Of a stretch of DNA of 24,000 nt, positions 1 to 24,000 are shown one piece after another. The stretch comes from Candidatus Micrarchaeota archaeon (lineage in GTDB: Archaea; Micrarchaeota; Micrarchaeia; Micrarchaeales; Micrarchaeaceae). The stretch lies in NCBI GenBank assembly GCA_964592765.1, contig CAZQGC010000004.1:25233-49232 (forward strand), written 5' to 3'. How positions within the stretch are numbered: position 1 is the stretch's first letter; each line of letters starts with the position of its first letter. The notes beneath the pieces were generated by a model. It did not search any database. It had not been told where the DNA came from and was given only the letters and a program-made list of their open reading frames with translations. The translations under genes were made by a program, and so were the position numbers.

Positions 1-952
1 AGAACATGAGTGAATAATACACGCTATTATTGTATATCGATTGCATCCTGTTTGCGAGTTTCTGCTTCTCAAAAGCCCTTGCAAATACCGGAAGCAGCAC
101 GAACGTGCTCGAAGTGAGAAAGACCTCGACGAATCCGCCCAGGTTGAATGCAGTACCGAAGTTCCCTACGATGCTCGCCGTGGCAAATGCACCGAGAAAA
201 GCGATTCCGAAGTTAATCACTCCAGTCTGCGCGATGTTGGAAACCACTATCGGGGCGGAGAATTTCGTGAGCCGCTTTATAACGGATTTTGAGACCCTCA
301 TCGTGCGCATGCCCAAGGGCGCCGTAACCATATAAAGCATGACGGCAAAACTCGCCGCAAAGCCTATGACTGTGCCAACTATTGCGCCAAAGACCCCGTA
401 TCCCGAGAGCACAAGAGCCACGACGGAAGCGAGCTCGATTAGCGAGTATAAGAGCACAACCTTTGTCGCCTTTCCGTTCATCCCCATGCCAACAAGTATG
501 GCAATGCAGAGATTAATCATCACCGAGAGGAAGATGGTGATGCACGCCGCCATGAGTGGCAGCGCAAGTGCCGGGTCGTTGTACATGTAGACGGCTGCAA
601 CAGAGCTTATTCCGATGCCGAAGACGGTTATTATCAATGAGAGCAAGCCGGACATCGCGAGGCTGCTTGCCACTACTTTTCCGATGCCTCCCTTGGTCCT
701 CCGTTCGGGTATCATTTTCCTCACAGCGGTCCCAAAGCCGAACCCGCCGCCTATGCTGAGGAAAGTTGAGAATGCTATCGCTATGGTGTATATTCCGTAT
801 TCCTTGGGTTGAAGGTATCTTGCAAGGAATATGAGCATCGCGAGCGTTATGAGTGCCCCTGCGATCTTTCCCGTAACGAATATGCTTCCGCCGCTTGCGG
901 TTGCCAAGCCGAGCTCCTCAATCTCCGTCCTTTCTGCGTCTTTTTTTGACAC
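1..952 (-). CDS. Oligosaccharide/polysaccharide flippase-like multi-pass membrane protein (MOP/Wzx-RfbX family), 3'-partial (runs off window start)
   Basis: The gene is absent from the ORF track because its stop lies outside the window. I translated the minus frame by hand from GTG at 952..950, and it stays open down to base 2 (317 codons). It reads VSKKDAERTEIEELGLATASGGSIFVTGKIAGALITLAMLIFLARYLQPKEYGIYTIAIAFSTFLSIGGGFGFGTAV..., followed by successive hydrophobic helices. The N-terminal pattern (GKIxxxxxxLxxxxxLARxLxPxxYG) is typical of Wzx-type flippases. Plus-strand ORFs 30..335, 339..590, 615..812 and 831..1265 share one frame and are its antisense shadow. Confidence 0.75.
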   Translation of the reverse strand, partial: MSKKDAERTEIEELGLATASGGSIFVTGKIAGALITLAMLIFLARYLQPKEYGIYTIAIAFSTFLSIGGGFGFGTAVRKMIPERRTKGGIGKVVASSLAMSGLLSLIITVFGIGISSVAAVYMYNDPALALPLMAACITIFLSVMINLCIAILVGMGMNGKATKVVLLYSLIELASVVALVLSGYGVFGAIVGTVIGFAASFAVMLYMVTAPLGMRTMRVSKSVIKRLTKFSAPIVVSNIAQTGVINFGIAFLGAFATASIVGNFGTAFNLGGFVEVFLTSSTFVLLPVFARAFEKQKLANRMQSIYNNSVYYSLMF

Positions 953-953
953 C

Positions 954-2099
954 CTAACCCCTGACTATGAACTCGTCGAGCCTGTCCCTAAACCGCTCTT
1001 TCTTCTGCCTGTGTTTCCTAAGGTACTCGTTTATGGTTTCGGCAAGATGCGCCTTGTGCTCTCCCGCAAGCATGGTGCCGTTCCTTTCCGCGTCGAATAT
1101 TGCAGCAAGTTTCTTGTCGTCAGGTTCAAAGAAATACTTATAGTACTGGCAAACCACACACTTTTCCGGGTCGCCGCCGTATTTCTTTTGAAGTTCTGCG
1201 GTCGCCTGTTGCCCGGTGAGCGCCTTGCCTATCTTCTTCCTTACAGTGTCATCATCATCATTTAGATATATTGTGTTCGACTGGTCACTGGCCGACATCT
1301 TCGGCGTGCCGTTGAGTCCCGGCAGGAACTTTGCATGGATTATCGCCGGCTTGTAATATCCGAGCTTGTCTATGACATCCCGGGCGAGCCTGAAGTGCAC
1401 GTCCTGATCTATCGCGAGCGGTATCAGGCACGGCACATTCTTTTCCATCTCGACCGACTTCAGGAAGGCCGGCACGGCCTGCATGCTCGTGTAGAATATC
1501 CAGCCGATGTTTGCTTCGTTCGTCAGACCGAAGGCATCTTTGACTGTAGAGAATGTTATGTGCCGCGCCACCCGCACAGCCTGCTTATACAGTACATCCG
1601 CATATTCCGTATTGAGGAATATCTTCGTCTTTTTAGGTTTGAAGCCCAGGGCTGCGATGTTGAGCGCATCATCGTACGCCAGTTCGTGCGTCTTCTCTAA
1701 AGTCAATGAAAGATCCTTCCTTGCCAGGAATTTCTCCTCATCGGGTATCTGGATATACACTTCGGCATCGAATTTGTCCTGCAGCCATTTTGCAAGGACG
1801 AAAGGTATGAGGTGCCCGACAGTCATGTTGCCGGATGGTGCTATTCCAGTATAGATATAGAACCTGTTGCCCTTCTCATATTCATTGAGCAGCCAGCTGA
1901 GCTCACGGTGTGCGTAGTATATGCCGCGGTTTATCATGAAATGCGGGCTTCCCGTGTATTTGGCTATCCGCTTAATCAAGTCCTCGTCAATTAGGTTTAT
2001 GCCGGAGCTGCGTGCGAAGGCATCATAGTCTATCTTGCCCTCTACCTTCCATGGATTAACCTCGAAGCCCTCGGCCATAAAATCATTAGAAAGTGGCAA
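954..2099 (-). CDS. trpS: Tryptophanyl-tRNA synthetase, archaeal/eukaryotic type
   Basis: The 381-aa ORF carries a class I aaRS signature TGIAPSGNMTVGHLIPF (HIGH-like) and a KMSAS loop (GTPKMSASD). It also has the WLQDKFDAEVYIQIPDEEKF block typical of archaeal TrpRS. The track start at 2099 is TTG; the first ATG is at 2078 (MAEGFEVNPW...). Confidence 0.9.
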   Translation of the reverse strand: MPLSNDFMAEGFEVNPWKVEGKIDYDAFARSSGINLIDEDLIKRIAKYTGSPHFMINRGIYYAHRELSWLLNEYEKGNRFYIYTGIAPSGNMTVGHLIPFVLAKWLQDKFDAEVYIQIPDEEKFLARKDLSLTLEKTHELAYDDALNIAALGFKPKKTKIFLNTEYADVLYKQAVRVARHITFSTVKDAFGLTNEANIGWIFYTSMQAVPAFLKSVEMEKNVPCLIPLAIDQDVHFRLARDVIDKLGYYKPAIIHAKFLPGLNGTPKMSASDQSNTIYLNDDDDTVRKKIGKALTGQQATAELQKKYGGDPEKCVVCQYYKYFFEPDDKKLAAIFDAERNGTMLAGEHKAHLAETINEYLRKHRQKKERFRDRLDEFIVRG

Positions 2100-2108
2100 A
2101 CAAAGCTT

Positions 2109-2402
2109 TTATTGCTTGCCCTCCTGGTATTCATTGGGGAGGCTTGCGCATTTTCTGCACTCGCCCTGGTCAATTTCTATCCTTTTATCTCCATTCTCAT
2201 ACGCAAATAGCTTCCCTTCTTCCTCGTTGCTTGCATGCATGTGCGATCCATCGCAGAACGGCTTGTGTTTTGACAGTCCGCATGCGCACACATGAATCTG
2301 ATAATCTTGGACCTTCTTATCCTGAACGAGCCTGTCCATTCCCGGGAGATCCCCCACCTTGACAGTAAATGGCGCAGCCATGCCATGCTTCACAATTCTC
2401 AT
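2109..2402 (-). CDS. CDGSH-type [2Fe-2S] iron-sulfur domain protein (mitoNEET-like)
   Basis: The 97-aa ORF contains CACGLSKHKPFCDGSH, which matches the CDGSH signature C-x-C-x2-S-x3-P-x-C-D-G-S-H. It starts with ATG at 2402. Its stop lies 9 nt upstream of the trpS TTG, in the same orientation. Confidence 0.85.
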   Translation of the reverse strand: MRIVKHGMAAPFTVKVGDLPGMDRLVQDKKVQDYQIHVCACGLSKHKPFCDGSHMHASNEEEGKLFAYENGDKRIEIDQGECRKCASLPNEYQEGKQ

Positions 2403-2634
2403 TTATATCCCGTATATATTGGCCCTGCCAAAATTATAATGTTTTTTGCATACGTGTAAGAAGTAAGGTACATGCTGCAATTGCATGGTTTTCTGCAGTT
2501 CTATGCTGCCCGATTTGGTCAGCCAAGGCCAAAATAATCAAAAGGCTTTTATATATTAATGCATCAAAAGTAAATACTTTTGACTTAAATAGCATAACGG
2601 ATCTTAACGAGCTTTTCGAAGATTGGTGTCTTAA

Positions 2635-2787
2635 ATGGGAAAATTTCCGGTCGCAGACGCTGAAATCACCAGCGTTTTAGTATGTAGGCGATGCAAGGCA
2701 AGGAACAGCCGCAGCAATAAGAAGTGCAGAAAATGTGGCTACACTTCGTTAAGACCGAAAAACAAGACTGTAAAGAGGAAGAAGTAA
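2635..2787 (+). CDS. rpl40e: 50S ribosomal protein L40e
   Basis: At 50 aa this gene is below the ORF-track cutoff. Hand translation gives MGKFPVADAEITSVLVCRRCKARNSRSNKKCRKCGYTSLRPKNKTVKRKK. It has a C-x2-C-x10-C-x2-C zinc ribbon, and KCRKCGY..LRPK is characteristic of archaeal L40e. A GGTG sits ~8 nt upstream of the ATG. Confidence 0.9.
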   Translation: MGKFPVADAEITSVLVCRRCKARNSRSNKKCRKCGYTSLRPKNKTVKRKK

Positions 2788-2808
2788 TCGTATTCATAGC
2801 GTGAGTTT

Positions 2809-3027
2809 ATGGCAGATTTAACACCCATGGAGCAATTGATAATGAAAGCGATGCAGGATCTCGGTGCGACAAAGGATACATCGATAAAGACTGCAGACGA
2901 CATAACCAAGAAGTGCAACAGGCCGAAGGGGCTTGTCAACAACACACTTGCGGATCTCGCCCACAAGGGCGTCATAAAGCGCATCGCGCGGGAGAAGGCA
3001 TCTGGATACTATATACCCCAAAAGTGA
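2809..3027 (+). CDS. Small winged-helix DNA-binding protein (72 aa)
   Basis: The sequence MADLTPMEQLIMKAMQDLGATKDTSIKTADDITKKCNRPKGLVNNTLADLAHKGVIKRIAREKASGYYIPQK follows the helix-turn-helix plus beta-wing pattern of MarR/Z-alpha-like wH domains. It starts 21 nt after the rpl40e stop, so co-transcription is likely. Confidence 0.6.
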   Translation: MADLTPMEQLIMKAMQDLGATKDTSIKTADDITKKCNRPKGLVNNTLADLAHKGVIKRIAREKASGYYIPQK

Positions 3028-3031
3028 TTTT

Positions 3032-3505
3032 GTGGATGATGAGCCTTCCGAGTACGTGGACTTCATGGTCAAGTACAAGGGCTGGCTTGCTATAAAACGT
3101 CTCGGAATCCGGGAGCATACCACTCCCCAGGAGGTAGTGATGCACCTATCGAGCATCCGCGGCGCGATAGACAGCAGGATGTATAAAATGCTTGGGATAG
3201 ACACCGATTCCATTGATACGCTCGCCGCCGAGCTCACTTCCGGAAAGAAGGGTCCCGAAGCGATTGGGGACTCGATTCGCGCAGCCGAGCAGGCTCCGAT
3301 AAAAGGGCGCATCAGTGCAGCCTGTTCTACGTCAACCGCAACACGCATAGCACAAATATACCTGGCAAACAAGATATTGTTCAATCTCAACGTCGACGTG
3401 TCGCTTACCCCGGCAATAATGGCAAAGCTGTACCCCGAACTGAAACTGTCAACACCGAAAGGTGTCGGGGTTCCGGGAAGGAAAAAGAAGCCAAAAACAG
3501 TGTAA
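3032..3505 (+). CDS. Hypothetical protein (157 aa) with basic C-terminal tail
   Basis: A GTG start lies 4 nt after the upstream stop. The composition is protein-like, whereas the overlapping antisense ORF 2818..3390 looks like junk. The C-terminus is GRKKKPKTV. I recognise no family. Confidence 0.5.
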   Translation: MDDEPSEYVDFMVKYKGWLAIKRLGIREHTTPQEVVMHLSSIRGAIDSRMYKMLGIDTDSIDTLAAELTSGKKGPEAIGDSIRAAEQAPIKGRISAACSTSTATRIAQIYLANKILFNLNVDVSLTPAIMAKLYPELKLSTPKGVGVPGRKKKPKTV

Positions 3506-3515
3506 TTGTTTACGC

Positions 3516-4847
3516 TCAGTTGTGCCTGGCCATCCTTCTGTAACGGTTCAGTTCTACCAGGTTCTTTACTTTTTCAGTGCCGTATTTGCCAAGCACATCG
3601 ATGAGCGGCACCAGGTCTCCCAGCGTTTCCTGGATTATGTGTTCGTTGTCCAGTAGCTTCATCTGAATCTGTTCGTCTGACACCTTTGCCACTTCGTCAG
3701 CCACCCTCCATGTCATCACATCCTTTATCGCCAGCATCCCGAAATCCGCCGTGAGCGCATCCCAGATTGCATCGCTTCCAAATCTTGCCATCTCGTGTGC
3801 AACGCTCCATAACCGATTATCGAAGGTTCTCGGCATCGCGGCAAAATCGAAAAGGTGCATTGCCGTATCGGCTTCTGCGCATGCCGCAATCTCATGGGCG
3901 ACGCTGCGCCCATTCTTGTCCTTCATTGCAAGTATTCCTTCCTTTCTGGTCAGTTCAAGCCTTATGCCCTCCGGGCCCTTCTCGGCTAGCCTGTGTGCAA
4001 CGCTGATTCCGCCATTGTCTCTTAGTGTAAGTATATCCTCATACTGCAAAAGCATCCTGCGCAGTTCAAGCGTCCCGTAAGCAACTACTTGGTGTGCTAC
4101 GGTTTCCCCCGTGAGCGCATCGTGTGTGGCAAGTGCATTTCTCCTCTCAAGCAGTTTATATACGCGTTCATCGAAACTCGAGAGTGCAATGAAGTTTGCG
4201 ACTGTCCTGCCCACGCCGTCCTTCAGCCAAAGCGTATCCCTGTTGCAAGCTAATCCTGCAAGAATGCGGTTCCCTCCGGAGAGCGCAAGCACGTGCGCCA
4301 CTGTGGTCCCTGTTTCGTTCCGCATGCCTAGAATCTCGGCGTGTCTCAGCAGCCGCATCCGGGCCTTTTCAGGACCGAGCTTAGCTATCGTATGTGCTAC
4401 CGTGCCCCTTGCGCAATTAGTTGTTGCAACCGCCTTCTCGTTGTCCGCAAGCATTACCCTCGCATCGCCTTCGGAATTTTCTGCGATATCCTGCGCAACG
4501 CTCCTGCCGTTGTGATTCTGCAGCATGACAATTTCGGTGTCCCCCGCTATCTGGATACGGGCCTTCTCCGGGCCGTACCTGCCTACGAAGTGCGCTACTG
4601 TATCCCCGTCATCATTGCCCATGAACAGAAGATTGCGCTGCACTGCTAGTATCTCCTGGAGTTCCTCTGATGCACCTCCTGCTACAAGAAAATGGGCAAT
4701 CGTGTTGCCGTGCGTGTCGCAGATGCGCAGCATCTCGGGAGTAAGCTGCATATCAAGGTTTCTTGCAATCTGTGTGCTGGCCGATTCAGTCTGTCCAGTC
4801 TTACCGGGATTTTCGGTTGTCTTTATCCTGTTGCGCGAGTGTGCCAT
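3516..4847 (-). CDS. Ankyrin-like repeat protein, ~11 tandem 33-aa repeats
   Basis: The 443-aa ORF repeats the unit G-x-(T/S)-V-A-H-x-(I/L/V)-A-x-x-G ... L ... D-x-x every 32-34 aa. Examples are GNTIAHFLVAGG, GDTVAHFVGRYG, GTTVAHVLALSG, GETVAHQVVAYG, GISVAHRLAEKG and GRSVAHEIAACA. Both the period and the G-TxxH-xA-xG core match the ankyrin consensus (G-TPLH-xA). Confidence 0.75.
   Translation of the reverse strand: MAHSRNRIKTTENPGKTGQTESASTQIARNLDMQLTPEMLRICDTHGNTIAHFLVAGGASEELQEILAVQRNLLFMGNDDGDTVAHFVGRYGPEKARIQIAGDTEIVMLQNHNGRSVAQDIAENSEGDARVMLADNEKAVATTNCARGTVAHTIAKLGPEKARMRLLRHAEILGMRNETGTTVAHVLALSGGNRILAGLACNRDTLWLKDGVGRTVANFIALSSFDERVYKLLERRNALATHDALTGETVAHQVVAYGTLELRRMLLQYEDILTLRDNGGISVAHRLAEKGPEGIRLELTRKEGILAMKDKNGRSVAHEIAACAEADTAMHLFDFAAMPRTFDNRLWSVAHEMARFGSDAIWDALTADFGMLAIKDVMTWRVADEVAKVSDEQIQMKLLDNEHIIQETLGDLVPLIDVLGKYGTEKVKNLVELNRYRRMARHN
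3600..4750 (-). repeat. 99-nt periodicity from the ankyrin-like repeats (coding tandem repeat, diverged)
   Basis: On the plus strand the motif (G/A)TG(T/C/G)GC(A/T/C)AC(G/T/C)(G/C)T recurs at 3993, 4092, 4194, 4293, 4392, 4491, 4590 and 4692. The spacings are 99, 102, 99, 99, 99, 99 and 102 nt. Confidence 0.8.
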
Positions 4848-4975
4848 GCCACGACGCCCCTGCCTATAAAAAAAGATTGTTGTATTAGATATAAATAACT
4901 TCTATACGCACGGCCTCAACGCATTTTTGGTCTGGCCGATCAAGGCAAAGAGGGCTGGGTAAAGCTATAGCCGCA

Positions 4976-5008
4976 GGCATACGGCCGGATATTTGAGGGC
5001 CGTATGCC
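4976..5008. repeat. Perfect 11-bp inverted repeat (hairpin) with an 11-nt loop in an intergenic region
   Basis: GGCATACGGCC (4976..4986) and GGCCGTATGCC (4998..5008) are exact reverse complements. The loop is GGATATTTGAG. The element lies 65 nt downstream of the HMGS-like stop and ~130 nt upstream of the ankyrin-gene start. Confidence 0.8.
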
Positions 5009-5072
5009 CAGGTAGGGTATGCACTCTTTCGGAACGCAATGCCCCACACGGCGGCAGGGGTGCGCCTTTGAG

Positions 5073-7034
5073 TTAGTGCCGTATCGTAAGCGCCTTTACC
5101 TTGCCGTCGCCATCGACATAAGCGTACCTGCCTGTGCCGTCGGGCTTCCTCAACAGCACATGGAAGCCTTCCGACAGTTTCTCGGTGTGCAGTATCTCCA
5201 TGTCCTTTTCGATTGGATTTCCGCCCGAAGCGTCCGAAATCAGCCTCTCCGCATCACCTTTTATGAGCTCCTCATGGAGGACTTTATACTGTTCGGCAGT
5301 TATGCGGTTCTGGTTGCCCGTCTTTATTGCTATATTCCTTCCTACAGATTCCGGAGTTGCAATGATATCTATGGTGTATGCCATCGACTGCGCCCCGCTC
5401 CCGTACCCGACGAATATGCCCTTTCTGGATTCCGGTTCCGACGAAAAGTCGTACCTTGTCAGTGCACTAGCAAGGCTGACGAATGCAGAGCTCGAATACG
5501 AGTTGCCAATCTCTGAAGGGAGTGCGAGTGCCTCGTTTATGTGGAACCTGCCTATGAACTCCTTGAATTCCGGCTGCTTCCCCAGTTTCTTTATCCAGCT
5601 CCATGCATCCGATATGCCCTTGTCCTTTTCTATCCAGTCCACTATCTCCCATTCCTCCTTGCCCCCGCCCCTATTGAAGTCCTTCAGCCTCTCCTCTATT
5701 AGGTCTGTCAGCGATTTTCCGCCCATGGGCGATTTTCCTAGGCTTTCCCTATCCTGCATCTCATCCAGGTGCTTTGGTTCATAATCCTCCAGATAGCGTG
5801 CGAACAGGTAACTTGTGAAATATATCGCCTGCTTCGGGAACGGCACGTGTGATATGAAAAAGCCGAATCCCCCAAGGTCGAATTCTCCGTTGCTCTTCGA
5901 GTAGTGCTCCTCGAGCTGATCCAGCGCCTTCGATACTACATAGATGTATGCGAGTTCGGAGAACGTGCCGTACACCACCGGCGTTTCACTGCCGAATTTG
6001 GTAAAATCGGAGAGTGTTTCATGGAAGCTTCCGACGCCCGGCTTCGGCATCACGCTTACAAGCTCCGGATTGCCGGAAACCCACATTGCAACTGCCGCTG
6101 CGCCCTGCGTCGCCTCCGCATTCTTCGCCTTTTTGCCGTCGTATACCGCAGTGTCGGCAGTGATAACGAGCGCCGATTCCGGCTCATCCGAACTGAGGCT
6201 GCCCCTCACTCTATTGACCGCTTCGTTCATCGCGAGTACGCCGCCGACGCATGCAAACGTTATCGGTACGACAGACGCATTCTTGAGCATGTCGATGATC
6301 GGCCTATATTTTGCCTCGTCTTCCTCAATGAGTTTTGATGCAACTATCATCAGTGAAGGCTCTATTTCCGGCCTGCTCCTGTCCGCGTTGCTTTCAGTGG
6401 CGAAATAGATGCTGCGTATTGGTGCATCCGCAAGCCTGTCCATGGCGTGGCTGTCGTCGGTGATGCCCTTTACCATGCTGTACAGGGCGTCCGCGACAAA
6501 GGTCACGTTGCTCTCGGACAGCCCAGGCAGGACCATCTTGTTTATCATCAGCCCATGCTTTATCTTGCCGTTCTCGAATCCCAGCAGCTTTTCCATCTCA
6601 TCCGATCCCATTCCAACTCCGGGTGCCGCAACGACCATCTTCGTTATTCCGACCTGCGCCTGCACGTTGGATTCTATGCTTGTGAACTCCCGCCTCTGTA
6701 CTTCCCCAGACCCAAGGTACGCGAAAGAAGCTGAGAATGCCTCCGGCAATTCCGCAACATCAGAATCCGGTCTTGCAGACCATTCGTAAAACTCCCGCAT
6801 TTCGTCCGAATTCCCGAATACGCTCCTTTCATTAGCAAAGCCGTTCAATGGCCATTCCGCCGGATTTCCAATCTGCGTTTCCCAGTTGCCTTCGGGACCG
6901 TGCAGTTCGGAAATCTGCTCTGCCCACTCTTTGGCCCATTCATTGTTTATCTCGTTCTGTTTTTCAGCTGGCTGCTTTGCCGCGCCCTCGGGGCTCCTCG
7001 AGCGGAAGTTTCTGCTTTGTTGCATTGAAATCAC
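5073..7034 (-). CDS. HMG-CoA synthase-like condensing enzyme (bacterial MvaS-type core) with ~117-aa N-terminal extension
   Basis: The 653-aa ORF carries several blocks that match MvaS/HMGS motifs. FATESNADRSRP matches the catalytic Glu block (ATES.vD.sK). ITFACVGGVLAMNEA matches the catalytic Cys block. ALVITADTAVYDG...ATQGAAAVAMWVSGNP matches vIAtDtArY...PTQGAGAVAM. FISHVPFPKQA matches the catalytic His block (FHvPf.KM). The GNSYSSSAFVSLASAL and FVGYGSGAQS blocks are also present. The track start at 7034 is GTG; the first ATG is at 7025. Confidence 0.8.
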   Translation of the reverse strand: MISMQQSRNFRSRSPEGAAKQPAEKQNEINNEWAKEWAEQISELHGPEGNWETQIGNPAEWPLNGFANERSVFGNSDEMREFYEWSARPDSDVAELPEAFSASFAYLGSGEVQRREFTSIESNVQAQVGITKMVVAAPGVGMGSDEMEKLLGFENGKIKHGLMINKMVLPGLSESNVTFVADALYSMVKGITDDSHAMDRLADAPIRSIYFATESNADRSRPEIEPSLMIVASKLIEEDEAKYRPIIDMLKNASVVPITFACVGGVLAMNEAVNRVRGSLSSDEPESALVITADTAVYDGKKAKNAEATQGAAAVAMWVSGNPELVSVMPKPGVGSFHETLSDFTKFGSETPVVYGTFSELAYIYVVSKALDQLEEHYSKSNGEFDLGGFGFFISHVPFPKQAIYFTSYLFARYLEDYEPKHLDEMQDRESLGKSPMGGKSLTDLIEERLKDFNRGGGKEEWEIVDWIEKDKGISDAWSWIKKLGKQPEFKEFIGRFHINEALALPSEIGNSYSSSAFVSLASALTRYDFSSEPESRKGIFVGYGSGAQSMAYTIDIIATPESVGRNIAIKTGNQNRITAEQYKVLHEELIKGDAERLISDASGGNPIEKDMEILHTEKLSEGFHVLLRKPDGTGRYAYVDGDGKVKALTIRH

Positions 7035-7056
7035 GGGTAGACATTAAGCGGAAACA

Positions 7057-7064
7057 TTTATAAA
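7057..7064. promoter_or_regulatory. Palindromic TATA box (TTTATAAA), candidate promoter of the HMGS-like gene
   Basis: TTTATAAA is centred ~26 nt upstream of the GTG at 7034 on the minus strand, which fits a leaderless archaeal transcript. Confidence 0.45.
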
Positions 7065-7252
7065 GAGACGAATCGGCATTAGACATTTGACGAGCCAATT
7101 TTGACGGCGTGCTCTAGTCGACACTATTGCATATGCGGTCAAAACGGAAAGGCTATAAAGGTTGGAAGCCAAATAAACTTTTGGGTCCAATGGGATTTCC
7201 TACCCGCGGAAACGCCGTAATTGCGAGTCCGAACTGCGCCTAAGGTGCCAAG

Positions 7253-7630
7253 TTGAAGTATACGCTTATAGACACGAGCTCAATCCTGTTCGGGCTCAGG
7301 TTCAAGAAGGATGCAATTGCCGCAACGGCGGCCCAGCTTCCACTAAAGCCAGCAGTCTCTAGGGGCGTGCTTAGGGAGCTGCGCGGCATCTCGCTAAATC
7401 GCGGCAAGCGCGGCTCTGCCGCCAAGACCGCCCTTGTGCTGCTCGAAAGAAAGACCCTCAAGGTGTACGCAGATACCGGCAATGTCGACCAGTGGTTGCT
7501 TTTGCAGGCTACGAAGGACGGAACCCCGGTTGTGACCAACGACACAAAACTTATTAAGATGCTGGTTGCTAAAGGTATAGTGAGCTTTAAGGTTTCTAAA
7601 TCCGGCTTGCTTAAGCAGTGTCGGGGGTGA
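7253..7630 (+). CDS. PIN-domain protein, Fcf1/Utp24-like (COG1412-type)
   Basis: The 125-aa ORF has an N-terminal (M)KYTLIDTSSIL with an acidic PIN residue and a C-terminal VVTNDTKLIKMLVAKGI block. It occupies the conserved archaeal position immediately upstream of rpoE'-spt4. It starts with TTG, and its stop lies 4 nt before the rpoE' ATG. Confidence 0.7.
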   Translation: MKYTLIDTSSILFGLRFKKDAIAATAAQLPLKPAVSRGVLRELRGISLNRGKRGSAAKTALVLLERKTLKVYADTGNVDQWLLLQATKDGTPVVTNDTKLIKMLVAKGIVSFKVSKSGLLKQCRG

Positions 7631-7634
7631 ATCG

Positions 7635-8231
7635 ATGTACACGATATATACTGTCAAGGACATGTTTGCTCTGCCGCCCGAACATTTCGATTCGGACATC
7701 AGCGACGTTGCGGAAGGCGTTCTGCAGAAGAAGTATGAGGGCAGGGTAGACAAAGAGCTAGGGATAATAGTCTCCGTTTTCGACGTCAAGGACGTAAGCG
7801 ATGGTACTATCTACCCCGGTGATCCTGCGACGCACCACAATGCAAGTTTCAGCGTTTTGGCGTTCATGCCACGCGTCGACGAGATAGTGAGCGGCGAGGT
7901 TGCGGAACTAACAGATTTCGGTGCCTTCGTCAAGATAGGCCCGATGGAAGGTCTCGTGCATGTTTCGCAGATAGCTAACGAATTTCTTACATATGACCGC
8001 AAGACACAGGTCTTCATGTCAAAGCAGAAGAAGGCGATGCTAAAGAAGGGCGACCTTATCTATGCGAAGATATCAACAGTTAGCATGAAGAATACCGTCA
8101 AGGATTCGAAGATAGCGCTTACGATGAAATCAGACGGGCTTGGCAAGCCGGAATGGTACAAGAGCTCTGGTGCTCCAAGGAATGTTCTGCACCGCGGCCA
8201 GGGAGGATCGGGGCACCGCGGCAAGCGGTGA
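7635..8231 (+). CDS. rpoE: DNA-directed RNA polymerase subunit Rpo7 (RpoE')
   Basis: The 198-aa ORF has an Rpb7-like N-terminal domain (MYTIYTVKDMFALPPEHFDSD...). It also has an S1 domain (GEVAELTDFGAFVKIGPMEGLVHVSQI). It is followed by spt4, as in most archaea. Confidence 0.9.
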   Translation: MYTIYTVKDMFALPPEHFDSDISDVAEGVLQKKYEGRVDKELGIIVSVFDVKDVSDGTIYPGDPATHHNASFSVLAFMPRVDEIVSGEVAELTDFGAFVKIGPMEGLVHVSQIANEFLTYDRKTQVFMSKQKKAMLKKGDLIYAKISTVSMKNTVKDSKIALTMKSDGLGKPEWYKSSGAPRNVLHRGQGGSGHRGKR

Positions 8232-8261
8232 TTTATACCTGATTGACGTTATTGTGATTAC

Positions 8262-8453
8262 ATGACAGACGAAAAGGCATGCAAGAAATGCGGGATGGTC
8301 ATAAGCCACGGGGACGTATGCCCCGTGTGCGGGTCAAAGGAGCTTACGAACAAGTGGGGCAGCTACATAATCATGCTGAACGCAGACAAATCTGAGATCG
8401 CAAAGAAACTCAACATAAGCATGAACAGCACCTTTGCGATAGATGTCAGGTGA
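8262..8453 (+). CDS. spt4: Transcription elongation factor Spt4 (RpoE'')
   Basis: The 63-aa ORF has the zinc ribbon CKKCGMVISHGDVCPVCGS followed by WGSYIIMLN, the typical Spt4 pattern. It is adjacent to rpoE'. Confidence 0.88.
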   Translation: MTDEKACKKCGMVISHGDVCPVCGSKELTNKWGSYIIMLNADKSEIAKKLNISMNSTFAIDVR

Positions 8454-8455
8454 AC

Positions 8456-8485
8456 GCGGACTGGGCGCGCGGCGCGCGCTTCCGC
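8456..8485. terminator. GC-only palindromic tract between the convergent spt4 and FKBP genes (possible bidirectional terminator structure)
   Basis: GCGGA (8456..8460) pairs with TCCGC (8481..8485). These arms flank GGGCGCGCGGCGCGCGC, 17 consecutive G/C of mostly alternating GC. The whole convergent gap is only 55 nt. Confidence 0.3.
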
Positions 8486-8508
8486 ACTAATAATGGCCTG
8501 TAAGGGAA

Positions 8509-9267
8509 TTACTGCTCCTCGTGGCCGTGCTTGTGTTCCTGTGCATGCCCGTGAGCGTGTTCCACACCATGTGCGATGGCCTCCTTATCAAGTTCCTTCC
8601 TGTTGTAATCCTCCTCTACCTTTATGTTGTCTATGGCTTTCAGGTAGCTGAACGCGGATGCGACCGTCCTCGCCTTTGCGAATGAGAAGTCCGCGTCCTT
8701 TCTTATCCCGCTCCCGTATTTCACGGAGAGCAAGCTGCCATTTATCGCTACCTCGGTTGGTGCAGCGCCATACGTGCTTCCCAAACTCCTCACTTTGTCC
8801 TCGTCTTTGGTTACGTGGCTGACGACCTTCACCTCATACACAATGTTGCGCCCTGCGTATTGGTTGTTGGCATCCACTATGACCCTCCCGGAATTCACAC
8901 TTCTGACAATCGCGGTCCTGTCGTCCAATTCTACCGTAAGTCCGGGATACGGCTCTATGTTCCTTTCCCTGAAGTCTGCAAGGCGCATGACTCTTACGAG
9001 CTGCTCGTCCCGCTGCCCGAAGGCCTCCTCCGGTTTGAACGTAAACTTTTTCTGTTCCCCGACGGACATGCCATGCAGCTCCCTGTCAAGGCCGCTTATT
9101 ATGCCATTGCTGCCTACTACTACCAGGACCTTGCCATATCTGGCTTTCTCGTCATAAAGGTTCGCCTTCTTTGCCTTCTCCTCGTCCGTTGTAGCTATGA
9201 GGGAGTTGTCAGAAGCATCCCATGCGCTGTATTCGACCTCAATGAAATCGCCGTTTTCAAAAGCCAT
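8509..9267 (-). CDS. FKBP-type peptidyl-prolyl cis-trans isomerase, long archaeal type with IF domain and His-rich C-terminal tail (SlyD-like)
   Basis: The 252-aa ORF carries GKVLVVVGSNGIISGLDRELHGMSVGEQKKFTFKPEEAFGQRDEQLV and VDANNQYAGRNIVYEVKVV, which match FKBP/SlyD blocks (vD.NHPLAGk.L.F.v.v). The tail is HGVEHAHGHAQEHKHGHEEQ. Confidence 0.85.
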   Translation of the reverse strand: MAFENGDFIEVEYSAWDASDNSLIATTDEEKAKKANLYDEKARYGKVLVVVGSNGIISGLDRELHGMSVGEQKKFTFKPEEAFGQRDEQLVRVMRLADFRERNIEPYPGLTVELDDRTAIVRSVNSGRVIVDANNQYAGRNIVYEVKVVSHVTKDEDKVRSLGSTYGAAPTEVAINGSLLSVKYGSGIRKDADFSFAKARTVASAFSYLKAIDNIKVEEDYNRKELDKEAIAHGVEHAHGHAQEHKHGHEEQ

Positions 9268-9357
9268 ACTATCACTCTGTGTGTAAAGATAATCTACGGT
9301 TAGGAATAATAACCTTTACAACATTATACTGCGTATTACACTGCGCAGTTGGTAATA

Positions 9358-9960
9358 ATGAAGAAGGACAAAAAGGGGATAATCCTGTTCATAGGATCCA
9401 TTTTCGTTGCCGCCATGTTCCTATCAAGCATGCTGGTGGGCGGTGGTGGCCCACCGCCAAGCTCGTCTTCAAAGCCTAATGCGAGTCTGAACGTGAGTAC
9501 ATTCTTTGGCACTGGGACGGCGAACGCGATAGTGGTAGGGTATGGGAGCTCAGTTGCTATAACGCTGCTCAATTCCACATACGAAAATTCAACGAACGAG
9601 TTCCTCGCGGGCCTCGAGGCGAACAACACGATAAGCACGTACAATCAGTTCAACAATACCTTTAGGGTTTCCCTGCAGTCTATAAGCGGATACGAGTTGC
9701 AGAGGGAGCTATCGGCAAAGCTTCGTCCCGGCGCGTTCCAGATGAGCGCCGCGGAATACGTGCTCCTTCCCGGGCAGGCCACACTGCACATAGGCGGTCA
9801 GGCAATCACCACCTATCTCGGCTCCGGACAGCGGAAAGTCACCGTGCTTAACCTTACTCCGATAAATTCAACCGTGCCGGTATATCTGAATGCGATAGTT
9901 GCCTTTCAGAATGGCACCTACTCCGTGTACAATAACAATATTACGCTCAAGGCCAGGTGA
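9358..9960 (+). CDS. Membrane-anchored extracellular protein, N-glycosylation-sequon rich (hypothetical)
   Basis: The ATG at 9358 gives MKKDKKGIILFIGSIFVAAMFLSSMLVGGGGPPPSSSS. This is a basic N-terminus, one TM helix and a Gly/Pro/Ser linker. I count 10 N-x-S/T sequons in ~200 aa. The track start at 9349 is TTG. Confidence 0.6.
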   Translation: MKKDKKGIILFIGSIFVAAMFLSSMLVGGGGPPPSSSSKPNASLNVSTFFGTGTANAIVVGYGSSVAITLLNSTYENSTNEFLAGLEANNTISTYNQFNNTFRVSLQSISGYELQRELSAKLRPGAFQMSAAEYVLLPGQATLHIGGQAITTYLGSGQRKVTVLNLTPINSTVPVYLNAIVAFQNGTYSVYNNNITLKAR

Positions 9961-9997
9961 AACTGGCAGTGGCCGCAAGGCCAATCGGTGATGTGCA

Positions 9998-11209
9998 ATG
10001 CCGGATGAAGAGATAGCTGCTGTGGCGCGCAAGCATGCGATACGAAATGCCCTTGAATATGGGCAGGCGCAGCCAGGTCCAGTGCTTAACAAAGTCTTCT
10101 CTGAGATACCCTCTGCAAAGGAGGATGTAAAGCATGTCGTGGAAATAATCGGGAAAGTGGTCCGTGAAGTCAACTCGATGGCAAAGGCGCAGGTAGAGGA
10201 AGAGTTTTCGCGATACGAGTTCCCCGAGAAGGCCGAACGGCACGGCCTGCCCGAACTCCCCTGGGTAGTGCCTGGCACGAAGGTCAATACGAGGTTTGCA
10301 CCAAATCCGAGTGGTTTCCTCCACATCGGCCATTCGAAGGTGATGATACTTTCAGACGAGTATTCGAAGAAGTATTGCGGTAGCTTCTATGTGCGATTCG
10401 AGGATACCGATCCAAAAGGCAAAAAGCCGATACCCGAAGCCTATAATATGACAATAAAGGACATAGAGTGGCTAGGTTGCAGTATTGCAGCCGTGATAAA
10501 ACAGAGCGAGAGAATGTCCCTCTACTACGCGTTCGCCGAGCGGCTTATAAGAGAGGGAAAAGCATACGTCTGCACGTGTGCGAAAGAGGTTCTCCAGGAG
10601 AATCGCAGGAAGGGCATCGCATGCCAGTGCCGCGGGCGTTCCTCTATTGATGATTGGAAAAAGATGCACGATGGCGGTTTCTCTGAGGCGAGTGCGGTGC
10701 TTAGGCTGAAGACGGACATGAAGCATCCGAATCCATCTGTTAGGGACTGGGTGCTCTTCAGGATAATCGACGAGGCGCATCCGCTGACTGGCACCAGATA
10801 CCGGGTCTGGCCCCTATATAATTTTGCTGCAGTGATTGACGATCACGAGATGGGCATCAATCTCGTAATAAGGGGAAAGGAGCACGAGATAAATGCTGTG
10901 AAGCAGGGCATGCTGTTTGGTGCATTCTCCTGGGAGATGCCCCACATAATAGAGGTTGGGACGCTCAAGGTGCACGGGGAGCTGGCGCATAAGTCCGATA
11001 TACGCAACGCAATAAAGGCCGGGACGCTGAGCGGATGGGATGACCCGAGGGCTCCTACAATAATGGCCTTCAGGAAGAAGGGCATCGACCCGAGGGCGAT
11101 AAGAACCTACATAATAAGCTCCGGCATAGGGAAAAGCGATTCTTACCTTGACATAAAGAAGCTCGAATCCTTCGATAGGAAGATAAAGAAAGATCCAAAT
11201 GATGCGTGA
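9998..11209 (+). CDS. gltX: Glutamyl-tRNA synthetase-like protein: archaeal N-terminal region plus catalytic domain only, no anticodon-binding domain
   Basis: The 403-aa ORF has TRFAPNPSGFLHIGHSK, with the HIGH motif at aa 109-112. It also has YVRFEDTDP, AYVCTCAKEV...CQCRGRS, WPLYNFAAVIDDHEMGINLVIRGKEH and SGWDDPRAPTIMAFRKKGIDPRAIR. All are characteristic of archaeal/eukaryotic-type GluRS. The protein ends ...LESFDRKIKKDPNDA*, where canonical ~550-570-aa enzymes continue into the beta-barrel anticodon-binding domains. Confidence 0.8.
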   Translation: MPDEEIAAVARKHAIRNALEYGQAQPGPVLNKVFSEIPSAKEDVKHVVEIIGKVVREVNSMAKAQVEEEFSRYEFPEKAERHGLPELPWVVPGTKVNTRFAPNPSGFLHIGHSKVMILSDEYSKKYCGSFYVRFEDTDPKGKKPIPEAYNMTIKDIEWLGCSIAAVIKQSERMSLYYAFAERLIREGKAYVCTCAKEVLQENRRKGIACQCRGRSSIDDWKKMHDGGFSEASAVLRLKTDMKHPNPSVRDWVLFRIIDEAHPLTGTRYRVWPLYNFAAVIDDHEMGINLVIRGKEHEINAVKQGMLFGAFSWEMPHIIEVGTLKVHGELAHKSDIRNAIKAGTLSGWDDPRAPTIMAFRKKGIDPRAIRTYIISSGIGKSDSYLDIKKLESFDRKIKKDPNDA

Positions 11210-11231
11210 GTCTGCATGTGCCAATGCCCGC

Positions 11232-12065
11232 TCATATCTCCTTTGCTGCGTGTATGTCCTTCAAAAGCGCGGTCAGCCTCACACTGTTAGAATACTTGCC
11301 GAATATGGCGGCGACCTTTTCCGCTTCCGAGAGCCGACCGAGCTTAAACAACGAGAATGAGATATAATACATGGCATTCACAGAGGGTGTGCGCTGCAGT
11401 GCAATCTGGCCGGCGACACGCATCGCGTAATCATACCTGCCAAGGGCAGTGTCAAGCACCATGCCGGCGTATGTGGCAAGTGCCGGCGCCCCTGACCTAT
11501 TTACGCTGTTAAAATCAGAGTATGCCTGCCTCAGTTTTCCAAGCTTCACATTGCACAGCAGTGAGACATAATAGTCCTCCGCGGCCGGCAATTCCCCCGG
11601 CCTATTCTTGGCCATAAAGATTGCCTTATTGAAGAAAAGCCTTGCCTGCGTATAGAGCTCTATGGATCTCAGCCTGTGCCTCGCATTTTCTTCCATGAAC
11701 CCCGCGAGGTCGTACCTGACCAGCGAAAGCTCATAATTTGAATACATTATGTAATTGAGCCCATTTACGTATAGGTTGGCAGGGCTTCCGTTCGTGGTTA
11801 GGGCCTTTTCATACTCTTTTACCGCCCCGTCGAAATCCTGTCGGGAGAGCTTCGTAATATACGCGTCGAGTACCCCAGCAAGCTCTGGGTTGTCTGCGGG
11901 CTCATCGCGCGTTGACTCGACAACATTTTCGCAATTCTGGCAGAATGCGGAGCCCCTCCCTGCCCTATGCACCGGTGTAGCCGCACCGCAGTGGCTGCAC
12001 ACCACGTGTGTCTCGGAAGCAAACGCCTCAGCGAATGCCTTCCTATAAACAGAGATCCTTGCCAT
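11232..12065 (-). CDS. Zinc-ribbon plus helical-repeat (TPR-like) protein, hypothetical
   Basis: The 277-aa ORF has an N-terminal CSHCGAATPVHRAGRGSAFCQNC (C-x2-C-x15-C-x2-C). The rest is helical, with repeated A/Y/L-rich pairs such as YEKALTTNG, LYTQARLFFNKAIFMA, YAGMVLDTALGRYDYAMRVAG and YYISFSLFKLGRLSEAEKVA. Confidence 0.55.
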   Translation of the reverse strand: MARISVYRKAFAEAFASETHVVCSHCGAATPVHRAGRGSAFCQNCENVVESTRDEPADNPELAGVLDAYITKLSRQDFDGAVKEYEKALTTNGSPANLYVNGLNYIMYSNYELSLVRYDLAGFMEENARHRLRSIELYTQARLFFNKAIFMAKNRPGELPAAEDYYVSLLCNVKLGKLRQAYSDFNSVNRSGAPALATYAGMVLDTALGRYDYAMRVAGQIALQRTPSVNAMYYISFSLFKLGRLSEAEKVAAIFGKYSNSVRLTALLKDIHAAKEI

Positions 12066-12106
12066 TCAAATCAGATAAATATGCAAACGAGCCTTTATTA
12101 GTTTTA

Positions 12107-12784
12107 TTATGTTTTTTGATTCCCGCCACGCTTTTTGCGCAGCACACAGAAGAGGTGCAGGCTGTCATATGGCTCTATGTCTATTCTCTGCACAACCTCA
12201 AAGCTTACCGACAGCCTGGCGAGTGTCTCGGCGAAGACCTGCCCGGGCTTCTTTGATATGTCTATGCTCTGGGATTTTATCGCAAGGTATGCGTATCCTC
12301 CATCCTTCAGCAATTTACTGTTCTTCAGTAGTATCTCTGCCTGGTCCCTGGCCGATACGTCCTGATATATCGCGTCGCACTCGCCGACCGATTGGCTATA
12401 TTTTTCGGTCTCATTTGCATCTGCCAATATGGGGAACATATTGTCCCTACGTTCACACACACCCAGCAGCTGCCGCATGTTCCTCTCGGATATCTCTACG
12501 CAGAAGACCTTCCCGGAGCGCGCGATATCGCTGACATGGCTCGGTGTGGTGCCGGTCGCTGCGCCAAGGTAGAGCACGCATGAATCTTTATGCACGTGGA
12601 GCTCTTTCAGTCCCTTCATTATTGCAGCAGCGAGCTTGCTCCTGTAAGGATTCCAAAACCTGTATTCCAGCGTCCCAGACGCCACTAACTCCTCGCCATA
12701 GACTCTGGCCCCGGGTGTCCTGTTGACGGTTGCGAGCCTGCCGTCTATGAGGTATACCCCTTCAAAAAGCTCCCTTATGTCCAT
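12107..12784 (-). CDS. flpA: Fibrillarin-like rRNA/tRNA 2'-O-methyltransferase
   Basis: The 225-aa ORF has EYRFWNPYRSKLAAAI, the SAM motif VLYLGAATGTTPSHVSDI, and IYQDVSARDQAEIL. All are hallmark fibrillarin blocks. Confidence 0.92.
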   Translation of the reverse strand: MDIRELFEGVYLIDGRLATVNRTPGARVYGEELVASGTLEYRFWNPYRSKLAAAIMKGLKELHVHKDSCVLYLGAATGTTPSHVSDIARSGKVFCVEISERNMRQLLGVCERRDNMFPILADANETEKYSQSVGECDAIYQDVSARDQAEILLKNSKLLKDGGYAYLAIKSQSIDISKKPGQVFAETLARLSVSFEVVQRIDIEPYDSLHLFCVLRKKRGGNQKT

Positions 12785-12826
12785 CGATGCACCAAACTGC
12801 CGGATGGTGGGAGGAGCGCAGCACGC

Positions 12827-13141
12827 TCACTCGGTGCCGGCCTTCTTTGCTGGAATACCCACCCTTTCGAGATATCTAGGCAGGACTATGAGGGTACGTT
12901 TGCTGTCCATCGCATTAATCGCTACCACGTACGCGCTCCCACGCGTTCCTGTGACCACACCGATCTTACCCTTGTAGCGAGGGTGCGGTATATTTCCGAA
13001 ATTTCCCTTTGGGATGATTGCGACCCGCTCGCCGATAGCGAACTCCTTTATGATTGATCTTATCTTTAGCTGCGAAGGCTTGTGATGCCTTGCAAGGTGC
13101 CTCGATCTCCCACTAAGGAGCCCGACTGATCTCTTTGCCAT
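12827..13141 (-). CDS. rpl21e: 50S ribosomal protein L21e
   Basis: The sequence is MAKRSVGLLSGRSRHLARHHKPSQLKIRSIIKEFAIGERVAIIPKGNFGNIPHPRYKGKIGVVTGTRGSAYVV.... HPRYxGKxGxV is the L21e signature. I place the start at ATG 13141; the track's upstream GTG is at 13150. Confidence 0.9.
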   Translation of the reverse strand: MAKRSVGLLSGRSRHLARHHKPSQLKIRSIIKEFAIGERVAIIPKGNFGNIPHPRYKGKIGVVTGTRGSAYVVAINAMDSKRTLIVLPRYLERVGIPAKKAGTE

Positions 13142-13187
13142 GATGACCACTAAACTTGTCTATGGAACTAATTTAGATGCACAACGT

Positions 13188-13195
13188 ATTTATAC
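13188..13195 (+). promoter_or_regulatory. TATA box (ATTTATAC) for the TBP-like gene
   Basis: The box is centred ~26 nt upstream of GTG 13217, predicting a leaderless or very short-leader mRNA. A second TATA-like TAAATTA (~13168..13176) faces rpl21e on the other strand. Confidence 0.45.
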
Positions 13196-13216
13196 TTTAT
13201 CAGATATACTGTAGCG

Positions 13217-13576
13217 GTGCATTCAATGAAAGGGCAACGGGGGTCCCTGCAAAGGTCAGCGTCAGGGCATACTGGTATCAAGCTTAAGCCTACGTACGAG
13301 GTTGTGAACATAGTGGCGAGTGCCGAACTCAACATAGAGCTCGACCTTTACGGCCTGGCAAGGCTGTCCAGAGACGTAGATTACGAGCCGGAGCAGTTCC
13401 CGGGTGCAATATTCAAGGTGCATGACCCGAAGGCTGCGCTTCTCCTGTTCAACAGCGGCAAGATAATTTGCACCGGTGCGAAGACGACAGCAGATGTGGA
13501 GCGCGCGGTGGACCATGCGGTCCAGCTCGTAAAGAAATACGTCGTGACCTACAAGGGCAAGCGCCCTACTAGGTAA
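13217..13576 (+). CDS. tbp: TATA-box-binding-protein homologue containing a single TBP repeat (half-size TBP)
   Basis: The ORF is 119 aa, or 116 aa from ATG 13226. The segment YEVVNIVASAELNIELDLYGLARLSRDVDYEPEQFPGAIFKVHDPKAALLLFNSGKIICTGAKTTADVERAVDHAVQLVKKY matches one complete TBP repeat, including the NIVAS, YEPEQFPG and SGKxxCTGAK blocks. No second repeat is encoded upstream or downstream. Confidence 0.85.
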   Translation: MHSMKGQRGSLQRSASGHTGIKLKPTYEVVNIVASAELNIELDLYGLARLSRDVDYEPEQFPGAIFKVHDPKAALLLFNSGKIICTGAKTTADVERAVDHAVQLVKKYVVTYKGKRPTR

Positions 13577-13590
13577 GCCTGGTTTATTTG

Positions 13591-13613
13591 CCTTCCCAGA
13601 AAAAATAGGAAGG
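13591..13613 (+). terminator. Hairpin after the TBP-like gene (CCTTCC / GGAAGG, 11-nt A-rich loop), preceded by a T-rich TTTATTT run
   Basis: The 6-bp perfect stem spans 13591..13596 and 13608..13613. TTTATTT at 13583..13589 lies just after the stop at 13576. Confidence 0.35.
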
Positions 13614-13693
13614 TATAAATATCTTATTGAGAGAAACACTTTGACAGACTTGGTTTCACGCTAATTCTGTAACAACCCTATTCTCATCCACCC

Positions 13694-13728
13694 GGGGCGT
13701 ATTTCGGTACGCCTCGAAAAACATTTTT
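13694..13728. terminator. Stem-loop (GGGGCGTA/TACGCCTC with one G-U) flanked by A5 and T5 runs; candidate bidirectional terminator
   Basis: GGCGTA (13696..13701) and TACGCC (13708..13713) pair perfectly with a TTTCGG loop. A5 lies at 13717..13721, which reads as T5 for minus-strand mcm transcripts. T5 lies at 13724..13728 for plus-strand transcripts. Confidence 0.4.
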
Positions 13729-13770
13729 CCTTATAGCCTGGGCCATGCACGGCCGTGCCGCATTGCGGTA

Positions 13771-15843
13771 TTATTCGACCTCACGCTTCACGATCTTGAT
13801 GATTCCGGGGCGCGGCGAGAATATGTCGCCGCTTCTTTCCAGTTCCTGAATGTACTTGTTTGCCGTGTCTGCGTTCATTCCTGCCTTCTCCGCCTCCTCT
13901 ATTACCCTCTGCATCCTGCAGGTGCCTTCCCCCTCCTCTAATTTTCTCACTATGGAGAGCACAACATTTAGTTTGTCGACCTTCTCCCTGGGCATGCCCG
14001 TGAGTATCGTGTCTATATCGCGCCTGCCGCCGCTGTCAACGGCCAGCGTTTTTAGCATGAATTCGCTCAGCATTATCGCGCGCTCCGCATCCATCACCTC
14101 GACAATCTCCGAAAGCCTGGTCTTTGCGCTCGCCTCCGCCATCCTAACAAGGCCCTCTATCTGCCTCGGGGTTATCGGAACAGCGCCATGCTTCGTGCCA
14201 CTCCTCCTCAAATCAACATAATAATCCTCTATCTTCTGCATTGCCTCGTCCGACAGCCTAGGCTGTACGCTCTTCTTGGCATATGCGATGTACTTGCGCA
14301 GCAGTTCCCCCTCTATCGGTGGCAGTTCGACCTGCTTGTAGCCTTCGATATCGGCTATCTTCGCCCCTGCCGCCTCATGCTGCAAAAGGATATGCTTTGC
14401 AATCTCTTTGTCTTGGGTCTCGTCGAGCACGTCTTTTATTGGGAATATGAGGTCAAATCTGGAAAGGAGTGTCGGTGGTATGTTGAACTGCTCTGCAGGG
14501 TACATCGACGTGTCGAACCTGCCGAATTTTGGGTTTGCGGCAGCCAATACCGCGGTCTTCGCGTTGAACGTAGCGATTATGCCCGCTTTGGCAACGCTTA
14601 TTGTCTGCGATTCTAGCGCTTCATGGAGTGCGGCACGGTCCTCCTCCCCCACCTTGTCAAATTCGTCTATGCAGACAATTCCACCACTTCCCAAAACGAG
14701 CGCCCCTGCCTTGAGTGTCCACCCCCCATCAGAAAAGTCATCCCGCTCCGCAACGGCCGTCATTCCCCCTCCCGTTATCGACTTGCCGCTTACGTATATG
14801 CCCTTTGGCACGAGTTTTGATACCGACTGCAGCACTCTGGTCTTTGCGCTTCCCGGGTCTCCTATCAGGAGTATGTGCATGTCGCTTCTTATTAGGCCCC
14901 CGTCGACCAGGAGTTTCCCCGGTGTGCCGCCGAAGAGCTGCAGGGCGACTGCCTGCTTTATCTCGGTATGGCCGTATATGGAAGGTGCCATCGAGGCAGT
15001 TATCTTGTTGAATATCTCAGGGTCTCTTGCAAGCTCCTTGATCTTCCTCTCCTCCTCTTCGTTTATGTACAGTTCGGCAAACTCCTTCTGCTTCGGAACT
15101 AGCGAAACGGTGTCCAAAAACATCGTGTACAGGTTTTTCTCAAGCTTCCCGCGGGCGTTCCTTCGCGGCCGTATCCGCAGCATCCCGGTTACGTCGACTC
15201 TATCCCCAGGTATGACTGTGTTGACCAAATCGTCCTCTATCCAGACCTCAAGTTGCCATGTCGGGCTGTTGCCTTTGAGCCTCTCCAAGGGGTCCTGGAC
15301 CGCGATTTTCTGCAGGTTTATGAATTTCGATTCCTCTGGAACCTCCTTTATCGAGCGCCGCTTGCACTGTGTGCATATCTCCGGAATCTCGTCCTTGTCC
15401 GTCCTAGCTTTGTAGACCGACCCGCAGTACGTGCACCGGTATGTACCAATCTTTATTTTTGGGTTTATCTCCGATCTCTTGACTATCAGGCCATCTAAGA
15501 GTATAAGTTTTCCGATATACTTTGAGCCCACGTCCTGCACAAGCGGAGTGTTTACGCTCTGGCCAAAAAACCTTACGTGCAGCTCGCGCTCCTCGGTCTG
15601 CGCGAAGCCCATCCTGTCCCTTAGGGATTCCGTAGCGGCCTCTATAATCAGGTCTGGACTATCTATCAATTCGTTAGCGAGATCCGGGTCGAATCCTTCG
15701 AGGTCCTTGAAGTCAACGTTGAGGCTCGCTCTCTCCGGGTATGCCACTGTGAGTGCCTCTATGCTTTCCCTGTAATGCCTGTCGAAGAACTCGTCAAACT
15801 TCACCTTCAGCCCCTCGGTTATAGGATCTGCCATAAGAAGCAC
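13771..15843 (-). CDS. mcm: MCM replicative helicase
   Basis: The 690-aa ORF has an N-terminal domain zinc finger CTYCGSVYKARTDKDEIPEICTQCKRRS. It has Walker A ILLIGDPGSAKT, Walker B CIDEFDK, and the arginine-finger region SRFDLIF. A C-terminal winged-helix-like tail follows, and there is no intein. The track start at 15843 is GTG; an ATG is at 15834. TTTTATAA at 15864..15871 (minus strand) is a TATA candidate. Confidence 0.93.
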   Translation of the reverse strand: MLLMADPITEGLKVKFDEFFDRHYRESIEALTVAYPERASLNVDFKDLEGFDPDLANELIDSPDLIIEAATESLRDRMGFAQTEERELHVRFFGQSVNTPLVQDVGSKYIGKLILLDGLIVKRSEINPKIKIGTYRCTYCGSVYKARTDKDEIPEICTQCKRRSIKEVPEESKFINLQKIAVQDPLERLKGNSPTWQLEVWIEDDLVNTVIPGDRVDVTGMLRIRPRRNARGKLEKNLYTMFLDTVSLVPKQKEFAELYINEEEERKIKELARDPEIFNKITASMAPSIYGHTEIKQAVALQLFGGTPGKLLVDGGLIRSDMHILLIGDPGSAKTRVLQSVSKLVPKGIYVSGKSITGGGMTAVAERDDFSDGGWTLKAGALVLGSGGIVCIDEFDKVGEEDRAALHEALESQTISVAKAGIIATFNAKTAVLAAANPKFGRFDTSMYPAEQFNIPPTLLSRFDLIFPIKDVLDETQDKEIAKHILLQHEAAGAKIADIEGYKQVELPPIEGELLRKYIAYAKKSVQPRLSDEAMQKIEDYYVDLRRSGTKHGAVPITPRQIEGLVRMAEASAKTRLSEIVEVMDAERAIMLSEFMLKTLAVDSGGRRDIDTILTGMPREKVDKLNVVLSIVRKLEEGEGTCRMQRVIEEAEKAGMNADTANKYIQELERSGDIFSPRPGIIKIVKREVE

Positions 15844-15935
15844 ATTCTATAATCTACTTTAAGTTATAAAACCTTTACACATTGTTTTTGGCTGTCCCGT
15901 AAATGCATGCATCGATGCCACGCGCTCCAAAAAGC

Positions 15936-17033
15936 TCAGAAGATCCCAAACTTCCTCTTTTTGCTGTCGGTCTCCTCGAACCTCTTCAGGAGCTCCTTCT
16001 GCTCCTTTGACAGGCCCTTCGGTATATCAATCTTTATTACCACAATCTGGTTGCCCCTCTGTCCAGAGCCTATATGCGGCATCCCGCTTCCCCTTAGGGT
16101 TATCCTGTCGCCATCCTGTGATCCCTCCGGCACGCTTATTCTTTTATCGCCATCGAGCGTGTCAACGGATACTTCGCCGCCGAGGGCCGCCACGTAGAAG
16201 GGCACACGTTTTTCGATATAGAGGTCGTTCCCCTCGCGCTCAAACTGCGGATCATTTTTGACCGCTATGTCTATATACATGTCTCCACTTCCCTGCCTGC
16301 CGTAATCGCCCATGCCGCGCAGCTTCAGCCTTGCCCCTGCATCGACGCCCTTTGGTATCGTGATGTCTACTGTCTGGTCAGCCACCTTTTTTCCTGCGCC
16401 GTTGCATTCCCTGCACGACTTCTCAAAGCTTTTCCCGCTGCCGCCGCACTTCTGGCAGATTCCAACCGTCTGTATGGTCCCGAATACGGTTCTGTTCGTT
16501 GAGACAACCTGTCCAGAGCCGTCGCACTTGTTGCATGTGAGAACCTTTGTGCCGGGTTCGGCTCCGCTGCCCCCGCAGTGCTCGCAACGCACTACGTGGC
16601 GGACCCTTACCTTTTTGACTGCCCCAGAATAGGCTTCGCGGAGGCTTACCTCTATGCCTGCCTGGATATCATTGCCCCTGTCACCCCGTGCGCCTTGCCG
16701 GAAGCCGAACAAGTCGCCGAACATGCCCCCGCCGCCTCCGAAATCAAATCCCATCTCCCGGAAGACGCTTTCCATGTCGAAGTCGCGGAATATGTCCTGC
16801 TGTGTATACCTTCTCTGGAAGCCTTCTGGCCCAAATGAATCGTACTGCTTCCTCTTATCGGGGTCGCTTAGGACTGCATATGCCTCATTTATCTCCTTGA
16901 ATTTCTCCTCGGCGGCGCTGTCTTTGCTGACATCGGGGTGGTATTTCAGGGCAAGTCCCCGGTACGCCTTCTTTATCTCGTCGATGCTCGCATTCTTGCC
17001 TATCCCGAGCACTTCGTAGAAGTCCCTTGCCAT
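15936..17033 (-). CDS. dnaJ: Chaperone DnaJ (type I Hsp40)
   Basis: The 365-aa ORF has a J domain with HPD ([11 protein letters not shown]) and a G/F-rich linker ([16 protein letters not shown]). It has four CxxCxGxG zinc motifs: [24 protein letters not shown] and CRECNGAG. Confidence 0.93.
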
Positions 17034-17073
17034 TCCAATCGTCTGCTATGTGTTTTACGTGCCTCGTTTTTGC

Positions 17074-18921
17074 TTACTTCTCCACCTTGAAGTCTGCATC
17101 GGTCGTGCCGTCTGGATTTTCTCCAGGACCTCCGGAAGGACCGCCTCCGGGTCCTGCGGCCTGGCCTCCTTTGTACATGCTCTCCCCAATGCCCTGCAGG
17201 TCTTTGGCAAGTTCGTCGCTCTTTTCCTTTATAGCGGAGTAATCTTCCTTCTTAAGGAGCTCCTTGAGTTCTTCTACCGCCTTTTCTATGTGGTCCTGGA
17301 CCTCCTGCGGGGTCTTGCCCTTATAATCACCGAGCGCCTTCTCTGCCGTGTAGATAAGCGATTCCGCGCCATTCTTCGTCTCTATGTTTTCGCGTATGCG
17401 CTTGTCCTCATCCTCGTATTTTTTCCAGTCGTCAATCTTCTTGTTTATCTCATCCTTGTTCATCTTGTGTGGTGCCACTATGTCCATGCCCTGGTTCTTT
17501 CCGGTCGCCTTGTCCGTGGCTGTCACATGGAGTATGCCGTTCGAGTCTATGTCGAATGATACCTCAATCTGCGGGATGCCCCTCGGAGATGGAGGTATGC
17601 CTGTCAACTGGAACCTGCCAAGCTCTATGTTGTCTTTGGCCAGCGCCCGCTCGCCCTGCACCACATTTATGTCAACCTGCGTTTGGTTGCTTTCTGCGGT
17701 CGTGAATATCTGCGATTTCTTTACCGGTATCGTCGTGTTTCTCTCTATTATCGGAGTGGCCACGCCCCCAAGCGTTTCTATGCTGAGTGTCAGCGGAGTT
17801 ACATCAAGAAGCACGATATCCTTCACTTCGCCGGTGAGGACGCCCGCTTGTATTGCCGCGCCCAGCGCCACTGCTTCCATCGGGTCAACGCCGCGCTCTG
17901 CCTTCTTGCCAAGAAGCTGCTCTATGTACCTTTGCACTATCGGCATCCTCGTCGGTCCTCCAACGAGTATGACCTTGTCGACCTTTTCGGGTTCCAGCTT
18001 TGCATCTTTCAGTGCCTGCATGACTGGTTTTGTCGACCGCTCTATTATCGGGACCACAAGGCTCTCGAGTTTTGCCCTTGTCATTGAATACGTGAAATGC
18101 GTCGGGGTGCCGGATTTGTCCTGTGCAAGGAACGGGAGGTTTATCTCGGTAGTCAGCACGGTGGAGAGTTCTATCTTTGCACGTTCGCCAGCCTCCCGAA
18201 GGCGCTGCATGGCCTGCATGTCTTTTGTGATGTCAATTCCGCTCTGCTTCTTTATCTCCTCAATAAGGAAGGCTACTACTGCGTTGTCCATATCCGTGCC
18301 GCCGAGCTGCGTGTCCCCGCTCGTCGACTTGACTTCGAAGACTCCGTTCCCGAAGTCCATGATTGTAACGTCAAGCGTGCCGCCCCCGAAATCGTATATG
18401 AGGACCTTCATGTCATTTTTCGTCTTATCCAATCCGTAGGCAAGGCATGCTGCGGTCGGCTCATTCACCAGCCTGACTACCTCAAGCCCCGCTATCTCAC
18501 CGGCATCCTTGGTTGCCTGCCTCTGGTTATCGTTGAAATATGCGGGTACTGTTATAACTGCCTTCTGGACAGGCTCTCCCAAAAAAGCCTCGGCGTCCTG
18601 CTTTATTTTCTGCAGAAGCATGGCAGACAGATCCTGCGGCTTGTATTCCTTGCCAAATACCTTGTATACCGTATCGGTTCCCATTTTCCTCTTAAATGTA
18701 GTGATTGTTCCGTTGGGGTTGGCTACCGCCTGCCTCCTTGCCGGTTCCCCTACAAGCCTCTGTCCGTCCTTCGTGAACGCGACGAAGCTTGGAAATGCCT
18801 TGCCATAAAGGCTGGCGCCTTCGCTGCTCGGTATTATAACAGGTCTGCCTCCTTCCAGTACGGCAGCTGCGCTGTTGCTAGTTCCCAAGTCAATTCCTAT
18901 GATTTTCATCTGATTCACCAT
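17074..18921 (-). CDS. dnaK: Chaperone DnaK (Hsp70)
   Basis: The 615-aa ORF carries [47 protein letters not shown] and [10 protein letters not shown]. After KRKMGTD it lacks the ~24-aa insert of Gram-negative DnaK, so it is the Gram-positive/archaeal type. The canonical N-terminus MKIIGIDLG would start at 18909. A TATA-like TATAAATT on the minus strand (18949..18956) suggests an internal promoter. Confidence 0.95.
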
Positions 18922-18985
18922 TTAACGTAATTTGTTGCAATTATCTACAATTTATACCGATATATGGCTCCCCGCCTCATCAATT

Positions 18986-19573
18986 CTATTTTTTGTCGCC
19001 GTCTTTCCCTGTTTCTTCCCCGTCTCCCTCTTCGGCGGCAGGCTCTTTGGACACTATGACGGATGCCGCCCTAAGCAGCCTTCCATTAATCACATAGCCC
19101 TTCTTTATCACTTCCAATATTCTTCCTCCCTCCCCCTTCTCATCCTCACGCACCATTATTATTTCGTGCCGGTACGGATCGAACTTCCCGCTTGCCTCTA
19201 TTTCTGCAAGACCGAATTTCTTCAGGACATCCGAGAAGTTTGCATAAAGTAGTTCTATGCCTCTCACAAGGTTCTTGTCATCCGATTTCGAAGCTGCAAT
19301 AAGGGTAAAGTCAAATTCATCGATGATATTGAGCAATGCCTTTACAATCTCGGCGATTCCAGATTCCCTCGCTGCGTTGGAGTCGTTTGCCATGCGCTTC
19401 TTGTAATTGTCGAACTCCGCCGCAAGGCGCAGCATCCTGTCTTTTATTCCGTCGAACTCTTTCTTGCTTATGTAGCCATCGCCCTCCTTTTCTCCTTTTG
19501 TGCCTGCGTTATCCTCATTCGCAACGGCTTTATCCTCTGAGGTTGGAACATCCTCTTTTTTCATAAACGCCAC
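18986..19573 (-). CDS. grpE: Nucleotide exchange factor GrpE
   Basis: The 195-aa ORF has an acidic N-terminus, a long helix with RLAAEFDNYKKR (the GrpE signature AEfdN.rKR), and a C-terminal beta domain FDPYRHEIIMV....GYVINGRLLRAASVIV. The track start at 19573 is GTG; an ATG is at 19564. Confidence 0.9.
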   Translation of the reverse strand: MAFMKKEDVPTSEDKAVANEDNAGTKGEKEGDGYISKKEFDGIKDRMLRLAAEFDNYKKRMANDSNAARESGIAEIVKALLNIIDEFDFTLIAASKSDDKNLVRGIELLYANFSDVLKKFGLAEIEASGKFDPYRHEIIMVREDEKGEGGRILEVIKKGYVINGRLLRAASVIVSKEPAAEEGDGEETGKDGDKK

Positions 19574-19595
19574 CGATCCATAATATGCTTAAAGG

Positions 19596-20030
19596 TCATT
19601 CTATGCGCACCCGCCTGCCACGCCTGCCGGCGGCGATGAACGCCCTGTCGAATTCGCGCGCGATGTCGAGCATGCGCATCATCTCCTTGTTTATATCGTA
19701 CTCTAGCTCCTCGAGTGTCGTAGATAGGCCCTTGCCCCTAAAATAATATTTCCTGCCGTGCTTCACCACCAGTCCACTTTCTATGAAGCGGTTAAGGTGG
19801 TATATGACCGTGCTGCGCGCAATGTCCTGCCGGGGCTTTATCTCGGAGCTAGATATGCCTTCCCCGCGCGCCGCTGCGGCAAGCAGCTGTTTCATCAGCT
19901 CTACCTCTATGCCACCCTTTCCATCGTCGCCAACGAGCCCTAGCGCCTCACAGAACCATTTTATCATTTCGTTCTGGTTTCCCGCGCGCGGCCTATCGAT
20001 CGCACGGATGACTATCTTTTCCATGTTCAC
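19596..20030 (-). CDS. Winged helix-turn-helix transcriptional regulator, candidate heat-shock regulator
   Basis: The 144-aa ORF has SSSEIKPRQDIARSTVIYHLNRFIESGLVVKHGRKYYF, an HTH plus wing of ArsR/TrmB-like type. Its stop lies 22 nt upstream of grpE in the same orientation, and it is divergent from hsp20. The likely start is ATG at 20024; the track's GTG is at 20030. Confidence 0.65.
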   Translation of the reverse strand: MNMEKIVIRAIDRPRAGNQNEMIKWFCEALGLVGDDGKGGIEVELMKQLLAAAARGEGISSSEIKPRQDIARSTVIYHLNRFIESGLVVKHGRKYYFRGKGLSTTLEELEYDINKEMMRMLDIAREFDRAFIAAGRRGRRVRIE

Positions 20031-20044
20031 CTATTATAGATGAA

Positions 20045-20060
20045 TATATTTAAATAATTA
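20045..20060 (-). promoter_or_regulatory. TATA-like element (TTATTTAAATA on the minus strand) for the wHTH-grpE-dnaK-dnaJ operon
   Basis: The AT-only segment is centred ~27 nt upstream of ATG 20024, predicting a leaderless transcript. Confidence 0.45.
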
Positions 20061-20065
20061 TCGTT

Positions 20066-20080
20066 TTAATTATAAATTAA
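20066..20080 (+). promoter_or_regulatory. Perfect palindrome TTAATT-ATA-AATTAA overlapping the hsp20 TATA box (TATAAATT 20071..20078); candidate operator
   Basis: The 6-bp arms are exact reverse complements with a 3-nt spacer. The TATA box lies ~40 nt upstream of the hsp20 ATG at 20117. Confidence 0.45.
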
Positions 20081-20116
20081 TTGAAATGTCAGATAAAAGT
20101 TGACAAATGTGGTAAG

Positions 20117-20572
20117 ATGAAAGAACCGAAAAAGAAGAGCGGCAAGAGCGCCCTGCCCGCATCAGATAACCTGTCCGAATGGGAACGTGACTGGTTCGTC
20201 GCACCCATGGCGCCATTAGGAATGTCTGGTATTGCTTCACTATGGGATTCCGGCATCGCATCTCCGCGCGCGAGCGTATCGGAGAAGGACGGCACAATTA
20301 CGGTATCGGCTAATTTGCCGGGCATGGACAAGAAGGACCTTGACGTGCGCATCGGGGATGACAACGTAATCATAAGCGTCAGAAAATCAGAGGCGTCGGA
20401 GCGCCGCGGCCGCAACTTCCAGTCCAGTTCATACAGTGAAACGAGCTATTACCATGCAATACCGCTGCCAAAAGCGGTCATCTCTAGTTCAGCACGTGCG
20501 GTCTACAAGGACGGTATCCTGAAGATAACGCTGAGGGAGAGGGCAGGTTCCGGAAAGCTGAAGATAGAGTGA
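20117..20572 (+). CDS. hsp20: Small heat-shock protein, Hsp20/alpha-crystallin family
   Basis: The alpha-crystallin domain reads ASVSEKDGTITVSANLPGMDKKDLDVRIGDDNVIISV...YYHAIPLPKAVISSSARAVYKDGILKITL. I use ATG 20117 because the track start at 20081 is a TTG inside the promoter AT-tract. Confidence 0.88.
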   Translation: MKEPKKKSGKSALPASDNLSEWERDWFVAPMAPLGMSGIASLWDSGIASPRASVSEKDGTITVSANLPGMDKKDLDVRIGDDNVIISVRKSEASERRGRNFQSSSYSETSYYHAIPLPKAVISSSARAVYKDGILKITLRERAGSGKLKIE

Positions 20573-20591
20573 TCCCCGGATTCACGGGCGG

Positions 20592-21515
20592 TTATCTATT
20601 TCCCATAATCCGGTGTACTTCCTTATTCACGTCCAATTCGATGCCTAGGCCTGACAGCTCATGCAGCGGGTAAGCCACAGATATGTCCCTAAGGAGCTTG
20701 ATTTCGTTGCCGACGCCGGCCTTTCTAGCTGCTGGCATTTCGCTGTCTATTGACTTCAGCGTCTTCTGCAGTGCATTATCCACCAATGCGATGAGTGCGC
20801 CTCCGCTAACCGAGCCGCCCCTTATTATGCGTTCGGCCTCGTCACTGAGCCATTTGGTCGTGTCGGTGTTTGCCGCGAAAACCTTTCCGAACGAGCGCAT
20901 GAATTCTGGAAGCACATGGTAAAATACTCTGTAGAATACTAGTCCGAACGGGTAAGAATATGCATATTTCATCACGAAGCCGGAGGTTATGATCCTATTG
21001 TCCCATGTGTCGAGTTTTTCAACGTAATCGAACACCTCCACCAGCGGTCTGCCAGGCTCCTTGACCGGGATACCCAGTCCCTCCATGAGATTACGTATTG
21101 CCCTCGCGTGCTTCTCCGACACGCGCGCCAGCTCTAGGAAATGTTCCCTATACTCTTGGCTGCCGTGCGGCATGCCATCTGCCCATGCACCGTACATGCC
21201 AGCAAGCCGCGATTCCCCATAGTAGAAAAGGTTTATCACACGCATTATGAATTCCCTGTCGAACGTGACTCCGTTGGGGAGCTTCACGTAGCTCCTCGTG
21301 ATCTCGCCTTTCTTGCGCTTCACGTCTACAAAGCTTGCCGCATGCTTCACCGCACTAACCGGGTTGCTCTTCACGTAGTCGTAGATGTATGCCTTCATCC
21401 AATGCGGTATGCCGTACTTTTCCATAGCTTGGTCTATTATGCCCCCCTTCCCGGCTTGGGCTTTCTGGCCCGATTCCATTGAATCACTGTTGCTATCCAC
21501 ACTATTTCTTTGCAT
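20592..21515 (-). CDS. Hypothetical helical protein (307 aa), possibly a ferritin-like four-helix-bundle fold
   Basis: The composition is protein-like and predicted helical (LFYYGESRLAGMYGAW, FLELARVSEKHARAIRNLMEGL, LSDEAERIIRGG). I cannot find a complete E..ExxH di-iron motif pair. Its ATG at 21515 overlaps the upstream gene's stop by 14 nt. Confidence 0.45.
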   Translation of the reverse strand: MQRNSVDSNSDSMESGQKAQAGKGGIIDQAMEKYGIPHWMKAYIYDYVKSNPVSAVKHAASFVDVKRKKGEITRSYVKLPNGVTFDREFIMRVINLFYYGESRLAGMYGAWADGMPHGSQEYREHFLELARVSEKHARAIRNLMEGLGIPVKEPGRPLVEVFDYVEKLDTWDNRIITSGFVMKYAYSYPFGLVFYRVFYHVLPEFMRSFGKVFAANTDTTKWLSDEAERIIRGGSVSGGALIALVDNALQKTLKSIDSEMPAARKAGVGNEIKLLRDISVAYPLHELSGLGIELDVNKEVHRIMGNR

Positions 21516-23148
21516 GTGACTTATCTTTATTCTTATTGGATTTCTTCTTTACTTTCAGCACAAAAATTGCCACCACTGCGATTATGGCAATTACAATGCC
21601 CGCTTCCAAAGCGGTCCCGGAACTGGACGATCCCTGCGCCTTTGCGCCAGAATATACAACTGCGTAGTAGTTGTTGGAACCGTAGAATATCTGGTTCTGC
21701 GCAGCATCGCTCTGCTTCCATTGTTCATACAGGGTTATCGGGAATTCGCCCGCCTTTCCGTTCTGGTCGGTGCTCACATAGAAGGTCACCTCAGTGCTGT
21801 TTCCGGGTGCAAGGTAATTCAGGTACGCACTGCCGGCTATCGGGCTTACGGGGTAGATGCTCTGTAAGGAGAGTGTTGTCTGCGTTGCCGCCTCATTACC
21901 TACGTTCTTGAGCGTTACTACGAGCGGCTGGTATGCGCCTCCCGGCACAAGCGAGTCGTTGACACTGATTATCTGGAAGACTGCAGTCGGAGCTATGTTG
22001 ACGTTCAGGTTTGACTTGGTGTTGGTTATGTGCTGGTAGTTTGCATCTGTATACGAGATGTTCACAGGAACGTAGCTGTTGTTTTGGTACGCGCTGTTAT
22101 TGGCGCTTATCAGCACACTTTCAGATACAGAGCTGCCTTGTGGCAGCGAGCCGACGAAGAAGCTTGAGGCCGAGCCCCTGATTTTTATCGCGTTGCTGTT
22201 GCCGAATTGTACCGTAACATTGTTTGCAGTCCCAGACCCTATGTTCTGCACAAGTACAGACAATGTCTGGTTTGATCCAGAATATAGCACCTGCGGCACT
22301 GCGCCCGTCACGCTTGCGACGACGTTCGGGCTTCCGGTCGGGACACTTATTGGGACGCCCTCAACATAATTGTAATTGCGGATTGCGTTCCTGTAGCTGA
22401 CCCGCAACGTGAGGTTGTGCGGACCGTTTGTCATGTTGCCCGGGAGTAGTACACTCGCGCTGGCCTGCGACGAGGCGCTCGGGCTTATGGTCCCAAAATT
22501 GAATGTGCTCTGCCCCGACACGTTAAAATTCTTGGTACTAATTATGCTTGCGGTCACGTTTGTCGCGGTATCAGTCCCGGTATTTATCGCATTGAGGAGG
22601 AAGCTGAACTTGCTGCCCTGTGAGAGCTGCGACTGCGGTACGATGTTGAAGCTTATCTGCGGCGTGCCGTATATGTAGAGTGTTATCGGAATCTGCGATT
22701 GCCCGAAGACGTTCAGCGTGCTTTGCGGTTCGCTTGAGGAATAGCTGGCCGTAACATATATGGTATATGCGCCTGATTCCAGAGTCGACGGTATGTGCAG
22801 CCTGTATGTAAATGTGCTGTATCCTAAGCCCCCATATATGCCCGATCCTATCGCGTTTATCAGATAGCTATTTGATGGCGATACATTCAGTATTTGGCTT
22901 GGGGTGGTCAGTGCAAGGTTGACGTTCGAGAGCGATTCCGAATACGAATTGAACAGGCTGAAGCTTATTGTCACATTGCCTCCTGCTACAACCGGCTGCG
23001 GCGACACAATAAGGTTGGTCACCGAAAGCGCATTGTTTATGCTAGTGGTAGTGGCAAGCTGCGCCTGTGCATACGGAAGCATTATGGAAGATACCATAAT
23101 AACAAGCGCCAGAATCCCGGCGCCACCAGATAATTTCCTAAAATCCAT
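21502..23148 (-). CDS. Cell-surface glycoprotein candidate: signal peptide, four tandem CARDB/COG1361-like beta-sandwich domains, C-terminal TM anchor
   Basis: The ATG at 23148 gives MDFRKLSGGAGILALVIMVSSIMLPYAQAQ, a signal peptide with an AQA site. A domain pattern recurs four times: P..V.pG....(S/T)(F/V/L)....N.G...A.NV...(L/F). Examples are SPQPVVAGGNVTISFSLFNS, SQGSKFSFLLNAINTGTDTATNVTASI, YSGSNQTLSVLVQNIGSGTANNVTVQF and VPGGAYQPLVVTLKNVGNEAATQTTLSL. The C-terminus is GIVIAIIAVVAIFVLKVKKKSNKNKDKSHAKK. The protein is S/T/N-rich with 13 N-x-S/T sequons. The track start at 23169 is TTG. Confidence 0.7.
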   Translation of the reverse strand: MDFRKLSGGAGILALVIMVSSIMLPYAQAQLATTTSINNALSVTNLIVSPQPVVAGGNVTISFSLFNSYSESLSNVNLALTTPSQILNVSPSNSYLINAIGSGIYGGLGYSTFTYRLHIPSTLESGAYTIYVTASYSSSEPQSTLNVFGQSQIPITLYIYGTPQISFNIVPQSQLSQGSKFSFLLNAINTGTDTATNVTASIISTKNFNVSGQSTFNFGTISPSASSQASASVLLPGNMTNGPHNLTLRVSYRNAIRNYNYVEGVPISVPTGSPNVVASVTGAVPQVLYSGSNQTLSVLVQNIGSGTANNVTVQFGNSNAIKIRGSASSFFVGSLPQGSSVSESVLISANNSAYQNNSYVPVNISYTDANYQHITNTKSNLNVNIAPTAVFQIISVNDSLVPGGAYQPLVVTLKNVGNEAATQTTLSLQSIYPVSPIAGSAYLNYLAPGNSTEVTFYVSTDQNGKAGEFPITLYEQWKQSDAAQNQIFYGSNNYYAVVYSGAKAQGSSSSGTALEAGIVIAIIAVVAIFVLKVKKKSNKNKDKSHAKK

Positions 23149-23161
23149 GTTTTCACCTTCC

Positions 23162-24000
23162 TCAATCAATATTACTCTTGAAGAGCAGCAGGCTCGCTAT
23201 AAGGCCCACAGCCACGAATGCGCCCAGTGCCCCGAGATCCAGGAGCATCTGTGACATTGGATAATATCCAAGCATCATTACGTTGCGCACTCCCTGTGTT
23301 GCATACGTCATCGGATTGTAAGTCGCGAACGGCTGCATGAACGTCGGGAGGCTGGTCGCGGGGAAGAACGCCCCCGAAAGGAACCAGAGCGGCATTATTA
23401 TGACGGTTGACATAAGTGCGTAGACCTCTACTTTCGCTATCCTCGCGGCAAGAACAGTCGAGACGCCTGCAAATCCAAGCGAAACCAGCCCGCCAAGCAC
23501 GAATATCCATGCGATGCCGAGCCATCCCATAGCCACGGTCGCGCCATCCAGCAATCCTATGATCAGCGCCAGCAATATGTAGAGCAGCGACTGTGTGGTC
23601 CCTGCAAGCATCTTGCTCAGCACTATTGAGCTTTTGTGTATCGGTGACATGATGAACGACTTGAGGTTGCCCAGCTCCCGGTCGCTTATCAGCGACATGC
23701 CACTTCCGTTCATGGTCCCGAAGGCAGCTACCATCATCAGTATGCCCCCGACAAGAAACACTTTGTAGCTTGCCGCTGTACCGTAAAGCGGCCTTGCCGA
23801 TACATTGCTATGCGCCTGCACCATTACCCCCGGCTGCTGTTCGGTCCCGCTATCGTACTGCTGCGCCAGCGATTCAACATACGGAACCATTGCGCCAGTT
23901 GCCACGAAGTTTGAGTTTGAGTAGTACACATCAACGCTCGGGCTGCCTCCCACCGTCCTGGGGAAGGAGGGAAGTATGATTATTACGGCGCTGACCTTGC
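23162..24000 (-). CDS. ABC-2 type transporter permease, 5'-partial (continues beyond window end)
   Basis: A large extracytoplasmic loop is followed by five hydrophobic helices (FLVGGILMMVAAFG..., LYILLALIIGLL..., IAWIFVLGGLVSLGFAG..., MSTVIIMPLWFLSGAFFP..., LGALGAFVAVGLIASLLLF). The conserved FMQPFATYNPMTYATQGVR block is typical of ABC-2 permeases. The frame stays open upstream of the track's GTG (23953) to base 23998. The stop overlaps the downstream gene's TTG. Confidence 0.8.
   Translation of the reverse strand, partial: KVSAVIIILPSFPRTVGGSPSVDVYYSNSNFVATGAMVPYVESLAQQYDSGTEQQPGVMVQAHSNVSARPLYGTAASYKVFLVGGILMMVAAFGTMNGSGMSLISDRELGNLKSFIMSPIHKSSIVLSKMLAGTTQSLLYILLALIIGLLDGATVAMGWLGIAWIFVLGGLVSLGFAGVSTVLAARIAKVEVYALMSTVIIMPLWFLSGAFFPATSLPTFMQPFATYNPMTYATQGVRNVMMLGYYPMSQMLLDLGALGAFVAVGLIASLLLFKSNID

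Follow-up and report, generated by a model that had tools for sequence, protein, structure and literature searches.

The 403-aa glutamyl-tRNA synthetase (GluRS) encoded in a 24,000-nucleotide stretch of a Candidatus Micrarchaeota genome (assembly GCA_964592765.1, contig CAZQGC010000004.1, positions 25,233 to 49,232; hereafter the window) ends where the anticodon-binding domain (ABD) would be expected to begin. We consider it quite probable that this protein is the organism's single housekeeping, non-discriminating GluRS and that it functions without any ABD. It probably picks out tRNA-Glu and tRNA-Gln by features other than the anticodon, as has been proposed for early synthetases. GluRS and GlnRS are a textbook case of anticodon reading as a major identity element, and our literature searches found no report of an ABD-less GluRS. 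The gene is intact and strongly conserved; it is neither a pseudogene nor the product of an error, and it is not one half of a split gene. Whole-genome searches show the short form as the sole copy, alternating with a full-length gene at one locus.

The ORF at 9998..11209 opens with ATG and closes with TGA. Features of the gene and its neighbours are as follows.

9349..9960, + strand: upstream gene for a sequon-rich membrane-anchored protein, which marks a conserved slot for either GluRS form
9998..11209, + strand: complete gene, TGA included, for the ABD-less archaeal-type GluRS (the "T form"), from the ORF list and with PF00749 only
9998..10252, + strand: N-terminal YqeY-like helical domain (aa 1–85), aligned to the N-terminus of the archaeal structure 3AII
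10322..10333, + strand: HIGH signature (H109-I-G-H112) of the Rossmann fold, from sequence and conservation
10571..10630, + strand: zinc knuckle C192-T-C194 ... C209-Q-C211 of the CP insertion domain, aligned to the four cysteines of 3AII
10985..10999, + strand: KMSKS-equivalent loop A330-H-K332-S333-D, from alignment and conservation
11033..11191, + strand: stem-contact fold (aa 346–398), the last domain, aligned to 3AII residues 354–399
11207..11209, + strand: TGA stop, 5 residues beyond the end of the stem-contact fold
11232..12065, − strand: convergent zinc-ribbon/TPR-like gene, with weak TPR and zinc-ribbon Pfam matches

We located the truncation by comparison with profiles and with the GluRS of M. 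thermautotrophicus (3AII). PF00749 is the sole Pfam match in the protein (aa 95–395, E = 2.4e-69). Among whole-protein models, the archaeal GluRS profile NF003169 of NCBIfam is covered at positions 3–405 of 567 with 474.5 bits and TIGR00463 at positions 6–396 of 560 with 384.6 bits, and both scores miss the curated cut-offs (516 and 401.75, respectively) because 160 profile positions are missing. The alignment to 3AII spans residues 8–398 of that enzyme, in which residue 399 is the last of the stem-contact fold and residue 400 the first of the proximal beta-barrel (PMC2978374), so that the truncation point is a true domain boundary. A sequence-only reading of this DNA had described an archaeal-type GluRS that keeps its N-terminal extension and catalytic core and stops at the start of the ABD, and both the profiles and the alignment bear this out; the domain boundary had not been misplaced. 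It was also right that reading through the TGA gives unrelated sequence and an early stop (26 codons) and that the end of a convergent gene lies close downstream (22 nt). Unlike 3AII, the short enzyme has neither beta-barrel, proximal or distal (together about 150 of some 553 residues), and equivalents of the residues proposed to read U35 (Arg403, Gln530, Arg533) and C34 (Asp462) are all absent (PMC2978374). Profile searches with the beta-barrel ABD models PF03950 and PF20974 found none in the protein, in the read-through of the locus or in the genome.

In the parts that remain, the protein resembles 3AII closely. It has the YqeY N-domain, the Rossmann core with HIGH, the zinc-binding CP insertion, the Arg/Asp/Arg network for Glu binding and the stem-contact fold, with 43% identity over the 316 columns of a Foldseek alignment; 3AII is the best fold match of the AF2 model (pLDDT 94.5; rmsd 1.9 Å). 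The N-terminal domain, named YQEY for residues 1–85 of 3AII (PMC2978374), is modelled as four helices (3–21, 26–36, 38–59 and 63–70). Across 51 sequences N17 and G22 of this domain are invariant and K12, A24, K32, E36 and P38 nearly so; searched alone against Pfam, it gave no significant match. In the same number of sequences G111 of HIGH is invariant and H109 nearly invariant, and of the zinc-knuckle cysteines C192 and C194 are invariant and C209 and C211 nearly so, the 3AII structure holding one bound zinc ion (PMC2978374). R99, D282 and R292 are invariant and are the equivalents of R100, D282 and R292, which bind Glu in 3AII (PMC2978374). The D281-D282-H283 ... R292-G-K-E-H296 block and SGWDDPR (aa 345–351) are present and, like HIGH at 109–112 and the cysteine insertion, stand where the sequence-only reading had put them.

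The same reading called the KMSKS-equivalent loop (ELAHKSD) altered, which proved misleading. K332 and S333 are nearly invariant among the 51 sequences; a loop of the AHKSD type also occurs in full-length sister GluRSs of Micrarchaeota (MAHKSDI, SHKSEI), and the K-S of LSKSK, found at the aligned position in Thermococci, is kept. Judged from these alignments, the AHKSD loop is a lineage trait, unlinked to the truncation, and we reject it as a mark of any new or altered function. Most of the fixed substitutions specific to the short clade fall in the stem-contact fold (A357G, L/V/I375S, K378G, P379K and I/N388K), where they lead from hydrophobic positions to polar or basic ones. The last helix of the model, 386–398, belongs to this fold.

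No second GluRS accompanies the short one. The source genome (G000) is a MAG, 92% complete, and a search for GluRS/GlnRS-type genes returned one PF00749 locus only, which disposes of a second full-length gltX in this assembly. The same holds more widely, with no other GluRS in 16 of the 17 short-form genomes of the family, among them a 97%-complete assembly of 8 contigs. The slot that the short gene occupies is that of a divergent full-length GluRS in relatives of the same genus. Homologues of the upstream sequon-rich gene directly precede full-length GluRS in two genomes (G002, G004) and short GluRS in two others (G001, G023), and the convergent zinc-ribbon/TPR-like gene has a homologue adjoining short or full-length GluRS in 104 of 121 family genomes. 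Kinship of genomes was judged by genus codes and MCM distances; on that basis, no fewer than 4 genera contain both forms. The short gene of family f15 lies in an altogether different gene neighbourhood.

A single short enzyme might still be completed by another protein, and we regard it as unlikely, but worth weighing, that this GluRS does the housekeeping charging while tRNA or anticodon recognition is supplied in trans by a diverged, split C-terminal half or by an Arc1p/Trbp111-like cofactor. Split or trans-complemented synthetases are known: Nanoarchaeum has a split AlaRS, and in yeast Arc1p works with GluRS and MetRS. A highly divergent or non-homologous partner could escape profile searches, and two proteins come to mind as partners: the genome encodes one with a PF01588 tRNA-binding domain (a fusion to a DHH/DHHA1 protein in G000), and the zinc-ribbon/TPR gene adjoins GluRS in this family. 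Both, however, are equally present with full-length GluRS, so that neither tracks the truncation, and the different neighbours in f15 also speak against the adjoining gene. A Trbp111-like tRNA-binding protein was found alike in carriers and non-carriers of the short form and was rejected as partner; the zinc-ribbon/TPR neighbour was ruled out both as a truncation-specific partner and as a deletion scar, since it also abuts full-length GluRS genes. The split GluRS that had been offered as one alternative on first reading fared no better. PF03950 and PF20974 gave nothing above cut-off in ten carriers (G000, G001, G018, G021, G023, G053, G059, G145, G225 and G158), and in G000 neither of two lineage-specific ABD HMMs yielded a match (best E = 1.8 and 9.3). 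Controls for these HMMs worked, one of them detecting distant type-B ABDs at 1e-32 to 1e-38. A weak ABD match in G018 (E = 0.08) was discarded, as it lies inside a 229-aa ORF that looks like ribosomal protein S4e.

An engineered E. coli enzyme bears on both sides of this question. Like the short GluRS, it has had the distal anticodon-binding part removed; going by the title of Dubois et al. 2009 (Biochemistry 48:6012), as given in PMC4393105, the C-truncated GluRS is still specific for tRNA-Glu and is stimulated by the free distal domain, which favours a supplier in trans. The E. coli construct is laboratory-made and bacterial, with an alpha-helical ABD unrelated to the beta-barrels. The Micrarchaeota truncation, in contrast, is natural, fixed and under purifying selection, with no free distal domain detectable.

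Less probable still is that the protein is a GluQRS-like paralogue with another substrate, Glu-tRNA being supplied by a gene missed in assembly or by the host on which this episymbiont lives. DPANN archaea rely on hosts for many functions, and the protein scores below the NCBIfam whole-protein cut-offs. Bacterial GluQRS/YadB (TIGR03838; PDB 1NZJ), like the short enzyme, is a GluRS catalytic core without an ABD, and such ABD-less relatives do non-canonical jobs: Glu activation by YadB needs no tRNA, and the amino acid is passed to queuosine-34 of tRNA-Asp (PMC9437257). The analogy, which the sequence-only reading had raised, is nevertheless a poor fit. At about 300 aa, YadB has a core of bacterial type and no YqeY domain, and it occurs beside a normal GluRS, whereas here the core is archaeal-type and belongs to the only GluRS. 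Against the GluQRS model TIGR03838 the 403-aa protein reaches 92.8 bits, far below the cut-off of 276.7, and archaeal GluRS models score 4–5 times higher; on the archaeal GluRS profile the catalytic domain of the short enzyme outscores the local full-length enzymes over their whole length. The paralogue reading also has to contend with a gene that is the sole one of GluRS type in all but one of the carriers and stands in the exact slot of the relatives' canonical gene, with the Glu-binding residues of GluRS kept and with tRNA-Glu, tRNA-Gln and GatDE all retained. Queuosine, which GluQRS acts on, is not known to occur in the tRNA of archaea.

The short form is conserved well beyond this assembly. 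The same end at the domain boundary recurs in about 25 database clusters (ENA, JGI, NCBI and Logan assemblies), in 17 of 114 GluRS-bearing genomes of the same Micrarchaeota family, and in family f15. Past the boundary the tails vary in sequence and not in position. The short GluRSs share 55–65% mutual identity, the 30 in our tree are monophyletic (SH-aLRT 99), and their dN/dS is 0.05–0.07. Identity per domain inside the short clade equals that inside full-length clades, and with the low dN/dS this rules out relaxed selection. It is therefore scarcely credible that faulty sequencing or assembly, or loss of the C-terminus by rearrangement at the convergent-gene junction, has left an artefact or a recent pseudogene, even though the stop lies so near the convergent gene and the genome is a MAG: the shared end point, the tails, the purifying selection and the convergent neighbour of the relatives' full-length genes all count against it, and the divergence among the short sequences excludes one mis-assembled template. 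The truncated pseudogene and the sequencing error entertained on first reading can both be set aside on these grounds, the one by the conservation of the clade and its dN/dS, the other by the many independent assemblies.

If the short protein is the housekeeping enzyme, its substrates and the downstream pathway are in place. G000 encodes two tRNA-Glu (UUC, CUC), tRNA-Gln (UUG), GatE and GatD, the GatDE genes being on this same contig some 17 kb before the window begins, and the genomic context is, as for the non-discriminating (ND) GluRS of M. thermautotrophicus, that of the indirect Gln pathway with GatDE. The tRNA-Glu and tRNA-Gln species share features combined in no other tRNA detected, namely C9, a GUCU/GGAC D-stem with U11:A24 and U13.G22, and a short variable region; this D-arm comparison covers tRNAs within this genome and bears on feasibility only, not on adaptation. 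ARAGORN did not find tRNA-Asp, the obvious near-cognate competitor, in this assembly.

We propose that the retained domains would bind tRNA-Glu (UUC, CUC) and tRNA-Gln (UUG) at the acceptor arm and at the inner corner, the D-arm, and glutamylate both, after which GatDE would turn Glu-tRNA-Gln into Gln-tRNA-Gln. Specificity would come from the shared C9, D-stem and short variable region. The YqeY domain may supply tRNA affinity in cis, and the new lysines in the stem-contact fold may add to it. We infer from the material above that the protein is active as an enzyme, that it recognises tRNA independently of the anticodon, and that the YqeY domain and D-arm have the roles described. In GlnRS, anticodon binding is allosterically coupled to catalysis, and complete loss of the ABD would therefore be expected to cost much activity, which counts against the housekeeping reading. 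Two observations on related enzymes speak for feasibility: archaeal ND-GluRS has no counterpart of the GlnRS loop through which ABD and active site are coupled (PMC2978374), and in D. radiodurans GlnRS a YqeY domain acts as a cis enhancer of tRNA affinity (PMC1865053).

On a wider reading we lean slightly to doubt. In these organisms, Glu and Gln codon assignments may be enforced without any protein reading the anticodon at charging: with nothing but the core, stem-contact fold and YqeY domain, a GluRS would recognise tRNA-Glu and tRNA-Gln by the shape of acceptor and D-arm, would be fit enough to alternate with full-length GluRS at one locus across genera, probably displacing it repeatedly, and would offer a present-day parallel to the proto-GluRS without ABD that has been hypothesised. 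The old idea that GluRS originally lacked an ABD arose from the existence of unrelated ABDs. These are alpha-helical in bacterial GluRS and beta-barrels in archaeal and eukaryal GluRS (PMC2978374). A natural, essential ABD-less GluRS would make that idea directly testable by an ordinary charging assay. Such assays could reveal specificity carried by the acceptor arm and D-arm alone, compensation by the YqeY domain for lost binding energy, and the mode of tRNA-Asp rejection. Alternation with the full-length enzyme in the same slot shows that symbionts with reduced genomes are able to exchange one architecture for another in core parts of translation. For annotation, short GluRS genes fall under curated cut-offs and may be mis-called partial.

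The short form has an origin separate from that of other short GluRSs. In a tree of 151 sequences the short clade of Micrarchaeota (support 100) is surrounded by full-length GluRSs of Micrarchaeota, and the ABD becomes shorter step by step across its sister clades. Beyond the stem-contact fold, 165–168 residues follow in Thermococci and relatives, then 145–161, then 124–126, and finally 2–10. The short form probably arose a single time, in a lineage of Micrarchaeota GluRSs in which the ABD had already begun to shrink. P0266 and P0191, the remaining short representatives that are genuine, fall in a different, starred clade that also includes P0166, whose 90% cluster has a Woesearchaeota-named member of 554 aa. 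The tree rules out a common origin with these other short DPANN GluRSs, and the loss of the ABD in the Micrarchaeota clade is independent of other short GluRS lineages. Two further short representatives are fragments of roughly 550-aa proteins.

The short GluRS stops where the anticodon-binding domain (ABD) of an archaeal GluRS should start, as a sequence-only reading had claimed.

9998..11209, + strand: short GluRS ORF, 403 aa, TGA stop (ORF listing and sequence)

PF00749, the class I Glu/Gln catalytic domain, is the sole Pfam match in the protein (aa 95–395). The NCBIfam archaeal GluRS profile NF003169 aligns over positions 3–405 of 567 with 474.5 bits, which falls below the cut-off of 516 only because ~160 C-terminal profile positions are missing. 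The protein also aligns to residues 8–398 of 3AII, the structure of the M. thermautotrophicus non-discriminating (ND) GluRS. In 3AII, the N-terminal part consists of a YqeY domain (1–85), a Rossmann fold (86–170 and 288–331) and a CP insertion (171–287); these are followed by the stem-contact fold (354–399), the proximal β-barrel (400–408 and 500–552) and the distal β-barrel (409–499) (PMC2978374). The short ORF therefore ends 5 residues past the stem-contact fold, precisely where the ABD barrels would begin. Reading through the TGA yields 26 codons without relation to GluRS and then a stop, and the end of a convergent gene lies 22 nt downstream, which bears out the claim that the domain is not at this locus.

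The catalytic side is complete. HIGH (aa 109–112), the CxC...CxC zinc knuckle, the Glu-binding residues R99, D282 and R292, and SGWDDPR are all retained, with little or no variation at most of these positions among 51 homologues. An AlphaFold2 model (pLDDT 94.5) has 3AII as its top structural match, with an rmsd of 1.9 Å over 316 columns. Compared with archaeal ND-GluRS, the closest family, the protein has every catalytic-side feature but not the ABD. It is an ABD-less variant of this known family, and its sequence predicts an active enzyme; a full-text search of the literature on GluRS with DPANN or Micrarchaeota, and on truncated or ABD-less forms, found no such enzyme described. The KMSKS-equivalent loop is altered, as the sequence-only reading had noted, but it keeps its K-S pair and is common to full-length sisters, and we rejected it as a sign of changed function.

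The short GluRS is intact and under selection, is the only GluRS present and lacks an ABD. Approximately 25 database clusters from several independent sources, 396–413 aa in length and 55–65% identical to the query, share an identical end boundary followed by differing short tails; the genomes compared are of MAG quality, and taxon names are source annotations of homologues only, which for the closest homologues put the query genome in Micrarchaeota. The 30 short sequences are monophyletic in a tree built from the shared region (SH-aLRT 99). Pairwise identity per domain is as high in this clade as in full-length clades of comparable depth, and dN/dS among three close orthologues is 0.05–0.07. 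A split GluRS with its C-terminal half elsewhere, which the sequence-only reading had offered as an alternative, was not found in the query genome, G000 (831 kb, 31 contigs, 92% complete). PF03950 and PF20974 gave no match there, while control genomes were positive. HMMs trained on barrels from local relatives and from sister clades reached best E-values of only 1.8 and 9.3 against its six-frame ORFs, and the second of these recovers local full-length enzymes despite their divergence, at 1e-32 to 1e-38. ABD searches in nine further genomes with the short form (carriers), one of them 97% complete in 8 contigs, found nothing; a single weak match was rejected as it reads as ribosomal protein S4e. 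A search for a second gltX returned no further GluRS, as PF00749, which spans bacterial-type GluRS and GlnRS too, matches G000 only once. Across the family, 17 of 121 genomes have the short form, and 16 of these have no other GluRS.

The family has two forms of GluRS. In most relatives, among them three species of the query's genus, the gene encodes a full-length but divergent GluRS of ~570–580 aa (type B) that is 32–41% identical to the query and lies on a separate long branch outside other Micrarchaeota GluRSs. Type B is held by most genomes of the query's family and of the sister family; at loci L004–L013, L015, L019 and L026, RSKEYE replaces RGKEH and the KMSKS loop reads ITSKRK. The short form is nearer to canonical archaeal GluRS and is nested among the full-length GluRSs of other Micrarchaeota, and ABD size falls stepwise across its relatives.

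Residues after the stem-contact fold
Thermococci and relatives: 165–168
Full-length Micrarchaeota sisters: 145–161
~525-aa clade, unrecognised by Pfam: 124–126
Short form: 2–10

The nearest sister clade has a GluRS of 524–527 aa (representatives P0026–P0028, P0030 and P0040; locus L031, 6485–8068, in genome G045) in which the distal barrel lacks ~44 alignment columns and the PF03950 and PF20974 matches are lost. It may represent an intermediate stage of ABD erosion. In a 151-sequence tree, the Micrarchaeota short clade has support of 100 and other short representatives lie in different clades, one of which holds a Woesearchaeota-named member; the same truncation boundary was therefore reached independently at least twice. 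Two other "short" representatives turned out to be mere fragments.

The short gene occupies the chromosomal slot of type B. In the query's genus (g1), carriers G000 and G001 and non-carriers G002 and G004 share the order rpoE'-like, FKBP, sequon-rich membrane protein, GluRS, fibrillarin, rpl21e, TBP, with a zinc-ribbon/TPR gene after GluRS in the carriers that G002 and G004 lack. In 104 of 121 family genomes, GluRS has this gene for a zinc-ribbon, TPR-like protein (window 11232–12065, − strand) as a conserved convergent neighbour; the three same-genus species with type B lack it. The slot recurs in genus g18; genus g15 shares the neighbours, with the gene inverted. Both forms occur within genera (short form in 2/5 genomes of g1, 3/5 of g15, 4/6 of g18 and 1/2 of g41), the short form is the only one seen in g20 and g40, and, with unrelated neighbours, it turns up in a single genus of family f15, which belongs to a different order. 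Within the query's family, carriers are dispersed: MCM identity to G000 is 80% for carrier G001 and 65–72% for other carrier genera, and several type-B-only genera are nearer, at 77–78%. The short GluRSs themselves are almost equally similar to the query (59–65% identity). Taken together, this distribution points to exchange at a conserved locus and not to vertical descent alone. Bin G399 holds both forms at contig ends: the short gene opens one contig (L025 on C21, 3–1220), and another (L024 on C28, 3604–4137) closes with the N-terminal part of a type-B gene, which contains an in-frame stop and immediately follows the conserved membrane-protein gene found upstream. The bin may have caught a replacement under way, or it may combine two strains that break the assembly at the locus.

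The MCM gene itself (window 13771–15843, − strand) matches those of three relatives (G003:C35, G024:C1 and G157:C12) in two pieces, ~aa 4–400 and 390–690, within one open frame of ~1065–1086 aa, which suggests a ~380-aa intein-like insertion missing from the G000 MCM.

G000 encodes tRNA-Glu(UUC), tRNA-Glu(CUC) and tRNA-Gln(UUG), and its GatE and GatD genes adjoin each other on the contig of the window. GatDE serves the indirect pathway of archaea, in which Gln-tRNA-Gln is made starting from a non-discriminating GluRS. The three tRNAs have in common C9, a GUCU/GGAC D-stem (U11:A24, U13.G22) and a short variable region, a combination present in no other tRNA detected in G000. E. coli GluRS relies on elements of a like kind, the "augmented D-helix", as major identity determinants, and it is this D-arm part of the tRNA that the stem-contact fold faces. 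C-truncated E. coli GluRS reportedly remained specific for tRNA-Glu (work of Dubois, 2009). Substitutions fixed in the short clade are concentrated in the stem-contact fold and convert hydrophobic or other residues to Ser, Gly or Lys (L/V/I375S, P379K, I/N388K), as would be expected of a former domain interface that has become solvent-exposed or RNA-facing. The YqeY domain is kept, with residues invariant among the 51 homologues; in D. radiodurans GlnRS, a YqeY domain appended to the enzyme raises tRNA affinity in cis (PMC1865053), and archaeal ND-GluRS lacks the loop that in GlnRS couples the ABD to the active site (PMC2978374). Given the shared tRNA features, possible YqeY-based affinity, possible stem-contact-fold adaptation and precedent, an anticodon-independent mode is plausible and the most likely one, in which the enzyme would choose tRNAs by their D-arm features with YqeY adding affinity. 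ARAGORN found no tRNA-Asp, Tyr or Trp in G000 (26 tRNAs, or 35 with introns allowed) and several of those predicted contain long insertions; either part of the tRNA set was missed in assembly, or it has many unusual introns.

Reading of the tRNA could instead be supplied in trans by a separate protein. We consider this unlikely, as neither candidate tracks the truncation: the zinc-ribbon/TPR neighbour occurs whatever the GluRS form, and a Trbp111-like protein is found in carriers and non-carriers alike. A non-translational role like that of GluQRS/YadB, an analogy drawn in the sequence-only reading, is less probable still for a sole GluRS in the canonical slot that scores far under GluQRS cut-offs. 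A truncated pseudogene or a sequencing error is effectively excluded, the former by the conserved clade of 30 and its dN/dS, the latter by the boundary shared among independently sourced clusters.

The only PF01588 (Trbp111-like tRNA-binding) domain of G000 lies outside the window (contig C13, 8259–9656, − strand) and makes up the C-terminal part of a 466-aa open frame, which also shows DHH/DHHA1 phosphoesterase motifs (GGGGH); the PF01588-bearing frame of four relatives is far shorter, at 115–175 aa.

Follow-up and report, generated by a model that had tools for sequence, protein, structure and literature searches.

A TATA-binding protein with a single repeat at the TBP locus of Micrarchaeota, a putative homodimer that appears to derive from secondary loss of one repeat

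Introduction

[quoted passage not shown] Canonical archaeal TBPs, represented by the Pyrococcus woesei protein (1PCZ/1AIS) and, among the Micrarchaeota, by the proteins P0023 and P0117, carry two repeats in each chain and form a pseudo-symmetric monomer. To our knowledge, no organism has been described that runs its transcription on a TBP with only one repeat.

Single TBP domains have been reported in other settings. The halobacterial protein TbpA is a stand-alone single domain close to genuine TBP repeats; it is non-essential and closely resembles the full-length TBPs of the same species (PMC3597702). The monopartite TBP-domain proteins of Thermococcales likewise consist of a single TBP fold of about 90–100 amino acids (PMC3597702, Table 3), but they are highly diverged, give short and weak local alignments to TBP and coexist with a normal TBP (PMC3597702). 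In the N-terminal domain of RNase HIII and in DNA glycosylases, the TBP fold is joined to a catalytic domain. Literature searches on Micrarchaeota and DPANN archaea turned up no monopartite or one-repeat TBP among the papers covered; the nearest is PMC3597702, in which neither ARMAN nor Micrarchaeum is mentioned.

Here a one-repeat TBP encoded by a member of the Micrarchaeota is analysed. The protein shares with canonical archaeal TBPs the family, the motifs, the positions that contact DNA and transcription factor B (TFB) and, in sister lineages, the locus next to rpl21e. However, it has one repeat in place of two, so that a complete saddle would need an exact homodimer. In contrast to TbpA, the gene is conserved throughout an order-level clade, very strongly constrained and found where the ancestral TBP gene was located. 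It does not show the divergence of the Thermococcales proteins, matching solved archaeal TBPs with an E-value of about 3e-39, and unlike RNase HIII and the glycosylases it encodes a stand-alone protein of 116 amino acids.

Existing annotation gives little hint of this architecture. TBP is unmentioned in the main texts of the Micrarchaeota papers examined, and the text portions of the supplements to the paper on strain A_DKE contain no entry for it. The one-repeat protein of A_DKE (QRF74309.1) goes in databases by the names 'TATA-box factor', 'TFIID TATA-box-binding protein' and 'hypothetical protein', with the single repeat unflagged, and NCBI and UniRef records often label one-repeat proteins 'hypothetical protein'. 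Such labels call for caution, as a general transcription factor can seem to be missing from Micrarchaeota genomes.

Results and Discussion

A single TBP repeat is encoded in the window

The gene is located in a stretch of 24,000 nucleotides, which was analysed as a whole and is referred to as the window. The coding features around it are the following:

13226 to 13576, plus strand: reading frame for the one-repeat TBP of 116 amino acids; an in-frame GTG at 13217 is an alternative start that would give 119 amino acids; stop codon TAA at 13574–13576
13295 to 13540, plus strand: single TBP domain with the elements S1-H1-S2-S3-S4-S5-H2; PF00352 matches residues 27–108
12827 to 13150, minus strand: rpl21e (Pfam Ribosomal_L21e), divergent from the TBP gene and 67–76 nt upstream of it
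13771 to 15843, minus strand: MCM gene, downstream of the TBP gene
12107 to 12784, minus strand: fibrillarin gene, a further neighbour

The product of the open reading frame matches the TBP family PF00352 exactly once, over profile positions 2–85 of 85 (E = 3.1e-27, 94.7 bits), far above the curated cut-off of 22.9 bits, which qualifies it as a TBP repeat. The motifs NIVAS, YEPEQFPG, ALLLF and GKIICTGAK are all found in this one domain, and their residues do not vary among 13 one-repeat homologues. The full-length TBP models of NCBIfam, however, are matched over half their length only, with about 87 bits against cut-offs of 181–347, and with its one domain the protein departs from the canonical arrangement of two tandem repeats per chain. 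No Pfam family besides TBP matches the 116-residue protein; its tails are short and unconserved, and it stands alone.

Searching all six frames of the complete window with a profile of the one-repeat family (HMM search, filters off, E ≤ 10) returned a sole domain at 13254–13557 and neither a second TBP repeat nor a remnant of one; a tblastn search of the window likewise found no second repeat. These results bear out what an earlier note, written from the letters of the window, had described, namely an open reading frame with one TBP repeat, 194 nt downstream of it without any TBP-like frame and a divergent rpl21e upstream. The neighbours are the usual archaeal housekeeping genes, with those for GluRS, RpoE and DnaK/DnaJ/GrpE, among others, situated farther away.

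Two start codons come into question. The gene call in the database (P0003, identical to the window protein) begins at ATG 13226 and gives 116 amino acids. In the orthologue L003, the GTG that is part of GGTG lies in another frame, and the ATG is preceded by a stop codon, which makes ATG 13226 the likelier start.

The gene holds the position of the canonical TBP gene

Among the 80 best-matching one-repeat loci listed, 75 have the TBP gene adjacent to and divergent from rpl21e. The same place is occupied by the two-repeat TBP genes of an Anstonellaceae MAG (P0023) and a Micrarchaeia MAG (P0117), and also by the gene for P0004, a two-repeat protein that is described below as a re-fused form. Given this shared position, the one-repeat gene descends in place from the normal TBP gene of the phylum and is the positional orthologue of the two-repeat TBP of other Micrarchaeota. 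Of the 80 TBP loci listed when metagenomes were scanned with a profile of two repeats, 5 adjoin rpl21e; as the pattern used is the universal YEPEQFPG, this set apparently spans many archaeal lineages and does not inform on how regularly the two-repeat TBPs of the phylum adjoin rpl21e.

By homology and position, the protein is a TBP orthologue that probably works like TBP, yet it departs from the two-repeat architecture by which TBP is defined.

One-repeat genes are widespread and under strong purifying selection

The identical 116-residue protein is present in two independent Logan assemblies from different sequencing runs. Counting the best matches listed, with one genome per GTDB species, at least 80 one-repeat loci occur in 79 assemblies; the list of 80 extends down to 52% identity. 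All 79 assemblies are labelled as Micrarchaeota or a synonym of it (a few as Marsarchaeota, one as Acidoferrum). The genes encode 98–124 amino acids, if some longer first-ATG calls are set aside as over-long upstream starts. They include the locus in Ca. Micrarchaeum sp. A_DKE, whose genome is closed (CP060530.1), those of the chromosome-level sequences OY970071.1 and OY969114.1, and others on contigs of 0.48–1.05 Mb. At each one-repeat locus the search gave a single TBP domain, also with the threshold relaxed to E ≤ 10, and within 6 kb to either side no second TBP domain was found in any of 87 loci.

Between close orthologues, dN/dS ranges from 0.00 to 0.05. The loci L011, L012 and L013 differ by no amino acid in a core of 85 residues (dN = 0) at a dS of 0.43–0.56.

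An assembly collapse of two near-identical repeats is conceivable in principle, as the repeats of related TBPs are up to 88% alike at the DNA level, and several short contigs stop shortly past the gene. However, contigs cross the entire gene including its own N- and C-terminal tails and its stop codon, and break only 44–215 nt downstream. Five of six such ends lie inside a separate, conserved RNA-like element and the sixth (L001) at the TATA box of that element; none falls at a repeat boundary, which speaks against the collapse of a tandem repeat. Explanations by a frameshift or by decay into a pseudogene fare no better, given that the same architecture recurs in 79 assemblies from many groups and methods, closed and chromosome-level genomes among them, that dN/dS is 0.00–0.05 and that a second repeat has left no trace in any frame. 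The probability of an artefact of any of these kinds is practically negligible. In conclusion, the one-repeat TBP gene is real and strongly conserved, and it is neither an artefact nor a remnant.

The promoter is conserved

Three further features relate to the transcript:

13188 to 13195, plus strand: TATA box ATTTATAC, read from the sequence as promoter of the TBP gene
13216 to 13219, plus strand: GGTG motif, conserved at a fixed distance of 20–22 nt 3' of the TATA box in orthologous promoters
13568 to 13593, plus strand: short hairpin that overlaps the stop codon, with a T-rich run behind it, from a consensus scan

The TATA box, already pointed out in the earlier note, is kept as ATTTATAC or ATTTATGC upstream of the orthologues L003–L019, L057 and others, together with GCGCAAnnT-like bases in front of it. 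The GGTG motif probably represents the transcription start or initiator region, with a leader of about 9 nt, as judged from its fixed spacing, and this spacing fits the usual distance between TATA box and start site in archaea. A function as Shine-Dalgarno site was considered for GGTG, but the fixed distance to the TATA box suits a transcription-start element better. The hairpin at 13568–13593 is a possible terminator of the TBP transcript; the scan gave one such site where chance would yield 0.6. Conservation of the TATA box and of GGTG in the orthologues means that TATA promoters are still used by these organisms. That the gene is expressible and no decaying fragment, as had been proposed from its TATA box, is thus borne out by the 80 orthologous loci, the closed genomes, the low dN/dS and the conserved promoter.

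DNA- and TFB-contacting residues are retained

Six residues of the single repeat, Asn28, Val30, Phe58, Phe75, Ile81 and Thr83, are invariant in 13 one-repeat homologues, and in the alignment each stands opposite its counterpart in P. woesei TBP. On the basis of TBP–DNA structures of yeast, Arabidopsis and P. woesei, we take Asn28 and Val30 (the Asn and Val of S1), Phe58 and Phe75, and Ile81 and Thr83 (the Ile and Thr of S5) to be the DNA-contacting and intercalating residues. The stirrup Glu54-Pro-Glu56-Gln-Phe58, which conforms to the TFB/TFIIB-binding motif E-P-E-Q/L-F, is invariant as well, and the surrounding YEPEQFPG is identical to the stirrup of P. woesei repeat 2, the TFB-binding motif of the solved TBP complexes. 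In the alignment, the window protein thus retains both the DNA-contact residues and the TFB stirrup of a TBP.

Counted on the alignment, identity to each of the two repeats of P. woesei TBP (the protein of 1PCZ/1AIS) is about 45–50%. The single repeat scores 68.4 bits against either of them, in agreement with the mixed repeat-1 and repeat-2 character that had been noticed in its motifs, and its C-terminal half leans weakly to repeat 2. Assignment to repeat 1 or repeat 2 was attempted and failed, as the repeats of the outgroup are too alike.

An AlphaFold2 model of the monomer, calculated from a 13-sequence alignment, reached a pLDDT of 53 and is of low confidence. The model of the re-fused protein P0004, in contrast, shows a canonical TBP saddle with a pLDDT of 89 and TM scores of 0.83–0.91 to solved TBPs. 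A normal TBP resulting from head-to-tail fusion is what would be expected if the unfused protein were already a dimer of that geometry, and in the light of this model the dimer geometry appears viable.

Loss of one repeat and re-fusion in a sublineage

A neighbour-joining tree was built from 115 two-repeat relatives, split into their repeats, and 89 one-repeat domains. All 89 one-repeat domains fall into a single clade, recovered in 175 of 200 bootstraps. The only other members of this clade are both repeats of four proteins with 195–196 amino acids (P0001, P0002, P0004 and P0005), which are nested among the one-repeat proteins in 200 of 200 bootstraps, beside the 98-residue protein of locus L086. 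Relative to two-repeat TBPs, VDYEPEQ in place of VEYEPEQ and AALLLF in place of SLLLF are fixed in the clade, and the four proteins share both replacements. Moreover, the length of P0002 and P0004 is exactly twice the 98 residues of the L086 protein, and the linker between their repeats reads LAKR or SAKR where the one-repeat protein begins MAKR. We read this linker as the fossil of a tandem duplication of the whole gene with subsequent fusion. One sublineage has re-fused two one-repeat copies into a two-repeat TBP of 195–196 amino acids.

How a repeat could have been lost in the first place is suggested by the two-repeat TBPs of the phylum. In the set examined for this purpose, selected for likeness to the query, repeats 1 and 2 are unusually similar, with 60–93% identity at the protein level. 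Between repeats 1 and 2 of one outgroup gene, unbroken identity extends over 41, 59 and 71 nt, and identical residues are encoded by the same codon in 68–77% of cases; for the same repeats in different species, the figures are only 8–14 nt and 25–44%. This discrepancy points to gene conversion that is still going on between the repeats of a gene; a search of the literature on gene conversion between TBP repeats returned nothing. Conversion of this kind would also furnish the homologous stretches through which recombination or slippage could excise exactly one repeat unit and leave the reading frame intact.

The following course of events is proposed. The one-repeat form would have had a single origin at the base of a large clade, where one repeat unit was probably deleted through recombination between two repeats that intragenic gene conversion had kept nearly identical. 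The weak lean of the C-terminal half towards repeat 2 is compatible with a chimeric deletion product. In one sublineage, the whole one-repeat gene would later have been duplicated in tandem and the copies fused, by which a two-repeat TBP was regained.

On the sequence evidence, the one-repeat TBP is accordingly to be regarded as a derived state, produced by secondary repeat loss within the Micrarchaeota, and not as a surviving primitive form. It resembles the hypothetical ancestral half-TBP in its presumed working form, in which two identical half-saddles would make up one DNA-binding saddle, and the lineage of P0001, P0002, P0004 and P0005 displays the very duplication-fusion step that is assumed in the model for the origin of TBP. 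Unlike that ancestor, however, the Micrarchaeota form appears from phylogeny and synteny to be a secondary reduction of a two-repeat TBP. The likeness to the proposed ancestral state that the earlier note had drawn does not hold in this respect, as tree and synteny show a secondary loss of the repeat.

Alternative explanations

The one-repeat protein might be an accessory paralogue that exists in addition to a two-repeat TBP encoded elsewhere and, similar to TbpA, perhaps acts as a modulator or as a competitor for TATA or TFB. This is in accord with the one-repeat TBP-domain proteins known so far, which coexist with full TBPs (PMC3597702), and with Ca. Mancarchaeum acidiphilum Mia14, in whose closed genome (CP019964.1) two proteins of the TBP family arCOG01764 are counted, as a count only (PMC5498576 Supplementary Data 4). 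Against it stand the position of the gene, which is that of the canonical TBP in related lineages, the extreme purifying selection and the invariance of all TBP functional residues. Neither in the 24 kb window nor within 6 kb of the 87 loci does a second TBP domain accompany it. Among the about 180 best-listed two-repeat TBPs, none has a longest contig of the same listed length as a contig with a one-repeat gene, those of 0.48–1.2 Mb included; the comparison carries little weight, as it covers truncated lists in which this length is that of the cluster representative. Overall, an accessory role is rather unlikely. The Mia14 count of two could also be taken to mean two halves of a split TBP, in which the saddle is a heterodimer with a different half-TBP encoded elsewhere, and one assembly, YP3.bin74, indeed contains two one-repeat genes, L033 at rpl21e and L071 at another site. 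Yet this is the only one of the 79 assemblies with a second copy (among the 80 best matches, down to 52% identity), and L071 has the features of a recent lineage-specific duplicate under looser constraint, being 79–80% identical to the first copy with a dN/dS of 0.15 as compared with 0.02 between orthologues. The domain tree contains one one-repeat clade instead of two complementary families, and the re-fused TBPs consist of two copies of the same one-repeat unit, which makes obligate pairing with a different half distinctly improbable.

The TBP fold is also used singly, in RNase HIII, DNA glycosylases and the diverged proteins of Thermococcales (PMC3597702), and the protein could accordingly be a monomeric TBP domain with another task, e.g. 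binding of RNA or protein, while TBP function is supplied otherwise. In contrast to those proteins, its identity to bona fide TBP repeats is about 45–50%. A change of task would release some constraints; the minor-groove, intercalating-phenylalanine and TFB-stirrup residues are unchanged although synonymous sites are saturated across the clade, which counts against this proposal and renders it very improbable. The readings as split TBP and as paralogue with another role are both disfavoured.

A homodimeric TBP as working model

Three readings of the half-sized gene had been offered in the earlier note, and the homodimerising half-TBP is the one that is best supported, by inference; its comparison with an ancestral state has been dealt with above. 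The support comes from the fact that the gene holds the ancestral TBP locus, that all residues contacting DNA and TFB are kept and that a sublineage has re-fused two copies. With moderate confidence, we thus propose that the one-repeat protein is a homodimeric TBP, for which promoter direction is provided by TFB and the TFB-recognition element (BRE), and that it represents a secondary reversal.

In such an arrangement, two chains of 12–13 kDa would pair via their central S1 strands into a two-fold symmetric saddle of ten strands, which would bind and bend the TATA box. As both stirrups carry YEPEQFPG, TFB could dock on either side, and the direction of the promoter would be set by TFB reading the BRE. 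The promoters of the organism itself have classical TATA boxes, and in archaea the direction of a promoter is in any case already largely set by TFB reading the BRE.

Extending this model to an order-level clade that is devoid of any two-repeat TBP and performs all of its transcription with a symmetric one-repeat homodimer, alongside a lineage with a recent duplication and fusion, is a step for which we see an even chance. If true, bipartite, collapsed and re-fused states of TBP coexist in nature, and the hypothesis of a homodimeric ancestor becomes testable with natural proteins, i.e. the one-repeat form, its re-fused descendant and the two-repeat form of sister lineages. A strictly symmetric TBP would furthermore give a clear view of the way in which TFB and the BRE alone determine the polarity of a promoter. 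Experiments are feasible, since Ca. Micrarchaeum harzensis A_DKE, a member of the clade, is available in co-culture.

A conserved element downstream of the TBP gene

About 84 nt past the stop codon of the TBP gene, a near-invariant non-coding block begins, GCTAATTCTGTAACAACCCTATTCTCATCCACCC. On its 3' side come a hairpin, in which compensatory changes occur, and after that a T-run, and the block has its own TATA box about 50–60 nt upstream. At about 60 loci, the combination of TATA box, block, hairpin and T-run recurs downstream of the TBP gene and on its strand. Searches of Rfam (at gathering thresholds and at E ≤ 10) and with ARAGORN gave no credible match for this element. The hairpins and T-runs that had been noticed in the 194 nt downstream are thus present, but the region holds more than these: the element is highly conserved and resembles a small RNA gene of about 100 nt, so far undescribed, that has a TATA box to itself.

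Candidate small RNA gene 3' of the one-repeat TBP gene

Directly downstream of the one-repeat TBP gene, the window holds a candidate small RNA gene (13612-13746, forward strand), which is composed as follows.

13612-13621, forward strand: the element's own TATA box, GGTATAAATA
5' part: variable between loci
13660-13693, forward strand: near-invariant block of about 35 nt, GCTAATTCTGTAACAACCCTATTCTCATCCACCC
3' of the near-invariant block: hairpin GGGGCGTAT...TACGCCTC, with compensatory changes between loci
After the hairpin: T-run

A slightly longer TATA-like sequence at 13610-13621 can be read as a TATA box on either strand. The same candidate gene is found at other loci with one-repeat TBP genes (L003-L019, L021-L029, L031-L044, L046-L053, L056, L058, L060, L064, L065, L076 and L077). 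A covariance model gave one match per locus for the RNA-like element, invariably on the TBP strand; at L079 the element lies upstream of the TBP gene, not downstream. No such element was detected near the TBP gene in the clade of A_DKE (the closed Ca. Micrarchaeum genome CP060530.1), in the clade comprising L059 and L068-L087, or at the loci of two-repeat TBPs. Comparison of the candidate gene with Rfam and with tRNA gave no match.

The 3' ends of six short contigs from independent assemblies (L001-L006) fall 44-215 nt past the TBP gene, and five of the six stop within the invariant RNA-like block, while L001 stops at the TATA box of the block. These breaks are probably due to a branched assembly graph, caused either by k-mers that co-occurring species have in common at the block or by the block being present in multiple copies.

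About 100-150 nt past the RNA-like element, a subset of loci (L025, L032, L033, L035, L036, L039, L040, L042, L043, L049, L064, L065 and L077) displays a further non-coding block that is conserved, TTCTGCGCGAAAACAAGATATCCGGTGTGCCATACTCCTTT...GAGGGGCGCAT. This block is absent from the window, where the RNA-like element is followed by the MCM gene.

Changes in repeat number and gene conversion

Four two-repeat TBPs nested among the one-repeat proteins, P0004 (L088, 6001-6591), P0001, P0002 and P0005, arose when a 98-aa one-repeat gene was recently duplicated in tandem and the copies fused. They are 195-196 aa long, with 85-93% identity between the two repeats, and the former N-terminus MAKR survives in the linker as LAKR or SAKR. 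In addition, four successive TBP domains are located on one strand of the archaeal metagenome contigs L126, L142, L168 and L171, probably representing two adjoining two-repeat TBP genes, and P0190 (272 aa) combines three TBP repeats in one protein, of which repeats 1 and 2 are nearly identical. These contigs and P0190 are further cases of change in TBP repeat number.

In the two-repeat TBP genes of Micrarchaeota (L088, 6001-6591; L090, 6001-6594; L091, 6001-6549), identical stretches of 41-71 nt occur in both repeats, which also have the same codon at 68-77% of identical residues, whereas comparison between species yields runs of only 8-14 nt and 25-44% identical codons. This difference points to gene conversion that continues within the gene and holds the two-repeat TBP nearly symmetric.

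Assembly JAKAVF01 (YP3.bin74), which carries a one-repeat TBP gene at rpl21e (L033), contains a second one at L071 (about 2479-2814, forward strand), away from rpl21e and adjoining an HTH regulator-like ORF. The two copies are 79-80% identical with a dN/dS of 0.15, and the product of the second could form heterodimers.

Other features of the window

Antisense to the TBP gene runs a 125-aa ORF (13262-13639, reverse strand), probably a side effect of conservation in the sense frame. Beside the MCM gene lies a DnaJ-DnaK-GrpE cluster of chaperones of bacterial type, and an HSP20 gene is close by (15936-19573, reverse strand, and 20081-20572, forward strand). The ORF at 5073-7034 encodes a long HMG-CoA-synthase-like protein (653 aa).
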